Shown: in pieces, positions 1 to 32,000 of the stretch | Layout of the letters: each line of letters begins with the position of its first letter | Numbering within the stretch: position 1 is the first letter of the stretch | NCBI GenBank assembly: GCA_937996795.1 | Contig: CALKUH010000038.1 | Span: 92,226-124,225 of the forward strand | DNA length: 32,000 nt | Origin: an uncultured Verrucomicrobiota bacterium | GTDB taxonomy: Bacteria > Verrucomicrobiota > Kiritimatiellia > CAIVKH01 | Direction of reading: 5' to 3' | The notes under the pieces: generated by a model | Told to the model about the DNA's origin: nothing | The model's input: only the letters and a program-made list of their open reading frames with translations | Database searches by the model: none | Made by a program: the position numbers and the translations under genes

Positions 1-849
1 GCGGACAGCGGCAGCGTGCTGTTCGAGGGCGAGGACGCCACACAGCGGAGCGCGCGCGACCGGCGCGTCGGGTTCGTGTTCCAGCACTACGCCCTCTTCC
101 GCCACATGACGGTGTTCGACAACGTCGCGTTCGGGCTGCGGGTGAAGCCGCGCGCCATCCGCCCGTCCGAGGCGGAAATCCGCGAGCGCGTGATGAAGCT
201 GCTCGGCCTCGTGCAACTCGACTGGCTCGCCGACCGCCTCCCCTCGCAGCTCTCCGGCGGCCAGCGCCAGCGCGTCGCCCTCGCCCGCGCGCTCGCGGTG
301 GAACCCAAGGTGCTCCTGCTCGACGAACCGTTCGGCGCGCTGGACGCGAAGGTCCGGAAGGAACTGCGCCGCTGGCTCCGCCGCCTGCACGACGAAATCC
401 ATGTGACCAGCCTGTTCGTGACGCACGACGTCGAGGAGGCGCTGGAGGTTTCGGACCAGGTCGTCGTGATGAACAACGCCCGGATCGAACAAATCGGCAC
501 GCCGGACGAGGTCTACGAACACCCCGCCTCCCCGTTCGTGTACGACTTCCTCGGCAGCACGAACCGGTTCACCGCCGCGCCCCGGGACGGCGCCGTCGCC
601 TTTTCGCGACCGCACGACATCGAAATCAGCCGCAGCCGCGACCACGCGGACGCCATCCCCGCGCGCGTCACCCACCTGCACGCCATCGGCCCGATCGTCC
701 GCGTGGAGCTGTCCGACATCGCCAGCGGCCAGCCCATCGAGGCGGAACTCTCCAAACAGCGCTTCCGCGAACTCGCCCTGCGCGAAGGCGAAACCGTCCA
801 TGTCCACACCCGAAACGCGCGCGTTTTCGTGGAGGACTATTCGATCTAA
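1..849 (+). CDS. cysA: Sulfate/thiosulfate ABC transporter ATP-binding protein CysA, 5' partial (continues upstream of window)
   Basis: The frame is open from base 1 and Walker A is absent, so the N-terminus lies upstream of the window. Translation shows [19 protein letters not shown], the ABC signature LSGGQRQR, Walker B LLLDEPF, H-loop THD and a CysA-type C-terminal regulatory domain. Stop at 847-849. Confidence 0.9.
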
Positions 850-959
850 ACGCGACAAAAAATTCTGGCAATCTTCAGCAAATGGCGGAGAATACCAACC
901 ATCTCGATCTGTTTAGTTTGGATTTTCAAAGGTAACGACAGGTTCAAAGGAGCACGCAC

Positions 960-1919
<960 letters not shown>

Positions 1920-1929
1920 GGTGCATGTG

Positions 1930-1951
1930 GCCGCCCTCCACACGGGGCGGC
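1930..1951. terminator. GC hairpin in the convergent cysK/tlyC-like junction
   Basis: GCCGCCC (1930-1936) pairs with GGGCGGC (1945-1951) across an 8-nt loop. It lies between two stop codons (1919 and 1971). No clear U-tract. Confidence 0.4.
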
Positions 1952-1970
1952 TACAGGTTCGGCGTGCGGT

Positions 1971-3311
1971 TCAGATCGCGTCGCCCGACGGTTCGGCCGG
2001 CGGCGTCGCGGTGGTGGGCCGCTTGCTGATGAGCACCTTGTCGATGCGGTGCAGGTCCATGTCGAGGACTTCGAACTCGAACAGCCCATACTCCGTGCGC
2101 TCGCCCTCTCGCGGCACATGGCCGAACTGCTTGACGAGGAAGCCCGCCAGCGTCTGGTAATCGCGCTCCTCCACGGGGTCGGCGTGGAACTCCGGCAGCT
2201 TCTCCTCCACGCGTTCGATGTCCACCAGCGCGTCGGCCAGCCAGGTGCCGTCGCTGCGCAGGCGCAGATCCGGACGCGAGCGATCGTCCGGCTTTTGCAG
2301 GTCGCCCAGCACCGATTCCATCACATCGATCAGCGTCACCAACCCGGAGATGCCGCCGAACTCGTCGGCCACGAGGGCCGCGTGGTGGCCGGTCTGGCGG
2401 AAGGCCTCCAGCAACTTCAGCACCGGCTGGCTCTCCGGCACGATGAACGGCTTGGTCATCAAGTCCGCCACGTTCACCGGCGCGCCCGCCGCGAGGTTCG
2501 CATAGAGCGCCTTCACCGAAAGCAGGCCGACCACATTGTCGCGCGAATGCTCGTACACCGGGAACTGCGAGTGGCGGCTGACGACGATCTTGTGCCAGAT
2601 GAGCTCGTGCGAATCGGCCTTGTTGATCCAGATGATCTGCGGGCGCGGCGTCATGATGTCGCGCACGATGAGGTTGTCCAGGTCGAGCACGTTCGAGACG
2701 ATTTCACTTTCGACGCGATGGAAGGCCCCGGCGCGCAACCCCTCCTGCATCAGGCCGCGCACCTCGTCGTCCGTGACCGACTCCTTCGCGTCCGTTTTCA
2801 CCGGCATCAGGTTCAACACCGCATCCGTGCTCCAGCCCAGCACGCGGACCAGCGGATGCGCCAGCCGCGAGAGCGCGAGCATCGGGCGGGCCATCAGGCA
2901 CGACATCGCCTCCGCGTAGGCCATGCCGATCCGTTTCGGCACCAGCTCGCCCACGATCAGCGACAGGAACGTAATCCCGGAGACCACCAGGGTGAGCGCG
3001 ATTTCCTCGGCATACAGCGACACGCCGGGAATCCGCGCGAACGGCACCGCGAGATCCTCCGCCAACCGGGCGCCGCCATACACCCCGGCCACCACGCCGA
3101 CCAGCGTGATGCCGATCTGCACCGTGCTCAGGAACCGGTTGGGATTGTCCGCCAGCTCCAGCGCCGCCCGCGCCCGCGGGTCCCCGGCATCCGCCCGCTG
3201 GCGCAACCGCTCGCGCCGGACGGACACCATTGCGATCTCCGTCATCGCAAAGATGCCGTTGATCATCAGCAGCAGGAAAACAATGCCAATTTCAAAAATC
3301 GTCTCGTTCAT
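1971..3311 (-). CDS. CNNM/TlyC/CorC-family membrane protein (DUF21 TM domain + CBS pair + CorC_HlyC domain)
   Basis: The ORF runs to 3398, but the typical family N-terminus MNETIFEIGIVFLLLMINGIFAMTEIA starts at the ATG at 3311. Hydrophobic N-terminal third, then a CBS-pair region (IMTPR..), then a C-terminal transporter-associated domain. Confidence 0.85.
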   Translation of the reverse strand: MNETIFEIGIVFLLLMINGIFAMTEIAMVSVRRERLRQRADAGDPRARAALELADNPNRFLSTVQIGITLVGVVAGVYGGARLAEDLAVPFARIPGVSLYAEEIALTLVVSGITFLSLIVGELVPKRIGMAYAEAMSCLMARPMLALSRLAHPLVRVLGWSTDAVLNLMPVKTDAKESVTDDEVRGLMQEGLRAGAFHRVESEIVSNVLDLDNLIVRDIMTPRPQIIWINKADSHELIWHKIVVSRHSQFPVYEHSRDNVVGLLSVKALYANLAAGAPVNVADLMTKPFIVPESQPVLKLLEAFRQTGHHAALVADEFGGISGLVTLIDVMESVLGDLQKPDDRSRPDLRLRSDGTWLADALVDIERVEEKLPEFHADPVEERDYQTLAGFLVKQFGHVPREGERTEYGLFEFEVLDMDLHRIDKVLISKRPTTATPPAEPSGDAI

Positions 3312-3409
3312 CGCGCCGGACAATATACGCGATACCCGCCCACCGCCAGCTTCCATACGCGTGTATTGTGCGCTTGTCAGCGGCGCGGGACATTGCAATC
3401 GTTACCGGA

Positions 3410-3850
3410 ATGATTTCAAACCGTTGCCATTACGCGCTTCGCGCCATGCTGGAACTGGCCCTCCGTGAGGGCCGCGGCCCGGTCACCATCGCGGAAATCG
3501 CGTCGGCTCAGCGCATCCCCGTCCGCTTCCTCGAAGCCATCATGCGCCAGCTCAAGCAGGCCGGCCTCGCGGAATCCGCGCGCGGCAAGGAGGGCGGCTA
3601 CTACCTCACGCGCCCCGCCGGGTCCATCCACGCCGGCGAAATCGTCGCCCTCTTCACCGGCCCCCTCTTCGCCAACCCGGACCAACGCGGCCCCAACCGG
3701 AGCGCCGACGAGGAACCAGACGTGTTTGCCTCGCTCTGGCGCGAAGCCGACAGCGCCGTCGCCTCCGTCTTCGAGCGCCACACCCTCGCCTCCCTCGTCG
3801 AGCAGGAACTGCAGCGGCGATACACAACCGCCTCCAATTACACGATTTAG
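3410..3850 (+). CDS. Rrf2-family transcriptional regulator (CymR/IscR-like, lacking cluster-ligand cysteines)
   Basis: Start chosen at MISNRCHYALRAMLELA, the canonical Rrf2 N-terminus. Winged helix with RFLEAIMRQLKQAGL and GGYYL. There is only one Cys in the whole protein. Confidence 0.85.
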   Translation: MISNRCHYALRAMLELALREGRGPVTIAEIASAQRIPVRFLEAIMRQLKQAGLAESARGKEGGYYLTRPAGSIHAGEIVALFTGPLFANPDQRGPNRSADEEPDVFASLWREADSAVASVFERHTLASLVEQELQRRYTTASNYTI

Positions 3851-3919
3851 CTATATATCCATCGACAGCGTAATTTTCTCTTTATTTTTCCGATTATCCC
3901 GATAGATTTAGTAGCCATT

Positions 3920-4636
3920 GTGAAAAACGACTGGACCAACGTAGATCTGAACGACCCGAAAGCGGTGCTGGCGCGAGCGCTGGAGCTGTACCACCCACGC
4001 ATTGCGCTGGCGTCGAGTTTCAGCCTGGAGGACGCGGTGGTCCTCGACCTGCTGATGAGCCTGCGCAAGGACGCGCGCGTCTTCGCGCTGGATACGGGCC
4101 GGCTGAACCCGGAAACCTACGAGTGCGCGGAGGATCTGCGCCGCCGCTATGGCGTCCAGATCGAGTGGTATTTCCCGAAACACGACGCGGTCGAATCCTT
4201 GGAACGCAGCAAGGGGCTGTTCTCCTTTAAAGAGAGCGTCGAGAACCGGAAGGAATGCTGCGGCATCCGCAAAGTCGAGCCGCTGAACCGCGCCCTGTCA
4301 GGCCTGGACGCGTGGATCACCGGGCTGCGCCGCGAACAGAGCGTCACCCGCACGGACCTGGCCGCGGTGGAGACGGACGCCGCGCACGGCGGCATCGCCA
4401 AGATCAATCCGCTCGCCGGCTGGACGTTGAGCGACACCTGGGCCTACGCCCGCGAGAAGCGCATCCCCTACAACCGGCTTTACGACATCGGCTACACCTC
4501 CATCGGCTGCGCCCCCTGCACCCGCGCCATCGAACCGGGCGAGGACCAGCGCGCGGGCCGCTGGTGGTGGGAAAACCCCGAACACAAGGAGTGCGGACTG
4601 CACCTGAACATGCGGTCGTGGAATCCCACCATTTAG
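3920..4636 (+). CDS. cysH: Adenylylsulfate (APS)/PAPS reductase, thioredoxin-dependent, Fe-S type
   Basis: GTG start. Carries the ECCGIRKVEP (Cys-Cys) and GCAPCT (CxxC) cluster motifs together with the C-terminal KECGLH catalytic motif. The Cys pairs are the hallmark of assimilatory APS reductases. Confidence 0.88.
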   Translation: MKNDWTNVDLNDPKAVLARALELYHPRIALASSFSLEDAVVLDLLMSLRKDARVFALDTGRLNPETYECAEDLRRRYGVQIEWYFPKHDAVESLERSKGLFSFKESVENRKECCGIRKVEPLNRALSGLDAWITGLRREQSVTRTDLAAVETDAAHGGIAKINPLAGWTLSDTWAYAREKRIPYNRLYDIGYTSIGCAPCTRAIEPGEDQRAGRWWWENPEHKECGLHLNMRSWNPTI

Positions 4637-4637
4637 G

Positions 4638-4656
4638 ATGACGATGGGTTCGTCAT
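4638..4656 (+). terminator. Small hairpin just after the cysH stop
   Basis: ATGACGA (4638-4644) pairs with TCGTCAT (4650-4656) across the loop TGGGT, followed by TCTTCC. This is a weak terminator or attenuator candidate. Confidence 0.3.
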
Positions 4657-4658
4657 TC

Positions 4659-4723
4659 TTCCAACGTCTGAAAAAATGTTTTATCCCGTTTGCAACGTCT
4701 GTAATTTGCAGGGCCTGTTAAAG
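4659..4723 (+). promoter_or_regulatory. Conserved upstream module with two direct repeats, TTCCAACGTCTG and TTGCAACGTCTGTAA, 31 nt apart (copy 1, upstream of cysD)
   Basis: Repeats at 4659-4673 and 4690-4704. The whole ~65 nt aligns with the reverse complement of 23901-23966. It ends 3 nt before the cysD ATG. Confidence 0.4.
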
Positions 4724-4725
4724 AC

Positions 4726-5625
4726 ATGAATTACCGGTTATCTCATCTCGAAGCACTGGAGGCGGAGTCGATCTTCATCCTGCGCGAGGTCGCGGCGGAG
4801 TTCCAGCGGCCGGTGCTGCTGTTCTCCGGCGGCAAGGATTCGATCTGCATGCTGCGCCTCGCGGAAAAGGCGTTCCGTCCGGCGAAGTTCCCGTTCCCCC
4901 TGATGCACATCGACACGGGGCACAATTTCCCGGAACTGATCGACTTCCGCGACCGCCGCGCGGCACAGCTCGGCGAAAAACTGATCGTGCGCACGGTCGA
5001 GGACGCCATCGCGAAGGGCATCGCGCGCCCGACGCCCGGCGAGTCGAGCCGGAACCGGCTGCAGACCCCCACCCTGCTCGCGGCGATCGAGGAGTTCAAA
5101 TTCGACTGCGCCATCGGCGGCGCGCGGCGCGATGAGGAGAAGGCACGCGCGAAGGAGCGCATCTTCTCGTTCCGCGACGCGTTCGGCCAGTGGGACCCGA
5201 AGAACCAGCGGCCCGAAATCTGGAACCTCTACAACACGCGCATCAACCCCGGCGAACACATGCGCGCGTTCCCGCTCAGCAACTGGACGGAGCTGGACGT
5301 GTGGCAGTACATCGAGCGCGAAAAGCTGGAAATCCCGTCGATCTATTTCAGCCACCGACGCCAGGTCGTCCGCCGCGACGGCCAGTGGCTGCCGGTGAGC
5401 GACCTGCTCGTGCCGAAGCCGAACGAGGAGGTGCGCGAACTCAGCGTGCGCGTCCGCACGATCGGCGACATCTCCTGCACCGGCTGCGTCGAGTCGCCGG
5501 CGGACAACGTGCGCGACATCATCGCGGAAATCGCCGCGGCGAAGGTCACCGAGCGCGGCAGCCGCGCGGATGACAAGCGCTCGGAGACATCGATGGAAGA
5601 CCGGAAGCGCGAGGGGTATTTCTAA
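4726..5625 (+). CDS. cysD: Sulfate adenylyltransferase subunit 2
   Basis: 299 aa. PP-loop LLFSGGKDS and a C-terminal CysD signature. The stop overlaps the cysN start (TAATG). Confidence 0.95.
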   Translation: MNYRLSHLEALEAESIFILREVAAEFQRPVLLFSGGKDSICMLRLAEKAFRPAKFPFPLMHIDTGHNFPELIDFRDRRAAQLGEKLIVRTVEDAIAKGIARPTPGESSRNRLQTPTLLAAIEEFKFDCAIGGARRDEEKARAKERIFSFRDAFGQWDPKNQRPEIWNLYNTRINPGEHMRAFPLSNWTELDVWQYIEREKLEIPSIYFSHRRQVVRRDGQWLPVSDLLVPKPNEEVRELSVRVRTIGDISCTGCVESPADNVRDIIAEIAAAKVTERGSRADDKRSETSMEDRKREGYF

Positions 5626-6941
5626 TGTTCACTCACGCACTCAACGAAAAATCCGAGCTGCTCCGCTTCTCCACGTCCGGCAGCGTGGACGACGGGAAGA
5701 GCACGCTGATCGGGCGCCTGCTGTTCGACACGAAGCTGATTTTCGAGGACACGCTGGAGACGCTGCAGCGGTCGGCGGACATCACGGGCGAGGGCTCGAT
5801 CAACCTCGCGAACCTCACGGACGGCCTGCGCGCGGAGCGCGAACAGGGCATCACCATCGACGTGGCCTACCGCTACTTCGCGACGCCGAACCGGAAGTTC
5901 ATCGTGGCCGACACGCCGGGCCACATCCAGTACACGCGCAACATGATCACCGGCGCATCCACGGCGAACCTGTCGATCATCCTCGTGGACGCGCGGCAGG
6001 GCGTGGTCGAGCAGACGCGGCGGCACGCGTACATCGCGTCGATGCTGCGCATCCCGCATCTTGTCGTCTGCATCAACAAGATGGACCTGGTCGGCTTTTC
6101 GGAGACGGTCTTCCACGAAATCCGCGAGAAGTTCCGCGAATTCGCGACGCGCCTGCACATCCAGGACATCACTTTCATCCCGGTGTCCGCGCTGCTCGGC
6201 GACAACATCGTCGAGCGCTCCACGAACATGCCGTGGTACATGGGCCCGCCGCTGCTGCGCCACCTTGAGGAGGTGTACATCGGCACGGACCTCGACCTGA
6301 GCGACCCGCGCTTCCCGGTGCAGTACGTCGTCCGCCCGCGCGACGACAAGTACCACGATTTCCGAGGCCTCGCGGGCCAGATCACGGGCGGCGTGTTCAA
6401 GGTCGGCGACACGGTGAAGGTGCTGCCCAGCGGCAAGACATCGAGGATCGCCGCGATCCACACCTACGACGGCGAGGTGCAGGAGGCGTTCAACCCGATG
6501 TCGGTGCAGCTGCTGCTGGAGGACGACCTCGACGTGAGCCGCGGCGACATGCTGGTGCGGCCGGACAACCTGCCGTACGTCAGCTCGGATTTCGAGGCGC
6601 GCATCTGTTGGATGAGCGAGGAGCCCCTGCTGCCGAACCGCAAGTATGTGATCCGCCACACGACTCGGATGACCCGCTGCATGGTGCGCGAGATCAAGTC
6701 GCGCTTTAATTTCAGCACGCTGATGCCGGAGCGCCCGGTGCAGCAGCTCGGCCTGAACGACATCGGCCGCATCACGCTCAAGACGATGGTCCCGCTCTGC
6801 TTCGACCCCTACGCGAAGAACCGCTACACGGGCAGTTTCATCCTCGCGGACGAGGCGACCAACGCGACCGTCGCGGCGGGCATGATCCAGGAACCGCAGA
6901 AGTCGGTGCCCGGCACGGACGACGCGGAGTACATTATCTAG
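5625..6941 (+). CDS. cysN: Sulfate adenylyltransferase subunit 1 (GTPase), without a fused APS-kinase domain
   Basis: 438 aa. G1 GSVDDGKST, G3 DTPGH, G4 NKMD. The length is too short to include a CysC domain. Confidence 0.95.
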   Translation: MFTHALNEKSELLRFSTSGSVDDGKSTLIGRLLFDTKLIFEDTLETLQRSADITGEGSINLANLTDGLRAEREQGITIDVAYRYFATPNRKFIVADTPGHIQYTRNMITGASTANLSIILVDARQGVVEQTRRHAYIASMLRIPHLVVCINKMDLVGFSETVFHEIREKFREFATRLHIQDITFIPVSALLGDNIVERSTNMPWYMGPPLLRHLEEVYIGTDLDLSDPRFPVQYVVRPRDDKYHDFRGLAGQITGGVFKVGDTVKVLPSGKTSRIAAIHTYDGEVQEAFNPMSVQLLLEDDLDVSRGDMLVRPDNLPYVSSDFEARICWMSEEPLLPNRKYVIRHTTRMTRCMVREIKSRFNFSTLMPERPVQQLGLNDIGRITLKTMVPLCFDPYAKNRYTGSFILADEATNATVAAGMIQEPQKSVPGTDDAEYII

Positions 6942-6954
6942 GCCGTCGTCCTCG

Positions 6955-7018
6955 TCGTACACGCACTCGTTCACGTTCACGGAACCGGGTACGTGTACGT
7001 GAAGGTGAACGTGTACGA
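6955..7018. repeat. CACGT-rich imperfect palindromic element (family copy 1)
   Basis: TCGTACACG (6955-6963) pairs with CGTGTACGA (7010-7018), and TTCACGT (6970-6976) pairs with ACGTGAA (6997-7003). About 22 of 27 arm positions pair. It shares GTGAACGTGTACG and TCGTACACG with 30868-30937. Confidence 0.6.
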
Positions 7019-7021
7019 ATC

Positions 7022-7711
7022 ATGAGCACAGAACCCAGCACCCCCGCCCCGCTGCCGAAACCCGGCGCACCGCGCTACAAGGCCTTTCCCGTGGCGTGGG
7101 TGGCGACGTGCAGGAAGCTGCTGGTCATCGGCGGCGGCTACGAGACGGACGCGCGGATCCGCCACGCGCTGGGGTTCGACTGGAAACAGATCAGTGTCGT
7201 CGCGCGGTCGCTGACGCCGTCCCTGCTGGCCTTTGCGCGGGCCGACCTGCGGATCAGCCTGCACGAGCGCGAGGCGCTGGAGGATGACGTGGCCTACGCG
7301 GATTTTGTATTCGAGGACAGCGGCGATCCGTTCGCCGCCCTGCGCATCCGGGACTGGTGCGAGCGCCATCACAAGCCGTTGAACGCGTGCGACAAGCCGG
7401 ATTTGTGCGATTTGTTCTATGTCTCCCTCGTGCCGGTGGGCCCGATGATCCTCGGCATCAGCAGCGGCGGCGACGCCCCGGCGGTATCGGCGGCCCTGCG
7501 CCGCTGGCTCGAGCAGCAGGTCGGGCCGGGCTGGGCCATGGCCGCCCGCGTGATGGCCGATTTGCGCCGCTCGCTGCCCGGTGGACAGGCGCGGATGGCT
7601 GTGCTAAAAAACATCGCTCGGCATCCGTCGTTTGAACGCCTCGCGGTGGACAACGATGAAGCCGGATTGCGCACGCTTATTGAAGATGAACTTCGTCGGA
7701 TGCCAGCTTGA
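7022..7711 (+). CDS. Siroheme synthase N-terminal-domain protein (precorrin-2 dehydrogenase / sirohydrochlorin ferrochelatase, CysG-N/SirC/Met8 type)
   Basis: 229 aa. NAD fold LLVIGGG, later N.CD.P and ISSGGDAP motifs that match the E. coli CysG N-terminal half as recalled from memory. Confidence 0.8.
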   Translation: MSTEPSTPAPLPKPGAPRYKAFPVAWVATCRKLLVIGGGYETDARIRHALGFDWKQISVVARSLTPSLLAFARADLRISLHEREALEDDVAYADFVFEDSGDPFAALRIRDWCERHHKPLNACDKPDLCDLFYVSLVPVGPMILGISSGGDAPAVSAALRRWLEQQVGPGWAMAARVMADLRRSLPGGQARMAVLKNIARHPSFERLAVDNDEAGLRTLIEDELRRMPA

Positions 7712-8579
7712 ATTGAAGACGCCCCACGAGCGGGAGCGGATTGTGGAAGACTTGCGCCGCTCGGCGACCCCGATGCTGGTGCTCAACACCTGCCAGCGTC
7801 TGGAGACGTTCGGGTTCAACATCCCGACGATCGATTCCGCCGAGCTGCTGCAAACCTGGAATGCGCGGGAGGCCTTTGAACGGCTCGCCCGCATCGCCGC
7901 CGGGCTCGAAAGCCGCATCCTCGGCGAACTCGAGGTGATCGGCCAGGTGCGCACCGCCTACAAGGAGTTCCGCGCGAACGGTGGCTCCGGGCTCCACACG
8001 CTGGACCGCATTTTCCAGGATGCCCTTGCGCTCGCGCGCGCGGCGCGGCGGGAAAGCGGCATCGACCAGAACCTCACCTCGCTCAGCGGGCTGGCGGCGC
8101 GCGCGCTGCTGGACCGCGTCCCGGCAGGCGCCCACCTCGCGGTGGTCGGCGCGGGCTCGCTGGCGGCGAGCACGGCGCGCTACCTCACGAAACGCGGAAA
8201 CTGCCCGCTGCGGGTCGCGAGCCGCTGCCCGGAAAACGCCGTGACGCTTGCGGTCGAGCTCGGCGGATTCGGCACCGGCCTCGATGAACTGGCCCACCTC
8301 TTCCACGGCGTCAGCGGCGTGATCACCGCCACCGCGGCCCCGCACGCGCTTGTCTTCCCGCACCACCTGGAAAACGCCGCGCGGCCGCTGGTGATTGTGG
8401 ACATGGGCGTGCCGGCGGATTGCAGCCCCGACGTCGCCAAACTGCCCGGCGTCACGTACATCGGACTCGGCGAAATCGAGGCCAAGGCCCAGTACAACTC
8501 GGACGAACGGCGCCAGCGCGCCGCCACGGCCGCCCGCATCATCCACGACGGAGCCCAGGCGTGGTCGCCCCGCGCTTGA
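7686..8579 (+). CDS. hemA: Glutamyl-tRNA reductase, short form (no C-terminal dimerisation domain)
   Basis: Catalytic-Cys motif LNTCQRLE, GELEVIGQVR, NADPH-binding VVGAGSLA. Start chosen at the ATG at 7686 (MNFVGCQLELKTPHERE). In-frame ATGs at 7632 and 7656 are also possible. Overlaps the upstream gene by 26 nt. Confidence 0.78.
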   Translation: MNFVGCQLELKTPHERERIVEDLRRSATPMLVLNTCQRLETFGFNIPTIDSAELLQTWNAREAFERLARIAAGLESRILGELEVIGQVRTAYKEFRANGGSGLHTLDRIFQDALALARAARRESGIDQNLTSLSGLAARALLDRVPAGAHLAVVGAGSLAASTARYLTKRGNCPLRVASRCPENAVTLAVELGGFGTGLDELAHLFHGVSGVITATAAPHALVFPHHLENAARPLVIVDMGVPADCSPDVAKLPGVTYIGLGEIEAKAQYNSDERRQRAATAARIIHDGAQAWSPRA

Positions 8580-10561
8580 TCGCCGTCGCACGCGCCAGCC
8601 GACTTTCCCGCATCCAGACGGAGGAGGCGCTGCTCGCCATCCGCGCCGTGCTGCCCGAAGGCGGTTCCGTCGACGTCCGCCATCTGGAAACCCCCGGCGA
8701 CCGCGATCTCCGCACGCCGCTGACCGATCCATCGGTGCCCGACGATTTTTTCACGCGCGACCTCGACGAGGCGCTGCGCTCGGGCGCCGCCGACCTCGCG
8801 GTACATTCGGCCAAGGACCTGCCCCAGCGTCCGGCCAAGGGCCTGATCGTGGCGGCGCTGTTGCCGGCGCGCGACATCCGCGAGGCGCTGGTCGTGCGCC
8901 GGGGCCTGGCGGAGGACCGCATCGCGGTCGTCGGCACCAGCAGCCCCCGCCGCGAAGCGGAACTGCGCAAGCTCCATCCGCTCGTCGAAATGCGTCCGCT
9001 GCGCGGGACGATCGAACAGCGCCTGCAACGGCTCGACGCGGGCGAATACGACGCGGTGATCATGGCCGCGTGCGCGCTCGAGCGCCTCGGGCTGGCGGCG
9101 CGGATCACGCGCTTCCTGCCTTTTGAACCGGTGCCGCAGCAGGGCCGGCTCGCCATCGTCGTGCGCGAGGACCGCGCGGACCTGCTCGCGCTGTTGCGCC
9201 CGCTCGATGTGCGGCGTTCGGCGGGACTGGTCGCGCTGGTCGGCTGCCCGGCGGAGGCGGACCTGATTTCGCACCGCGCGGAACATTACCTGCGGCGGGC
9301 GGACGTCATCCTGCACGACCGCCTCCTGCCCGAACGCATCCTGCGGCAGGCCACGGGCCGCCTGGTCCCCGTCGGCAAAACCGGCGGCGGCCCCTCCACG
9401 CCGCAACTCGACATTCACCGCCACATGCTGCACGAAGCGGAACAGGGCCGCCTTGTCGTTCGGCTGCACGGCGGCGACCCGGGCATTTACGGACGGCTGG
9501 GCGACGAGATTGAGTTCCTCTCGCAGTGGAACATCCGGTTCGACGTCGTGCCCGCGCTGACAGCGGCGCAACTGGCCGCGGCCCGCGCCCATGCGCCGCT
9601 CACGCACCGCGGCTTCAACCACCGCGTCACACTGGCCACCGCGCGTCCCGGCGCGGGGTTCGACGACGTGCCGTTCACCGGTCCTGATGTCGGCCCGGTG
9701 GCGATTTACATGGGCGTGCAAAGCGCCGCCGAGGTGGCCGCCAAACTGCGCGCGGCGGGCTGGCCGGATTCGACGCCGGTGCTCGCCTCCGAGCGGATCG
9801 GCTACGAGGACGAACGGCTCCAGACCCTGACCCTCGCGGAAGCCCCGGCCCGCGCGTTTGAAACACCGGCCGTTTTCCTGGTCGGCTTCCGCTCCTTCCC
9901 CGCCCCGCGCTACACCCTCTTCACGGGCACCGATCCCGACCACTTCCTCACGCACGGCCCGCTGCTGCCCTGGCCGCTGATCCGGCTGGAGTCCGTGCCG
10001 CTCGCGGAACGCGCCGCGCTGCTCGCGGAACAGCTTCCCGCTGTCGACGGCATCCTGTTCCCCTCGCGCTTCGCGGTGAACAGCTTCATGGAGGCGCTGC
10101 TCGACACGGCCGACGCGCGCGCGCTCCACGGCAAACGCCTGCTCGCCGTCGGTCCCGCCACGGAACAGGAGCTGCGCCAGTACGGCTTGCGGGCGGACGG
10201 CGCCGCGGACAATTTGGGCGGCGTGCGCACGCTGGTGGAAAAAATCACGCCCGCCTTCGCGGGGCGCTATCTCTATCCCTGCTCCGACGCCGCGCCGCAG
10301 CCCGAGCGGGTCGACGCGCTGCGCGCGCACCGGATCGACCTCGTCCCCCGCATCTTCTATCGCAACGTGCGGCTGCCCGCGCGCCCGCTGCCCCGCCTCC
10401 CGTTCACCCGCGTCCTGTTCACCAGCACGACAACGGTGCGCGCGTACTTCGACGCGCATCCGGAGGAGCGGCGGGCGAACCGCACCTGGCTGGCCGTCGG
10501 CCCCTCCACCCTGAAGGCCCTGCAGGACCTCGGCCTCAACGCGGAAGCGATACGTTCTTAG
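8561..10561 (+). CDS. Tri-domain fusion: HemC-like (porphobilinogen deaminase domains 1-2) + uroporphyrinogen-III C-methyltransferase (CobA/CysG-C) + uroporphyrinogen-III synthase (HemD)
   Basis: HemC motifs: ARASRLS, HSAKDLP, GTSSPRRE, LRGTIEQRL, GEYDAVIMA. SUMT motifs: HGGDPGIYGR, VVPALTAA, LTHR, IYMG. The HemD-like C-terminal ~240 aa has LLAVGPAT and WLAVGPST. Start is GTG at 8561; TTG at 8576, overlapping the hemA TGA, is an alternative. The ORF is open from 8420. Confidence 0.8.
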   Translation: MVAPRLIAVARASRLSRIQTEEALLAIRAVLPEGGSVDVRHLETPGDRDLRTPLTDPSVPDDFFTRDLDEALRSGAADLAVHSAKDLPQRPAKGLIVAALLPARDIREALVVRRGLAEDRIAVVGTSSPRREAELRKLHPLVEMRPLRGTIEQRLQRLDAGEYDAVIMAACALERLGLAARITRFLPFEPVPQQGRLAIVVREDRADLLALLRPLDVRRSAGLVALVGCPAEADLISHRAEHYLRRADVILHDRLLPERILRQATGRLVPVGKTGGGPSTPQLDIHRHMLHEAEQGRLVVRLHGGDPGIYGRLGDEIEFLSQWNIRFDVVPALTAAQLAAARAHAPLTHRGFNHRVTLATARPGAGFDDVPFTGPDVGPVAIYMGVQSAAEVAAKLRAAGWPDSTPVLASERIGYEDERLQTLTLAEAPARAFETPAVFLVGFRSFPAPRYTLFTGTDPDHFLTHGPLLPWPLIRLESVPLAERAALLAEQLPAVDGILFPSRFAVNSFMEALLDTADARALHGKRLLAVGPATEQELRQYGLRADGAADNLGGVRTLVEKITPAFAGRYLYPCSDAAPQPERVDALRAHRIDLVPRIFYRNVRLPARPLPRLPFTRVLFTSTTTVRAYFDAHPEERRANRTWLAVGPSTLKALQDLGLNAEAIRS

Positions 10562-10631
10562 GTGACGCGCCGCCCGACTTCTGGCATACGAGCGGCGTCA
10601 AAACCATGGACCTGTTGAGGAGTTTCTACGC

Positions 10632-11678
10632 ATGAACCTGCTGCGATGGCTTCCGATGGTGGCGCTGCTCGCCGCCCACACCGTTTCCGCCGACGAATAT
10701 TTCATGGGCGGGCGCCCGGTGAATCCGGACAAATCGTTTTCCATTTCCCTGTCGGGCGGGCAGGTGCAGGAAATCTCCGGCAGCGTCAATGAGACCACGC
10801 GCCGCCTGTTCGAGCTGGAAGGGCGCGACCCCTCTTCGTTCGACCCGGAGAGCTATTCGTTCGCCGAACTCGGCATTGAGGATAGCTACGCGACGGTCGG
10901 GTTCACCATGGAGAAAATGTGGCGCTACATCACGCTGCGCGGCGATCTCTCCTACATGCAGGCCGACGCCAGTTCATCACCCCCGCGCGATTTCTTCATC
11001 GGGGTCAGCGACATTGAGTTCGAGGGCCGCTCCTACGAGTACATGAAGCTGGAGGAAGGCGTCCCGTTCGATGCCACGCTGGATGCGCTGCTCATCAGCT
11101 TCTCGCTCCAATACACGCCGTTCACCCTCGGCGCGGACCATGTGCTCTCGTTCACGCCGTTTGTCCATGCGGGCTTCTTCGCCATCGTCGGCACGTTTGA
11201 CATCGAGCAGGGCGAGGCGAAGCGCATCCAGATTTATGAGAACCCGCCGCGCGAATACGTCGTGGGCGGCAACGGCGACGGCGACATGGGCGGCTTCGCG
11301 CCGGAAATCGGCATCGGCGGCGAACTGCGTCTCTGGCTCGGCCGCAACGAATACGGCGACCGCGAACTCGCGGTGCAGGGCACCTACGCCATCTTCGAGT
11401 ACGATGGCTCCTCCGACGCCCTCGGCATCAGCTCGCGCAACGAAAAGGACCTGGACGTCGATTACGACATGATCGAGGTGCGCGCCGCGTACTATCTGCC
11501 GATCAGCGCCGCGCTGGACCTGATCATCGGCGCGGAATACAAGATCATCACCGCCGATGCGGAAAGCAAATCCAAGGCGCGCACGCTGGAGGAAGCCCTG
11601 GTCAACCGCGAGAAATACGACAAGCAGATCGACCTCGAAATCACGACAATCAACGCCTTCGTCGGCCTGCGGTTCTAG
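10632..11678 (+). CDS. Hypothetical secreted protein, probable outer-membrane beta-barrel
   Basis: Signal peptide MNLLRWLPMVALLAAHTVSA. Alternating beta-strand-like segments rich in aromatic and Gly residues. C-terminal ...AFVGLRF ends in Phe, as in OMP sorting signals. No family recognised. Confidence 0.5.
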   Translation: MNLLRWLPMVALLAAHTVSADEYFMGGRPVNPDKSFSISLSGGQVQEISGSVNETTRRLFELEGRDPSSFDPESYSFAELGIEDSYATVGFTMEKMWRYITLRGDLSYMQADASSSPPRDFFIGVSDIEFEGRSYEYMKLEEGVPFDATLDALLISFSLQYTPFTLGADHVLSFTPFVHAGFFAIVGTFDIEQGEAKRIQIYENPPREYVVGGNGDGDMGGFAPEIGIGGELRLWLGRNEYGDRELAVQGTYAIFEYDGSSDALGISSRNEKDLDVDYDMIEVRAAYYLPISAALDLIIGAEYKIITADAESKSKARTLEEALVNREKYDKQIDLEITTINAFVGLRF

Positions 11679-11692
11679 GCAGACCACGGGCA

Positions 11693-11728
11693 TTCAGGTG
11701 TCGGGAGTCCTGACACCCGACACCTGAA
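11693..11728. terminator. 13-bp-stem hairpin in the convergent junction (bidirectional terminator candidate)
   Basis: TTCAGGTGTCGGG (11693-11705) is the exact reverse complement of CCCGACACCTGAA (11716-11728), with a 10-nt loop. Confidence 0.6.
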
Positions 11729-11740
11729 ACCTGATCCGTC

Positions 11741-12655
11741 TTATTCTTCCTTTTTCTCCCCGCCGCCGAGCAGGCCGCCCACTCCTTTGAGCACGCTGCC
11801 GGCGCCGTCGAGCACGGCGCCACCGGCCGCAGCGGCAGCGCCGCCCACAGCCTTCGCACCGTCCACCGCCGCGCCCCCCACAACGGCGGCCCCGTCAACC
11901 GCCGCGCCACCCACGGCTGCCGCGCCATCCACGGCGGCGCCGCCAACCGCCGCGGCGCCTTCGCCGACAGCCTTCGCCCCGTCGCCCACCAGTTTGCCCG
12001 CGCCCGCGGCCACCTGCGTGGCGCTGCCAAGAATGGCCCTGACCACCTCCGTCAGGACCTCGGTAAAACTGGCGCCTTCCTTTTCCTTGCCCAGATCGCG
12101 AAGCGTGATGGGCGGCAACGGCAGCGGGGCGGCGAGTCCGCCCATCGCCGTAAGGCTCAGGTTCAGTTGTGCGCCGGAGATGCTGATTTCGTCGATGATG
12201 ACTTTCTTGCCGGGTTTCGCGGGCGTCGCCGCTTCCGGTTGCTCCGGTTTTTCAGCTCCGCCTTTTTTCTCCAACTGCTCCAGCAGCGCGCCGAGGTTGC
12301 TGCTCCGCAGGCCGCGCTCCATCGTGATCTTGGGATCCTTGATCTCGATCCTGCGGATGCGGATCGTGTCGCTTAGCAGGGAACCGGTGTCCAACTCCAC
12401 GTCGATATGCCCGAGTTCGAACAAGCTGTCGGTCTTAAACCCCTCGGGGTTCCCGACCACGAGTCCGCCCAGGTGCGCGCGCCCCAGCAGCGGGCGCAGC
12501 ATCGCGTTGTCCAGGCGGACCGGCACACCCAGCACCATCGGCCCGCCGGTGTTCACCGCCTGCTTGATCGTGGACCCGCCAAAGTACTGCAGGAACACGA
12601 TCAACCCCGCCAGCACCAGTACCAGAATCAAGACGACTTTTTTGATCGTTCGCAT
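11741..12655 (-). CDS. Membrane-anchored AsmA-like/DUF748-like protein with a C-terminal Gly/Ala-rich repeat tail
   Basis: Start chosen at the ATG at 12655 (MRTIKKVVLILVLVLAGLIVF, one TM helix), preceded by GGAGGG. The ORF is open to 12913, but the extension is Cys/Arg-rich junk. The family call is tentative. Confidence 0.6.
   Translation of the reverse strand: MRTIKKVVLILVLVLAGLIVFLQYFGGSTIKQAVNTGGPMVLGVPVRLDNAMLRPLLGRAHLGGLVVGNPEGFKTDSLFELGHIDVELDTGSLLSDTIRIRRIEIKDPKITMERGLRSSNLGALLEQLEKKGGAEKPEQPEAATPAKPGKKVIIDEISISGAQLNLSLTAMGGLAAPLPLPPITLRDLGKEKEGASFTEVLTEVVRAILGSATQVAAGAGKLVGDGAKAVGEGAAAVGGAAVDGAAAVGGAAVDGAAVVGGAAVDGAKAVGGAAAAAGGAVLDGAGSVLKGVGGLLGGGEKKEE
11840..11971 (-). repeat. Four imperfect 33-bp tandem repeats encoding the 11-aa unit AAVDGAxAVGG
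   Basis: The protein tail reads AVGEGAAAVGG AAVDGAAAVGG AAVDGAAVVGG AAVDGAKAVGG. The DNA period of 33 nt is visible in 11840-11971. Confidence 0.6.
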
Positions 12656-12800
12656 CGAACCCTCCCCGGATGTATGAAGCATCAGCATAGTCGCCTCCCT
12701 TGCGGCGGGACAACAACAACCGGGGCGAACACCGGCCAGGCCGCATGCGCGAAGCACAATCCGCTTAATCCGCGGCCGCGAATCCGATAGGCTCTCCCGC

Positions 12801-13001
12801 ATGGCGAAGAAGGACGGCCAGCTGACCGTGTTCATGCGGATGTGGTTCGCGGTGACGCCGCAGGAGCGCATGCTGCTGCTGGGCATCGTGCTTGTGGCGC
12901 TGTTCGGGCTCACGGCCCGCTTCGTGCACGATCACCGGGCCGCGAAAGCCGCGGCACATCTGGAAACAACGCCGAACCGCCTGGAGGAAGCGCATGAGTG
13001 A
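12801..13001 (+). CDS. Possible small membrane protein (66 aa)
   Basis: One hydrophobic helix, LLLGIVLVALFGLTA. The stop overlaps the HIT gene start by 8 nt, an arrangement typical of translational coupling. No family recognised, and it could be spurious. Confidence 0.3.
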   Translation: MAKKDGQLTVFMRMWFAVTPQERMLLLGIVLVALFGLTARFVHDHRAAKAAAHLETTPNRLEEAHE

Positions 13002-13419
13002 CTGCATCTTCTGCCGCATCGTCCGCGGGGAACTGCCCTGCGAAAAACTGTATGAGGACGACCAGGTGCTCGCGTTCATGGACATCGGCCCGATCATCAA
13101 GGGCCACGCGCTCGTGATTCCCAAGGCGCACTACGACCCCATCACCGCGATGCCGGCCGACCTGCTCGGACGCGTCATCGCCGTCGTGCAGCGGATCGCC
13201 CGCGCGCAGTTCGACGGGTTGCGCGCGGACGGCGTCAACGTGCACCAGACCAACGGGGCGGCCGCAGGCCAGGTCGTGCCGCATGTGCATTTTCATGTGA
13301 TCCCGAGGTTCCACACGGACGGGCACTCGTGGAACTGGCGCGCGGGGAAGTACGCCGATCCCGGCGAAATGCGGACCCTGGCGGCGCAGATCCGCGCCCG
13401 GATCCCCACGCAACCCTGA
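12994..13419 (+). CDS. HIT-family (histidine triad) nucleotide hydrolase
   Basis: MSDCIFCRIV N-terminus and the triad HVHFHVIPR. GGAGGAAG Shine-Dalgarno at 12983-12990. Confidence 0.9.
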   Translation: MSDCIFCRIVRGELPCEKLYEDDQVLAFMDIGPIIKGHALVIPKAHYDPITAMPADLLGRVIAVVQRIARAQFDGLRADGVNVHQTNGAAAGQVVPHVHFHVIPRFHTDGHSWNWRAGKYADPGEMRTLAAQIRARIPTQP

Positions 13420-13495
13420 CAATTAATTAACCCGTTCGCGCCGGGCCGCCCCCTTCCCCTTTTGCCCCCATCGTGGTACGTTAGAAATCGGTTAT

Positions 13496-13921
13496 ATGAA
13501 GAAGGTTAATTTCCAGGAAGCGCTGTTGGGGATTCTGGATCGCGATCCGCGCTATGCGGAGGACGCCTACCATTTCCTGCGCGAGGCGCTGGATTTCACG
13601 ATCAAGCTGCTGGAGAAGCCGGTGGAAGGGCCGGGCCGCCATGTGAGCGGACAGGAATTGCTCGAAGGCATCCGCCAGTTCGCGCTGAAGGAATTTGGCC
13701 CGATGGCCCTGCGCGTGCTGAACACCTGGGGCATCCGCCGCACGGACGATTTCGGCGAAATGGTCTTCAACATGGTCGGCGCCGGCATCCTCGGCAAGAC
13801 CGACGAGGACCGCCGCGAGGACTTCGCGGGCGGCTACGACTTTGATGCGGCCTTTGCCAAACCCTTCCGCGCGATCCGCGCCGCCCCGGCGCAACCCGCC
13901 CGCACCGCCGGGCTGAATTGA
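13496..13921 (+). CDS. Conserved hypothetical protein; resembles the Planctomycetes/Verrucomicrobia 'Minf_1886'/TIGR04138-type family (from memory, unverified)
   Basis: 141 aa with good coding appearance: DPRYAEDAYHFLREAL...HVSGQELLEGIRQFALKEFG...WGIRRTDDFGEMVFNMV. Confidence 0.6.
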   Translation: MKKVNFQEALLGILDRDPRYAEDAYHFLREALDFTIKLLEKPVEGPGRHVSGQELLEGIRQFALKEFGPMALRVLNTWGIRRTDDFGEMVFNMVGAGILGKTDEDRREDFAGGYDFDAAFAKPFRAIRAAPAQPARTAGLN

Positions 13922-13937
13922 CCGCGCGGGGACGGCC

Positions 13938-16589
13938 ATGAACGCACTGCATCGGATCCCCGCCGCGCGCCGGTTCGCCCTCCTCACGCTCGCCAGCCTG
14001 TCTATTATGAATACTTCCTCCGCCGGTACCCTGGATGTCTTGCGCGAATCGAATGCCCGCCTCCGACGCGTGGTGCTGGACAACGGCATGGTGTGCCTCA
14101 TCAAACCCGATGCCAGCGCGCCCGTCGTCGCGGTGCAAATCTGGGTCGGATCGGGGTCGATCCATGAGGGAGAATGGCTCGGCGCGGGCCTCTCGCATTA
14201 CATGGAGCACATGATCTTCAAGGGCACCACCACGCGCGGGCCCTCGGAAATCACGAAGGCCATCGACGACGCCGGCGGCGAGATCAACGCCTACACCGCG
14301 CAGGACCGCACGGTCTTCTACGCCGACCTGCCCTCGCGCAACTGGAAGGTCGGCGTCGATGTCCTGTCCGACGCGGTGATGAACGCGACGCTGCCGGAGG
14401 ATGAGTGGGAACGCGAAAAGGAGGTCATCCTGCGGGAGTTCGCGATGGGCAAGGACAGCCCGGAGCGCGAGTTGAGCAAGCTCTTGTGGAGCACGGCCTA
14501 TCGCGTGCACCCGTATCGCTATCCGGTCATCGGCCACGAGGAAATCTTCAACACGATGACCCGAACCGAGCTGGAGGCCTATTTCCGGCGCCATTACGTG
14601 CCGGACAACATGATCACCGTGGTCGTCGGCGACGTGGACCCGGACGAGGTGGAGCGCTACCTGCGCGAACGGTTCAGCGGCTTCGTCCGCCGGGCGCGTC
14701 CGCAGGACCCGCTGCCGGCCGAGCCGCCGCAAGTCGCGCCGCGCGAGGCGGTGAAGCGCGCGAAGGTGGAGATGAGCCGCCTCGTCATGGCATGGCACAC
14801 GGTATCGCTCGATCATCCCGACGCGCCCGCGCTGGACCTGCTCGCAACCCTCGCCGGACAGGGACGCAGCTCGCGCCTCGAATCGAGACTCAAGGAGCGG
14901 GAACAACTGGTGCATGACATTTCCGCATGGTCGTTCACGCCGCGCGACCGCGGACTCTTCGCCATCAGCGCCGCCTTCGACGCGGAACGCGAGGGCGAGG
15001 TGCGGGCGGCAATCGAGGATGAACTCGCGGCGTGGCGCAACGGCGAGTTCAGCGAGGCGGAAATCGACAAGGCCCGGCGCAACCTGCTCGTCTCCGAACT
15101 CGACGAACTACAGAGCATGAGCGGCCAGGCGTCGAGCTACGCCTCGGGCGAATTTTACACCGGGAATCCCCGTTTTTCGGAAATCTATCTCGCGGGCCTG
15201 GAGCGCGTCACCCCGCAGCAGGCGCGCGAGGTGGTGCACCGCTACCTGAACGCCAACCAACGCACCGTCGTCGTGCTCGCCCCCGAAGCGGAACCCGGCG
15301 CCGGATCGACCGCCGCGTCGGAGGCGCCCGCGTTGAGCATTCATCGGTTCACGCTCGCCAACGGCGTTCCCGTGATCGTCCGGGAGGATCACCGCCTGCC
15401 GTTCGTCCACGCCACGGCGGCGCTCGGCGGCGGCTTGTTGTCGGAAACCGCGACAAACAACGGCATCACCGACCTGATGGCGAACCTGCTGACGCGCGGC
15501 ACGCGGTCGCGCAGCGCGGAGCAAATCGCCGCGGAAATCGAACAGCGCGGAGCATCCCTCGACACCTTCACCGGACGCAACAGCTTCGGCCTGTCGGCCC
15601 AGATGCTGACGGAAGACGCGGACGACATCCTCGCCCTTTTCGCCGAATGCCTGCTGGCGCCGTCCTTCCCCGCCGACGAGCTGGAAAAGCAGCGCTCCCT
15701 GCAGCTGGCCGGCCTGCGCCGTCAGCGCGAGCAGCCGATGTTCGTGGCCCAGGAGGCGCTCCGCGAAACGCTGTTTCCGAACCACCCCTATCGATTCAAC
15801 GCCTCGGGCCGCCCGGAATCCGTCCGCGCGCTGGAGACGCCGCATGTGCGCGCCCATTACGAGCGGTTGGTGAACGCCTCGAACCTGGTGATCGCGCTCT
15901 TCGGCGACATCACCCTGCAGCAGGCCCGCGCGCTGGCGGAGCGGCATTTTGCCGCCGTGCCGGCCGGCCCGCGCCCGGCGTTGAAAACACCCGTCGCGCC
16001 GCCGCCGCTCCCCGCGCGCGTGGAGCGTGTGGAGCCGCGTGAGCAGGCGATCGTGCTCGCGGGCTATCCCGCCATCAGCATGGATGATCCCCGCGTGGAC
16101 GCGCTGAACGTGCTGCAGAAGGCGCTGAGCGGCCTCTCCTCGGATCTCGGCATCGAAATTCGCGAAAAGCGCGGACTGGTCTATTTCGTAGGCGCGTTCA
16201 GCCTGGTGGCGCTGGATCCGGGTTTCTTCGCGCTATACGCCGGCACCCGCGACGAGGCGATTCCCGAAGTCGAACGCCTCATGGCAGAGCAAGTGGCGCG
16301 CATCCGCGCCGAGGGTCTGCGCGAGGAGGAATTCGAACGCGCCCGCGCCCAGCTCGCGGCCGCGGCCAGCATGACGCTGCAGAACAACGGGGAACTCGCC
16401 ACGGCCTGCGCGCTGAACGAGCTGTACGGCCTGGGTTACCGCTATCCGCTTGAACTGGAGGAGCGCCTGCGCGCGCTCACCCCCGAGGCCGTCCGCGACG
16501 CGGCGGCGACCCTGCTGCTCGACAACCGCCGGGCCACGGCCATTGTGCGCCCGGCCCGCACCGCTTCAGGAGGACAACCCGATGAATGA
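13938..16589 (+). CDS. M16-family zinc metallopeptidase, double-length (two fused pitrilysin-type halves), secreted
   Basis: N-terminal signal-like segment. The inverted zinc motif HYMEH (HxxEH) occurs in the first half only. The second half, about 440 aa, is M16-like and non-catalytic. Confidence 0.9.
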   Translation: MNALHRIPAARRFALLTLASLSIMNTSSAGTLDVLRESNARLRRVVLDNGMVCLIKPDASAPVVAVQIWVGSGSIHEGEWLGAGLSHYMEHMIFKGTTTRGPSEITKAIDDAGGEINAYTAQDRTVFYADLPSRNWKVGVDVLSDAVMNATLPEDEWEREKEVILREFAMGKDSPERELSKLLWSTAYRVHPYRYPVIGHEEIFNTMTRTELEAYFRRHYVPDNMITVVVGDVDPDEVERYLRERFSGFVRRARPQDPLPAEPPQVAPREAVKRAKVEMSRLVMAWHTVSLDHPDAPALDLLATLAGQGRSSRLESRLKEREQLVHDISAWSFTPRDRGLFAISAAFDAEREGEVRAAIEDELAAWRNGEFSEAEIDKARRNLLVSELDELQSMSGQASSYASGEFYTGNPRFSEIYLAGLERVTPQQAREVVHRYLNANQRTVVVLAPEAEPGAGSTAASEAPALSIHRFTLANGVPVIVREDHRLPFVHATAALGGGLLSETATNNGITDLMANLLTRGTRSRSAEQIAAEIEQRGASLDTFTGRNSFGLSAQMLTEDADDILALFAECLLAPSFPADELEKQRSLQLAGLRRQREQPMFVAQEALRETLFPNHPYRFNASGRPESVRALETPHVRAHYERLVNASNLVIALFGDITLQQARALAERHFAAVPAGPRPALKTPVAPPPLPARVERVEPREQAIVLAGYPAISMDDPRVDALNVLQKALSGLSSDLGIEIREKRGLVYFVGAFSLVALDPGFFALYAGTRDEAIPEVERLMAEQVARIRAEGLREEEFERARAQLAAAASMTLQNNGELATACALNELYGLGYRYPLELEERLRALTPEAVRDAAATLLLDNRRATAIVRPARTASGGQPDE

Positions 16590-16953
16590 GTTCAGCCCGG
16601 AAGAAATGAACCGCGCCCTCTTCGCGCACCTGGTCATCTCGCTCGCACAGTCGACGATGATCGGGCTCGGCAAGGTCGTGAACCCCGCGACGCAGAAGGC
16701 GGAGATCAACCTTGAGGCCGCGCAGCAGGCCATCGACATGCTTGACATGCTGGAGGCCAAAACCCGGGGCAACCTCGACGCCGAAGAGGCGAAAATGATG
16801 AAGAGCACGCTCAGCATGCTGAAGCTGAACTACGTCGAGACCGCCAACGCAACACCCGCGGACCAGCCGCCCGTTCAAGCCCCCGGCGCCGCACCAGCCG
16901 CCGACAAGACACCGGAAGAAGAAAAGGTGCGGTTCCGCAAGAAGTACGACTGA
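16582..16953 (+). CDS. DUF1844 domain protein
   Basis: Start at the ATG at 16582 (MNEFSPEEMNRALFAHLVISLAQSTMIGLG), with AGGAGGA upstream. Overlaps the M16 stop by 8 nt. Confidence 0.75.
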   Translation: MNEFSPEEMNRALFAHLVISLAQSTMIGLGKVVNPATQKAEINLEAAQQAIDMLDMLEAKTRGNLDAEEAKMMKSTLSMLKLNYVETANATPADQPPVQAPGAAPAADKTPEEEKVRFRKKYD

Positions 16954-17017
16954 CCACCCGGCCTCCTCGCCCCGGCGACCCACGTCACAACCAACGCGCT
17001 CGGTCTTGTCACCAGAA

Positions 17018-17049
17018 ATACACTTATGCGCATATGCGCATAAGTGTAT
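17018..17049. repeat. Perfect 32-bp palindrome, AT-rich, in a convergent junction
   Basis: ATACACTTATGCGCAT|ATGCGCATAAGTGTAT. All 16 positions pair, and it contains two adjacent copies of the self-complementary octamer ATGCGCAT. Confidence 0.85.
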
Positions 17050-17123
17050 AAGCAGCCGTACGCTCAACGGGAAAATGTTTTCGGCGGGGCGAGAGGGGGC
17101 GAGAAGAGCGGCGGCGGGCGGGC

Positions 17124-18140
17124 CTAGCGGTGCAGATCGACCCAAATCGGGTAATGGTCCGAGATGTGGCCGTCCACGCCCGGCAGGGTGGTGGCGACTT
17201 TCGTGTGGACGCCCTGCTGGAGAACGCCGGCCTCTCCCACGCGCCACGGGGCGTTGGTGGCATCGCCGGCCGCAAAAATGCGGTCGAACGTGACCGGCGG
17301 GAATTCGCGATCCGGAATGCCGTAGCGGGTCGGCACGGTGATGCGATCCTGCAAGGGACGCCCGCGCCACAGGTCGCTCCAGCCACGCAGGGGGCTCAGC
17401 GAGGCATCGCCCTCAAACTCGCGCGCCTCCGGATCCACGTTCATGTCGCCGACCAATATTTTTTCCCACCGGACCGAGGCATCAGTCGCCAGCGCCTGCG
17501 CGTCGGACGCGACAATCCGCAGCGCGTGTTTGCGCTGGGCGATGTTGCGCGGGCGGTGCCCGTAGTTGGATTTCAAATGAACGCCGTAGACCACCAACCG
17601 GTGGTTGTCCCCAAGATCAAAGGTCGCACGCAAGCTTCCGCGCGTCGGCCGGCCGCGCCCCTGTAGCGGGCCGAAATCAAGCTCCAGCAAATCCACCGGC
17701 TTGAGCCGGGACAACAATCCAAAATTCAACTTGGGCCGATCCGTCGTGCCGTCGCCCAGCTTCGTCACCCAGCCGAACGGATACGGACGGGTCAACGCCT
17801 GGTTGAGCAACGCGAGCGCCGTTTCGTTCTCCAGTTCGGAAAGCACCAGGATGTCCGGCGCGATTTCCTCGATCAAGGCGGCGGCCCCGCGCGCCTGTTC
17901 CTCGGCAAGCGCACGTGTGCGCTCCGGGCCGTCGCCCTCCGCGTCGTTGAAATTTTCAATATTGTAGAAGGCCACCCGCACGCGGCCCCCCGGCGCGGAC
18001 GCCTTCGCCTCATCGCTCCACGCGACCGCGGGGATGTCGCGCTGCGCCTCGCCGGTGTAGGAAAAATCATTTTGTGCGACGCCCAGGGATTGGAGGGCCA
18101 GCACGATCAGGGCGGCGGCAAGGTGCATGCGAGGATTCAT
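17124..18140 (-). CDS. Secreted endonuclease/exonuclease/phosphatase (EEP) family protein
   Basis: Signal peptide MNPRMHLAAALIVLALQSLGVAQ, YNIENF near the N-terminus, VGDMN, and C-terminal SDHYPIWVDL. Start uncertain: 18128, 18140 and 18161 are all in-frame ATGs. Confidence 0.8.
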   Translation of the reverse strand: MNPRMHLAAALIVLALQSLGVAQNDFSYTGEAQRDIPAVAWSDEAKASAPGGRVRVAFYNIENFNDAEGDGPERTRALAEEQARGAAALIEEIAPDILVLSELENETALALLNQALTRPYPFGWVTKLGDGTTDRPKLNFGLLSRLKPVDLLELDFGPLQGRGRPTRGSLRATFDLGDNHRLVVYGVHLKSNYGHRPRNIAQRKHALRIVASDAQALATDASVRWEKILVGDMNVDPEAREFEGDASLSPLRGWSDLWRGRPLQDRITVPTRYGIPDREFPPVTFDRIFAAGDATNAPWRVGEAGVLQQGVHTKVATTLPGVDGHISDHYPIWVDLHR

Positions 18141-18210
18141 GGTGAAAGTCTGCCCGTTCATCCGCAGCGCGCAAGCGGCAAATCGCCGGAACCCGTGAGG
18201 ATTCCGTTCA

Positions 18211-19146
18211 TCACACGCGGGCATCCCGCGCCTTGCGCGGCACAAGTACGTTCAGCGCATGGCGGCGGACGGTGACGTCAACAGCCGCGGCGCTCTCCTG
18301 CAACTCGCCATCCACCTGGATCACCGCATCCTTCTCGCGCCGCACCTGCAGGCGCTGAAATCGGCGCGTGACGATTCCGGGCAACGAGTCGAGTGTGCCA
18401 TCAAACAAGCGCCCCACATTTGCCAGCGCGTGGCCGGCGTCCTGTTTTTCAATCACCACGAGTTCCAGGTATCCGTCGTCGTGCCGTGCCTTCGGCGCAA
18501 TGCGCGCGCCGCCGCCGAACTGGGTCAGATTCGCCACCGTGAACACCAGCGGTGACTGAAACGAGAGCGACTCCCGGCCATCCAGCTCAACGTGAAATCC
18601 CTGCGGTTGGTAGTCGAACAACTCGTACGCCGCGGCGAACACATAGGGAATGATCCCGCGAAACGGAAAAGCCTCGAACGTTTTAACCAGCGACGCATCG
18701 GCCGCCATGCTGCACGTCACAAAAAATGGCCGCCCATTCGCAACCCCGACATCAATCGGACACGTGTCCGCGTCCGCCAAGGCCTGCGCCGCCTCGTCCA
18801 CATCCAGCGGAATCCCGAAATGACGCGCGAAGCCGTTGCCGCTGCCCGTCGGAATCACACCCAGCGCCACGGGCGATCCCACCAACTCCGAACCGAGCGT
18901 GTTGATGATCCCATCCCCGCCCATCACGAGAATCGTGTCCACCCCCTCCTCCACCGCCCGGCGCACTTTGCACCGCCCATCCTCCACATCGTTGCTGAAT
19001 TGAAACGTAACCTCGCGGTCCGGTCGGTCCCAATGCCGGTTCACCGCATGCACCACGTCCTCCAACGCATGACTGCGCCCGCTGTGCGGATTCATCATCA
19101 CCCGGACCCGTCGAATGGAGGACGCTGCTCTCATCTGCCTGCTCAT
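18211..19146 (-). CDS. Diacylglycerol-kinase-like lipid kinase (YegS/BmrU family)
   Basis: VMMNPHSGR, GGDGIINT (GGDG motif) and IPTGSGNGFAR. Confidence 0.85.
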   Translation of the reverse strand: MSRQMRAASSIRRVRVMMNPHSGRSHALEDVVHAVNRHWDRPDREVTFQFSNDVEDGRCKVRRAVEEGVDTILVMGGDGIINTLGSELVGSPVALGVIPTGSGNGFARHFGIPLDVDEAAQALADADTCPIDVGVANGRPFFVTCSMAADASLVKTFEAFPFRGIIPYVFAAAYELFDYQPQGFHVELDGRESLSFQSPLVFTVANLTQFGGGARIAPKARHDDGYLELVVIEKQDAGHALANVGRLFDGTLDSLPGIVTRRFQRLQVRREKDAVIQVDGELQESAAAVDVTVRRHALNVLVPRKARDARV

Positions 19147-19319
19147 TTATACCAACTTCCCAAACCCTTTCCAGCCTCACCTTCGGAACGCCAAAAGAGA
19201 CACAATGTCGCGCACGACTCGCAGGATCGATGTTTATGAGACAATTATTCTCTTAACGATAGGCAATATTACGATCACAACTTGTTTATTATAAGCGCTT
19301 TGCACAGATATGAATCAAT

Positions 19320-19336
19320 CTGGCATGCTGGATGCT
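19320..19336 (+). promoter_or_regulatory. Candidate sigma-54 (-24/-12) promoter upstream of the hsp20 cluster
   Basis: CTGGCATGCTGGATGCT. GG at 19322-19323 and GC at 19334-19335 are separated by exactly 10 nt, as in TGGCAC-N5-TTGC. It lies ~40 nt upstream of the ATG at 19375. Confidence 0.35.
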
Positions 19337-19374
19337 ACATTATCATGCGGAAGGAACAGAAAAGGAGAATAGCC

Positions 19375-19812
19375 ATGATCTATCCGATAACACGATTCGA
19401 CTGGACGTTGGATCCGTTCAGGGAACTGCACCGGCTGCATCGGGATATGAACCGCCTCTTTGCGGACTACCGTGCGCCCGCCGCGGAGTTCCCTGCGCTG
19501 AACCTCTGGTCGTCCGCGGACGAAGTGGTCCTCACGGCGGAGATTCCCGGCGTGGACCCGAAGGATGTGGACGTCTCAGTCGTCGGCAATATCGTCACAC
19601 TCACAGGGGAGCGCAAGGAAGATGCCTCCGTGCCCGCGGAAAACTACCATCGCCGCGAACGCGGCGCGGGCAAGTTCACGCGGTCGGTCCGTCTCCCGTT
19701 TGAGGTGGAGACCGACAAGGTGCAGGCCCGCTATGAACACGGGCTCCTGCGCGTCACCCTGCCCCGCAAGGAAAGCACCAAGCCGCGCCGGATCGCCATC
19801 CACGCGGAGTAA
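19375..19812 (+). CDS. Hsp20/alpha-crystallin small heat-shock protein (1 of 3)
   Basis: AAGGAGA Shine-Dalgarno. Alpha-crystallin domain ...VVLTAEIPGVDPKDVDVSV...GLLRVTLPRK. Confidence 0.9.
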   Translation: MIYPITRFDWTLDPFRELHRLHRDMNRLFADYRAPAAEFPALNLWSSADEVVLTAEIPGVDPKDVDVSVVGNIVTLTGERKEDASVPAENYHRRERGAGKFTRSVRLPFEVETDKVQARYEHGLLRVTLPRKESTKPRRIAIHAE

Positions 19813-19824
19813 AGGAGACCACCC

Positions 19825-20214
19825 ATGACAACAACAGCCACAGAAGTGCAGGCCCGGCAGCACGAGCAGACGCGCGACCTGCCGGTTGTGAACCCGGCGA
19901 CGGACATCCACGAACTGGAGAACCAAATCGTGGTCGTGGCCGACCTCCCGGGCGTGCGCCAGGACCAGGTGGAGATCACGCTCGAGAACCGCGTGCTCAC
20001 CATCCGCGCGCGCAGCGCCATGGAGGAGCCGCCGGCGCATGAATGCGTGTACCGCGAATTCGGCCCGGCCGAATTCCAGCGCTCGTTCACGCTCACGGAG
20101 GAAATCAACCGGGATGCCATCACGGCCCGGATGAAAAACGGTGTGCTTCGCCTCGTACTGCCCAAGGCCGCGGAGGCGCAACCGCGCCGGATCGCCGTGC
20201 AGGCGGAGGGATAA
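19825..20214 (+). CDS. Hsp20/alpha-crystallin small heat-shock protein (2 of 3, short N-terminal arm)
   Basis: IVVVADLPGVRQDQVEITLENRVLTIRA...GVLRLVLPKA. Confidence 0.85.
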   Translation: MTTTATEVQARQHEQTRDLPVVNPATDIHELENQIVVVADLPGVRQDQVEITLENRVLTIRARSAMEEPPAHECVYREFGPAEFQRSFTLTEEINRDAITARMKNGVLRLVLPKAAEAQPRRIAVQAEG

Positions 20215-20249
20215 CCTTTGTGCCTTTGATTGAAAGGAGGTGACGGAAG

Positions 20250-20765
20250 ATGAAGAAGAGCCTGATCCCGTGGCGTCGGGATTCGGCGGAGACCGCGGTG
20301 GCGCGGCGGGAGGAGAATCCTTTCGCCGATTTCCATCGCCAGATGAACCGGCTGTTTGAGGACTTCTTCTCTGATTTCGAGGGGCGGTCCACCAGCCTCA
20401 TGTTCCCCTCTTCCTTCGGGCGCTTCGACGGATCCACGCCCCGCGTGGATGTCGCGGAGACCGAAAAGGAAGTGACGGTCAGCGCCGATCTTCCTGGCCT
20501 TGATGAGAAGGACGTCCAGGTCACCCTCGACGAGGATGTCCTCACCATCCGCGGCTCCCGCAAGGATGAGCGGGAGGAGAAGAAGCGGAATTACCACCTC
20601 GTGGAACGCAGCTACGGCGAGTTCCACCGGTCCATTCCGCTACCCGGCGGGCTCGACACGGAACATGTGAAGGCCGCCTTCAAGAAGGGCGTCCTGATCG
20701 TGACACTGCCGAAACTGCCGGAAGCGCAATCGAAGAAGAAAACGATTGCGATCGAGACCGAGTAA
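20250..20765 (+). CDS. Hsp20/alpha-crystallin small heat-shock protein (3 of 3)
   Basis: VTVSADLPGLDEKDVQVTLDEDVLTIRG...GVLIVTLPKL. AAGGAGG Shine-Dalgarno upstream. Confidence 0.9.
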   Translation: MKKSLIPWRRDSAETAVARREENPFADFHRQMNRLFEDFFSDFEGRSTSLMFPSSFGRFDGSTPRVDVAETEKEVTVSADLPGLDEKDVQVTLDEDVLTIRGSRKDEREEKKRNYHLVERSYGEFHRSIPLPGGLDTEHVKAAFKKGVLIVTLPKLPEAQSKKKTIAIETE

Positions 20766-20772
20766 AATACAG

Positions 20773-20796
20773 AAGGCGCGGCATCCGCCGCGCCTT
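20773..20796 (+). terminator. Rho-independent-type terminator after the hsp20 cluster
   Basis: AAGGCGCGGC (20773-20782) pairs with GCCGCGCCTT (20787-20796) across the loop ATCC, followed by a T-containing tail (CAATGTTT). Confidence 0.65.
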
Positions 20797-20803
20797 CAAT
20801 GTT

Positions 20804-20866
20804 TAACCACGAAACACACGTAACACACGAAAGTCGGTTTCGTGTTTTTCGCGAATTTCGTGGTTA
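20804..20866. repeat. Head-to-head pair of the 29-nt TAACCACGAAA...CACACGAAA unit (cargo-less copy)
   Basis: The left arm 20804-20832 and the reverse complement of 20838-20866 match at 24/29 positions, with a 5-nt spacer. They match the arms at 25134-25162 and 25550-25578 at 25-27/29. The last 3 nt form the alaS stop codon. Confidence 0.8.
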
Positions 20867-23821
20867 TCCCGCCAATAGTTTCACCGCCGCGGCGAGGGCT
20901 TCGTCCACCTTCGACGCATCCTTGCCGCCGCCGCGGGCGAACTCGGGTTTGCCGCCGCCTTTGCCGCCGACGATCGGCGCGATGGCCTGGATGATCTTGC
21001 CCGCCTGCACCTGCTTGGTGAACTCGGGCGCGACCGAGGCGAGGAGCGTCACGCTGCCGCCCGACGCGCCGCCGAGCACGATCACACCGCTGAACCGCGC
21101 CTTCAGATGCTCGGCCACCGCGGCCACCGTGTCGCCGTCCGCATCGCCAAGATTGGCCACGATCGTTTGCCGTCCGCCGCGCGCCTGCGCCTGCGACACG
21201 AGCGCCGCCGCGCGTTCACCGGCCTGCTTCAATTGCACGGCCTTGAGCTGCTTCTCCAACTCTTTCTGGTGTGCGAGCAACGATTCGATGCGCTTGTCCA
21301 GTTCCGTCGGCGCGCAGTTCAGCGTCGCCGCCACGTGCTTCAGGCGCTGGATATCCTCCACCACCGTCTGCCAGCCCGCGAGCCCGGCCACCGCCTCGAT
21401 GCGGCGGATGCCCGCCGCGATCGCGCCCTCGCCCGTAATGCGGAACAGGCCGATCTCGCCCGTCGCGCGGGTGTGCGTGCCGCCGCACAATTCCATCGAG
21501 TACCCATCCAACGCGCCCGACGCGCCGCCGATCTGCACGACGCGCACAGTCTCGCCGTACTTGTCGCCGAAGAACTGCATCACATCCTTGCGCGACTTCA
21601 CGTCAGCGTACGGCACTTCGCGCCAGCTCACGCCGGCGTTCTCTACAATGCGCTCGTTGACGAGGCGCTCGATGTCCGCGACTTGCGCCGGCGTCAGCGC
21701 GGCGCTGTTGAAGTCGAAGGTCAGTTTGTCCGGGCCGACCGACGACCCCTTCTGGCTCGCCTCGCGGTTCACCACCTCGTGCAGCGCCCAGTGCAGCAAA
21801 TGCGTAACCGTGTGGTGCCGCTGGATCGCCGCCCGCCGCGCGGCATCCACCGCCAGCACAACTTCCGCCCCCTTCTCCGGCGCGTCCGCGCCATCGACGA
21901 AATGCAGCCACGCCGCGCCCGCCTTCTGCGTGTCCACCACGCGCCACAACTGGCCGCCGAGGCGAATCTGCCCCGTGTCGCCGACCTGGCCGCCCATCTC
22001 CGCATAACAGGACGAGCGATCCAACACGACCGCAGTGCGCCCCTTCACGTCGAGCACTTCCGCCACCTTCGCCGTCGTCTCCAGTTGATCGAACCCGACG
22101 AACGCCGTCGCGACATCGCTCGCAAGCTGCGACACCTCGATCACCGTCTTCTTCTGCGCCGCCCGCGCCCGCGCGCGCTGCTTCTCCATCTCGTTTTCAA
22201 ATTCACTTTCGAAGGCAGCTATATCAACCGTGAAACCACGTTCTCTCGCCATCAGCTGTGTCAGATCAAGGGGGAAGCCATACGTATCAGAGAGGACAAA
22301 CGCGAATCGACCAGGAAACGACAGGAGCTTTCGCTTTAGCGCGCCGATAGCAGACATTTCACCACTCAAGCAAATCGCGAGAAACCGCTCGGCCAGATTG
22401 TCTGCGTTATCATTTAGTTGCTCAATTTCCAGCGCAGTGCATCCGACCGCATATGCACTTGCAAGGCGCTTCATGGGATTCGCACGAAAGTCACCTGAGA
22501 GGCGCGTAATTTCATCAAGCATAACAGGAATCCTGCGATTCGGGTTCGCGAGTATATTTATCAGATGCAGTGCATCTTTACTCCCTTGTGTGTATTCATC
22601 GACAAGGATTAAGCCTCGGCCCAGTGTTCGATTAAATGTTTCTTCTTCTCCTCTGGTTGACTCTTCGATTCGCTTCTGTTTTTCCCCAATTTCAGGAAAT
22701 ACATTACTCATCGTCTCGGCCAAAACGCCGACAAGACGATAAAGAAATGGCTCACGGAAGCCGAGCACATGGCCATAGCGAGCAGCTCGCCGCAAGACGC
22801 GGCGAATCACCATATTTCTTTCTTTATTGCCAGGCTCGATTCCGTCTGCGATAGCAAACCCTATAGTGCGGATGTGGTCGGCGATGACGCGGAACGCGAC
22901 GTCGATCTTCTCCTGCTCGTTCGCGCCGGTCGTGCCCGCCGCGGGCAGCGTGGATGCGTAGCGTTTCCCGCTCAGCCGCTCCAGCGCGTCGAAGATCGGG
23001 CGGAACACGTCGGTCTCGTAGTTCGACACCGCGCGGCTGAAATCCGTGAAGCCCTTGGTGCACTGCATGATGCCGGTGACGCGCTCAAAGCCCATGCCGG
23101 TGTCGACGTGCTGCGCGGGCAGCGGGACAAACGAGCCATCCGCGTTCGCGTTGAACTGGATGAAGACGAGGTTCCAGATTTCGATGCACTCGGCGGACCC
23201 CTTGTTGACGAGCGACCCGCGCGTATCGCCGCCGGGCGTGAGGTCCACGTGGATCTCCGAGCACGGCCCGCACGGCCCCGTCTCGCCCATCATCCAGAAG
23301 TTGTCCTTCTTGTTGCCGTTGACGATGTGGACCTTCGGGTCGAGCCCCGCCGCGGTGAAGATGCGCGCCCAGTGGTCGTACGCCTCCTGGTCGAACTCCG
23401 CCGGGTCGCCCTTCGCCTTGTCCGGGCTGTAGACCGTCGCGAACAGCCGCGCGGGCGGGAATTTCCACACCTTCGTCAGCAGCTCCCACGCCCACTCGAT
23501 CGCATCCTTCTTGAAGTAGTCGCCGAACGACCAGTTGCCGAGCATCTCAAAGAACGTGTGGTGATAGGTGTCGAGCCCGACGTCCTCGAGGTCGTTGTGC
23601 TTGCCGCCCGCGCGGATGCACTTCTGCGTGTCCGCCGCGCGCCCCGGCTGGTACGGGCACGGCTGCTGCCCCAAGAAAATCGGCACGAACTGGTTCATGC
23701 CCGCGTTGGTGAACAGCAGGTTCGGCGAATCAGGCATCAGGCTCGACGACGGCACGATGGTGTGCTGCTTCGAGCGGAAAAAATCGAGGTACGACTGGCG
23801 AATCTGCGCGGAGGTCATCAT
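20864..23821 (-). CDS. alaS: Alanine--tRNA ligase, with an in-frame ~85-aa insertion and a low-GC internal patch
   Basis: MMTSAQIRQSYLDFF N-terminus (ATG at 23821; the ORF track starts at an upstream TTG at 23860). HHTFFEMLGNWSFGDYFK, DTYGFPLDL, editing-domain HTVTHLLH, and a C-Ala domain. 985 aa from the ATG at 23821, longer than I would expect for this family. Confidence 0.93.
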   Translation of the reverse strand: MMTSAQIRQSYLDFFRSKQHTIVPSSSLMPDSPNLLFTNAGMNQFVPIFLGQQPCPYQPGRAADTQKCIRAGGKHNDLEDVGLDTYHHTFFEMLGNWSFGDYFKKDAIEWAWELLTKVWKFPPARLFATVYSPDKAKGDPAEFDQEAYDHWARIFTAAGLDPKVHIVNGNKKDNFWMMGETGPCGPCSEIHVDLTPGGDTRGSLVNKGSAECIEIWNLVFIQFNANADGSFVPLPAQHVDTGMGFERVTGIMQCTKGFTDFSRAVSNYETDVFRPIFDALERLSGKRYASTLPAAGTTGANEQEKIDVAFRVIADHIRTIGFAIADGIEPGNKERNMVIRRVLRRAARYGHVLGFREPFLYRLVGVLAETMSNVFPEIGEKQKRIEESTRGEEETFNRTLGRGLILVDEYTQGSKDALHLINILANPNRRIPVMLDEITRLSGDFRANPMKRLASAYAVGCTALEIEQLNDNADNLAERFLAICLSGEMSAIGALKRKLLSFPGRFAFVLSDTYGFPLDLTQLMARERGFTVDIAAFESEFENEMEKQRARARAAQKKTVIEVSQLASDVATAFVGFDQLETTAKVAEVLDVKGRTAVVLDRSSCYAEMGGQVGDTGQIRLGGQLWRVVDTQKAGAAWLHFVDGADAPEKGAEVVLAVDAARRAAIQRHHTVTHLLHWALHEVVNREASQKGSSVGPDKLTFDFNSAALTPAQVADIERLVNERIVENAGVSWREVPYADVKSRKDVMQFFGDKYGETVRVVQIGGASGALDGYSMELCGGTHTRATGEIGLFRITGEGAIAAGIRRIEAVAGLAGWQTVVEDIQRLKHVAATLNCAPTELDKRIESLLAHQKELEKQLKAVQLKQAGERAAALVSQAQARGGRQTIVANLGDADGDTVAAVAEHLKARFSGVIVLGGASGGSVTLLASVAPEFTKQVQAGKIIQAIAPIVGGKGGGKPEFARGGGKDASKVDEALAAAVKLLAG

Positions 23822-23900
23822 GGGCGTTTCCTTGGAAAAACAGCCCGAAACCATAGGCAAAGCCCCCGCGCAACGCCAGCCCGGACTTTGCCCCGGTGGA

Positions 23901-23966
23901 TTTTTGCAGCGTCTGTAACTTACAGACGTTGCAAGCGGTTACAGACAGTTTTTACAGACGTTGGAA
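23901..23966 (-). promoter_or_regulatory. Conserved upstream module with TT(C/G)CAACGTCTGTAA repeats (copy 2, alaS/proB divergent region)
   Basis: The reverse complement aligns along ~65 nt with 4659-4723. It has four motif copies: 23904-23918 (+), and 23920-23934, 23939-23948 (degenerate) and 23952-23966 (all three reversed). Confidence 0.4.
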
Positions 23967-23989
23967 CTTTCTGCTACACTCGTGCGTTT

Positions 23990-25132
23990 ATGAATGAGGC
24001 ACTTTCCATTCGCGCGGGGCTGGCGAAGGCGCGCCGGATCGTCGTCAAGATCGGCAGCCGCGTGCTGGTGCAGAAAACGGGGCGGCCGGACCGGCGGCGC
24101 ATGCGCGAGCTGGTGCGCCAGGTCGCGGCGCTGCACGAGGCGGGCCGCGAGGTCATCGTCGTTTCGTCGGGCGCGATCGGAAGCGGCATCGAGGCGATGG
24201 GCTGGCGCAAGCGGCCCACGACGCTGAAGCTGCTGCAGATGGCGGCGGCGGTCGGGCAGTCGCGCCTGATGGCGGCGTACGACGAGTTGTTCGGCGCGCA
24301 CGGCATCCGCATCGGCCAGATCCTGCTCACGCATGAGGACCTGCGGCACCGCACGCGCCACCTGAACGCGCAGGAGACGATGGCGACGCTGCTCGCGCAC
24401 CGCGTGGTGCCGATCGTGAACGAGAACGACGTGGTCGCGATTGATGAAATTAAGTTCGGCGACAACGACCTGCTCGCGGCGCTGACGGCGCTGCTGGTGC
24501 AGGCGGACGCGCTGGTGCTGCTGACGACGGTGGACGGCTTCCGCGCGCCTGCCGGCGCCGGGCGTACGCGCCGCGTGCCCGCGCTCGCGGGGGTCAGCGA
24601 GAAGGAGCTGTCGATGGCGCTCGGCAAGGGCAGCGAGCTGAGCACCGGCGGCATGGCGAGCAAGCTGCAATCGGCGGGCATGGTCGCCGAGAACGGCATT
24701 CCCGTCGTCATCGCGAACGGGCGCAAGGACGGCATCCTCGACGAGGCGCTCGCGGGCGCGGATGTCGGGACGCTGATCCAGCCCGCGTCGGGGGCGGATG
24801 CGCTGTCGCGGCGCGAGCGGTGGATTACGATTTTTCATCGCGCCGAGGGTGCGCTGGTCATTGACGACGGCGCGCGCGCGGCGCTGGTGGACAAGGGCCG
24901 CAGCCTGCTGCCCGTCGGCATCCGCTCGGTCGAGGGCGACTTCGACGCCGGCGCCGTGGTCAGCATCAAGGCGCTCGACGGCACCCTGCTCGGCCGCGGG
25001 TTGAGCGACCACTCCAGCACCGAAATCAACCTCATGAAAGGAAAACACTCCACCGAACTCGAATCGCTCCTCGGGACGTCCGACTCACCCGTCGTGGTGC
25101 ATCGGGATAATTTGGTGTTTCGGAAGAGGTGA
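23990..25132 (+). CDS. proB: Glutamate 5-kinase (with C-terminal PUA domain)
   Basis: Start at the ATG at 23990 (MNEALSIRAGLAKARRIVVKIGSRVL). SSGAIGSG and NENDVV motifs. The 407 codons upstream in the same ORF are antisense to alaS and are not part of the gene. Confidence 0.93.
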   Translation: MNEALSIRAGLAKARRIVVKIGSRVLVQKTGRPDRRRMRELVRQVAALHEAGREVIVVSSGAIGSGIEAMGWRKRPTTLKLLQMAAAVGQSRLMAAYDELFGAHGIRIGQILLTHEDLRHRTRHLNAQETMATLLAHRVVPIVNENDVVAIDEIKFGDNDLLAALTALLVQADALVLLTTVDGFRAPAGAGRTRRVPALAGVSEKELSMALGKGSELSTGGMASKLQSAGMVAENGIPVVIANGRKDGILDEALAGADVGTLIQPASGADALSRRERWITIFHRAEGALVIDDGARAALVDKGRSLLPVGIRSVEGDFDAGAVVSIKALDGTLLGRGLSDHSSTEINLMKGKHSTELESLLGTSDSPVVVHRDNLVFRKR

Positions 25133-25133
25133 G

Positions 25134-25578
25134 TAACCACGAAATACACGAATCACACGAAAGGGGGGCTTGTGGCGGAAATCGTTTATCCGGAGGAGAG
25201 CTATCGGATTCAGGGAGCTTGCTTTGAAGTCTACAAGGAAAAGGGGTGCGGCTTTCTTGAGCCGGTTTACCAGGAATGTCTGGAAATCGAACTCGAACTG
25301 CGGGGCATAGCGTTTCGAAGCCAGCCTGAGTTGTCGATCAGCTACAAAGGTCGCCTGCTAAAACAAACCTATCGGCCGGATATTGTGTGCGAAGGAAAAA
25401 TCATTATCGAACTCAAGGCGGTCTCCAAACTGCTGGATGAGCATCGCGCTCAGGTTCACAACTACCTCCGCGCAACCGGCCTTCGCTTGGGCATTCTGGC
25501 TAACTTCGCCCACTTTCCCAAGCTCGAGTACGAGCGAATCGTAATCTAATTTCGTGTGTTTCGCGTATTTCGTGGTTA
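25134..25578 (+). mobile_element. Putative IR-bounded cassette: 29-nt terminal inverted repeats enclosing a single GxxExxY gene
   Basis: Left arm 25134-25162 and the reverse complement of the right arm 25550-25578 are 27/29 identical. The interior is about 43-53% GC on sampled lines, versus ~67% in the flanks. It sits exactly between the proB stop and the proA start. Confidence 0.45.
25172..25549 (+). CDS. GxxExxY-family protein (PD-(D/E)XK nuclease superfamily)
   Basis: 125 aa, GTG start. GFLEPVY matches G-x-x-E-x-x-Y. RPDIVCEGKIIIELKA matches the D...E-x-K nuclease core. Confidence 0.85.
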   Translation: MAEIVYPEESYRIQGACFEVYKEKGCGFLEPVYQECLEIELELRGIAFRSQPELSISYKGRLLKQTYRPDIVCEGKIIIELKAVSKLLDEHRAQVHNYLRATGLRLGILANFAHFPKLEYERIVI

Positions 25579-25590
25579 AATGAAAAAGCT

Positions 25591-26844
25591 ATGAACCTTC
25601 ATGAAGAGATGATTGCGATGGGGGATCGGGCGGTGGGGGCGGCGCGCAAGCTGGCGCAGCTTTCGGCCCGGCGCAAGAACAGCATCCTCGAAGCCATGGC
25701 GGCGGAGCTGGATGCCCGGCGTGCGGAGCTCAAGGAAGCCAATGCGCGGGACATGGAAGCCGCGAAGGCGGCGGGCATTTCCGGCGCGATGCTGGATCGC
25801 CTGCTGCTGACCGACAGCCGCATTGACGGCATGATCAAAGGCATCCGTGATGTCGTCGGCCTGAAGGACCCCGTCGGCCAGAAGATCAGCAAATGGCTGC
25901 GTCCCAACGGGCTCGAAATCGTAAAGGTCCGCGTGCCCATCGGCGTCATCGCGATCATCTACGAATCGCGCCCCAACGTGACGGCGGATTCGTCGATCCT
26001 CTGCATCAAAACCGGCAACGCGGTCATCCTGCGCGGCGGCAAGGAAGCGCTGCACTCGAACCAGGCGATTGCCGAGGCGCTGCAGGCGGGCGGAAAGAAG
26101 AAGGGCCTGCCCGACCACGCGCTGCAGGTCATCGGCACGACGGATCGCGAGGCGATTCGCGAACTCGTGCAGCTCGAAGGCCGCGTCGATCTCGCCATCC
26201 CCCGCGGCGGCGAGGGGCTGATCCGCGCGGTCACCGAGCAAGCGCGCGTGCCGGTCATCAAACACTACAAGGGCATCTGCTACATCTACGTGCACGAGAC
26301 GGCGGACACGGCGATGGCGTTGCGGATCATCGAGAATGCGAAGTGCCAGCGGCCCGGCGTCTGCAATGCGGCGGAGCATGTGCTGGTGGACCAGTCCATC
26401 GCGGCGGCGTTCCTGCCCGAACTGGCGAAGACGCTGCGCGCGCGCAACGTCGAACTGCGCGGCGACGAGGCGGCGCGCGCGATTGTCACCGACATGAAGG
26501 CCGCGACCGACGCGGATTGGGACACCGAATACCTCGACCTCATCCTGGGCGTTAAAGTGGTGCCCGGCGTGCAGGCGGCGATCGATTTCATCAACCGCCA
26601 CGGCTCGCACCACTCCGACGCCATCGTCTCCGCGGATCCCGTCGCCCAGCGCGAGTTCACCGAGCAGGTGGACTCCGCGACGGTGTACGTGAACGCGTCG
26701 ACGCGGTTCACCGACGGCGCGGAATTCGGGCTCGGCGCGGAAATCGGCATCAGCACCGACAAGCTGCACGCCCGCGGCCCGATGGGGTTGGAGGAATTGA
26801 CGACGTACAAGTACGTCATCCAGGGGACGGGGCAGATTCGGTGA
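25591..26844 (+). CDS. proA: Gamma-glutamyl phosphate reductase
   Basis: 417 aa. Catalytic Cys context PGVCNAAEHVLV, and a typical ProA C-terminus ...LTTYKYVIQGTGQIR. Confidence 0.95.
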   Translation: MNLHEEMIAMGDRAVGAARKLAQLSARRKNSILEAMAAELDARRAELKEANARDMEAAKAAGISGAMLDRLLLTDSRIDGMIKGIRDVVGLKDPVGQKISKWLRPNGLEIVKVRVPIGVIAIIYESRPNVTADSSILCIKTGNAVILRGGKEALHSNQAIAEALQAGGKKKGLPDHALQVIGTTDREAIRELVQLEGRVDLAIPRGGEGLIRAVTEQARVPVIKHYKGICYIYVHETADTAMALRIIENAKCQRPGVCNAAEHVLVDQSIAAAFLPELAKTLRARNVELRGDEAARAIVTDMKAATDADWDTEYLDLILGVKVVPGVQAAIDFINRHGSHHSDAIVSADPVAQREFTEQVDSATVYVNASTRFTDGAEFGLGAEIGISTDKLHARGPMGLEELTTYKYVIQGTGQIR

Positions 26845-26861
26845 ATTGGAGATTGCGCGAG

Positions 26862-26924
26862 CTGTAGCCGCGACCGCTGGTCGCGGCCTGCAAACCGCCC
26901 CGCGGTCAACGACCGCGGCTACAG
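26862..26924. repeat. Structured ~60-nt element: CTGTAG...CTACAG closing stem around two GC hairpins (copy 1)
   Basis: Outer stem 26862-26867 with 26919-26924. Hairpin 1 is GCCGCGACC/GGTCGCGGC (26867-26875 with 26879-26887). Hairpin 2 is CCGCGGTC/GACCGCGG (26900-26907 with 26911-26918). It fills the convergent proA/thioesterase gap. Confidence 0.7.
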
Positions 26925-26927
26925 GAA

Positions 26928-27359
26928 TCAGTCACCGGTCACCTTCTTCTGGAACCCTGCCGGCGCCTCGGCGAGGCGTTTCGCGGCGTAGTCAAAGAAC
27001 ACAAAGCCCGTGGTCGCGCGGGCGACCTCCGTCGCGCCGCTGTCCTTGGTCACCAGGTAGACGAGTTCAAAGCCGCGACGCCCCCACTCCGCCACGGCGA
27101 TCTGCACCTGCACGACATCGCCATAGACCAGTTCGGCTTTGAAGCGGACCGCGAGGTCGATGAGGATCAGGCCCACGGGGTCGGCGAGCAGTTCCGAGGG
27201 ATAGCCGAGGCTGCGCAACCACTGCACGCGCGCCTCCTGGATCAACGACAACATCGTGTCGTTTCCGACGTGCCGCCCGTAATTCAGGTCCGTGATGCGG
27301 ACGGGGATCGTCGCGGTGAACAGCCATTTCTCCGGCACTTCAATCTTCTGGCGAGGCAT
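26928..27359 (-). CDS. Acyl-CoA thioesterase, 4HBT/YbgC-type hotdog fold
   Basis: Start at the ATG at 27359 (MPRQKIEVPEKW...). The VRITDLNYGRHVGND catalytic-Asp region is typical of the 4HBT family. The upstream part of the ORF (to 27746) is antisense to the next gene. Confidence 0.8.
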   Translation of the reverse strand: MPRQKIEVPEKWLFTATIPVRITDLNYGRHVGNDTMLSLIQEARVQWLRSLGYPSELLADPVGLILIDLAVRFKAELVYGDVVQVQIAVAEWGRRGFELVYLVTKDSGATEVARATTGFVFFDYAAKRLAEAPAGFQKKVTGD

Positions 27360-27417
27360 GGAATTTTCCTCACAATTTGTTACTATTTGCTTCCTATTGT
27401 GGCGAAGGGAATAGCGG

Positions 27418-27870
27418 ATGCAAAAACTATTCGACCAGGTGGACCCGCGCATTGCGGGGTGGATGGAGCGGAACGGGGTGCGGTTGCTCCGCATCTCGGT
27501 CGGGATCGTCTTTGTCTGGTTCGGCGCGTTAAAAACCATCGGCATGAGCCCGGCGCAGGAGCTGGTGGCGCGGACGGTGTACTGGTTCCCGCCGGAGGTG
27601 TTCATCCCGATCCTCGGCTGGTGGGAGATCCTGATCGGCCTCGGCCTGCTGATCCGTCCGCTCGCGCGGCTGGCGATTGCGCTGCTGTTTCTCCAGATGC
27701 CCGGCACGTTCCTGCCGCTGGTCCTGCTGCCGGACATCTGTTTCACCGCGATTCCTTACGGCCTGACCATCGAGGGGCAGTACATCGTCAAGAACCTCGT
27801 CCTCATCAGCGCCGCGCTGGTCGTCGGCGGCACGGTGCGGATGGAAAGTTCGGCGGGCCGGAAGCTGTGA
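27418..27870 (+). CDS. Integral membrane protein, DUF417/YkgB-like (DoxX-like fold)
   Basis: 150 aa, about 4 TM segments. LLRISVGIVFVWFGALK and GQYIVKNLVLISAALVVGG resemble YkgB-family proteins as recalled from memory. Confidence 0.6.
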   Translation: MQKLFDQVDPRIAGWMERNGVRLLRISVGIVFVWFGALKTIGMSPAQELVARTVYWFPPEVFIPILGWWEILIGLGLLIRPLARLAIALLFLQMPGTFLPLVLLPDICFTAIPYGLTIEGQYIVKNLVLISAALVVGGTVRMESSAGRKL

Positions 27871-27907
27871 CCCGCGAACCGCTGAGGCGCGGGGCCGTTA
27901 TCCGGTA

Positions 27908-27935
27908 TTGACGCTCCGGCCCCTTTATTTACTAT
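27908..27935 (+). promoter_or_regulatory. Candidate sigma-70 promoter for the SAM riboswitch-metYX transcript
   Basis: TTGACG (27908-27913), 16-nt spacer, TACTAT (27930-27935). It lies ~35 nt upstream of the aptamer. Confidence 0.4.
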
Positions 27936-27971
27936 GTCCCCCTACTCGTTGCCGTCCGCGGATGCGGGCGG

Positions 27972-28080
27972 CACATCGAGAGTGGCGCGAGGGACCTGGC
28001 CCGATGACCGCCCAGCAACCTGTCCCGCAACTCGCGGGATAAGGTGCCAACGCCAGCCCCGGTTTCGGGGGAACGATGGG
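27972..28080 (+). promoter_or_regulatory. SAM-I (S-box) riboswitch aptamer
   Basis: ATCGAGAGTGGCGCGAGGGACCTGGCCCGATGACCGCCCAGCAACC...GGTGCCAACGCCAGC...GAACGATG matches the S-box core nearly position for position. P1 is CATCG/CGATG. P3 is TCCCGC/GCGGGA. P4 is CCCCG/CGGGG. It lies upstream of metY-metX. Confidence 0.85.
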
Positions 28081-28240
28081 CCTCGATAGTTGAGGAATGC
28101 GGACCTGTCTTCCCCTCCCTCCGCGGCGGCCGCTGGGCTCCCATCGTACTCGTCCTTCGTCGTCGTCCCCGTCCTCGAACCGATTCGAGGACGAGGAGGA
28201 GAACGCGGACGAGAACGACGTAGAAAAGGAGAAGCGCAGC

Positions 28241-29530
28241 ATGAAACTCGAAACCCTGTGCCTGCATGGCGGAACGCAACCGGACCCCACCACCCTGTCC
28301 CGCGCGGTGCCGGTTTATCGCACCTCGTCGTTTGTGTTCAAAAACACGGAACACGCGGCGAACCTTTTTGCGCTCAAGGAGCTGGGGAACATCTACACGC
28401 GGCTGATGAACCCGACGACGGATGTCCTCGAAAAGCGCGTGGCGCTGCTGGAAGGCGCGCCGGAGTTCGGCGGCCTCGGCGTCGCGTCGGGCACATCGGC
28501 GATTTTCTACTCGCTGATCAACCTCGCGCAGGCGGGCGACAACATCATCTCCGGCCGCAACCTCTACGGCGGCACGTACACGCAGTTCAACGACATCCTG
28601 CCCGCGCTCGGGATCACGGTGAAGTTCGTCGACTCGCAGAACCCGGAGAACTTCGCGAAGGCGATTGACGCGAAGACGCGCGCACTGTTCGTCGAGAGCG
28701 TGTCGAACCCGGCGCTGGAGGTGACCGACATCGAGGCCATCGCGAAGATCGCGCACGCGCACGGGCTCCCGCTGATTGTCGACTCGACCTTCTCGACGCC
28801 GTACCTCACGCAGCCCATCGCGTTCGGCGCGGACATCGTCGTACATTCACTCACGAAGTGGTTCGGCGGACACGGCACCGGCATCGGCGGCATCGTCGTG
28901 GATTCCGCGAAGTTCAACTGGGCGGCGGGCAAACATCCGCTGTTCGACAAGCCGGACACGTCCTACCACGGCCTGCGCTGGGGGCACGACCTGCCCGCGC
29001 CGCTCGCGCCGCTGGCCTACATCCTGCGCATGCGCACGGTGCCGCTGCGCAACCTCGGCGCATGCATCGCGCCGGACAACTCGTGGATGTTCCTGCAGGG
29101 CATCGAGACGCTGCCGCTCCGGATGGAGCGCCACTGCCAGAACGCACTCGCCGTCGCGCAGCACCTCAAGGGCCACAAGCTCGTCGAGTGGGTGCGCTTC
29201 CCCGGCCTGAAGGACGACCCGGAATACGCGAAGAACGTGAAGTACCTCAAGGGCAAGGGCGGTTCGATGGTCGTGTTTGGCATCAAGGGCGGCGGCGCGG
29301 CCGGCGCGAAGTTCATCAACAGCCTCAAGCTGCACTCGCACCTCGCGAACGTCGGCGACGCGAAGAGCCTCGCGATCCACCCGGCCACCACGACGCACTC
29401 GCAGCTCAACGAGCAGCAGCAGCGCGGCGCGGGCATCACGCCGGAACTCGTGCGCCTGTCCGTCGGCATCGAGCACATCGACGACATCGTGGCCGACCTC
29501 GACCAGGCGCTCGCGGCGTCGCAGAAATAG
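28241..29530 (+). CDS. metY: O-acetylhomoserine (thiol)-lyase / sulfhydrylase
   Basis: Start at the ATG at 28241 (MKLETLCLHGG), with AAAAGGAGAAG upstream. PLP lysine in HSLTKWFGGHG. The C-terminus RLSVGIEHIDDI is typical of the Cys/Met PLP family. Confidence 0.92.
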   Translation: MKLETLCLHGGTQPDPTTLSRAVPVYRTSSFVFKNTEHAANLFALKELGNIYTRLMNPTTDVLEKRVALLEGAPEFGGLGVASGTSAIFYSLINLAQAGDNIISGRNLYGGTYTQFNDILPALGITVKFVDSQNPENFAKAIDAKTRALFVESVSNPALEVTDIEAIAKIAHAHGLPLIVDSTFSTPYLTQPIAFGADIVVHSLTKWFGGHGTGIGGIVVDSAKFNWAAGKHPLFDKPDTSYHGLRWGHDLPAPLAPLAYILRMRTVPLRNLGACIAPDNSWMFLQGIETLPLRMERHCQNALAVAQHLKGHKLVEWVRFPGLKDDPEYAKNVKYLKGKGGSMVVFGIKGGGAAGAKFINSLKLHSHLANVGDAKSLAIHPATTTHSQLNEQQQRGAGITPELVRLSVGIEHIDDIVADLDQALAASQK

Positions 29531-29556
29531 GAAAGGAGCTGGAAAATCAGCCGATT

Positions 29557-29616
29557 CTGTAGCCGCGCTCGTTGAGCGCGGGCGCTTACGAACGCGGTCA
29601 GCGACCGCGTCTACAG
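29557..29616. repeat. Structured ~60-nt element: CTGTAG...CTACAG closing stem around two GC hairpins (copy 2)
   Basis: Outer stem 29557-29562 with 29611-29616. Hairpin 1 is CCGCGCTC/GAGCGCGG (29563-29570 with 29574-29581). Hairpin 2 is CGCGGTC/GACCGCG (29593-29599 with 29603-29609). It lies between metY and metX. Confidence 0.7.
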
Positions 29617-29652
29617 CATTAAACACCCGGGGCTCAACTTTCCGCCTTCGAT

Positions 29653-30831
29653 ATGCCCAATCCATCCAAAGTAAAATCCGACCTCGGCGACGTGGAGACG
29701 AAGTTCTTCACGTTCGCCGACCGGCGCCATCCGTTCGTCTTCCAGTCGGGCGAGAAGTTCGCGCCGGTGACGCTGGCCTACGAGACGTACGGCACGCTGT
29801 CGCCGCAGAAGGACAACGCGATCCTGGTGTTCCACGCGCTCAGCGGCAGCCAGCACGCGGCGGGCGTGAATCGCGCGGTCAAGGGCGTGGGCCGGCTCTG
29901 GACGGAAGAGCTGCACCTCGGCTGGTGGGACGACTTCATCGGGCCGGGCAAGGCGTTCGACACGAACCGCTATTTCGTGATCTGCGCCAACTATGTCGGC
30001 GGCTGCTACGGCTCGTCCGGCCCGGTCTCGCGCAACCCCAAGACCCGGGCGCCGTTCGGACGCGCGTTCCCGACGGTGATGTTCAGCGACATCGTCGATT
30101 CACAGATTGAGCTGCTGAACCACCTCGGCATCGACCGCCTGCACGCCGTCGCGGGCGGCTCGCTCGGCGGCCTGTGCGCGACGAACCTTGCGGTGCGGCA
30201 TCCGGACCGCGTCGGCGTCGTCATCGCCATCGCGTCGGGCATCGAGGTCTCGATCCAGCAGCGCATCCTGAACTACGAGCAGATCTGCGCGATTGAAGAG
30301 GACAAGTTCTTCAACGGCGGCCACTACTACGGGCGCAAGCATCCGGAACGTGGCCTCGCGCTGGCGCGCATGATCAGCCACAAGACCTTCGTGTCGCTCG
30401 ACATGATGGCCGACCGCGCGCGCACCGAGGTTGTGCGGCCGGAGGAGGATCGCGACAAGTGGTATTGGATGAGCCACCCGGTGGAGTCCTACCTGCGCAA
30501 CCAGGGCTTCAAGTTCGTGAAGCGGTTTGATGCGAACACGTATCTGCGCATCATCGACGCGTGGCAACGGTTCAACCTCATCGCGGACACGGGCAAGGCG
30601 TCACACGAGGAGATTTTCGCCGCCTGCCGCAAGCAGCGCCACCTCGTGTTCACCATCGAGAACGACGCCTGCTTCGCGCCGGAACAGCAGGACCAGCAGT
30701 GCCGCGCCCTGCGCAAGGCCCGCGTCCCGCACCAGCACATCACCGTCCACTCCGACAAGGGCCACGACTCGTTCCTGCTGGAGCCCGAGCTCTACACCCC
30801 GCACATCGCGTATTACCTGCGCGAGGGGTAG
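29653..30831 (+). CDS. metX: Homoserine O-acetyltransferase
   Basis: 392 aa. HALSGSQHAAG, nucleophile elbow GGSLGG, and a C-terminal catalytic-His region HSDKGHDSFLLE. Confidence 0.93.
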   Translation: MPNPSKVKSDLGDVETKFFTFADRRHPFVFQSGEKFAPVTLAYETYGTLSPQKDNAILVFHALSGSQHAAGVNRAVKGVGRLWTEELHLGWWDDFIGPGKAFDTNRYFVICANYVGGCYGSSGPVSRNPKTRAPFGRAFPTVMFSDIVDSQIELLNHLGIDRLHAVAGGSLGGLCATNLAVRHPDRVGVVIAIASGIEVSIQQRILNYEQICAIEEDKFFNGGHYYGRKHPERGLALARMISHKTFVSLDMMADRARTEVVRPEEDRDKWYWMSHPVESYLRNQGFKFVKRFDANTYLRIIDAWQRFNLIADTGKASHEEIFAACRKQRHLVFTIENDACFAPEQQDQQCRALRKARVPHQHITVHSDKGHDSFLLEPELYTPHIAYYLREG

Positions 30832-30867
30832 GAAGATTCACCGCGGAGGTGCGGGGGGACGCTTGCC

Positions 30868-30937
30868 CGTTCACATTCTCGTACACGTGCACGTACACGA
30901 ACTCCGTGAACGTGTACGTGAGACGTGCACGTGAACG
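30868..30937. repeat. CACGT-rich imperfect palindromic element (family copy 2)
   Basis: CGTTCAC (30868-30874) pairs with GTGAACG (30931-30937). CACGTACACG (30890-30899) pairs with CGTGTACGTG (30911-30920). It shares GTGAACGTGTACG and TCGTACACG with 6955-7018 and sits in the convergent metX/queG gap. Confidence 0.6.
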
Positions 30938-30953
30938 CGGGGGGGGCGCATGA

Positions 30954-32000
30954 TTAACCCTTGAGGCGCGCGAGCGCCCAGGCGGCGTGTTCGCGGATCA
31001 ACTCTTCCGGGTCGGTCAGCGCGCGCTCCAGCGCCGGGATGGCTTCGGGTGATCCGGAATTGCCCAGCGCCACGCAGACGTTGCGCAGCAGGCCGCGGCG
31101 TTTGGTGCGAGGGACGGGGGTATGGCGGAAGCGGTCGCGGAAGCCCGCGTCGTCGAGCGCCAGCAACTCCGTCAGCCGGGGCGCGGCGAACTCCGGGTCG
31201 TAGCGCAGAAAACGGGTCCGGCCCGGTTTCGCGTATTGTTTCACCCACGGGCAGACGCTCTGGCATTCGTCGCAGCCGTAGATCCAGTTTTTCATCTTGG
31301 GACGAAGCGTCTCCGGGATCGCTCCGCGGTGTTCGATCGTGAGGTAGGAAATGCACAGGCGGCTGTCGAGGATGTAGGGCGCGGGGAACGCGTGGGTCGG
31401 GCATACGTCCTGGCAGCGGCGGCAGCTTCCGCAGGTGCCCGTGCGTTCGTCCACCGGCGCGTCGGGTTCCAGGTCGAGGTCGAGCAGCAGTTCGCCGAGG
31501 AAGAGGTAGGACCCCCATTCGGGATGGATCACGAGCGTGTTTTTGCCGATGAATCCGAGCCCGGCCTGCGCCGCCCACTCGCGTTCCAGCACGGGTCCGG
31601 TGTCCACATACGCGCGGTTCACGACGGGCCGCCCGGTTTCCGCCTCAATCCACGCGGCGAGTTCGCGCAGGCGCGGCAGCAGCTCGTCGTGGTAATCGCG
31701 CCCCCACGCATAGCGCGCGATGCGTCCGCGCAGCGGGTCATTCCAAAGCTCCGGCGGCGGATCGGCGATGTGGTACGAAAGGCCCACCGAGAGCACCGAT
31801 TTCGCGCCCGCCACCACGCGCGTGACATCGCTCCGCCGCTCCGGTTCCCGCGCCAGCCACGCCATCTCCCCATGCCGCCCCTCCGCCAGCCACGCGTGGA
31901 ACGCCTCCGCCCGCGGCGCCCGCCCCGCCCGCGCCACGCCCGCGACATCGAACCCCAGCTCCAACGCCCGCTCTTTGATCCGTATGGAATCCACCGCCAT
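30954..32000 (-). CDS. queG: Epoxyqueuosine reductase
   Basis: 348 aa. Fe-S motifs CGSCRRCQDVCP and CDECQSVCP, plus a C-terminal HEAT-like repeat. The ATG is the last three bases of the window, so the gene looks complete, but an upstream start cannot be excluded. Confidence 0.9.
   Translation of the reverse strand: MAVDSIRIKERALELGFDVAGVARAGRAPRAEAFHAWLAEGRHGEMAWLAREPERRSDVTRVVAGAKSVLSVGLSYHIADPPPELWNDPLRGRIARYAWGRDYHDELLPRLRELAAWIEAETGRPVVNRAYVDTGPVLEREWAAQAGLGFIGKNTLVIHPEWGSYLFLGELLLDLDLEPDAPVDERTGTCGSCRRCQDVCPTHAFPAPYILDSRLCISYLTIEHRGAIPETLRPKMKNWIYGCDECQSVCPWVKQYAKPGRTRFLRYDPEFAAPRLTELLALDDAGFRDRFRHTPVPRTKRRGLLRNVCVALGNSGSPEAIPALERALTDPEELIREHAAWALARLKG

Follow-up and report, generated by a model that had tools for sequence, protein, structure and literature searches.

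The gene alaS, encoding alanyl-tRNA synthetase (AlaRS, 985 aa), occupies positions 20864–23821 on the minus strand of the window (the whole 32,000-nt stretch of DNA that was analyzed), as identified from Pfam matches, PDB matches and synteny. The open reading frame opens at TTG 23860, and homologs begin with MMTSAQ, which corresponds to ATG 23821. The product matches three Pfam families: PF01411 (E = 6.6e-169), the catalytic and tRNA-recognition region; PF07973 (2.9e-15), which is associated with editing; and PF02272 (1.5e-11), the C-terminal DHHA1 domain. AlaRS structures in the PDB match it as well (E = 1e-122), and with this domain content the protein, which is the same as P0001 and P0242, is a bacterial-type alanyl-tRNA synthetase (class IIc). 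The locus is syntenic with that of relatives, bordered on one side by three Hsp20 genes and DAGK and on the other by proB–PDDEXK–proA, and the single syntenic alaS in those relatives suggests that the window gene is the housekeeping copy. The genes adjoining alaS share 70–85% nucleotide identity with the same relatives that match the backbone of the enzyme; thus, the locus as a whole is native. Outside the patch described below, AlaRS is 96–99% identical at the protein level to genus-level relatives at syntenic loci, and dS to these relatives is 0.27–0.46. An antisense ORF at 22230–22742 (plus strand) has no family match and looks spurious.

The G+C content of alaS, measured in 150-nt windows, drops from 0.63–0.73 to 0.44–0.55 between approximately 22150 and 22850, and this patch is the lowest-G+C 400-nt block across the whole window (65% GC). 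Read in the alaS frame, the patch has a GC3 of 0.45 (102 of 226 codons), compared with 0.91 for the rest of the gene (691 of 759 codons; Fisher p = 8e-46). The depression is uniform, with values of 0.42 in the upstream conserved part, 0.49 in an insert that it contains and 0.45 in the downstream conserved part. The codons AGA, CGA, ATA, TTA, AAT, TTT and GAA are frequent in the patch and rare or absent in the rest of the gene.

Base-by-base alignment to L001 places the nucleotide-level borders of the patch at ~22865/22866 and ~22192. The upstream junction (22860–22870, minus strand) lies inside the ADHIRT codons, between GCCGACCACATCCGCAC and TATAGGG, and the downstream junction (22188–22198, minus strand) lies between GAAAAC and GAGATGGAGAAGCAGCGC, past which 51 bases are identical to L001 and two mismatches in total occur in 70. 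Identity to L001, L003 and L004 in 60-nt bins is 82–100% outside these borders and 45–72% inside. The protein behaves in the same way: compared with P0004, P0002 and P0005, residues 1–305 are 98–99% identical and residues 550–985 are 93–96% identical, whereas the conserved segments of the patch reach 61–66%. Against relatives, the flanks show dS of 0.26–0.59 and dN of 0.005–0.041, and the patch shows pS of 0.81–0.91, which is saturated, and dN of 0.28–0.37. Saturated synonymous divergence together with moderate non-synonymous divergence points to a long-diverged allele kept under purifying selection. In neighbor-joining trees, the backbone grouped with these relatives in 100 of 100 bootstrap replicates and the patch in 0 of 100; the patch has a terminal branch of 0.335 (median 0.074) and falls on a long branch inside the PVC-type AlaRS set or basal to it, not with another phylum. 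Over the conserved segments exchanged in the window gene, the relatives’ genes have no GC3 dip, and in P0004, which has no insert, GC3 is 0.70–1.00 throughout. Three marks of a mosaic gene are therefore present at once: an abrupt change in divergence, phylogenetic incongruence and a coinciding compositional discontinuity. By identity, GC3, dN/dS and bootstrap, the tract at 22192–22865 (minus strand; ~674 nt, codons ~319–544) is very probably foreign, which makes the window alaS a mosaic of a native backbone and a stretch recombined in from a divergent, lower-GC allele.

These results bear out much of the preliminary description of this DNA, which had proposed a ~0.7-kb low-GC patch with A/T-ending codons at 22190–22875. 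The GC3 scan confirmed the discontinuity and trimmed its ends; the proposal that the patch still encodes conserved AlaRS segments agrees with the alignments to relatives, and that of recombination with a foreign lower-GC allele is supported by the sharp borders, GC3 and the separate trees for patch and flanks. The opposite arrangement, a native patch whose flanks were overwritten, was rejected because the adjoining genes and the G+C content of the window fit the backbone relatives. Since the source is a metagenome-assembled contig and both junctions sit in conserved coding motifs, in which different organisms may have short words in common, the assembly might have jumped into another organism’s alaS and returned at shared k-mers. 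Such a chimera is very improbable: it requires two precise in-frame switches 674 bp apart, yet the identical 985-aa allele occurs on two contigs, one of 25.8 kb in JGI/IMG and one of 124 kb in NCBI/ENA; no organism with such an alaS was found in any searched collection; and similar low-GC3 patches recur in P0076 (5 contigs) and in P0002/P0003 (several assemblies).

Aligned to the E. coli enzyme (3HXU), the patch covers E. coli AlaRS residues ~289–431, and the replaced tract is a single structural unit, namely the helical subdomain that recognizes the acceptor stem and reads G3:U70. Its upstream segment (22568–22865, minus strand; residues ~319–418, E. coli ~289–380) is 61–66% identical to relatives whose backbones are 98–99% identical and at most ~70% identical to anything found. 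The downstream segment (22192–22321, minus strand; residues ~501–543), which aligns with E. coli and A. fulgidus AlaRS, carries the LSDTYGFP motif, is 66% identical to close relatives and contains a 4-aa indel at 22193–22204. In E. coli numbering, G3:U70 is read by Asn303, Asp400 and Gly403 (PMC6055181). Equivalents of all three are present in the window protein: the Asn of a PGN motif in the upstream segment corresponds to Asn303, and the Asp and Gly of LSDTYGFP, both kept, correspond to Asp400 and Gly403. The position of Tyr399, a column in which Tyr is at least 90% conserved, is occupied by Ser in the window; the Tyr399 contact runs through the main chain (PMC6055181). The mosaic AlaRS is probably functional.

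Between the two conserved segments lies an in-frame insert of 82 aa (22322–22567, minus strand; residues 419–500), defined by the gap against P0004, the closest relative. The linker at this position is 24 residues in P0004, the nearest insert-free relative, and 106 in the window, and the region that holds 8 residues in E. coli AlaRS holds 91 here; Pfam and PDB alignments are broken at ORF residues 429–513. The insertion reported in the preliminary description is thus real, although the net gain is 82 aa and not the ~85–100 aa given there. The extra helical module proposed there was also recovered by AlphaFold, which predicts five helices prolonging the native hairpin helix (pLDDT ~80–91), and the insert would stay on the surface of the mature enzyme as a helical bundle. 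It lies ~12 residues N-terminal of the Asp400 equivalent, the residue that reads G3 of the G3:U70 pair. The full-length model is of poor quality across the catalytic core (mean pLDDT 66.7), so alignment to solved structures was used to place the insert with respect to the tRNA. The insert has no match in a Pfam scan, and a PDB fold search with the module returned nothing at E < 1; its homologs occur only in P0076 (45%) and P0002/P0003 (27%), which align without gaps.

The tip of this hairpin is an insertion hotspot in Verrucomicrobiota/Kiritimatiellia AlaRS. Linker lengths at the loop range from 4 to 292 aa among homologs, and 57 inserts longer than 60 aa fall into 41 unrelated families. P0004, P0006 and P0012 have no insert, P0002/P0003 carry the module that is 27% identical, and P0005 has a transposase there; the same insertion is thus not shared among relatives, which had been named beforehand as an outcome that would speak for a lineage-typical feature. 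One insert family is an in-frame RAYT transposase with intact HUH and Tyr motifs, and the RAYT gene has flanking inverted repeats. All six inserts sampled at the DNA level have GC3 0.3–0.5 below that of their own host gene, and the GC3 dip and divergence reach beyond the insert into the flanks in P0076 and P0032 too. As low GC3 is general for inserts at this loop in the clade, the site is a hotspot and not a one-off; the earlier view of an unusual intragenic patch in an essential aminoacyl-tRNA synthetase (aaRS) stands with respect to the mosaic and not with respect to its singularity.

Low GC3 in all inserts, across six alleles and different hosts, could also be read as the product of selection on mRNA or translation, for example slowed translation that lets the added bundle fold, or a nucleic-acid element within the sequence, with no foreign origin. 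Consistent with such an element, a marginal 32-nt inverted repeat (75% complementary) brackets the insert region; 1 of 100 shuffles reached this level. However, the repeat is missing from the homologous modules of L003 and L005, the patch matches no Rfam family, and selection of this kind leaves unexplained both the 34% amino acid divergence of the conserved flanks and the incongruent trees. It could supplement recombination but cannot replace it, and as the sole explanation it is highly unlikely.

The donor was sought in an exhaustive HMMER search of 1.84 billion representatives, which returned nothing above ~70%, and in GTDB species genomes, JGI metagenomes (two scans), viral contigs, phages and plasmids, where nothing closer was found; those collections gave the two carriers already known, one 45% match and ordinary alaS genes with less than 50% identity. 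The best matches to the conserved patch segment are P0066 and P0190 (~70%), the latter sharing three signature motifs with the patch yet remaining at that level. The further mark of a mosaic gene, an identifiable donor lineage, is thus missing at a best match of ≤70%. The donor allele is very probably of the Verrucomicrobiota/PVC AlaRS type. The window and P0076 carry two alleles with the same module family and divergent flanks, but their upstream flanks are only 53% identical to each other, which argues against a simple common cassette lineage. A silent partial alaS cassette as the source was also considered and rejected: the short alaS-like proteins encoded on long contigs turned out to come from genes broken up by frameshifts, in which the PF01411 pieces are adjacent on the same strand.

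The empty donor search favors an origin in situ, in which AT-rich DNA entered the loop and set off fast divergence of the 420 bp around it, with local hypermutation, error-prone repair or compensatory evolution as the cause and no foreign alaS donor. The same origin would account for a patch branch inside or basal to PVC-type AlaRS, for inserts at the loop that are all AT-rich relative to their host and for flanks in the window and P0076 that are divergent from everything, each other included. Conversely, saturated synonymous sites at 66% amino acid identity indicate long purifying selection and not a burst, the borders are abrupt within a few bases, and the conserved flanks and the insert share one GC3 level. 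Nor does insert length predict flank divergence (Spearman 0.02 across 120 homologs), and P0002 has a related module with nearly normal flanks. A mechanism of the diversity-generating retroelement (DGR) type would need a template repeat or a copy of the patch, and none is present within the window. Divergence in situ is accordingly improbable.

Under the preferred reading of import, the backbone belongs to a 65% GC Kiritimatiellia-like lineage, and the tract at 22192–22865 was very probably exchanged for that of a deeply divergent, lower-GC alaS of the Verrucomicrobiota/PVC type, either through homologous recombination with a double crossover or through gene conversion. The imported unit would comprise the acceptor-stem recognition subdomain plus the 82-aa helical expansion at the helix-hairpin tip, and the two may have travelled jointly as a co-adapted cassette. 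Sequences that share ~60% identity normally recombine with very low efficiency, and an exchange in several steps, or subsequent trimming through recombination within the species, may have to be assumed. More generally, loop inserts probably turn over often, sometimes together with adjoining alaS, with conserved alaS sequence serving as homology arms. A bolder proposal, which we regard as doubtful, is that the hairpin loop beside the G3:U70-reading Asp of Verrucomicrobiota/Kiritimatiellia AlaRS is an actively maintained cassette-exchange site, where in-frame selfish elements (RAYT transposases) and unrelated helical modules keep arriving, disappearing and replacing one another. Swaps may then take place between distant lineages via the conserved alaS flanks, at times with the whole tRNA-recognition subdomain, and could be driven by breaks that resident transposases make or by selection on AlaRS–tRNA recognition (e.g., escape from a surface-targeting factor).

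AlaRS identity depends on a single base pair, read by two residues of the subdomain swapped here. The allele is a natural experiment, which indicates that a whole recognition module, ~35% divergent in amino acid sequence and with an 82-aa add-on next to the key Asp, can be moved into an essential enzyme whose backbone is foreign to it. The hotspot offers naturally tolerated insertion sites and modules usable for AlaRS engineering, and exemplifies recurrent in-frame colonization of a core translation gene, by a transposase among others. For annotation and phylogenomics, alaS should not be taken as a clean vertical marker in these phyla.

Several known systems resemble parts of this locus. Inteins are recognized by Hint domain blocks, by a terminal His-Asn with Cys/Ser/Thr as the next residue, or by an endonuclease domain. 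Homing introns and inteins leave co-conversion tracts, in which the insertion brings along adjacent coding sequence of the donor over varying lengths, as here. An intein or homing element was rejected, given that the window insert has no Pfam match, no HN dipeptide and no endonuclease, Hint or intron features, is predicted to be an all-helical bundle, and is evidently translated and retained. DGRs combine a nearby reverse transcriptase with a template repeat that almost matches the variable region; a DGR target was discarded, as nothing similar to the patch occurs elsewhere in the window, and no reverse transcriptase is annotated among the neighbor genes at syntenic loci. Small mobile repeats that insert in frame into protein genes, such as Rickettsia palindromic elements and REP/RAYT elements, resemble the window case in that a conserved protein tolerates, at one of its surface loops, foreign DNA that is translated in frame. 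REP/RAYT elements and MITEs are marked by a Y1 (HUH) transposase and/or terminal inverted repeats and by multiple genomic copies. Unlike these, the window insert has no transposase (PF01797 is absent), no convincing terminal repeats and no second copy in the window, which also lacks the L004 repeat; this identity was set aside (for background on REP elements, see PMC3733652).

The closest parallels are mosaic genes formed by interspecies homologous recombination, a concept used here as in PMC10926701 and PMC3241670. The penA mosaics of Neisseria and pbp2x mosaics of Streptococcus likewise combine a divergent block, sharp borders, an essential gene, a preserved frame and incongruent trees. Donors in such mosaics typically share ~80–85% nucleotide identity; in contrast, the donor of the window tract is far more divergent (~60%) and was not found, the tract carries the 82-aa insertion, and alaS has no known antibiotic or other selective agent. 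Horizontal transfer of aaRS genes, as whole-gene transfer or “homeoalleles,” was reportedly treated by Woese, Olsen, Ibba and Soll in 2000 and by Andam and Gogarten in 2011. Allelic replacement there also exchanges an essential aaRS for a divergent functional counterpart, but the swap in the window involves a single subdomain of ~225 codons. Recombination into a mosaic gene is thus a known mechanism, whereas recurrent cassette turnover in an essential synthetase appears to be undescribed. Finally, lineage-specific insertion domains of aaRSs and other core proteins, such as the sequence insertions of RpoB/RpoC, are also helical add-ons at a loop of a conserved fold. Insertions of this kind are usually stable clade markers, whereas the insert at the AlaRS loop differs in presence and kind between closely related species.

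The alaS gene occupies a long open reading frame on the minus strand (20864-23860) whose product contains all three AlaRS Pfam domains and matches solved AlaRS structures (E = 1e-122, PDB alignment). The likely start codon is the ATG at 23821, because homologs begin at MMTSAQ. In 150-nt windows, G+C drops from 0.63–0.73 to 0.44–0.55 between ~22150 and ~22850, which makes the low-GC3 patch (22192-22865, minus strand) the lowest G+C block anywhere in the 65% GC window. The preliminary description had placed a low-GC tract of A/T-ending codons at ~22190-22875, and the scan along alaS bears this out: GC3 is 0.45 in the patch (102/226 codons) versus 0.91 in the remainder of the gene (691/759; Fisher p = 8e-46), with GC1 and GC2 nearly unchanged. 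GC3 is similar in the upstream conserved part of the patch (0.42), in the insert (0.49) and in the downstream conserved part (0.45). The in-frame insertion (22322..22567, minus strand) is likewise real; the Pfam alignment and the PDB alignment are both interrupted over ORF residues 429-513, and the loop measures 91 residues versus 8 in E. coli AlaRS.

By alignment to 3HXU, the patch corresponds to E. coli AlaRS residues about 289-431. In the E. coli enzyme, the G3:U70 pair is read by Asn303 and Asp400, with main-chain contacts from Tyr399 and Gly403 (PMC6055181). The equivalents of all four residues fall within the patch; therefore, the patch is the helical subdomain that recognizes the acceptor stem. 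The insert caps this subdomain's helix hairpin, about 12 residues ahead of the Asp. The window AlaRS retains the Asn (PGN) and the Asp and Gly (SDTYGFP). The Tyr399 position, adjoining the G3-reading Asp, is Ser (codon 513 of 985, 22283-22285); Tyr is at least 90% conserved in this column of the clade alignment, is retained in P0076 and P0002, two carriers of a homologous module, and is strictly conserved among three enzymes compared previously (PMC6055181).

The best homologs of the window AlaRS are found in metagenome bins of Kiritimatiellia and Verrucomicrobiota. Their alaS loci are syntenic with the window, alaS lying between three Hsp20 genes plus DAGK and proB-PDDEXK-proA, and nucleotide identity is 70–85% in neighbour genes and about 90% in the alaS flanks. 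These relatives are genus-level, and the whole alaS locus is native to their lineage. None of those compared carries the same insertion: between motifs TLxxG and FAFKLYDTYGFP, P0004, P0006 and P0012 lack an insert (24-residue linker), the linker of P0002/P0003 runs to 104 residues with a module only 27% identical to that of the window, and P0005 encodes a Y1 transposase in a 221-residue linker. At the same locus, the three tandem Hsp20-family small heat-shock genes (19282-20765, plus strand) adjoin alaS and are preceded by an AT-rich stretch (19150-19450, G+C 0.37–0.47), an arrangement kept in relatives' loci L002-L004. A small PD-(D/E)XK-family gene (25172-25549, plus strand; G+C about 0.50, the second-lowest block in the window) lies between proB and proA, as does its L004 counterpart (PF13366). 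Farther along, a SAM riboswitch (RF00162, 27970-28082, plus strand; 65 bits, E = 3.5e-13) precedes the ORF at 28097-29530.

Compared with P0004, its closest relative, the window AlaRS shows 99% identity in residues 1-305 and 96% in 550-985, yet only 66% in the conserved patch residues 312-410 and 501-545, where no homolog compared exceeds 69%. The P0004 gene keeps a GC3 of 0.70–1.00 along its full length. In 60-nt bins, nucleotide identity to relatives is 82–100% outside the patch and 45–72% inside. As had been proposed from composition, the borders are sharp, and divergence switches within a few bases at both ends: between GCCGACCACATCCGCAC and TATAGGG upstream (about 22865/22866, in the ADHIRT codons) and between GAAAAC and GAGATGGAGAAGCAGCGC downstream (about 22192). 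The flanks have a dS of 0.26–0.59 and a dN of 0.005–0.041; in the patch, pS is saturated (0.81–0.91) and dN is 0.28–0.37, a pattern that fits a long-diverged allele under purifying selection rather than a recent burst of unselected mutation. Separate phylogenies of patch and flanks are incongruent: the window groups with P0002, P0004, P0005 and P0006 in 100/100 neighbor-joining bootstrap replicates for the backbone and in 0/100 for the patch. When rooted on Ignavibacteriota/Balneolaceae fragments, the patch tree places the window at the base of the Verrucomicrobiota/Kiritimatiellia-MAG AlaRS set, where it forms a long branch.

The best explanation is an intragenic horizontal replacement by homologous recombination, and the suggestion that a foreign, lower-GC allele had replaced part of alaS is supported by GC3, divergence borders and tree incongruence together. 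Divergence of the patch in situ is less likely given the saturated synonymous sites, the abrupt borders and the uniform GC3. Selection for AT-rich codons leaves the amino-acid divergence unaccounted for, and is also less likely. An assembly chimera is less likely as well, since an identical 985-aa product is found on a second contig of other length and source and analogous alleles are present elsewhere. Under recombination, conserved alaS sequence would act as homology arms, and the recognition subdomain and its expansion module may have been imported together as a co-adapted unit.

AlphaFold predicts the insert as five short helices prolonging the hairpin helix, at good local confidence (pLDDT about 80–91), in line with the extra helical module first proposed. 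No Pfam family matches the module, and a structure search of the PDB gave no neighbour (best E above 1). The divergent modules of the window, P0076 and P0002 align without gaps, with 18/74 positions invariant, in support of a module that is translated and folded. The insert region is bracketed by a 32-nt inverted repeat (75% complementary; 22296-22327 and 22648-22679), which is matched in only 1/100 dinucleotide shuffles; this repeat is absent from the homologous modules in loci L003 and L005. Readings of the insert as an intein, a MITE or a DGR target were rejected on tests within the window.

Across 336 sequences that cover both anchor motifs, linker length varies from 4 to 292 residues, and the 57 inserts longer than 60 aa make up 41 unrelated families; the alaS loop is thus an insertion hotspot. 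The biggest family is a RAYT-type Y1 transposase (PF01797) that is read through in frame within the AlaRS product, with HUH (MPDHVHL) and Y-x-x-N-P-W motifs intact in 9/9 sequences on divergent backbones. Inverted repeats bound this insert in P0005 (L004:7300-7899, perfect 20 nt) and P0094 (L014:2760-3385, 48 nt at 85%); the other carriers are P0018, P0019, P0099, P0115, P0182, P0256 and P0269. P0013 has merely a short GAHAPS footprint at the loop. In every insert-bearing allele examined at the DNA level (window, P0002, P0005, P0076, P0032, P0118 and P0106), insert GC3 is 0.3–0.5 below that of the host gene; the dip spreads into conserved flanks in P0076 and P0032, and several insert-bearing alleles have a divergent downstream flank. 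Insert length and upstream-flank divergence are uncorrelated (Spearman 0.02, 120 homologs), so flank replacement is an event of its own, not brought about by carrying an insert.

The donor was probably a genome of lower G+C, because the conserved patch flanks share the insert's low GC3. Exact-patch searches of 1.84 billion cluster representatives, GTDB species genomes, JGI metagenomes, viral contigs, phages and plasmids gave no match above about 65–70% in the conserved part. Three unusual motifs of the patch (GNKERN, RRAARYG and RLVGVL) recur in P0190, a truncated protein with only about 70% identity to the patch. P0076 carries the same module family and likewise has divergent flanks, into which its low-GC3 patch also reaches; its upstream flank shares only 53% identity with that of the window, so a simple cassette lineage common to the two cannot be discerned. 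On the loci examined, silent partial alaS cassettes were rejected. Many short database proteins named "alanine--tRNA ligase-related" are neighbouring pieces of frameshift-fragmented alaS in error-prone assemblies and not separate genes (L012:4209-6746 and L013:4079-6427). The short alaS-like proteins P0187, P0203 and P0207 are annotated on long Ignavibacteriales, Melioribacteraceae and Balneolaceae contigs. Full-text literature searches returned no account of this alaS loop hotspot or of an AlaRS in which a subdomain had been replaced; mosaic genes and the transfer of aaRS genes are already well known.

Follow-up and report, generated by a model that had tools for sequence, protein, structure and literature searches.

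Hairpin cassettes of a GxxExxY nuclease gene between triple 9-mer inverted repeats are widespread and apparently undescribed

This study has placed a small nuclease gene within a defined DNA architecture. Between proB and proA, positions 25134-25578 of the window (the whole 32-kb stretch of DNA analysed here) hold a 445-bp insert that exemplifies a 'hairpin cassette' typical of its family, in which a single gene of the GxxExxY family is enclosed by inverted arms made of tandem 9-nt units. The cassette is very widespread and, apparently, has not been described before. It represents an insertion, not an ancestral gene, and it entered the proB-proA spacer in the ancestor of the host species and a sister species. 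The reading that we favour, at a strength just short of probable, is that of a homing-type nuclease cassette without a promoter of its own, which resides in triple-9-mer palindromes and passes from one to another. An earlier note on this DNA knew of no account of GxxExxY genes as units bounded by inverted repeats, and we likewise found no description of this architecture in the literature searched, whose incomplete coverage leaves an earlier description elsewhere possible.

The left arm (25134-25162, forward strand) reads TAACCACGAAATACACGAATCACACGAAA and is composed of TAA, a C and three 9-nt units with the cores CACGAAA (25138-25144), CACGAAT (25147-25153) and CACGAAA (25156-25162). The right arm (25550-25578, forward strand) is an inverted copy of the left, its reverse complement being TAACCACGAAATACGCGAAACACACGAAA; the cores TTTCGTG (25550-25556), TTTCGCG (25559-25565) and TTTCGTG (25568-25574) are followed by GTTA. 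Together they constitute a 29-nt inverted repeat, 27/29 complementary, with its halves 387 nt apart, and the polarity of each arm places CC at the outer end and AAA facing the loop. The division of each arm into three tandem units was missed in the earlier note. The pair brackets one ORF only (25172-25549, forward strand), which begins with GTG, encodes 125 amino acids and ends in a TAA stop abutting the right arm. A 9-nt spacer (25163-25171, forward strand), GGGGGGCTT, separates the left arm from the GTG codon and contains the sole Shine-Dalgarno-like run. Both neighbours are encoded on the forward strand: a single nucleotide lies between the stop of proB (glutamate 5-kinase, TIGR01027; 23990-25132) and the left arm, and 12 nt lie between the right arm and the ATG of proA (glutamate-5-semialdehyde dehydrogenase, NF001221; 25591-26844). 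The arms, their 27/29 identity, the single 125-aa ORF and both gaps had been given in the earlier note, and all of its coordinates and counts hold. So does the lower GC content that it had estimated for the ORF: the fraction is 0.49-0.54 over 25000-25700 and 0.65-0.74 in proB and proA, which puts the cassette 15-20 points under the flanking genes. Allowing up to three mismatches, the window contains three arm matches against 0.00 expected (100 shuffles). The third match belongs to a palindrome without a gene at 20804-20866, of which it forms the left arm, so that the window holds two arm-bearing elements. A search of Rfam gave no match at gathering score at the cassette hairpin and only chance-level matches at E values up to 10.

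The encoded protein matches PF13366 (PDDEXK_3) with an E value of 4.5e-42 and 143.6 bits (cutoff 22) over profile positions 2-117 of 117, and TIGR04256 (GxxExxY) with 142.6 bits (cutoff 35) over positions 2-116 of 116. Its earlier placement, made from sequence motifs, in the GxxExxY branch of the PD-(D/E)XK superfamily is thus confirmed by two full-length profile matches, and the motifs are present as G27-F-L-E30-P-V-Y33 (GFLEPVY), P69-D70 and E80-L-K82. In a comparison of 47 homologues, E30, D70, E80, K82, Q94 and Y98 are invariant. An AF2 model of the protein (pLDDT 95.1, pTM 0.86) has as its top Foldseek matches in the PDB the Cas4 protein SSO0001 (4ic1, E 7e-5), lambda exonuclease and RecE. 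These best structural matches share the motif set E, D, ExK and QxxxY, and the model indicates that the window protein is a minimal Cas4/RecB-like PD-(D/E)XK nuclease fold in which the catalytic motif set is complete, although at about half the size of those domains. Searched by sequence, the PDB yielded no match; TIGR04256 was the sole NCBIfam model matched, with no Cas4 model among the matches; PADLOC and PHROGs gave no significant match; and neither cas genes nor a CRISPR context appeared in the gene calls around cassettes. The GxxExxY/PF13366 family comprises at least 14,550 clusters (50% identity, E <= 1e-3), many homologues lying on very short contigs, and its function is listed as unknown in a survey (PMC3424549).

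The same kind of arms brackets most members of the family that were sampled, as the earlier note had envisaged. About 58 of 72 metagenome GxxExxY genes lie between inverted repeats with a score of 13 or more, a threshold to be read beside shuffled controls that reach 8-14. These arms consist of two to three tandem 9-nt units (nA-CACGAAA and variants); upstream arms end 2-16 nt before the start codon and downstream arms begin 0-20 nt past the stop. The outer ends conform to (A/G)(A/T/C)CCAC. In two distant Bacteroidota members, from Bacteroides and Bernardetia, the 3 x 9-nt architecture is retained but the units are of the CACAGAG type. Independent cassette loci include the gap between ABC ATPase and permease genes, the brxC-pglX gap and both sides of nuoK, and no target motif common to the other insertion sites is evident. 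Cassettes are accordingly found within operons of housekeeping and defence function (proBA, nuo, ABC transporter, BREX). At the ABC ATPase-permease site the cassette has apparently been kept intact through deep divergence. Other small ORFs are also found between such arms, namely a 79-aa ORF with a weak DUF4926 match (locus L033) and a 51-aa ORF (locus L250). CAC-type and CGC-type arms are tracked only by protein length; between arm-unit type and protein identity there was no significant correlation, 360 and 513 of 2000 permutations reaching the observed value. The orientation of the gene relative to its arms was rejected as evidence on logical grounds: an inverted repeat reads alike on both strands, so that any enclosed gene has a CACGAAA arm upstream and only the polarity of the arms is informative.

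Comparison of related genomes documents both the insertion and its turnover. The window's cassette is also present in L123/L124 (99% amino acid identity) and in L121/L122 (92%). In L224, whose ProA is 89% identical, the proB-proA junction is occupied by a different cassette, with CACGGAA/CGCGGAA units and a protein only 59% identical, and in L310 (ProA 88%) by the 3' remnant of a third GxxExxY gene with a CGCGAAT-type right arm. The filled junctions are thus those of the window, L121, L123, L224 and, as a remnant, L310; in L309, L225, L311 and L226 the spacer is empty, measuring 25-59 nt and lacking arms, in agreement with the insertion proposed by the earlier note. Three different cassettes therefore occupy exactly the same junction, and the flank A(A/C)TTTAG between the right arm and the proA ATG is common to L121, L224 and L310. 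Since the boundary is identical while both arms and ORF differ, exchange by way of a resident palindrome fits these data better than three independent transpositions.

Relative to its ortholog in the sister species, the ORF has a dN/dS of 0.06 at a dS of 0.65 and is under strong purifying selection. The earlier note had spoken of a selfish cassette with a nuclease as its only cargo; the sole cargo stands, while its selfish nature is unproven in view of this dN/dS and of the cassette apparently retained at the ABC ATPase-permease site. Of the 58 arm nucleotides, 5 differ within the orthologous pair, fewer than the difference of 0.43 at synonymous sites would give, and the changes between the window and L121 are not compensatory. 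Strict covariation between arms was considered and discarded: the variable n positions match at 41-62% between the arms of one element versus 25% between elements. Because this covariation is weak and the changes are non-compensatory, a purely structural RNA or DNA stem is not enough to account for the arms, and conservation at the level of sequence points to recognition by a protein rather than to mere pairing. No sigma-70-like promoter or intrinsic terminator was found in 24800-25800, and neighbouring genes are mostly co-directional with the cassette across the family (downstream 55/65, upstream 48/64, by a longest-ORF heuristic). The cassette is promoterless and is transcribed with proBA. 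In the minimum free energy and centroid folds of the predicted mRNA the arms pair with each other, with the 25163-25171 spacer at the top of the arm-arm stem. Such pairing would bury the ribosome-binding site and the start codon, and expression of the nuclease might thereby be kept low.

The arms are not restricted to gene-bearing units. The solo hairpin at 20804-20866 (unstranded) has arms at 20804-20832 and 20838-20866 that are 83% complementary and enclose a 5-nt loop, GTCGG. It is flanked on one side by the terminator of an hsp20-like gene and on the other by the stop of alaS, which is on the reverse strand, and it is missing from the syntenic spacer in L225. Outside this pair of elements the occurrence of arms, which the earlier note had left to a wider search, is very wide. 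Arms without the gene occur in eight or more phyla and often in phage contigs, a GxxExxY gene was found in only 5 of 120 arm-containing genome loci, and solo hairpins and single arms are far commoner than gene-bearing copies. The arms are therefore not private ends of the cassette. Solo loops vary in sequence and in length (5-140 nt), and tblastn detected no ORF remnants in them, which rules out the candidate interpretation of solo hairpins as decayed cassettes. Nested foreign palindromes are often found inside loops, indicating that loops are insertion-prone. Lineage-specific outer dinucleotides are common to solo hairpins and cassettes.

In phage contigs the arms are mostly single rather than palindromic and lie in short spacers between co-directional genes; one 40.9-kb viral contig alone has nine strict arm matches. 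IMG/VR contained no intact close GxxExxY gene, and likewise none when queried with a Bacteroides-type protein. Among phage contigs with CACGAAA arms there was one pseudogenised cassette (L252), and in the 1.0 Mb of phage contigs with CACAGAG arms there was no GxxExxY cassette. For 39 of 73 CACGAAA phage arms, the next 45 nt downstream include an ORF start on the arm's own strand, versus 21 of 73 on the opposite strand. The corresponding figures for CACAGAG arms are 18 of 42 and 5 of 42, a count from which 58 arms inside long open frames were set aside, this pattern also matching coding tandem repeats (L319, L321). The sense bias of single phage arms shortly before gene starts points to a role in expression that does not depend on the nuclease, and suggests that the arm motif also works in gene expression.

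Several other explanations of the cassette have been weighed. The possibility that the ORF is an ancestral small proB-proA gene, with an inverted repeat by chance and no insertion, is negligible, even though purifying selection acts on the ORF and two or more species-level lineages have it at this position. It is refuted by the four relatives with an empty junction and by the arms that bracket homologues in unrelated contexts, and the GC deficit of 15-20 points and the 0.00 arm matches expected by chance in the window speak against it as well. Very improbable, too, is a classical TIR transposon or MITE duplicating a TA target, which the cassette resembles in its terminal inverted repeats (29-nt arms, 27/29) and in ends that can be written TA/ACCACG...CGTGGT/TA. 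The earlier note had entertained a TA duplication on this basis, but target-site duplication is absent: direct repeats of 2-6 nt around 141 arm pairs are no more frequent than permutation predicts. Moreover, the inverted repeat usually runs 1-3 nt past the CC, and the outer dinucleotide, AA, GT or GC by lineage, is variable yet still complementary, so the TA belongs to the repeat itself (TAACC...GGTTA). There is no DDE transposase, the sole ORF being a 125-aa PD-(D/E)XK domain. A RAYT/REPIN- or transposon-like system, which we regard as unlikely but not far-fetched, would have the GxxExxY nuclease excise or copy any arm-bounded DNA, the gene-bearing unit being autonomous and the solo hairpins non-autonomous passengers mobilised in trans. 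RAYTs are single-copy beside tens to hundreds of repeat copies per genome, whereas GxxExxY genes are multi-copy and widely dispersed, probably with many paralogues per genome, a difference that would count against this reading. Under it, three different cassettes with an identical proB-proA boundary would need extreme target specificity, while other sites have no evident common motif; the solo loops are heterogeneous (5-140 nt) and free of ORF remnants, and single arms in phage contigs have no partner. In its favour, a small nuclease-type gene that lies between two inverted copies of a repeat, found elsewhere between genes as dispersed hairpin doublets without a gene, is analogous to the REPs around RAYT genes (PMC3337134), the units known as REPtrons. 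Target-site duplication is missing here as in IS200/IS605 elements and REPINs, and the signs of long vertical persistence and purifying selection are similar to those given for RAYTs (bioRxiv 10.1101/2021.07.10.451892). The three units per end, furthermore, resemble multiple transposase-binding sites. Nevertheless, the enzymes differ, the cassette encoding a PD-(D/E)XK protein (Cas4/RecB-like, only PF13366 being found) and RAYT being an HUH Y1 (IS200-like) transposase. So do the repeats: cassette arms are three tandem 9-nt units that are not themselves palindromes, their consensus is common across phyla whereas REPs are lineage-specific, and they lack the GTAG/CGTC tag, a conserved tetranucleotide at the REP end (PMC3733652).

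Not likely, yet a serious contender, is the interpretation that the arms are gene-expression or RNA-level signals instead of mobility ends, and that GxxExxY is a small nuclease, either of use to the host or addictive, that might serve for instance in repair, defence or RNA processing and that moves only by ordinary recombination and horizontal transfer. The 5' arm would then be a sense, A/C-rich 'start-associated' leader, and the complementary 3' arm would create a long stem occluding the start, or a site for processing of the RNase III type like that in rRNA intervening sequences. The 23S rRNA intervening sequences of the Leptospira and Coxiella type carry a ~120-aa ORF within terminal inverted repeats that form a long transcript stem, in an essential transcription unit. 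The cassette is like them in its ORF size, its stem-forming repeats and its insertion in an essential transcription unit, but it lies in an mRNA operon spacer rather than in a 23S rRNA helix, its ORF belongs to PF13366 and theirs to PF05635, and its arms are conserved across phyla. Mycobacteriophage start-associated sequences (SAS/ESAS) are, like the phage arms, short conserved motifs that recur many times per phage genome, in sense orientation just upstream of gene starts, some with inverted-repeat partners. The arms differ from these in sequence and in architecture (three 9-nt units), and the arm motif extends across phyla and into bacterial chromosomes and is tied to a nuclease gene family. 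Signals of this kind would agree with the sense-biased single arms in short co-directional phage spacers (39/73 vs 21/73; 18/42 vs 5/42), with the other small ORFs bracketed by such arms (79 aa in L033, 51 aa in L250), with the strongly purified ORF and the slowly changing arms (5/58 nt against 0.43 at synonymous sites), with the arm pairing in the predicted mRNA fold and with the lack of a promoter or terminator belonging to the cassette. Against them, no host machinery is known that reads (nA-CACGAAA)x3 and that PVC bacteria, Acidobacteriota, Proteobacteria and Spirochaetia would share with one another and with their phages. No Rfam family matches, the window-L121 arm changes are not compensatory, and solo hairpins also occur between convergent genes, where a leader role would make no sense. 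The bracketing of ~80% of one small gene family, and the three cassettes at one junction, are hard to explain without a specific link of nuclease to arms.

We therefore return to the homing-type cassette as the preferred, if tentative, account, whose mechanism, the binding and cutting of arms by the GxxExxY nuclease, we infer. The triple-9-mer palindromes would be both substrate and habitat of the nuclease. The protein may bind the repeated 9-nt units, possibly as an oligomer, and cut the hairpin or cruciform once this is extruded, the likeliest place being the single-stranded loop or its vicinity. Repair by recombination, with another palindrome copy as template and the arms as homology, would then copy or swap whatever sits between the arms, and spread would be homing-like, from palindrome to palindrome, rather than cut-and-paste transposition. 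Free-standing PD-(D/E)XK homing endonuclease genes (the I-Ssp6803I class; intronless homing in phages) are similar in that a nuclease ORF is the sole cargo between conserved genes, in their presence/absence polymorphism, in the different alleles at one exact site, in the lack of target duplication and in the existence of decayed copies, represented here by L252 and L310. Unlike the cassette, known homing genes have no long inverted repeats of tandem units, they target a unique host sequence rather than a dispersed palindrome and they usually decay after fixation, whereas the cassette ORF is strongly conserved. Integron cassettes with their attC sites offer a further parallel: a promoterless single ORF oriented with the host transcription unit, an imperfect palindromic site, and different cassettes that may occupy one site. 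The GxxExxY palindrome, however, is split around the ORF instead of lying downstream and has no attC core GTTRRRY, and the cassettes are dispersed among housekeeping operons instead of forming an array at attI; gene calls around five independent cassettes included no integrase.

Some observations count against the homing-type account. Arms without an intact GxxExxY gene are very abundant in phage contigs, where they are mostly single and sense-biased upstream of gene starts. Arm-unit type also lacks a significant correlation with overall protein identity. Finally, a purely selfish homing gene should decay once fixed, yet dN/dS is 0.06 and an intact cassette has apparently persisted at the ABC ATPase-permease site.

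In a broader view, which we find plausible but a little less secure than the homing-type reading, the triple-9-mer palindromes and the GxxExxY mini-nuclease would represent an unrecognised, cross-phylum class of mobile or semi-domesticated element. A ~125-aa Cas4-like nuclease would recognise 9-nt units and propagate or exchange loop content without target duplication. The arms would give rise to thousands of hairpins between genes in PVC bacteria, Planctomycetota, Acidobacteriota, Proteobacteria, Spirochaetia and Bacteroidota, and phages would have taken up arms as start-associated intergenic elements. Most sampled members of the GxxExxY family are now tied to a defined DNA architecture, which provides a first concrete candidate substrate, the arm sequences. 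If the nuclease does act on the arms, the family would embody a minimal nuclease guided by sequence or structure, whose 9-nt recognition units are conserved, and bacteria would possess a RAYT-independent way to make and maintain dispersed palindromes.

The segment between proB and proA is firmly established as an inserted, single-gene cassette bounded by an inverted repeat. Its two 29-nt arms (25134-25162 and 25550-25578, both read on the plus strand) are complementary at 27 of 29 positions and lie 387 nt apart; at three or fewer mismatches the window contains three matches to the arm, whereas shuffles predict 0.00. A single ORF stands between them (25172-25549, plus strand, 125 aa), giving a full-length match to PF13366 (PDDEXK_3, E 4.5e-42) and scoring 142.6 bits against the TIGR04256 model, 'GxxExxY protein', whose cutoff is 35. 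The upstream neighbour proB (23990-25132; TIGR01027) stops 1 nt from the left arm, the downstream neighbour proA (25591-26844; NF001221) starts 12 nt past the right arm, and the GC content of the insert is 0.49-0.54 versus 0.65-0.74 in the flanking genes. An earlier note, made from the sequence alone, had described the terminal inverted repeat, the lone GxxExxY ORF, these spacings and the low GC, all of which were borne out, the ORF by both family models. Absent from that note was the internal structure of the arms, each of which consists of three tandem 9-nt units, (n)A-CACGAAA, with CC outermost. Neither a sigma-70-like promoter nor an intrinsic terminator was found for the cassette. In the predicted mRNA fold the arms are paired in the MFE and centroid structures alike, and the ribosome-binding site and start codon of the nuclease are located at the top of the stem.

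Comparison of the proB-proA junction across relatives identifies it as an insertion site with turnover of cassettes. Nuclease homologues occupy the junction in L123/L124 (99% amino acid identity to the window protein) and in the sister species, L121/L122 (92%), while further relatives were reached through ProA homologues. One of these, L224 (ProA 89%), carries a different cassette with CACGGAA/CGCGGAA units and a nuclease only 59% identical; another, L310 (ProA 88%), retains the 3' end of a third GxxExxY gene as a remnant (tblastn E 1e-10), with a CGCGAAT-type right arm just 5' of proA. The right arm, then A(A/C)TTTAG, then the proA ATG is an arrangement common to L121, L224 and L310; one boundary thus serves three different arm-plus-ORF units. 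The earlier note had proposed looking for an empty site, and the spacer is indeed empty and armless, at 25-59 nt, in L309 (ProA 89%), L225 (85%), L311 (84%) and L226 (81%). An ancestral gene between proB and proA is rejected, given these four relatives and the arms around other family members.

Between the window and its L121 orthologue, the ORF shows dS 0.65, dN 0.039 and dN/dS 0.06, the last being 0.10 for proB. In the arms, 5 of 58 nt are substituted, to be compared with a synonymous-site difference of 0.43. Both ORF and arms have therefore been constrained after insertion. The arm changes are non-compensatory, and conservation is at the level of sequence, with near-invariant unit cores; the variable n positions agree between the arms of one element only 41-62% of the time, versus 25% between elements.

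Several other features lie close by. The same arm pair recurs without a gene as a solo hairpin with a 5-nt loop (20804-20866; fold z = -3.95) between an hsp20-like gene and alaS, and this hairpin is absent from the syntenic L225 spacer. The alaS gene itself (20864-23860, minus strand) has an in-frame insertion of ~95 aa, separating the catalytic/tRNA-binding part from the editing domain, that is missing from the 900-aa AlaS of L225 (1917-4619). At the same position, the AlaS of L121 (1-2714) holds an in-frame insertion of ~215 aa resembling an IS200/RAYT-like Y1 transposase domain (weak PF01797 match, HVHLL visible), apparently a transposase domain lodged within an essential tRNA synthetase. 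Just past the proA stop is a 25-nt inverted repeat (26862-26886/26900-26924; 80% complementary, 13-nt loop) that begins CTGTAGCCGCGACC; it is a GTAG-tagged REP-like doublet of another family than the triple-9-mer arms, with only weak further copies in the window. An SAM (S-box) riboswitch follows at 27970-28082 on the plus strand (65.1 bits, gathering score 44.4).

The AF2 model of the 125-aa protein is confident (pLDDT 95.1, pTM 0.86), and its closest PDB folds are Cas4 SSO0001 (4ic1, E 7e-5), lambda exonuclease, LHK-Exo and RecE. Residues E30, D70, E80, K82, Q94 and Y98 are invariant in the alignment, and we take them to be the catalytic motif set of the RecB/Cas4/lambda-exonuclease clade, including QxxxY. 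A sequence search of the PDB returned no match to the window protein, and PADLOC and PHROGs gave nothing significant. The GxxExxY family comprises 14,550 clusters at 50% identity (E <= 1e-3), and tandem two-domain members of ~265 aa occur (P0251, P0284, P0287-P0289 and others). The protein family is already known, but a survey (PMC3424549) gives it as 'Unknown'; no earlier description of the cassette architecture was found in the literature covered, which is incomplete.

The arm-bracketed architecture is firmly shown to be common to most sampled relatives. A metagenome scan with a 47-sequence alignment yielded 80 loci, in which 72 genes had complete flanks; in about 58 of the 72, the inverted repeat around the gene scores 13 or more (shuffled controls reach 8-14). 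With few exceptions the arms are made of two or three 9-nt units (CACGAAA, CGCGAAA, CACGGAA, CACGGAT or CGCGAAT), the left arm ending 2-16 nt before the start codon and the right beginning 0-20 nt past the stop. Neighbouring genes are co-directional with the cassette downstream in 55 of 65 cases and upstream in 48 of 64, by a longest-ORF heuristic, and gene calls or directly read flanks give a co-directional operon context in six of six independent cassettes. Examples include a CACGAAA-armed cassette between brxC and pglX of a BREX operon and two cassettes flanking nuoK within a nuo operon of L186 (700-1960), which are different from one another and, as read from the sequence, apparently occupy the nuoJ-nuoK and nuoK-nuoL junctions. 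A verrucomicrobial cassette with CACGGAA arms lies between genes for an ABC ATPase and an FtsX-type permease, a junction occupied in six loci (L125, L145, L151, L157, L169 and L193). Cassette identity at this site (62-93%) roughly follows that of the ATPase (70-98%), pointing to an old insertion that has been retained vertically with arms still recognisable. Five of the six units of L125 are CACGGAA and the sixth CACAGAA, while its nearest relative, L145 (81% amino acid identity), has CACGAAA, a concerted change of most arm units. Elsewhere, a cassette is duplicated in tandem with arrays of extra right arms (L219, 700-2020), and a viral contig (L252, 760-1300) has a pseudogenised cassette with perfect arms and, just beyond the left one, a 5'-end fragment of another GxxExxY gene.

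Among plasmid members, the arm design is kept in Bacteroides finegoldii (unit CACAGAGGA, between radA and a gene for an FAD protein) and in Bernardetia (unit CACAGAGA). Other distant plasmid members have direct repeats or an adjacent hairpin in place of bracketing arms: a 27-nt direct repeat on either side of the gene in Fusobacteria (L317), direct 9-nt-unit repeats (ACAAATCGn) 5' of two consecutive genes in Prevotella (L315), and a solo CGCGGAT hairpin directly 3' of the gene in Gemmatirosa (L314).

The arms are, beyond this, a sequence-conserved repeat element that crosses phyla and mostly occurs without the gene. The pattern CCACGAAANNCNCGNANNNCACGAAA matches at least 120 stretches in one-genome-per-species contigs, with about 4 expected by chance (2 x 596 Gb / 4^19, our own arithmetic). 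The matches listed come from Verrucomicrobiota, Kiritimatiellia, Lentisphaerae, Planctomycetota, Acidobacteriota, Methylococcales, Gallionellaceae and other Betaproteobacteria, Gemmatimonadota, Spirochaetia and others. Only 5 among the 120 listed encode a GxxExxY protein, and in all five the arms adjoin the gene. Arms elsewhere and around other paralogs, both of which the earlier note had proposed to look for, are widespread. Solo hairpins and cassettes share an outer dinucleotide that is specific to the lineage: PVC bacteria and Planctomycetota have AA, Beta- and Gammaproteobacteria GT, and some Acidobacteriota GC. A partner arm is missing within 450 nt for 76 of 157 genome arms and 86 of 111 viral-contig arms. 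Loop lengths run continuously from 5 to ~140 nt and cluster again near 366-387 nt, a group to which the gene-bearing loops belong. No ORF remnants were found in loops, which often contain unrelated nested palindromes (as in L082, L107, L114 and L283/L291) and occasionally another small ORF. In L033 (5061-5470), a CACGAAA hairpin whose loop holds a 79-aa ORF (weak DUF4926 match) is nested within an outer CACGAAG hairpin. Given such nesting, hairpin loops appear to be general hot spots for insertion. In the viral contig L250 (4108-4335), the triple-9-mer arms enclose a 51-aa ORF that starts directly past the left arm, and GxxExxY is therefore not the sole cargo.

In IMG/VR, the CACGAAA pattern matches 82 stretches and its CACAGAG version at least 120; this search turned up no close GxxExxY gene that was intact. 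The single arms of phage contigs occupy short spacers whose flanking genes run in the same direction, and they are biased to the sense strand. Many perfect, partnerless arms are present in L301, L305, L228 and L294 (CACGAAA type) and in L342, L359 and L320 (CACAGAG type), mostly sense-oriented and placed in tiny spacers directly 5' of a ribosome-binding site and ATG. There are six copies in L342, and nine strict arm matches in the 40.9 kb of viral contig IMGVR_UViG_3300047586_000299. None of these contigs yielded a GxxExxY gene.

A TA target duplication, considered possible in the earlier note, is rejected: no target-site duplication was found across 141 arm pairs, and the inverted repeat continues merely 1-3 nt beyond the CC. 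In a RAYT/REPIN-like model, which we consider improbable, the nuclease would mobilise all arm-bounded DNA. As a concept, the closest counterparts of the cassette are REPIN-RAYT and free-standing homing endonuclease genes, yet it lacks defining features of both. Slightly better placed, though still unlikely, is the proposal that the arms act as signals for expression or at the RNA level, the nuclease gene being useful to the host or addictive, with which the sense-biased single arms of phages and the strong purifying selection agree.

We tentatively prefer, with a little less than even confidence, to regard the nuclease as a resident of palindromes. This reading best explains the identical proB-proA boundary of three different cassettes, the absence of target duplications, and the existence of clean solo loops together with insertion-prone ones. 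The gene would reside in triple-9-mer palindromes; its product may cut single-stranded loop DNA, as the fit with a Cas4-like fold suggests, and would initiate recombination in which the arms serve as homology, allowing the cassette to be moved or exchanged between palindromes.
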